Shown one piece after another: positions 1 through 64,000 of a stretch of 64,000 nt of DNA. Source of the stretch: Saccostrea cucullata (Eukaryota); the NCBI RefSeq assembly GCF_032062105.1, contig NW_026931726.1, positions 310,001 through 374,000 of the forward strand. The letters run 5' to 3'. A program made the translations under genes and the position numbers. Numbering within the stretch: position 1 is the stretch's first letter; each line of letters begins with the position of its first letter. Below the pieces are notes generated by a model, which ran no database searches, was not told the DNA's origin, and worked only from the letters and a program-made list of their open reading frames with translations.

Positions 1-25607: not shown

Positions 25608-26373
25608 AACAAGATGTGTTTGTGAAACACTGATGCCCCCGTATGGCAACATAGCGAAGGTTAACCTTTCTCAAATGCAGATCAAATACATGTATGTTGG
25701 TACCTAAAATAAGGCCTTTTCACAAGAAATACAAATGTTAAATGTAAAACCCTAGCACCACCTGTTCAAGGGTTATGACCAAGGTTCAAATTTTAAAGGT
25801 AGGACAAACTCCGGGGTCAAGGTCAAAGGGTCGAGGTTGCTGGTTTCTACAGAAAGGCCTTGTCTCAGAGATTACATATGGGAAGTATGTAAGCGCTGGC
25901 CCTTACCGTTCAAAAGTTATGGCCAATGTTAAAGTTTGTAAAAAGTAGGTCAAACTCCAAGGTCACATTCAAAGGGTCAAGGTTCTTGATATCCAAGGAA
26001 AAGTCTTGTCACAAGGATAACATATGTGAAACATGAAAGCTCTAGCTCCTACTGTTCAATAGTTATGGCCAAGGTTATAAAGTTTGTAAAAAATAGGTCA
26101 AACTCCAAGGTCAAGGTCAAAGGGTCAAAATTGTTGATATCCAATGAAAGGTCTTCTCACAAGGATTACATATTTAAAGTATGAAAGCCCTAGCCCTCAC
26201 CGACCAAGGTTAAAATTTTTTCGTAAGTTAGGAAATTTCCAAGGTCAAAAGGTCAAAATTGTTGATTTTAAGTGAAAGGTCTTGCCAAAAAGAATTGATA
26301 TTTGAAATATAAAAATTCCTAGTATATACCGTTCAAAAGTTAGGACCAAAAGAAAAGTTTGGAATTTTTGTGT

Positions 26374-26404
<31 letters not shown>

Positions 26405-27644
26405 AAGGTTCAAGGTTCTTGATATCAAATGAAAGGTCTTGCCACAAAAATTAAATATGTGAAGTATGAAAGCCCTAGTTCTAACCCTTTAAAAATGATG
26501 TTCAAGGTCGTATTTTAAAGTAGGTCAAATTCCAAGGTCAAGGTCAAAGGTTCAAGGTTCTTGGTACCCAATAAAGCGTCTTTTCACAGGAATTACATAT
26601 ATGAAGTATGAAAGCCTTAGCACTTACCGTTCAAAATTTATAGCCAAGGTTAAAGTTTTTTCATAAGTACAGAAATGTCCAAGGTCAAGGTCAAAAGGTC
26701 AAAGTTGTTGGTATCTAATGAAAGGTCTTTAGTTTAAAATATATTTATTCATCGAAATGGATTGAACAGCAGGCATAACTGCCTATTGTCGTTCTCTCCA
26801 TAGGTCAAGGTACAATTACAAGTACATGTAAGCATTGAAAACAAGATGTGTTTGTGAAACACTATGCGCCCGGCGGCAACAAAGTTAAAAAACATATTTT
26901 TAACATAAAGGTCAAGGTCACAAGGTAATTGATCTTGGTATAATTTGAAAGAACTTGATTAACGAAGAAAGCATACCAAATATGAACTCTCTATCTCTCG
27001 TGGTTCAAAAGTTATGGCGAAGGTTCAAAAAAAGCTTTTTAAGCATATAGGACACAGTCAAGGTCACAAGGTCATTGACCTAGGTGTCCTGTGAAAGGGC
27101 TTTTATTAGTGGAGTATGCATGCCAAACATTAAGCCTCTATCTTTCTTCGTTCTAAAGTTATGGCGAAGATTAGATTTTGTCGACAAAAAAGCTATATTT
27201 AGCATATAGGTCACAGTCAAGGTCACAAGGTCATTGACCATGGTGTCTTTAGATAGAGCTTAATTAGTGGTGTATGCATACCAAATATGAAGTCCATGTC
27301 TTTTATGGTTCAAAACTTATAGCGAAGGTTAAGGTTTGCAGAAAAGAATTTTTTTAGCATGTAGGTCACAGTCAAGGTCACAAGGTCATTGACCTTGGTG
27401 TCATTTGAAAAAACTTAATTAGTAGAGTAGGCATACCAAATATGAAGTCTCTATCATTCATGGTTCAAAAGTTATGGCCAAGGTTAAAGTTTGCAGACAA
27501 ACAGGCAAACAGATAAACAGACAAACAGACAGACAGACAGGACAAAAACAATATACGCCTCGGATCTTTCGATCCGGGCGCATAAAAATGTATGAAGAGT
27601 AGATTATCAATTGGTACATATTTAGAATGAATTCAGAGAGAGAA

Positions 27645-27690
<46 letters not shown>

Positions 27691-28016
27691 AAACAAATTA
27701 ATAGAAAAAGAAAAATTTAACAAATGAATAGGAAAAATAATAAATATATAAAATATAAGCAAAAAAAAAAAAAAGAAAAAAGAAAAAAAGAAAAAAAAAT
27801 ACAAGAAACATATGTTTGAGCAATTGTTGTTGACCCAGAAGGAAGAATTCCCTAACAAAGCAGTTTAACTAAAATAATATCATACATGTATTTCCCATAG
27901 AATATCATAATAAATTAAAATGAAAGGTCTTAATACAAAAAATATATATGTAAAGTTTAAATGTCCTGTTATCTACTAATAGATATGACCAAAGTAAAAG
28001 TTCAAAATTTTTGTGT

Positions 28017-28047
<31 letters not shown>

Positions 28048-28272
28048 AAAAGTCAAATTTGGTGGTACCCAAAGAAAGGTCTTGTCACAAGGAATACACA
28101 TGTGAAATATGAATGCCATAGCTCCACTCAATCAAAAGTTATGGGCAAGGTTAAAGTTTTTGCGGACAAACAGACAGACAGACAGACAGACATCTGGACA
28201 GACAGAGAGACAGACGGACGGACACGACAAAAACTATATACCCCCGAAACTTCATTTACGGGGGCATAAAAA
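25608..28272 (-). mobile_element. HINE-like element with ~147-bp tandem array, carrying a retro-insertion (26730-27918) that itself contains a second HINE (26838-27588)
   Basis: AACAAGATGTGTTTGTGAAACAC ends at 25608 and 26840. GGTCAAACTCCAAGGTCAAGGTCAAA units, GACA microsatellites and hairpin ends at 27550-27588 and 28235-28272. 13-bp direct repeat AATGAAAGGTCTT at 26717 and 27919. Confidence 0.75.
27636..27688. repeat. (GA)n microsatellite
   Basis: Direct reading of the sequence. Confidence 0.95.
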
Positions 28273-28274
28273 GA

Positions 28275-29270
28275 TACTTGTTTGTTGATTGACAATATCT
28301 ACTTGTATGTAGTTTTTGGAGCTTCATGTGGATCAAGTCTTCTAACAATCGGTTGGAATTCCCATGGGTACCATTTGCGCCCCATTATTAGCAGACCTAT
28401 TCCTGTAATCATGTGAAGCAGAATTTATTAAAACCTTACTTCTACCTGAGAGGAAGAAAACAAATCTTCCACCTTAAATTGAAGTTTTGTCAATTGATAA
28501 TAATTATTTCCATTCATTTAAAGAATCTATATCCAAATGAACTTAAAATAAAAGATACCACAGATTCAGACACGTCTGTTTCCTATAATATGGTTATTTA
28601 ACTGAAAAAAAAACGTTAACTAAGGGTAACCTAAAACAAATTTTTAAGATAAATTGATTACTTAAATTTTGCCTCATTTGTGAAGCTACATACCCTCATC
28701 ACCGGCTTATGATGTTTATGACAAATATTTGATATAACAAGGATATGAACAGTTATAGTTCAGCATTTCACAAGATTTATGGTCGATACAATGACATTGT
28801 TGTTTGACCAATATTGACACAATAGATTTATCGCTTGCCCGCGATCAATTTAAGTCAAGGAGAACAAGGCGGGTGTGACGGGTCAACAGGAAGTGCTTAC
28901 TCCTCGATGGCACCTGACAGTGGCGGATCCAGGAATTTCGTAACGGGGGGGGGGGGGGGGGGGCAGTATATGGCAGGGGTCTGGTGGCTGTACTTAAGCA
29001 CCCAGTGGGTCTAAGACAAGGTCCTTTTGGAGGGTCCGGAGGCGAAGCCCCCGGAAGCTGATAAGTTCTTACAAATGAGAGATGTTTTTCCTTCATTTTA
29101 GGATAATGGAAATATAGTTTTGCATCACAAAAATTCAAACGGGGGGGGGGGGGGCACGCCCGGTACGCCGACCCTGGATCCGCCTTTGCCTGATCCCATC
29201 TCTGATGTTCTAGAGGTCTTTGTTTTCAATAGTCCTGATTTGCATTGTTTCAATGGACTTTGAGCATGAT
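28275..29270 (+). mobile_element. Decayed Penelope-like element, reverse transcriptase remnant plus 3' region
   Basis: VGIPMGTICAPLLADLFL at ~28352-28405 and YPNELKIKDTTDSDTSVSY at ~28528-28585 are PLE RT motifs. Frameshifted and interrupted by a MITE at 28918-29188. Confidence 0.8.
28918..29188. mobile_element. MITE with CAG..CTG-type TIRs and 5-bp TSD
   Basis: TIRs CAGTGGCGGATCCAGG / CCTGGATCCGCCTTTG; TSD CCTGA at 28913 and 29189. Confidence 0.85.
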
Positions 29271-29274
29271 AACT

Positions 29275-29467
29275 CATGCGCGGATCTAGAGGGGGATTTG
29301 CAGAGATATTAAATTGATATACTAAAACAAGTAAAAAGTTACATTGGACCCCCTAGAAAACGCAGACCCCCTTTAAAACACGGACCTGTCTTCATTTGGT
29401 ATGAAATGTAATGTAAAAGTCAACCACTCCCCCCCTCCCCCGGAAAAAATTCCTAGATCCGTGTCTG
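29275..29467. mobile_element. MITE with 5-bp TSD
   Basis: TIRs CATGCGCGGATCTAG / CTAGATCCGTGTCTG; TSD TAACT at 29270 and 29468. Confidence 0.8.
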
Positions 29468-29664
29468 TAACTGTTCGTTGTCTTATAATACATTTGTATT
29501 TCATAAACTGTAGAAAAGAAGGATATTTGGTCTGAGCTGAAAAGGGAGTGGGGGTATTAAAAAATCATATATCATCCCCAATGTGCACTTGATCCATGCA
29601 TGTGGATGTGCTTTATACATGTACTTGTACGATGTTTGATTTCAGATTCTATATGTAATTTTAA

Positions 29665-30165
29665 TTGCAACTGAAAACTAGCATTATTAGCAGATTGAGA
29701 CTTTGTGCTCATAACCTTGCCATAGAAAAAGGAAGACATTTTTCTATACCCACAGATAAAAGAATTTGTAATATATGTAACACAGGGGAGGTTGAAGATG
29801 AATTTCATTTTCTCTTCATCTGCCATAAATACAATAATCATAGGTTAACTTTTGAAAGGAATTTGATGAATTTTTTCCATGATAAAATATTAAATATGTC
29901 TAATACTCAAAAAGTTAAACTTTACTTTAATAGCCACTGTTCAGAAGTACTGAAAATAACAAACTCATTTATTAAAAAATTGTATTACATCTAGAAATGA
30001 CTGCATAACATAATTATTTTACAAATGATGTACAATTTATCTATGATTATGTATAGCCTTACATTTATATACCAGATTATTGTTTATATATAATGAACAA
30101 TTGATGATGTGCCTTTGCCAATTATTGTAATTGTGTTTGTGCCAATAAATAGTTGTATTTGTATA
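29665..30165 (+). mobile_element. 5'-truncated LINE 3' end (ORF2 C-terminal CCHC zinc-binding region plus 3' UTR)
   Basis: ISRLRLCAHNLAIEKGRH...RICNICNTGEVEDEFHFLFIC is the typical non-LTR retrotransposon ORF2 tail. AATAAA at 30144 is followed by a (TTGTAT) tail. Confidence 0.85.
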
Positions 30166-30249
30166 TAACCTTACATTTACAATAAAATAGAAAAGGGGAA
30201 AAATGTAATTGCTAACAATGCCATAATTTATGAAATGCTTACTTTGATC

Positions 30250-30425
30250 GAGACTGTTATATGCCCTGTAACATCAAGTCATTTGTCAATGCCCTGTGTC
30301 TGTTTAAAAGCTGGTCGTACTCATGCAGAATATCTGTACTAATGTAGTGTATAAGTTGGAAGACATAAGTACCAAATGCAGTGGGGATATTTCTACATAT
30401 CCTAAGAAATCGGCGATTGGAAAAC
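30250..30425 (-). mobile_element. Penelope-like RT fragment
   Basis: NIPTAFGTYVFQLIHY resembles the PLE motif NIPxxPAYGVYISQLIRY. Confidence 0.6.
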
Positions 30426-30692
30426 CAAATATTTTCAAGTAACAACACTTGAATTAAGGTGTATTCGATGTCAACCCCCCCCCCCTCAGTCTTTATATCA
30501 CAGTATATATAGTTTTTACAATTTTAGAAAATGATATATAATACTGTTAATAGCTATTTTGCGTTTTAGGAATGTACGATTTGACACTGTCTACTAGGGC
30601 AAGGCCACACAGTAGTGTTTGTACTTTAGGCGCCAAAATATTTTTTATCACGTGACAAATATCGTGGTACTTTTAAATCACATGATATCAAA

Positions 30693-33600
30693 ATGGACGA
30701 TGGTTGTCAGCGGAAAATATTTTTCATAAGCACATTTGTCCTATCAGTAGCTGTAATGATTGAATTATGATAATATTATTTGTTTTGTATAAAATTTGTA
30801 ACTTGACCATGTATTGTCTTCAGTTATATACGAAGATTGTTCTACATGTCCATGCATAGTTTTAGTTAGTTTGAACATTGTGAAATATTTGTTTACCTCT
30901 CAACAACAGTAGGGGTATGATATCTTATGGTCAGAAGCATATGACCTACATGTAGATTTCAAATTCAGTCATTTTGTGTTTCAGCTCCTAATTCATGGAC
31001 TTCATTCAAGTAAAGATGCTACGAATGTCAAACTTGTCCATGTGATATTTATGAATCATTTGGGTAAGTATTCTTTTATTAATAGAAACAGGGACCTATA
31101 TACTTAGGCTAGCACACATATATAGGTCCCTGATAGAAATCTTGTCATGGTAAAGAGTGTGATTATACTTAACAACTATTATGCATTTGTGGGGTGATGT
31201 TTTAATTAATACAAGAATACAACTCCGTGCAATGCAGACTGGCATTTATACAGCCCCATTGGCCCAACAATTAGTATGACTCTTCTGCTATTGCTTTAAA
31301 TATCATGTAAGATTATTTATTTGGTTCTAGTTCAAAAGTTTATATACAGACTAAGAGTCAATTCAGTCATCTTTTTTCACCTGGTGCCAATAAGAAGTAG
31401 TCATGAAAACATTAAAGACTAGTTGGAGAAAATGATTTTCTTTTATAAATTCTGATTTTAGGTAGTTAAATTATTTAGTAAGTTTTTAACCATTATACTT
31501 CTTTTTCATTTATTTTAGATGTGGGCTATGATGGAATTTCGCCAGAAGTAGGATTTATAAATAACATTCTCAATAAATACTTTCATGAATACTTTCCAAG
31601 AGCTGTGAATTTGTCTGTTCAGTTACGAGCTGGAGAATATGCTGAAAATTTTGTGTATACAACCCATCCCTGGCTGGTCAGCTTGTTTTTGGATTGTCCA
31701 GAAAGTTTCAAGCTTACAGACATCCCACTATTGGTACACTTAATTTTAACCTGTATATAAACTTAAGTAAGGAGCTTAATGACGTAAAGAAGAATGTTAA
31801 ACCTGAGCAATTTTTTTTATTTGCAACTTAAATTTTTTAACATGTTAACATGCATTAGTTGATAAGTTTGATTTACATTTTTTGCAATATTAAATAATCT
31901 TTTACTGTAATACCGCATTATTTACCGTCCCAGTTTATCTCATATATATCAGATATATATCATATATCATGTCATTGTTAAACAGTGCCCTAATGAAACT
32001 GAGAAGGAATACTTTGAGGCAGCTATTAAGAGAGGAGACATTACATGGCATGCTGGTCCTATGAACATGCAGCCAGAGAACATGAACAGCCTGCTCTTCC
32101 AGATGAGCTTGAACATGAGTTTTGACCTCGACAAAAGATTTGGAATTACAAGACTGTTTCCAACACTGAGTCAGAGAGATGTACCAGGTAAGAATAATTT
32201 ATATGTACATGTACCTTTACTTTTTATGCTATTGAGATAAGATAAATCTATAAGCACCATTCATTTTACTGGGCACTGCATTGAAGTACACAATTCCACT
32301 TTTTACTTGCTGTAAAATCAGTTATTTTTTTAATTTCAAAATTTTCATGGTTTAGAAAAAATCCTGGTTTAAGGGGATTATAATTATTTCGTGTTTGATA
32401 TTTCATGAATGATATAAATTCATGGGTCTTAATTGAAAATTATAAAACTTAAATCCCCACAAAATAAAGTGATTTCACAGTATTTGGTTTCTTTAAAGTA
32501 TTCCAGAATTTCTTTGAACTGTTATCATTCAAATACATGGGATATACAAGTAATTGTACTCGCAGGATGCTTATATATAATTCCTGTAGTGTAAACATGA
32601 TTAAGAATCACTCCATTTTGTCATGTTTTATAATAAGGACTGACACAAGCAGTGATCCCTAGCCTGGTACAGAGGGGGGTCTCTGCTGTTTCTGTCGGGG
32701 TCAATCCAGGCACCAGTCCGCCAGCCGTTCCTCAACTCTTCAGGTGGAGCTTTGAGAGTAATGAAGTTTTGGCAACATGGCATCCAGGTAATTTTGATTA
32801 CAACTATTCTCAATTTACCTGTAGATTGTATGTTGTAAGTTCATGTTGAGGAGATCAGTGCTAGTGTGTTGGACCAGATCAGGATTTGAACCCAAACTCC
32901 ATGAATAGTCAGGTGCTCTATCAACTGAGCTGTCTGTCCAATAGCTATCTAACCTATAGCTCCCTGTAATTGAACGTTCCTAGTCATCACACATGTATAA
33001 ACCAATGACACAAATGAAATTGGAAAAACAAGCAGTGAAGTTTTTATTGAAATATTTTGATTGGATTTTATTTTGTGCATTGGGAGAGTTATCTCCCTGT
33101 GTAGTATAAGAATATTTATATATGTACTAAGTGATCTTAGAAAAAAATCTGTTTTTACATTTCATTCTTGTAATGTTTTAAGTTGTATTTGCAGGAGGTT
33201 ACCCACTGGGACCAGGGCCAAACCCAGCCCGCCCTGGAGGGCTGTCAACTAAAGACTGTGTGGTGCTGCCAGGATTTGAACATGCTCTTTGTTTTGCTTT
33301 TATACAAGATAATGGAGGTCCTCCAATTGATGTCCTGGTAAACATGTATTACATGTAATATTAAAGTATAAATGGGTTCTTGAATTTTGTGCACTTTATT
33401 GATGATTAAATGGATTATTTTTGGTATTTGCAGGAAATTTTAAGCAACTACGAAATTCTTAGAAAAGAGTTTCCAAATGCTAAAATAAAAGGATCCACGT
33501 TTGAGGATTATTTTGCGGAGGTGGACAAGATCAGAAATCATCTGCCCATTATCAGACAGGAAGTGGGCGACACTTGGATACAGGGAATATCATCAGATCC

Positions 33601-36600
33601 TGTCAAAATGGCCCACTATAGAGCCATTAGTGAAACAATGTCAGATTGTGTAATCTCTGGTAGGATCAAATTTTATAGTGGTACATTTTCTTACTAATGC
33701 ACATGTATGAAATGAGAAAATAGCAGGAGGTGAAGGGGGAGGAAAAGAGGGGGGGGGGGGGAGAGAATCCATGTGTAAATAGATTCTTAAAGACTTTGAG
33801 TGCTCTGAATATAAAAAGTATTCATGATTTATGCAGAGTATTAACAATTTTATGAAGTATTTAAAAAAGACCTTTTTGTATTAAATTATTGTTACATGTA
33901 CTACATATTGCAAGTTAGATTTGTAAGAATTTTTCATTACAAAAATAGGTGCTTGCAATATATCTGATCCAAGTATAGTGAGTGCAGCTAGGCTACTTAT
34001 CAAGCTACCAGAACACACATGGGGTCTTCCAGGGGTAGGGGACAATGTTAACTGGAGCAACCCACAGTTCAACATTGCAAGACGAGGTAGGTACTGGATG
34101 TGTTAGTAAAATCTTAATTACAACCCACAGTTCAAGTTGGCAAGACAAGGTAGGCTCTAGCTCAGCATGCATGTAAAATCAAAATTAATTTCTAACTATA
34201 TATATACATGTATAGTGTATAGTGTATGTAATGCTATTGCCAAAGTCTTTTTTTTATTTCAAGGCTTTGATGAGAGTGTTCAATAATTTTTTCAAGAGTT
34301 AGAAAGCAAAATGTTACCACACAGTAAAATTCTGTTTGAAGGTGAGAATTTTAGGAACTGTGAAAAGGCTTGGCAGGAGCAGAGAGCGTTTCTTGGAATG
34401 GCCATGGATCAGCTGAAGAATACACCACCATTGTATAAGATGATTGAACAAGCTCTATCTCAGCTGGTGCCACAGGAACCAGATCTCAGTGGTCAGTTCT
34501 TTTTATACTTGTCCACTTGTTTAGATTTTTTTCATCAAAAAATTTACTGATACTTAAAAAATAGACAATATGTATAACATACCTTTGAGGAGTCTTAAAT
34601 GACATGGACAACTGAAATAATTTTGTATCTGAATGTTCTGAGATTTTTAGCACACTTCTTTACAACAATTAAACAATTAATGATTTACTTTCTCTGATAT
34701 ACATAATTATGCATTTATTTTATCCACAGCCTATGAAATAGTCACTGACATGTCAGAGACATTTAAATGTGAAGATGGAATGAAAATCCAGTTTGGAAAG
34801 GATGGATCACTCCTGTCATTATATGATCCTTATAATTTTGTAAGGCTAGTTTTGTAATGAGAGATATTTTGAAATCCTGAGAGTAAAAAAAAAAAGTTCA
34901 TTTTTCTGAACAATCTTCTTTTTGAATAGACTATTTGGCAGCAATTTAGAATTATGATTTTATCCCAAGCAGAACTTGGAATAAATTTAATAATTTATAT
35001 TATCATCTAAAACTTATTCTCTGCTGTATTAATTATATAATTTTGTCTGAAACCTACTCAGGTAGAGTGGGCAACAGGTGCCCCTCTAGGACAGTTTCGG
35101 TACATCACCTATAATGAGACAAATTTTATGGACATGGCCAGGCAGTATAATTATTATGGTGGAGCAGGGTATGACAAGAAAAACTCCACCAAAAATGCCC
35201 ATCCTGAATACAGACCTTGGCCAGCAGTTCTCAGTCAAATGTATCGAGCCAAAAAATCAGGTAATTTAACTTATCCCATACATTTAATTTAGCTTCGTCT
35301 TGTAACATTGATTTGCTTTCAAAATCCATCCCATTCTGGATTAAACTTCATGTACATATTTCTTAAGTTCGTAGGAATCAGTGAAGCATATTCAGTCTTA
35401 TTTTGGTATCTTCAGCTTTAGATAGTTGTGACATTCTACTTAAAATGGTGATGGCAGATTCAAAAAGTCACACATGGTATGGAGCTCCAGAGTCTGTATG
35501 GATAAACTACAAGTCAAGAGCTGAAGGTAAATCCTAGTACCTCAAACAGAATACATGGTGTTAGAATCTACATTTTATCATTCATATCAACCCCAACATT
35601 TTATCTCTCAGGATTTGATGTAACATTGCAATGGACAAACAAAACACCAACAAGACTAGCAGAATCAATGATGTACCACTTCAGTCCGGCCAAGAAGAAG
35701 GGCTTTAATTGGAGATTGTCTAAAGTAGGTCACCTAGTGGACCCGGGTAATGTCATTCTCAATGGAAGTCAGTATGTTCATGGTAAGTTGATCTGTAATC
35801 ATGCCCCATCATGATGTAATCATGAAAATGGCCGGGCCGTACAGAGTTTGTCATGTATGTCTTCTGTCCTTCTAGCTGTCCTTCTGTCCCGTTTGCTCAG
35901 TTCAAAGCTCATTTTCAAAGAAACTATTCAAGATATTTTTATCAAACTTCCTATGCTGATAGATATTGATGACAGCTATTCAACTGCATCAACATATTTT
36001 GACCTTTACCTTTCCTTTGACCTTGACCTCACTTTTCTTACAATACTATTTTGCTCAGTTTTAAAGAAACTATTCAAGATCGAAGTTCAAATGCTGATAC
36101 ATACTGATGTGAGCTATTCAACTACATAAGCATTCTTTGACCTTGACCTTTTCTTTTACCTTGACCTTACTTTTCTTAAATTAGTGTTTAGCTTAGTTTG
36201 AAGCAACCAATCAAGATATTTTTATCAAACTTTGTATGCTGATAGATATTAGTGAGAGCTATTCTACTGTATCAACAATTTTTGACCTTGCACTTTCCTA
36301 TGACCTTGACCTCACTTGTTTTAAATTTGCATTTTGCTCAATTTTAAAGAAACTGTTTGATACTTTTTTATGTAAGGTTCTGCACATATAAATAATTTGG
36401 TGATAATTTATTGTCTATATATCCATTTTTTTAGGTCACCTGAGTAACTCAGGCGACCTATTGCTATCCGTTTTCGTCCGTCGTCGTCTGTCGTGTGTCG
36501 TGTGTTAACATTTGAACATTTTCAGCTTCTTCTCTGAAACCATGGAACCAATTTCAACTAAATTTGGTATACAGCATCTATGAGGGAAGGGGAACAAAAA

Positions 36601-39600
36601 TTATGAATTTCATTGTCCCCGCCCCCCTGGGGCCTGAGGGGTGTGGCCAAAACCACTAAAATTATTGCAATCTTTAAAAATCTTCTTCTTTACTCCTGGA
36701 CATTAAGCAAACAAACTGTTGCCATGAATGTAATGAGCATTGAGTCCTCTACCAAAATTGTGAAATTCATGGCCCCAGGGTCAGGGGTTCTAGTGCTAGG
36801 GCCGGGCTATATAGATTATATAGTGAAAATGCATTCTTTCTTTGAAAATCTTCTTCTCTGCATCTGGTCATTAAATAAACTAACTAAGTACATAGTTATG
36901 ATGAGCAAGAGTGCCTCTTCCAGATTTGTTAATTTTATGGTCCCAGGATCAGGGGTTCTGGTGTTTGGGTGGGGCTCTATTGATTATATAGTGAAAATGC
37001 ATTTATTCTTTGAAAATCTTCTTCTCTGCTTCTGGGTATTAAATAAACTAATTAAGCACATACTTATGATGAGCAAGAGTGCCTTTTTCAAAATTTTGAA
37101 TTTTATGGCCGCAGGGTCAGGGGTTCTGGATTATTTCTTTGAAAATCTTTTTCTCTTCTTCTGGTTATTAAATAAACTAACTAAGCACATCGTTATGATG
37201 AGCAAGAGTGCCTCTTCTAAAATTGAGAATTTTATGGCCCCAGGGTCAGGGGTTCTGGTGTTAGGGCGGGGCTCTATTGATTATATAGTGAAAATGCATT
37301 ATTCTTTGAAAATCTTCTTCTCTGCTTCTGGGTATTAAATAAACTAACTAAGTACATAGTTATGATGAGCAAGAGTGCCTCTTCCAAAGTTGTGAATTTT
37401 ATGGCCCCAGGGTTAGGGGTTCTGGTGTTAGGGCAGGGCTCTATTGATTATATAGTAAAAATACATTAATTCTTTGAAAATATTTTCCTTTGCTTCTGGG
37501 TTTTATGCCAATGATCCAAGTATATATATTTATGATGTAGAAAGGTGCATCTAGCAAAGTGGTTTTTTTATGCCCCCTGGGTCGGGGGGGGGGGGGGGGT
37601 ACTTAGTTTGAAAATAAATTAATGCTTTGAAATCTGCTCTTTGGTATTAATCAACCATTTTATGATAAAATTTGCAAAATTTTGAAACATGTGTCCCCTG
37701 GGTCAGTGGTTCCTTTGGGGTGAGGTGCACAACTGGGTATAAAGTGGAAGTGTATTTTCTCTTTGTTACTCTGATCTACCTCTGGGTATTAAGTAAATAG
37801 AGTAAGCATGCTAAGTTAATAATTATATGCCCGTCTTAAGACGGGACGTATTATGTTATAGGCTTCGTGTCCGTCCGTCTTTCCGTCTGTCTGTTAGCTT
37901 TTTGTTTCCGGCTCATAACTTTAATACTACTAGGCCTAGGATTACCAAACTTTGTCATCTGATGCATCTTGGGTAGAAGGTGTGTCGCGCACAAAAAGTA
38001 GGTCGCTCTGACCTTTAATTAAGAAGTTATAGCCAAATATGGAAAAATCCTTTCCGGCCCATAACTAGAAAACCATAAGACCTACAATCATCAAACTTGG
38101 CCAGTTTATGCATCTTAGGTAGAAGGTGTGTCGCGACCTATTTCAAGGTCACTGTGACCTTTAATTTAAGTGAATTTTTTAAAAAAAATGTGTCTTTTTA
38201 CTATTCATTTACACATCCCAAATAATGTAAGAGTATTGCACTGTTCTTATTAAAAAAGTGTTAAATCAAGAAAATACTTATTTTTTTTAAGCATATACTT
38301 GACAGCAATCTAAAACAAATATAATGTATGTTAGAGAAATCCCATGTCTCCCATGAGTGTAATTATCAAGCACTGGTCAAGAAGAATTTTGATAACAGAA
38401 AATTGCATGTCAAATTAGAGAGAAATTAATGGGTTTTGAGTGCGAGGAGCTATTGACAGAGCATTGGCGTTATCTATATCCCTTGAGAATTGGGCAAATT
38501 TAGGGTAAGCCTGGCTGTTTGATTAAAAATAGCTCTTGTTGACTAGCTTAAGTTTTGAAATGAATTTGATGAAAAGTAATTAAAACTAATTTGATATTGC
38601 ATAATAGACTAATCTGATATTATGTAATATTATTAATTTAAAAACTAATTTTTTGGGGTGGGGTTGAATCAGCATGTCCATATGAATTACATACTAAAAC
38701 CTGTCGGACATTAAATCTCAACCAAAAAAAAAAAATCTGAGAGTATTTTATATGTTTTTAAAAACGTATTATAGTGCAGACCCATTCATCTCTTGGTAGT
38801 AATGAGTAGACAAGCATCCAGTTAAAGATTAATTAATGAGTTCAATGTAGGAAGGCTAGCTGTCTCAGTCGCTCTGATTAAGCAGCCCTTTGGGGATTAG
38901 ACAGAAGAACTGCTGGTCAGTTTATAACATATGTCATTTGATGGCCAGCCTTTTTTTTCAAAATTAATTTGGTATAGATTAAGTTGTTAAGACTAATTTG
39001 ATGATGGGCATTTGACAAGGTCTAACACAACCAGCACAGAAATCTATCAGTGATGTAATATTTATTATAATTGATGCCTACATCACAGGGGATGGATAAA
39101 TGACAAATCATCGAAATCTTAGAATCAAAGTTGATGTGATTTTCTTGCACCTAAACTGTTCAAGAAAATTGTAATTTTTTGACGGGCGTATCATGCTGTG
39201 GCGCGGCACTTTATTATGATGAGCAATGGTGCCTCTTTCAAAATTGTGAATTGTGAATTTCATGGCCTCTGGTTTAAAACACGACCAAATTTAATTGTTT
39301 GAAAGTTGTTACACAGTACTCAGGTGACCTATAAGGCCCGTGGGCCTCTTGTTTAGATTTAATATTTTCAATTTTAAAGAAACTGTTCAAGTCTTCATAA
39401 GATATTTTTATCATATACACTAATACAAATTTTCATGTTACATTACTAATATACATTCAGTGGGGAATGCATATCCTATGGACATATTTCTAGTTTCCAA
39501 ATTTCATTTGCATTTGCCTGTCTTAATAATATTTTAGAATCATGGTTATTAATTTCTTTATAATCAAAGATGTACTTTTTAATTGAAAAAATATCCCTGA

Positions 39601-40912
39601 AATGCTCTTTTCCTGCATGGTGATTATTTCAATAAAATCACGCAAAAGAAACAGCATATCATGGGTGATATAAACTTTATCAACTAATATTATTATAATA
39701 TAAGATTATTTTCGTAGTTTTCATTGGCTGAAAGGACGTCACGTGATATTCCTCCTTTTGCCATATCGACGCGACAGCTCGTCCGCGGAAAATGATATCG
39801 CACGACACGTCGTTTGGTTGCACTGAAGTTACGTAAAACGTGACTTCATAATAAAAGAAGCGTGAAATTAACCATTGTGACGTAATGACAGTCAAGTCCG
39901 TTCAGTTAGGACTGTGTCAGTGCATTCAATTTGAGTGATTATATAATATAACTATTATGGACTTCAGTGAACGGTCAATATGTAGTTATAAGGACTCATG
40001 GCAACTGATATTGACCTCAGACACAGAAAATGATAGCGACCTCGCAGGCTCGGTCGCTATCACTTTCTGTGTCTTCGGTCAATATCAATTGCCATGAGTC
40101 CTTATAACCACATATCGACCTACACTGAAGTCCATAATTGTATAATATTTACATTTCCAATAAATTTCCCCTATGCAGTTCATTTTCTCATGAACTACAT
40201 TAGATATGTACCACGAATAAGCATGAATATCTCCATTGTTACGTCATAATTCGGCACTAGACATAAAAAAATAAAGTGCACACTGTTTTGCTTTAAAAAT
40301 GACAGTTGAATGGCGTAAATTTATAGCAAGTCATCTGAAAAATAATGTAAATATAAGAAATGAATTTAATCTTCGAAGATTCATGAGGTATATGAACTAC
40401 AACGCTTCATGCTGGCATATTTATCATGAAATATGCCGGCGTGAAGCGTCGTAGTTCATAACCTCATGAATCTTCAAAAATTAAATTCATTTCATAAATA
40501 AATCACATTACTCAAATGGAATAATCTCGTATATTTAAAGCAATTCATTTTTTAAAGACAAATAAAAACTGTGTGTTTGATCGCCTGATGCATACCTAAT
40601 TAAATTACTATTGTCTTCCTTACAGCTGTTGACAGTGGTGCATATTACATCAATAACATCGGACAAGGTCTCCAACTCCTTACTCCAGATGTACCACTGG
40701 TTTCCATAGCAACAAAAGAGAGACCACCTTCACCTTTTCCTGTTCCGCTAAAGCCCATTTCACAAAGTGACATTTCTGGGGTAGCCTTTAATTTGTTTAA
40801 TAATATATGGAATACAAATTACATATTGTGGTATCCATACAACGATGGAACAAACTCTTCTAAACCTGGTGATTTTAAAGCAAGATTTCAAATTAACTTT
40901 TATGTACCATAG
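30693..40912 (+). CDS. Secreted DUF5054-family / GH38-like putative glycoside hydrolase (14 exons, 746 aa)
   Basis: Exons 30693-30752, 30985-31063, 31519-31733, 31986-32187, 32638-32787, 33195-33337, 33434-33659, 33949-34086, 34342-34491, 34730-34839, 35062-35260, 35416-35526, 35612-35782, 40626-40912, total 2241 nt, open throughout. N-terminal signal peptide. Motifs MNHLDVGY, ITWHAGP, QRDVPG, DNGGPP, EVGDTWIQGISSDPVK, EHTWG, KTPTRLAES, FNLFNNIWNTNYILWYP. Confidence 0.88.
31089..31132. mobile_element. 44-bp palindromic micro-MITE with 7-bp TSD
   Basis: CAGGGACCTATATA...TATATAGGTCCCTG flanked by ATAGAAA at 31082 and 31133. Confidence 0.75.
32870..32935 (-). mobile_element. tRNA-derived SINE head (degenerate)
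   Basis: Minus strand reads AGCTCAGTTGATAGAGCACCTG (A box) ... GGGTTCAAATCC (B box). No complete cloverleaf. Confidence 0.65.
35798..39495 (+). mobile_element. Triple-nested HINE-like elements in DUF5054 intron 13; the middle element (36428-39353) carries a Cg170-like 168-bp satellite, the inner element spans 37822-39214
   Basis: Middle element: TAGGTCACCTGAGT head and ACTCAGGTGACCTATAAGGCCCGTGGGCCTCTTGTT tail; AGGGGTTCT units at 36783, 36951, 37119, 37248, 37415. Inner element: ATGCCCGTC..GACGGG head and GACGGGCGTAT tail. The outer array resumes after 39353. Confidence 0.75.
39680..40148. mobile_element. Non-autonomous element ending in a ~185-bp palindrome (39954-40138)
   Basis: Arms ATTATGGACTTCAGTG...GACACAGAAA and TTTCTGTGTC...CACTGAAGTCCATAAT around a CTCGCAGGCTCG loop. 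Confidence 0.75.
40357..40493. repeat. ~137-bp near-perfect palindrome
   Basis: GAAATGAATTTAAT..GAAGATTCATGAGG..GGCATATTT / AAATATGCC..CCTCATGAATCTTC..ATTAAATTCATTTC. Confidence 0.85.
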
Positions 40913-41183
40913 AAATTAATGGTCACTTTTATCATTTGTTGAATCATCAGTTATCAATGCTCCTTGAATTTTTTCATGTTGCGTTTCACATTTTCCAAGC
41001 TGCTTGATTTGTATTTTTAGCTGTTTAATCAGGTGTATTTGATCCATTGATATCGTCTTCCTCCTATTGTGGATAATATTCCTCAAGGAATCCTATAACA
41101 CTCAAAATATTTGATTGATTACATTTTGCTTCTTTCTAAACTTTTATATTGTACTGTACAAAAGTTGAAAGAGAATTCATTTG

Positions 41184-41445
41184 CATTGGCAGATTTAGAG
41201 AGGAGGGGGTGTTTTGTGATCATAAATCTTTTTTAAAAAGAACTAATAGGAAAAATTTTACATTATAATATATGTGTCAAATATAGCTGGAATAGCTCAA
41301 AAATGAGTCTTTAAAAACTCTCTAAACCCGGGAGCTTCCCCCTCCCCTGAGCCCCCATCAGGGCTGTGACCTGGACAAGCCGGGTGCCTTAAGGTGGCCT
41401 CGAGACCCCCCCCCCCTTTTTCAATAAATCTTGGATCCACCACTG
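41184..41445. mobile_element. Diverged MITE related to 28918-29188
   Basis: Termini CATTGGCAGAT / GGATCCACCACTG; flanks ATTTG / ACTTG; GC-rich core similar in reverse to 28970-29060. Confidence 0.65.
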
Positions 41446-42472
41446 ACTTGGGTGTATTGTGTAAATGTGATATTATTGCACACACAATCATGTGTGAGAT
41501 AGAGATCTTTGTTCAGAGACAGATATTAAAGCATAAGCAAAAGGTTCTTACTGTGGTTTATTCTTTTCTCTCCAAATTTTTTTTGATTGACATTTTGTTT
41601 AAATTTTACGAACAATCTGTGATAAATAAATTTGAAAATAAATTTATTTTGAAGAAAAAGTGTATTTTTTATTTTTATGCACCGCCATGAATATGGCCTG
41701 GGCATATAGTGTTTGTCATTTCCGTCTTCCATCGTTCTGTCACACTTTGCATTTATCTCAGTTCAATTTCAAAGAAACTATCCAATTGTAATTATTAAAG
41801 TGCCTCCTATTGCTTTACCGATTTATTATAAATATCACTAAAAAAAGTGTGCCCATCATGCAAGTCTGCATCATGGCCAGTGTCTTCACATCTAATGGTT
41901 TGGCTTACAGTAACCAAAACATCACAGCAGAACTTACCAACAGTTTCACCTTTTTTCCAAAAGGTTTGTAATAATGACATAACAGGCTAGATGTTATTTT
42001 AATAACTTTATTAATGTTCTTAATAGCTACATTATAATAAACAAAAAGTTATGAACTTTCATAACATAATCAAATCAGCTTGGCTTTCACTTTCTATTGG
42101 ATCTCTTATTATATAGCACTATTCCATGACAGTAAAAAGATAAACTAAGCACTTGATTCTTTGTAATTACTAGAGGAAACCATAAAAAAATAATAGTAAA
42201 AAATTTATGGAATGCAGCTTAACAAATGTCAAGCGAGAGACAAAAAATTATTTAAAACATCAATATTTGCTACACTGTACTATTATTTAAAAACTAGCTT
42301 AGTAATAATTAATACATGTATGTGGTTTTTCACTATGCTTTAAATGTCTATCATAGATATTGTTAAATACTGTACAGGTATTTATGCTTCAATTTTTTTT
42401 TTAAATATCCAAATATAAATAAGATATATGTGCAACAATAAATTGGTTGAAAGGCATCAATAATATTATATA

Positions 42473-43402
42473 TACGAGGGTTGATCCAAAAGTTCGTGGA
42501 ATTTCTTTCTAAAATTTTATTGTGATTTGATGAAGGCAAACAACATGCATATTTAAAATATACAGCCATAATGCAACAATATTGGAAAATTTCACCACAT
42601 TCCAACCATAAATAAGGTCACACGAGCTTTCTGGAAATGAATAGTTGTAAAACCCGGGGGAGTCGACGTAACGTCAAGTTAGATATGTCACGTCACGTTA
42701 TAGAAGCATCTAAGCCTAATGTCCGATTCGAATACGTAATTCTACTTAATGCTGCCCATTTCTCCATTTTTTTTTTCATAAAAGTCCGGGTATCATCTCG
42801 CACCAACTTATCTTCATTTTCCACTCATATTTCAAAATACTCCCCATCTTTCCATATGATGTCCCATTTTCAGTGTTCAAAAAATCAGCCGACAACGTCC
42901 ATTAACGATTTACTAGGGGGGTAAAACACTTGAGCCTCAAAAAGGCTGCCACACCTTAAATCAACGTCTTTGGAAGTTTTATTAAATTTTTATTGAACAA
43001 CTAGTAATAAACATATTTCCCCCCAGCCTAAATATAAGTTCAGAAAAAGATATATGAAAATGAACAATAAATTACCAATTCATACACCAAATATGGTACA
43101 ATTCTCATGAAATGGAAAGATCAAGCAGTCAATAATGACATGTAGTTTTCGTTTTTATATATATTCTCATTTCAATTATTAAGAATTAAAATTATAATAA
43201 ACGCGTTATGTCTCCCCCGATGTTACAAACAACCGTTTCTATGGCAACTGCCACAGAGTTTCTATCATTAATATTTAAAAAAAATTTTTTATTAAAAATA
43301 TTCAACAAGTGTCTATATTCCCATTTGTAATTTTCAACAAATTTCACTTATAAATAAATCAAATATGAAGAAATTCCACGAACTTTTGGTTCAACCCTCG
43401 TA
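42473..43402 (-). mobile_element. Internally deleted mariner element
   Basis: ~35-bp TIRs TACGAGGGTTGATCCAAAAGTTCGTGGAATT / AATTCCACGAACTTTTGGTTCAACCCTCGTA, TA TSD. The minus strand at ~42826-42870 reads KWDIIWKDGEYFEI*, resembling a mariner transposase C-terminus. Confidence 0.85.
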
Positions 43403-44212
43403 TATACAATGTTACACATGATTGAGAGCAATATGTGCTAAAATGAGAAATATACGAGTACAGCTGGTCTGGTTTTAGCTTTTAAACCTCCATACCTTGA
43501 ACACGATGGTGCCAAGAAACACTTTTATCAGAGAGTTCAAGACATCAAGGTAAAATACCTTTCAATATTTAAAGAAAATTAATGTGATAGGGACTTCAAA
43601 ATAGTTTCTACATATCCATGGTATTCAAGATATTTGTGTTTAATTGTGAGGTACTTAAGTTCAATTGTATAAACAGTTAATGAACATCCTTCAAAATTCA
43701 CTGATTGAGATGATGTACTTTGCAACATTTCATGGATGCAAATGGACAATTTGAGATCTGTCGATAATCTGATACAAATGTTTTTATATAATAGTATCTA
43801 TACCATAGCAGAATATTTCTTATAATCAACAACTGTAACGTTACAATTAGAAGTCTCTACTGAATTTACAGCTCTACTGGCATGTACTCATTCTGTAGTC
43901 TTAGTGCATACCAAGTCTTACTGAAATCAGACCAAAACTGTAGGACTTGCACTTCAAAGACATCAAAGAATCTCAAAATAATTTTTCTAGTACGTGTCAT
44001 GGCAATACCATTCAATAATTTAATTTTACTTGAAATACGTCATTTGATTGGATAAAAGATTTTATCCATTTTGTATAACATAACTTGCCTACGTCACAAT
44101 GAGTTACATCAAAAAACGTATTACTCCGCTTGACGTTACTTTTAAAATTCAATAAATGTGAAGCCTTATTCTGGGGGAAAATTGTCTCATTGTCAGCACT
44201 GAAATTAAATTA

Positions 44213-44368
44213 TAAGGAATGAAGCTTATTTCAACTTATATTATACGATATAACAAAACTTGGGGCAGTTTACGCTTGTTTATAAACTGCTTCGTGGTTT
44301 ATAAAGTGTAAACTGCCCCAAGTTATGTTATATCGTATAATATAAGTTGAAATAAGCTTCATTCCTTA
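44213..44368. repeat. ~156-bp near-perfect palindrome at the end of a non-autonomous element (~44030-44368)
   Basis: TAAGGAATGAAGCTTATTTCAACTTATATTATACGATATAAC... is mirrored at 44327-44368; GCTTCG loop. Confidence 0.88.
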
Positions 44369-46081
44369 ATTAAAACAAAAAAAAAATAAATAATCAAAAT
44401 TATGCATCTCAACAAGGCTTTCAAAAAGGGTCTTATTTAAAGAAAAATTGAGTACAAAGTTGCTTGGTCTAATTGGGATCCCTATTTTCTTGCACAGATG
44501 TGTGTATACATAGACAGACAGATGATAAAACATCTTACTACTGCATATTAAACTCTCAGTCTCTGACCAGTACAGCTATTATCAGCAATGAAAAATGCAT
44601 GCCCATGGAGTTTGGTCACAGATCAGTTCAATCCTTGCAGCAGTGGTGATTTCTGCATGTGAATTTGAAATATCTACTAAGTCTGTCAAGCATAAGAAGT
44701 ATAAAAATAAGAAAAAATTTTCAAATGATCCTGTGTTCTAACATGAACTAAGTGGAAAACACAAAACACCCCAAATCAATTCATTACTCTTATCTAGAAT
44801 TACATCATTTAAAAAACGAAAAATGTCCATATTATTCCATACAAAGTTTTAACATCAGAATAGTCTTTCTTGGAATGATAAACATTTGCAAGTCATGGAT
44901 TTTTTGGAGTAAGAATATTTAACCACTAAAAACACTTACGAAGCTAATTTATGGTAACCATGTACAAAATAAACTACTATGCATATTACATAACTTTAGG
45001 TAAATGGATTACTGATATCACAGTTCATCAAGTTATATACACGTGTTATAACATGAAAATATTCTTCTCATTACTTTAATTATAATATATTCATGATTAT
45101 GCAATAAATCCTATGTTCAAGAGACAATAAAAGGAAAATGGCAAACAGCAGAAGTTAGAAAGCTACGCTCATAAAAATTTTAATCTGACTGGTGTAATAG
45201 AAATTTCTTTGCTAGTAATACCATACATCTTCTCCAAGTATTCTCTTTTTCCTTACTAGATTAAAATGCATTGTTTACCAAACTTGCTGGGAACTTCTAT
45301 TCAACAGTATACTTTATCCTGTTCAGTTTTTTCATACAGTTTTCCCTGAAATCTTGACAGGACTCCATTAAAAAGTTTCCATTAAATATCAGCATTGCAA
45401 GAAATCAGTTCAACATGCACACAGTTAAAGAATTCATTTTTTTTTCACAAGATCATGTAAATATCCTAACACAAAAATTGTAATGTACAATGAATGTGAA
45501 TTGTGAAAGAAGTCTTGAGGTGACCTAATGTAAGATGAGTACACATGTACTGAGAATTTTTGTGGTACTCCACATTTAGTAAGCACAAACCCATTATAAC
45601 ACACAAGAATGTCAACTTCTCTACTCTGATTATGATGAAAACCCTGTGTACCACAAGTTTCACAAATAAATTCTCCTTTTCCAATATTCTTTCATGATGC
45701 TTCTTTTTTAAAAGACATTAGTTGGTTCTGCATTTGGCAAGGCTACTAAAAAGCAGGTAACATTCAGGTGTACTTAATTAAAAGATTGCACTGAAGATTA
45801 ATATTAGACATATTGCAAAACACGTGTACATTTAACTTTATATTTTAAGATATACTCCAGGCAAATCAACAACTATGGAATAATTGGGGGAAAAATATCT
45901 ATACTACTCTTGTGAAAAAATATTAACATTTACAATCTTAATACATATATGTGTATTTGATGTACAAGAAAGTGAAGACAACATTCCAATGGATAATATA
46001 TCACAACATTAAAAGTGTACAGAGAACATATGATGTAACATGTATTATTAAGAATAATAACAAATATTTTAATGCCTATTC

Positions 46082-56330
<10,249 letters not shown>

Positions 56331-56619
56331 CGTGCCTATTTCAATCTCTGTCGTTTACTTTTTTTCATCCATTCCCTCTTTCCTCGTGGCAGACGAGCAT
56401 TGAATGATGCGAGCTATTTGATTGGATAAAAAAGAAATCATTATGCGAAGGGACCGTATAAAAATTTGAAAAAATGCTCTCCATAAGATTACAGGAGTGG
56501 ATCAAAAATTTTCGCCTGTTGTGGGACGTGAAATGTCAAAGACATTGGGAAAAAAGAAAAATGGAAAAAATACTTTTAATACGATAAATAATTAATCTTT
56601 GTTAATCGATGCATAACTG

Positions 56620-57280
56620 TTAGGTGTCGGAGCCGGGGGAGGGGGGGTGGCACTTAGTTTCTTCAGCCCTGGACCTATATACTAACATAGGTCCCTGGTT
56701 TCCTACAATATTTTTAAACCATTTATTATCAAAAATAATATACACATTTATTACTATAAATGTAATGTAAAGATCCATTTTCTGTATAAACAATATCAAA
56801 TTCTCAAAATAAAAAAAGTGCCGTTTTGACTCCTCTCAAGTGCCGTTTTGCACATTTCCTAAGTGCCCACCCCGTTTTCACAAGGTGCCGTTTTTTTTTT
56901 TTTTTTTTTTTTGCAAAGGTAGACATTGGAGCGCAGGTATATCGGATTATCCCATTGGCGTCGGAAGCAAATTAAAAAAAAGGGGGGGGGGCTATGTGTA
57001 AAAGAAAATTTTTTAAACATACAAAAATACCTGACAAGAACGGAAAATATGGCCATTGTTCAAACACGAAAGGACTATATCGTGTGTGTGTGTGGGGGGG
57101 GGGTTTACTACCAATTTTTTTCTCAAAACACCACCACTTTGCCCATTTTTAACCTATGCTGCGTTGTGTCTGGAGAAAGGGGGGCTAAACCTACGCCGAA
57201 ATGTACAATGCCTATACAGTATACTAAGTCTATCTTTGCAACAAAAAAAAAAAGGGCCCCCCCCGGTTCCGACGCCTTTG
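56620..57280. mobile_element. MITE upstream of SCaMC
   Basis: Inverted ends AGGTGTCGGAGCCGGGGG / CCCCCGGTTCCGACGCCT. Confidence 0.6.
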
Positions 57281-57355
57281 TAGCCCCCCCCCCCTTACAC
57301 CCACACACAGTTTCAACAGGCACGTTAAAACAGTATATGTGAATCATACTAACTA

Positions 57356-57440
57356 CAATCGTCGCCAGCCACAGCCAGGTTTATTGTCCATTCTTTTTCC
57401 ACAAACAGAATGGACACAAAACCCGTGGCTTGCGACGATG
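57356..57440. mobile_element. 85-bp palindromic MITE, 8-bp TSD
   Basis: CAATCGTCGCCAGCCAC / GTGGCTTGCGACGATG; TSD ACTAACTA at 57348 and 57441. Confidence 0.8.
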
Positions 57441-58357
57441 ACTAACTACAGGCGCTTGACGTTTTTAACATTTCTTTTTATAAATTAAAAAAAAACTATT
57501 ATAATTATTACAATATGTGGATTTTTTTTATTTATGAAAAGAAATGTTAAATACGCCAAGCGCCTTAATGGGACCTAAACTTCTATGTGTTTTTTTTTTT
57601 TCTAAGTGTGTCAGCATGATATGATATGAATACCCTCATCATTTGCTCATATTCAAAAAAAAATCAAAAATCGTAGCCTAAGTATGACGTCGACCTCATG
57701 TTTTGAGATCAGAAGTCAAATGTCAAGATCATAAATTCTGTCTGTTTCCCGCAATATCTCGGAAAAGCATTTGTCAAACAAATTTTATACATCTCTCAAT
57801 TGGCCAAGGAAGACCCCTGTTGATTTTGAGGTCAAAAGTTCAAAGGTCACAAATTATTAATTTCCGAGCGATATCTCAAGAAGTTTTTGAGCTTTGCGAT
57901 AAGTTTTTTTATATACCAAATCCCCCTGGCACCACCCCCTTTTAAAGCATCCCATCATCTGCGGCCACTGCAGACGCCGATTTAAGGGACGTTTCGCCTC
58001 TATTGGACGGTTCGCGCCGATACCATTCGCCCCTAAAGACATTTCGCGCTCAAACGTTTCGCGCCGATTTTAATCTACTATTTCCTAAAAGTAAAACAAT
58101 AATTATATTTCGTTGTTTTATGATAAATGTTTATATATATTATGATTTATTCGAACTAAATTTCTAAATAATAAAAAAAACAAACAACTATGATCAATGC
58201 TAATTTATTAATTGTTGCCAATGGGCGATCGTATGTCTTAATCAGTTTTAATTAATTGTATAAAATAATTATCCACGTGCGAAAGCAATACCCAAAATTT
58301 AGTTTTATCAGTCCGTGCTCAGTGGTGTGCGCAAAGCTTAACAATTGAATACACCCG

Positions 58358-58447
58358 TATTCTCTTCAGAGAAGTGGATAGGCTTTTGCCTACATTCGAT
58401 TAGGCTGTCCACTTAATTCTGGCCTGTCCACTTCTCTAAAGAGAATA
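58358..58447. mobile_element. 90-bp palindromic MITE, ~10-bp TSD (Mutator-like)
   Basis: TATTCTCTTCAGAGAAGTGGA / TCCACTTCTCTAAAGAGAATA; flanks AATACACCCG / AACACACCCG. Confidence 0.8.
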
Positions 58448-58868
58448 AACACACCCGGTAAATTGGTTTCGCATATTTCTACTCTAAATTTTTTGGATTA
58501 TATTTTGAAATTCTTCATTAATACACAACAAAATTGCCTGTTTAAGAATAAAGTTAAAATTTGTGAGTGTAAAGAATGTGTCAATCAAACGCGTCTAGAA
58601 ATTGGAAGTTTCAATATTTTTTTATAACTTCCAGAAAATTTTTATCATATTTTCGTATGAAATGCTATGGCAACAAAAGTCATGAAATTATTAATAAGAT
58701 TTGAGAAAACATTAACATCAAATCTGTGTCCAATCTGTTTCTAAGCACCTTATTTAAAGCGTGGAACACTGATTCTCTGAATTGGCTTGTTTAAACATAT
58801 TTTGAGATTTACCCTTTTTTACGGGCGATCACTCTAATATTTTGCATGAAGGAAATGATGGACTAAAC

Positions 58869-58974
58869 TGGGCGTGGTGACTCGTGGGTGACGGCTTTTT
58901 GCATTTTAGGAGCACAATAGTCTGGTCTGTGACAACACAACAAATATATCCTTGGCTTTGTCACTCAGGTATGT
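58869..58974 (+). promoter_or_regulatory. Candidate promoter and non-coding first exon of the ADF-H gene
   Basis: GC-box-like GGGCGTGG at ~58870 followed by strong donor CAG|GTATGT at 58968/58969, upstream of the 61600 acceptor. Confidence 0.4.
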
Positions 58975-59199
58975 GATGCATGTATACAGTCATATGGACA
59001 TGACATTTTTTAAATACCTTGCATGTTTTGGAACCGCAGGAATGTGAGCCGGGTGTTTAAAGAATTACACATGTAGTTGCACTTTGATACAGCTGGACGT
59101 AATCAGCGTTATAATTAGACTAAAACAGAGGAATACGATATAATAGTTTACTTCAATTGTAAGTATTGCATATATTTTCTGTATAAATTAAGGTTCATA

Positions 59200-59333
59200 C
59201 ACAGGTATACTTGGGTCTTGGTTTATAAATATGTATGTACCTTATTCATGTTATTGTTATTTGTAAAAAAAAAAAAAAAAAAAGTATCAATAAGGTACAA
59301 ACATATTTATAAACCAAGACCCAAGTACCTGTG
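59200..59333. mobile_element. 134-bp MITE, 8-bp TSD
   Basis: CACAGGTATACTTGGGTCTTGGTTTATAAATATG is mirrored at the right end; TSD GGTTCATA at 59192 and 59334. Confidence 0.88.
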
Positions 59334-59465
59334 GGTTCATATTACGTACGTTTATAAATTCAAAAACTAATTCTGAAATACAACATAAGACCATTTGTAT
59401 TAGGGCGATATAACTTTTTTATATCGATACGTATCGTGGTACCGGTATTTGAGCCACGATTCGAT

Positions 59466-59555
59466 TAATCTCATCGAGATGGATAGAGACTAAAATTTTG
59501 GTCTGACGTCTACTACCAAAATTTTAGTCTCGATCCACCCATCTCGAAGAGATTA
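59466..59555. mobile_element. 90-bp palindromic MITE, 9-bp TSD (Mutator-like)
   Basis: TAATCTC..GAGACTAAAATTTTGGT / ACCAAAATTTTAGTCTC..GAGATTA; TSD CGATTCGAT at 59457 and 59556. Confidence 0.85.
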
Positions 59556-60314
59556 CGATTCGATATAGAGTATCACGATATATGTTTATTTAAATTAATA
59601 TGGTTATTTGGGAGAGGGGGGCATTGAAATTAACAAAACTTTTCTTGATTTATGTTAATAATGTTGTAAAACAAAATTATTTTACTCAAGGTGTTACATG
59701 TAATTATTAATTTACTGTATTTAGTGTCCTATACATAGGTTCCCACATCATTGCAAACCACGACCTAAATATTATGATCCTCTCCCATTCTGGTGATCAA
59801 TATTGATCAGGTTGAATGAGGAGAGAATATTTCTTACTTCAAGATTTTTAATCATGTTTGAAATTATAAGACATAAGTTATGAACAGTTTTTTTTTAATA
59901 TAGTTTTTATAGATTACACACAAAATTTTAAAAAATATTATTAAATATGATTCAGAATACTGTGCATCTCCTGGAAATCTATTGTGTGAATATTTTTTTA
60001 ACATTGCATTCAAGATCCCTCTGAGTGTGTACTTAATACTAGAACAGTTTAATACGACACTTCCTGAGTTCATAATAGATTTGTCAGTAAATTTATACAT
60101 ACACCTATTTTTAGAACAAGATAGGCATTTTGTAAAACTTGAGATCAGGAAATCAAACTTACCCCTTTGTTAAATTGACTGTTGCTGATTGTTTGGATGT
60201 TTTAAAACTAATTAATGTAAGTACTTTAATTATACATGTATAATGGTTATAACACTAATTCTGGTAGTGTATGTAAGATCAAATTATTTATTATGTATTA
60301 TCATGCATCCTTAT

Positions 60315-60845
60315 ATATGGCACGCCAAATTCACAAAAATGAGCTAAACCTAGTTTCACAATTGATAAACTAGGTTTATCGACTGTAAACTATAGTTTAC
60401 AAACCGTAAACTATAGTTAACGATTCGTTAAGTACAGTTTTCATCTGTAAAACTATATTTAATGGTTGTTAACTATAGTTTACAAATGCTGTAATAAAAC
60501 GTTAACAATAGATTTTGTTGATAAACATAGATTCACGTCTTTAAACTATAATTTACGATCGCTAACTATGGTTAAGAGTTGTAAACCATAGTTTACAAAT
60601 CATGAAACTGTATTTATCAGATAATCTATGTTTTGTGATTGCAAATGATTGTTTTTGGTGTTAAGTATAATTTATGGTTGTGAAACATAGATTATCACGT
60701 TAACTATGGTTTACAAATGTAAAATATAGATAAACGTTGTTAACTATAGTTAACAGTCCATAAACTATAGTTTACAACCGATAAACCTAGTTTATCGACT
60801 GTGAAACTATGATTAGCTCAATTTTGTGAATTTGGCGAGCCATAC
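60315..60845. mobile_element. Foldback element with ~60-bp TIRs and an internal ~21-bp TAAACTATAGTTTAC array
   Basis: TATGGCACGCCAAATTCACAAAA / TTTTGTGAATTTGGCGAGCCATA; flanked by TTAT on both sides. Confidence 0.85.
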
Positions 60846-60924
60846 TTATAGGCTACAAATGTATGGAGTACATGTACTATTAAATTTGTTGCATAACCTT
60901 TTTAATGGAGTCATTTATTATTAT

Positions 60925-61400
60925 ATAAATATTGCATGTAGTTGAAAGTAACATTAAACATTTTCACCCCAAGAAAACCATTGTCAACCGAGGCGCAGCC
61001 GAGGTTGACAATGGTTTCCGAGGGGTGAAAATTTTCAATGTTATAGTTTAAGAAGTATTTTATTCATAATATACAAAGAGTACAATATGAATATGGATTG
61101 AACAGCAGGCCAAGGGCCTATATTAGTTCTCTCCATTTAAGATTTTCAATGTTACACTCAACTACATGCTATATATTTATTATATTATACTGAATGTTTT
61201 ATACAAATACATAAAACAGTGAACCGTGCATGCATAAATTCTGCGCAGTCACTATTTTTTGGAATACCACCCGTCGTTATGCAATGTTGACTGTTGCTAC
61301 GCTAGAGGGCGTGGCTTCATTATTAGTGTAGTAGTGTTTTTTAACAAATGTTTCTCGACCAATCAGATTCAACTAATTGACATGAAAGTATAATATTATA
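60925..61400. mobile_element. Hairpin-type non-autonomous element interrupted by a short retroelement tail (61044-61141)
   Basis: ACCATTGTCAACC-GAGGCGCAGCCGA-GGTTGACAATGGT hairpin. The insert is flanked by 13-bp ATTTTCAATGTTA at 61031 and 61142. Confidence 0.75.
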
Positions 61401-61614
61401 ATATACTGGACAGATTGTAATATTGTTGCCAAAAACAAGTTTATGTATCATGTAATTGTATGCGCCTAATTACTAAAAGCAATATGTATCTTTAACATTC
61501 ATAAATTAATTGTTTGATATTCATAACAGTGTTAATTTTAAAAGTGTTAAGTTTAAAATTAGTTTTCAATCTTTTCATGATTTATTTTTTATCATTTCAG
61601 TTCTTTAATTCATT

Positions 61615-61874
61615 ATGAGTACCACAGCAGAATTCATAGATGGTGCCAACTTTGTAGAAGCCATTCATTCTGTGCGAGATGACAACACAGATGATAAGTA
61701 TGTCTTGGTCCAACATGTGGAGGAAAACCCCAATAAACTGACCATTCTGCGGACAGGTCAAGACCCAGCAGAGTTAGTGGAATATTTAGATGATTGCCAG
61801 GCTATGTATGCACTAGCCAGATACGAGTCCACGTTTGATATGTCCAACACCATCAAATTTGTCTACTTTAGATG
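61615..61874 (+). CDS. First coding exon of an ADF-H domain actin-binding protein (coactosin/drebrin-like); gene continues beyond the window
   Basis: Acceptor TTTCAG at 61600. AIHSVRDDNTDDKYVLV...LDDCQAMYALAR...KFVYFRW matches the ADF-H pattern. Donor GTATGT at 61875. Confidence 0.8.
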
Positions 61875-61914
61875 GTATGTGTTCTTGAATTCATTTGATG
61901 TTTTTTCATATGCC

Positions 61915-62866
61915 TTTTTAGCTCACCTCGACGAAGTCGATATGAGCTTATGCTATACCCCCGGCGTCGGCGTCGGTGTCATCGTCCCAGTTAAAGTGTT
62001 AGGACCCAAGTAAATATAAGCTCTAACTGGACCAAACTTGCATGGATGATGCATCTAGGGATGGACACTACCAGACTTGCTTCGGATGCTGGATGCGACC
62101 TACATTTTCTAGTTGAGTGACCAGGTTAAAGTTTTCTGAGCAGGTCCATTCCCAATTAACTATAAGCCCTACCCGTACCAAACTTGCATGGATGATGCAT
62201 CTAGGGATGGACACTACCAGACTTGCTTCGGATGCTGGATGTGACCTACATTTTCCAGATGAGTGACCAGGTCAAAGTTTTCTGAGCAGGTCCATTCCCA
62301 AGTAAATATAAGCCCTACCTGGACCAAACTTGCATAAATGCTGCATCTTGGGATGGACACTACCAGACTTGCTTCGGGTGCTGGATGTGACCTACATTTT
62401 CCAGATGAGTGACCAGATAAAGTTTTTGGAGCAGGTCCATTCCCAAGTAAATATAAGCCCTACCTGGACCAAACTTGCATAAATGCTGCATTTTGGGATG
62501 GACACTACCAGACTTGCTTCGGATGCTGGATGTGACCTACATTTTCCAGATTAGTGACTAGGTTATTCCCAAGTAATTAAAAGCCCTACTCGGGCCATAC
62601 TTGCATGGATGATGCATTTAAGGATGGACAATGGAAAGTTGCTTTGGATGTTGGATCTGACCCGTATTTTCCAAACAATTGATGATGTTAAATTTTTTGG
62701 AACTGGTCAATCCCCAATGAAATTTAAGACCTATTTAAACAGAACTTGCTTGAATACTGTTGTCAGAATAAATGCTAACTGTTAAGGAAATATGATTTGA
62801 GATTTGCATTACCTAAATTGATAACATTTGTCGAGGTGAGCTTTGTAATCTTTGATTACCTATGTT
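61915..62866 (+). mobile_element. Young HINE-like element with ~146-bp tandem array (about 4.5 units) in the ADF-H gene intron
   Basis: GCTCACCTCGAC / GTCGAGGTGAGC inverted pair, (GGCGTC)n microsatellite, CCAAACTTGCAT at 62032, 62178, 62324, 62469. Confidence 0.85.
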
Positions 62867-64000
62867 TTATGTACATGTATTGAATACTTTCAGAATATGT
62901 GATCACCCTATTACAAAAGAAAACAAACATTCTGAGAGTATAGCATTAGCAATACTTATCCTCTAGTTCTAACAAGTGTTATTTGCCAATATTTGGTTCC
63001 CATTTAAAATTGAAAATGCAGTAATCCCATCAAAAAATTATTGAAATGGAAGAAAAATTTAATCTTGATCTATAACTCATCCAGATACACCCTTGTACCA
63101 AAATAAGCTCAATATTTGCAAGCATTTAGAAAAAAAAAACCTGCAGAAAACTAGTTGGAACAAACAAACAGCTAGACTGACGGACAGGCGTGATTTAAAT
63201 TAACTTATTGTAGTACCGTCTGGTTTAATGTGTAGGAAACCATAATAAACTGATATATTTGAATAAAAGGATGATGTGACATAACTGCTATCTGGGCCCC
63301 TTTTTCCACAACGAATTATATTTAATCTACAACGATGCTGGTAGTTTTCAAACATGAGTGAATAAATACGACGCCTTTTGAATAGTTTCAATAGTTCAGA
63401 CACATTTTAATTATAAGGAATACTGCATTATCTGTGATTTCTTAGACCCTATCACAGCTAAATTCGGCTAGGTTTGTGCGAGTATTTTCTTTTATGGCAA
63501 GGGAATGGGCGGGTCTTAGTTCAATAGAGGGATATGCGTGCCAGAGAAGACCTTATATGGCTATTGTTATTATTTCGCACTTAGTCATTGTCCAATCCGA
63601 TGACAGAACAACAAAACATGCTGGTTTACTACGTTTACATTTTATCACAGGCACGTGGTTTTGGTCAATTTACCTGTTGTCCTTTTCTACATTTCAAACT
63701 TTTATAATGGTCAGCCAACGCTGTTTATACTTAATAATACGCATGGATTTTCAGCATTTACGGTTTTTAGGACAAGAAATGCACATGAAACTTGTATTCA
63801 CCGATACTCGGGAATACGTGTAGACCTAGCGAATTGCTCACCAAACACGCTACAAAACTTTAAACTAATGTATATCATGTATATTCTATCAATTGTTTGT
63901 AACTGTATATAAATTTTACTGTGGTCTCGGAAATGGTACATGTGTAGATCCGAGTCTAGTCTGTGACTCAAATGCATAAAAATATCGGAAAGCAGTAAAA

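What the first reader, a model, noticed from the sequence alone, without database searches (positions are those of the whole stretch)
30693..40912. Intron-rich animal gene for a secreted DUF5054 protein that appears to keep a full GH38-type metal/catalytic site: candidate uncharacterised glycosidase
Seen: 14 exons splice into a 746-aa ORF with a signal peptide and several N-x-S/T sequons (NLS, NET, NMS, NIS, NWS, NST, NKT, NGS, NSS). The ORF track shows only fragments of it. Established: GH38 alpha-mannosidases bind Zn2+ through an N-terminal H-x-D pair, the nucleophile Asp (DPFG-type motif) and a later His, and use a second Asp as acid/base. Inference: MNHLDVGY, QRDVPG, QDNGGPP and PEHTWG supply these residues in the same order, so this is probably an active retaining glycosidase of unknown substrate. 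I recall DUF5054 mainly from bacteria and algae/protists and not from vertebrates (unverified recollection). It could be a digestive or lysosomal enzyme for algal or bacterial glycans, either patchily retained or anciently transferred.
Basis: partly seen in the sequence, partly recalled or inferred. Interest (0 to 1): 0.8.

Follow-up and report, generated by a model that had tools for sequence, protein, structure and literature searches.

The report
Oyster GH38-like orphan glycosidase gene
This is a real 14-exon oyster gene for a secretory-type protein of the unstudied DUF5054 family; its predicted structure and invariant residues match zinc-dependent GH38 alpha-mannosidases, so it is probably an active sugar-cleaving enzyme, but its substrate is unknown and the gene is already annotated as 'uncharacterized'.

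Summary
Fourteen GT-AG exons (30693-40912, + strand) splice into a 746-aa ORF that is letter-for-letter the RefSeq protein 'uncharacterized protein LOC134233351 [Saccostrea cucullata]'.

- **Family:** it scores 118.6 bits on Pfam DUF5054 (cut-off 37.6).
- **Fold:** the AlphaFold model (pLDDT 94.4) superposes on GH38 alpha-mannosidases over all three domains (S. pyogenes GH38: Z 21.1, 543 residues, rmsd 3.3 Å).
- **Active site:** a profile-profile alignment with GH38 (probability 90%, E 1.8e-6) pairs H45, D47, D183 and D274 with the GH38 metal ligands, nucleophile and acid/base. H381 fits the fourth ligand by motif and topology only.
- **Conservation:** 94 of 100 relatives keep all five residues; the six exceptions look like faulty gene models.
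- **Departures from GH38:** two second-shell residues differ invariantly (Arg/Lys to G206, Asp to T382), so the substrate may not be a classical mannoside.
- **Distribution:** molluscs, brachiopod, nemerteans, annelids, a flatworm, hemichordates, sponges and many protists. No vertebrate, arthropod or nematode was named among the hits shown. The tree fits vertical descent with losses.

No paper mentions the family. UniProt already auto-names relatives 'GH38 N-terminal domain-containing'. It is a sound enzyme-discovery lead of moderate interest.

The parts
30693..30752 (+). Exon 1 (aa 1-20): start codon and most of the hydrophobic signal-peptide-like segment
   Evidence: donor GTAATG; product identical to P0205
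30985..31063 (+). Exon 2 (aa 21-47, phase 0 in, 1 out): end of the signal segment and beta-strand 1 ending in H45 (codon 31057-31059). The D47 codon is split by intron 2 (31063 + 31519-31520).
31519..31733 (+). Exon 3 (aa 47-118): D47, Y50, the YTTHPWL motif and C106
31986..32187 (+). Exon 4 (aa 119-186): C119, ITWHAGPMN and SQRDVPG, with R182 and the putative nucleophile D183 (codon 32178-32180)
32638..32787 (+). Exon 5 (aa 186-236): SVGVN with invariant G206 and N208
33195..33337 (+). Exon 6 (aa 236-283): beta-strand ending in D274-N275-G-G-P-P, the putative acid/base D274 (codon 33308-33310)
33434..33659 (+). Exon 7 (aa 284-359): invariant E326, D329, W331 and D338; start of the Pfam DUF5054 match and of the helical bundle
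33949..34086 (+). Exon 8 (aa 359-405): K-L-P-E-H381-T382-W-G, the putative fourth metal ligand H381 (codon 34014-34016)
34342..34491 (+). Exon 9 (aa 405-455). The acceptor is at 34342, not at 34297 as in my first model.
   Evidence: best single-exon Pfam DUF5054 hit (6.4e-08)
34730..34839 (+). Exon 10 (aa 455-491): start of the beta-sandwich part
35062..35260 (+). Exon 11 (aa 492-558)
35416..35526 (+). Exon 12 (aa 558-595)
35612..35782 (+). Exon 13 (aa 595-652)
   Evidence: blastn did not align it, but the 171-base gap in the contig equals its length.
40626..40912 (+). Exon 14 (aa 652-746 plus TAG), with the conserved FNLxNNIWxTNY motif. It follows the 4.8-kb repeat-rich intron 13.

Best explanation
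The locus is a functional, vertically inherited oyster gene (very probably Saccostrea cucullata LOC134233351). It encodes a secretory-pathway enzyme of the DUF5054 branch of the GH38 superfamily. Shown here: the gene structure, the family membership, the GH38-like three-domain fold and the near-invariance of the candidate site residues. Inferred: a divalent metal (Zn2+ in GH38) is held by H45, D47, D183 and H381. D183 attacks the anomeric carbon as nucleophile and D274 acts as general acid/base. This would give hydrolysis with net retention, as in GH38. Because the GH38 metal binds the O2/O3 cis-diol of the -1 sugar, the best guess for that sugar is mannose or a sugar with the same diol. The invariant changes G206 (Arg/Lys in GH38) and T382 (Asp in GH38) suggest a different linkage or aglycone, or a different sugar. 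Whether the enzyme works outside the cell (digestion), in lysosomes or in the Golgi is not known.
For: Gene model: identical to P0205. Transcript-like contig of a related oyster with matching junctions. dN/dS 0.067. Family: Pfam DUF5054 at 118.6 bits, E 6.9e-34, residues 335-591. Fold: AF2 pLDDT 94.4, pTM 0.93. VIA-align to 2wyi_A gives Z 21.1, rmsd 3.3 Å, 543 residues, model 33-746 against chain 1-789; dGMII, jack bean and Ams1 give Z 18-19. Foldseek on the Haliotis homologue lists GH38 entries at ranks 1-40 (best E 2.8e-21), then GH57 at TM 0.27-0.30. Site mapping: hhalign of the 100-sequence family profile against a 20-sequence GH38 profile gives probability 89.8% and E 1.8e-6 over 34-354 against MngB 3-290. 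It pairs H45-H14, D47-D16, Y50-W19, D183-D126 (PDSFG) and D274-D222. The VIA offset of 32 puts H45 and D47 on SpGH38 H13 and D15, which the crystal-structure paper names as Zn ligands together with D125 (nucleophile) and H351; D232 is the acid/base (PMC2815779). H381 lies in the loop between helices 2 and 3 of the bundle, like H351. It shares the K-x-x-x-H motif with GH38. Conservation: D183, D274, N275, G206, N208, E326, D329, W331 and D338 are 100%; D47, H381, T382 and R182 are 99%; H45 is 95%. 94 of 100 sequences keep H-D-D-D-H. Secretory traits: hydrophobic N-termini throughout the family, some with classic signal-peptide ends; ten sequons; conserved Cys pairs C106/C119 and C355/C361. ESM Atlas (lead only): bacterial clusters carry PF16477 in all members and PF01074 (GH38N) in 16-65%, or PF01074 in 97% with PF16477 in 65%, at TM 0.80-0.85 to the model.
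Against: No activity, metal or substrate data exist. Pfam GH38N does not match this protein at all, and matches only 1 of 32 relatives weakly, at E 0.034. A PDB sequence-profile search finds no GH38 chain. The helical-bundle part, which holds H381, gave no significant profile alignment. The greedy alignment placed D274 four residues away from MngB D222. The Arg/Lys next to the nucleophile strand and the Asp after the Zn-His, both substrate- or nucleophile-tuning residues in GH38, are absent.
Confidence: 0.65

Rival explanations
1. The protein is an active enzyme on the GH38 scaffold, but its chemistry or substrate is not GH38-like. It could be a transglycosidase, a glycosidase for a non-mannose sugar of algal or bacterial polymers, or a hydrolase of a non-glycosidic bond.
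For: G206 invariantly replaces the GH38 Arg/Lys and T382 replaces the GH38 Asp that binds the sugar hydroxyls. Family-specific invariant residues (N275, E326, D329, W331, D338, N208) have no described GH38 role. Identity to GH38 is only 10-13%. The N-domain also resembles a metal-dependent deacetylase (3qbu, Z 12.2).
Against: The metal tetrad and both catalytic Asp positions are kept exactly where GH38 has them. All three domains, not only the barrel, follow GH38. Deacetylase and GH57 matches are much weaker.
Confidence: 0.2
2. The protein is a non-catalytic glycan-binding protein or pseudoenzyme that keeps only the fold.
For: The function is untested. Two GH38 second-shell residues are lost.
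Against: All five candidate catalytic or metal residues are 95-100% conserved from amoebae to oysters. Purifying selection is strong (dN/dS 0.067). Pseudoenzymes usually lose the nucleophile or a metal ligand.
Confidence: 0.07
3. The gene was acquired by horizontal transfer from bacteria into molluscs, or is contamination, rather than an old animal gene.
For: ESM Atlas look-alikes are mostly bacterial DUF5054/GH38N clusters. The family is missing from the usual model animals among named hits.
Against: The gene has 13 spliceosomal introns. Bilaterian sequences form one clade (SH-aLRT 98), and within it the bivalve branching follows taxonomy: oysters, then Pinctada, scallops and mussel. Two paralogue groups predate the mollusc-nemertean split. 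Sponges, hemichordates and six or more protist lineages have it. No close relative was found by a motif scan of 185,579 bacterial and archaeal species genomes or in 401 sampled Pseudomonadota. Dense metagenome contigs carrying it hold eukaryotic neighbour genes.
Confidence: 0.05

Closest known systems
GH38 alpha-mannosidases, bacterial/cytosolic type (S. pyogenes SpGH38 2WYH/2WYI, E. faecalis 5KBP, E. coli MngB, yeast Ams1, Bl_Man38A)
   Same: The order of domains matches: N-terminal alpha/beta barrel, helical bundle, then beta-sandwich domains (Z 20.6-21.1, about 545 aligned residues). The H-x-D, D(nucleophile), D(acid/base) and K-x-x-x-H motifs come in the same order. The Ams1-type acid/base motif G-D-G-G-G-G-P resembles the family's D-N-x-G-P-P.
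   Different: Identity is 10-13%. There is no PF01074 hit for this protein. It is shorter (746 aa against 880-1100), and the aligned part of SpGH38 ends at 789 of 896. Gly replaces the Arg/Lys and Thr replaces the Asp after the Zn-His. It has a secretory N-terminus, sequons and disulfide-type Cys pairs, whereas these relatives are cytosolic.
Golgi alpha-mannosidase II and lysosomal/plant GH38 (dGMII 1HTY, jack bean 6B9O, bovine LAM 1O7D)
   Same: The fold matches (Z 15-19), both lie in the secretory pathway, and the metal plus two-Asp retaining machinery is expected.
   Different: The match is weaker than to the bacterial type. There is no long stem region. The second-shell differences are the same as above.
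Bacterial DUF5054 proteins (ESM Atlas clusters, mostly Acidobacteriota, Bacillota, Bacteroidota)
   Same: They share Pfam family PF16477 and have near-identical predicted folds (TM 0.85/0.91, rmsd 2.1-2.2 Å over about 660 residues). Many members also hit PF01074.
   Different: No sequences were obtained, so residue conservation and the root of the family are untested. They were not picked up by the eukaryote-derived motif scan.
GH57 (4-alpha-glucanotransferase, branching enzymes)
   Same: The N-terminal barrel comes from the same superfamily.
   Different: The match is far weaker (TM 0.27-0.30, rmsd 13-22 Å). By established knowledge GH57 uses a Glu nucleophile and no metal, whereas this family has the GH38 Asp and metal pattern.

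Membership tests
Pfam DUF5054 (PF16477) | HMM score above the curated gathering cut-off (37.6 bits) | tested here: met
   P0205 (identical to the spliced product) scores 118.6 bits, E 6.9e-34, residues 335-591 on profile 1-285 of 291. Exons 7, 8 and 9 hit profile positions 1-28, 38-73 and 101-148 in order. All 32 relatives scanned match.
GH38 (Pfam Glyco_hydro_38N PF01074 as proxy for the CAZy family) | Sequence-model match to the GH38 N-terminal domain | tested here: not met
   Residues 1-330 give no hit even at E up to 10, and no exon hits. Only 1 of 32 relatives hits, at E 0.034. The dbCAN/CAZy model is not available here.
GH38 | Three-part architecture: alpha/beta barrel, three-helix bundle, beta-sandwich domains | tested here: met
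   VIA-align gives Z 21.1, rmsd 3.3 Å and 543 residues over model 33-746. Foldseek on the homologue gives E 2.8e-21.
GH38 | N-terminal H-x-D metal ligands and the Asp nucleophile/metal ligand | tested here: met
   hhalign (probability 89.8%, E 1.8e-6) pairs H45-H14, D47-D16 and D183-D126 of MngB. The offset to SpGH38 gives H13 and D15. Conservation is 95, 99 and 100%.
GH38 | General acid/base Asp at the end of a later barrel strand | tested here: met
   D274 pairs with MngB D222, lies at the end of strand 265-274 and is 100% conserved. Caveat: the low-confidence greedy alignment shifted it by four residues.
GH38 | Fourth metal ligand: His from the loop between helices 2 and 3 of the helical bundle | tested here: inconclusive
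   H381 (99% conserved) lies in that loop and shares K-x-x-x-H with GH38. No significant profile alignment covers it and no coordinates were available.
GH38 | Asp directly after the Zn-His (D352 in SpGH38) and Arg/Lys facing the nucleophile (R149 in SpGH38) | tested here: not met
   T382 (99%) replaces the Asp. The matching segment reads V-G206-V-N208 with an invariant Gly where Ams1-type GH38 has Lys and MngB-type has Arg.
GH38 | Retaining alpha-mannosidase activity, divalent-metal dependence and swainsonine inhibition | not testable with these tools
   This needs recombinant protein.
GH57 | Close fold match to GH57 structures and a Glu nucleophile | tested here: not met
   GH57 chains reach only TM 0.27-0.30 with rmsd 13-22 Å. 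The aligned nucleophile position holds an invariant Asp.
Secreted or secretory-pathway proteins | Cleavable N-terminal signal peptide | tested here: inconclusive
   The hydrophobic core covers residues 9-23 (mean Kyte-Doolittle 2.75), preceded by R7-K8. A possible L-H-S|S cleavage site follows. Relatives from amoebae to sponges have similar N-termini. No signal-peptide predictor is available, so a type II signal anchor is not excluded.

The most novel reading that the evidence does not exclude
DUF5054 proteins are a functionally new glycosidase subfamily. They would keep the GH38 metal-assisted retaining machinery but have a re-tooled sugar pocket (G206, T382, and invariant N275, E326, D329, W331, D338). 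Phagotrophic protists and particle-feeding invertebrates would use them to break down an algal or microbial glycan that no characterised GH38 cleaves. The family would have been lost in vertebrates and ecdysozoans.
Probability: 0.25. Interest if true: 0.6.

Novelty: new member of a known kind. Interest (0 to 1): 0.4.

Why it matters
The family has several hundred members across molluscs, other lophotrochozoans, hemichordates, sponges and many protists. Yet the searchable literature holds no paper on it and no solved structure turned up, and no vertebrate, arthropod or nematode member was named among the hits shown. The site analysis here gives a concrete, cheap experiment: express the protein, test a pNP-glycoside panel with metals and swainsonine, and make D183 and D274 mutants. 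That could define a new specificity within the GH38 superfamily. It would also help annotate glycan processing or digestion in commercially important shellfish. It is not a surprise in kind: databases already link DUF5054 to GH38 automatically.

Tried and rejected
- **Exon-by-exon Pfam scans** gave no GH38N signal. PDB sequence searches with exon 4 and with the family profile found no GH38 chain.
- **First exon-9 acceptor (34297)** gave 761 aa. I rejected it after comparison with the orthologues and the transcript-like contig.
- **'Single copy in the genome'**, read, was wrong. A second paralogue lies on another contig.
- **hhalign against MngB alone or a shallow MngB profile** was not significant (probability 20% and 8%). 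It became significant only with a more diverse GH38 profile.
- **The protein search with MngB** returned only near-identical enterobacterial orthologues, so it was a poor use of a capped search.
- **The helical-bundle region alone** gave no significant profile alignment.
- **Bacterial relatives** were not found by the motif scan of species genomes, in 3 + 401 Pseudomonadota genomes or among metagenome loci, whose dense contigs proved eukaryotic. I could therefore not obtain bacterial DUF5054 sequences, root the tree or read bacterial gene neighbourhoods for substrate hints.
- **RNA reads:** the runs found held only about 10% of the sampled words.
- **Literature:** searches for DUF5054, PF16477, IPR032482 and six orthologue locus names returned no papers.
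- **Earlier findings of the scan** hold nothing on this family.
Full report
**What is in the sequence.** The six-frame ORF list between 30.6 and 41 kb shows only short open pieces on the + strand. Reading the DNA and joining pieces at AG/GT borders with matching phases gave 14 exons. My first choice of acceptor for exon 9 (34297) gave 761 aa. Oyster orthologues lacked exactly those 15 residues. With the acceptor at 34342 the product is 746 aa, with one stop at 40910-40912. This product is identical, residue for residue, to P0205, the NCBI protein 'uncharacterized protein LOC134233351 [Saccostrea cucullata]'. The window is thus very probably from that oyster, and earlier notes of this scan also call the genome an oyster.

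**How the spliced model was handled.** The joined model existed only inside local scripts that read window.fa. Once it proved identical to the database protein P0205, I used that id as the reference.

**Splicing and constraint.** There is therefore no read-level evidence from this species. One local pairwise blastn in a script did read the whole gene region from window.fa, those places included, although I had meant to mask them. Nothing aligned there.

Indirect evidence is good. A 2275-base contig assembled from run SRR24489148 carries an uninterrupted 722-aa ORF (P0204) that is 80% identical to the window protein. It aligns contiguously to exons 3-12 and 14. Its break points fall within a few bases of my junctions, including 34342, and the unaligned 171 bases equal the length of exon 13. 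dN/dS against that contig is 0.067, with dN 0.11 and dS 1.65.

**Family.**
- P0205 scores 118.6 bits (E 6.9e-34) on Pfam DUF5054 over residues 335-591. The N-terminal 330 residues hit no Pfam model, even at E 10, and NCBIfam has nothing.
- Exon 4 alone found 358 proteins at E ≤ 0.001 among 1.84 billion cluster representatives. Full-length hits align end to end with the model, and the ten scanned and all 32 carry DUF5054.
- No paper in the searchable library contains DUF5054, PF16477, IPR032482 or six orthologue locus names.
- UniProt's automatic name for several relatives is 'Glycoside hydrolase family 38 N-terminal domain-containing protein', so databases already hold the link to GH38.

**Fold.**
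- AlphaFold2 on P0205 with a 100-sequence alignment gave pLDDT 94.4 and pTM 0.93. The Haliotis homologue gave 91.8 and 0.90.
- Foldseek on the Haliotis model lists GH38 alpha-mannosidases at ranks 1-40 (best E 2.8e-21, about 780 alignment columns). GH57 follows at TM 0.27-0.30.
- VIA-align on the oyster model gives Z 21.1, rmsd 3.3 Å and 543 residues to S. pyogenes GH38 (2wyi_A), with model 33-746 against chain 1-789.
- Golgi mannosidase II, jack-bean mannosidase and Ams1 give Z 18-19. Unrelated galactose-mutarotase-like sandwiches, which match only the C-terminal part, come at Z ≤ 13.6. The whole three-part GH38 architecture is therefore present, at 10-13% identity.

[quoted passage not shown] It names D125 as the nucleophile and D232 as the acid/base, and lists D352, W18 and R149 as further site residues (PMC2815779).

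I assembled a GH38 profile of 20 sequences of two types, MngB-like and Ams1-like, from Pseudomonadota genomes. hhalign of the family profile against it gives probability 89.8% and E 1.8e-6 over 34-354 against MngB 3-290. The residue pairs are:

| This protein | E. coli MngB | Role in GH38 |
|---|---|---|
| H45 | H14 | metal ligand |
| D47 | D16 | metal ligand |
| Y50 | W19 | aromatic site residue |
| D183 | D126 (P-D-S-F-G) | nucleophile and metal ligand |
| D274 | D222 | acid/base |

The same pairing of H45 and D47 with SpGH38 H13 and D15 follows from the structural alignment offset of 32. In the model each residue sits at the C-terminal end of a strand (37-45, 178-183, 265-274).

H381 is less certain. 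It lies in the loop between bundle helices 366-375 and 406-428, as H351 does in SpGH38. It shares a K-x-x-x-H motif with both GH38 types. However, the bundle region alone gave no significant profile alignment. I could not measure distances because coordinates are not returned.

Conservation over 100 family members:

| Residues | Conserved in |
|---|---|
| D183, D274, N275, G206, N208, E326, D329, W331, D338 | 100 of 100 |
| D47, H381, T382, R182 | 99 of 100 |
| H45 | 95 of 100 |

In all, 94 of 100 sequences keep H-D-D-D-H. The six exceptions are N-terminally partial or doubtful gene models.

**Where it departs from GH38.**
- The Asp after the Zn-His is an invariant Thr (T382). That Asp is D352 in SpGH38 and is kept in 19 of my 20 GH38 sequences.
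- Where MngB-type enzymes have Arg and Ams1-type have Lys after the strand following the nucleophile, this family has an invariant Gly (G206) in V-G-V-N.
- R182, directly before the nucleophile, is 99% conserved and might take over that role. This is inference.
- The protein is also about 100-300 residues shorter than GH38 enzymes.

These differences argue for an altered pocket, and they are why I do not file it simply as an alpha-mannosidase.

**Secretory character.** Residues 9-23 form a hydrophobic core after R7-K8. Relatives from Filamoeba, Acrasis, Amphimedon, mussels and abalone all start with signal-peptide-like segments. The protein has ten sequons. The Cys pairs C106/C119 and C355/C361 are invariant or nearly so. 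A cleaved signal peptide is likely, but a type II anchor is not excluded.

**Distribution and history.** Named relatives come from the following groups:
- many gastropods and bivalves, including Ostrea, Crassostrea and Pinctada;
- Lingula, three nemertean genera, Owenia, Dimorphilus and Macrostomum;
- the hemichordates Ptychodera and Glandiceps;
- the sponges Amphimedon and Sycon;
- the protists Filamoeba, Gocevia, Acrasis, Diplonema, Gefionella, a Parmales stramenopile and the green alga Sanguina.

No vertebrate, arthropod, nematode, echinoderm or cnidarian was named among the 120 best hits of either search. Only the best 120 of 409 and of 294 hits are shown, so this is 'not seen', not 'absent'.

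An 86-sequence tree (quick IQ-TREE search, unrooted) puts the bilaterian rows, together with 14 unnamed metagenome or assembly sequences, in one clade with SH-aLRT support 98. Inside it are two paralogue groups, each holding nemerteans and molluscs. The window gene sits with Ostrea and Crassostrea (support 100), then Pinctada, scallops and Mytilus, following taxonomy. The oyster genome has a second paralogue at G000:C1292:508961-516191, so my earlier reading as 'single copy' was wrong.

A motif scan of 185,579 bacterial and archaeal species genomes found no close relative. Searches of 401 sampled Pseudomonadota also found none. Gene-dense metagenome contigs that carry the gene have eukaryotic neighbours such as EB1, Mlo and strumpellin. 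The ESM Atlas does hold bacterial DUF5054 clusters with nearly the same predicted fold (TM 0.85), many of which also match Pfam GH38N. These are leads, and I obtained no sequences for them. Together this favours an old eukaryotic gene with many losses over a recent transfer. The deep root remains open.

**Verdict.** The most likely mechanism is a secretory-pathway, metal-assisted retaining glycosidase. D183 would be the nucleophile and D274 the acid/base, with a mannose-like -1 sugar as first guess and an altered pocket. Its activity, substrate, metal and tissue are all untested. The gene is already annotated, and its GH38 likeness is already hinted at in automatic names, so the novelty is modest. 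The value is a well-defined candidate for characterising an unstudied enzyme family.

Noticed in passing
G000:C1292:508961-516191 (+), outside the window: A second DUF5054 paralogue lies in the same oyster genome. It matches exon by exon and is closer to the Pinctada/Haliotis 'group A' proteins (66-74% in the best exons). The Pfam-based own-genome search had missed it.
   Followed up: partly
window 32871-32939 (-), intron 5: Rfam tRNA match at 33.1 bits (gathering score 29) inside an intron. It is probably a tRNA-derived SINE rather than a tRNA gene.
   Followed up: no
window 35906-36353 and 36733-37505, intron 13: Tandem arrays of 138-bp units (3.1 copies, 73% matches) and about 168-bp units (84-90% matches). 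The second produces the spurious 241-aa ORF at 36613-37338.
   Followed up: no
window about 34119-34153, intron 8: The last ~30 bases of exon 8 together with its GTAGG donor are duplicated about 65 bases downstream in the intron. Stop codons lie between the two copies, so use of the second donor would not keep the frame open.
   Followed up: no
window 31063 / 31519-31520: The codon of the putative metal ligand D47 is split by intron 2 (G|AT). The H-x-D motif therefore exists only after splicing.
   Followed up: yes
L004 (ENA contig of 4.1 Mb) and proteins P0237-P0278: A clade of about 820-860-aa relatives with a ~100-aa N-terminal extension is encoded without introns on Mb-scale contigs of ENA metagenome assemblies that have sparse ORFs. 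Amphimedon queenslandica has an 838-aa member (P0419), so these may be sponge genes.
   Followed up: partly
P0043 (Patella vulgata, 899 aa) and P0234 (Dimorphilus, 1085 aa): These database proteins join DUF5054 to reprolysin/ADAM-type metalloprotease domains or to a lipase domain. Elysia and Plakobranchus relatives are named 'coiled-coil domain-containing protein 90B'. Merged gene models or misnaming seem likely.
   Followed up: no
   Followed up: no
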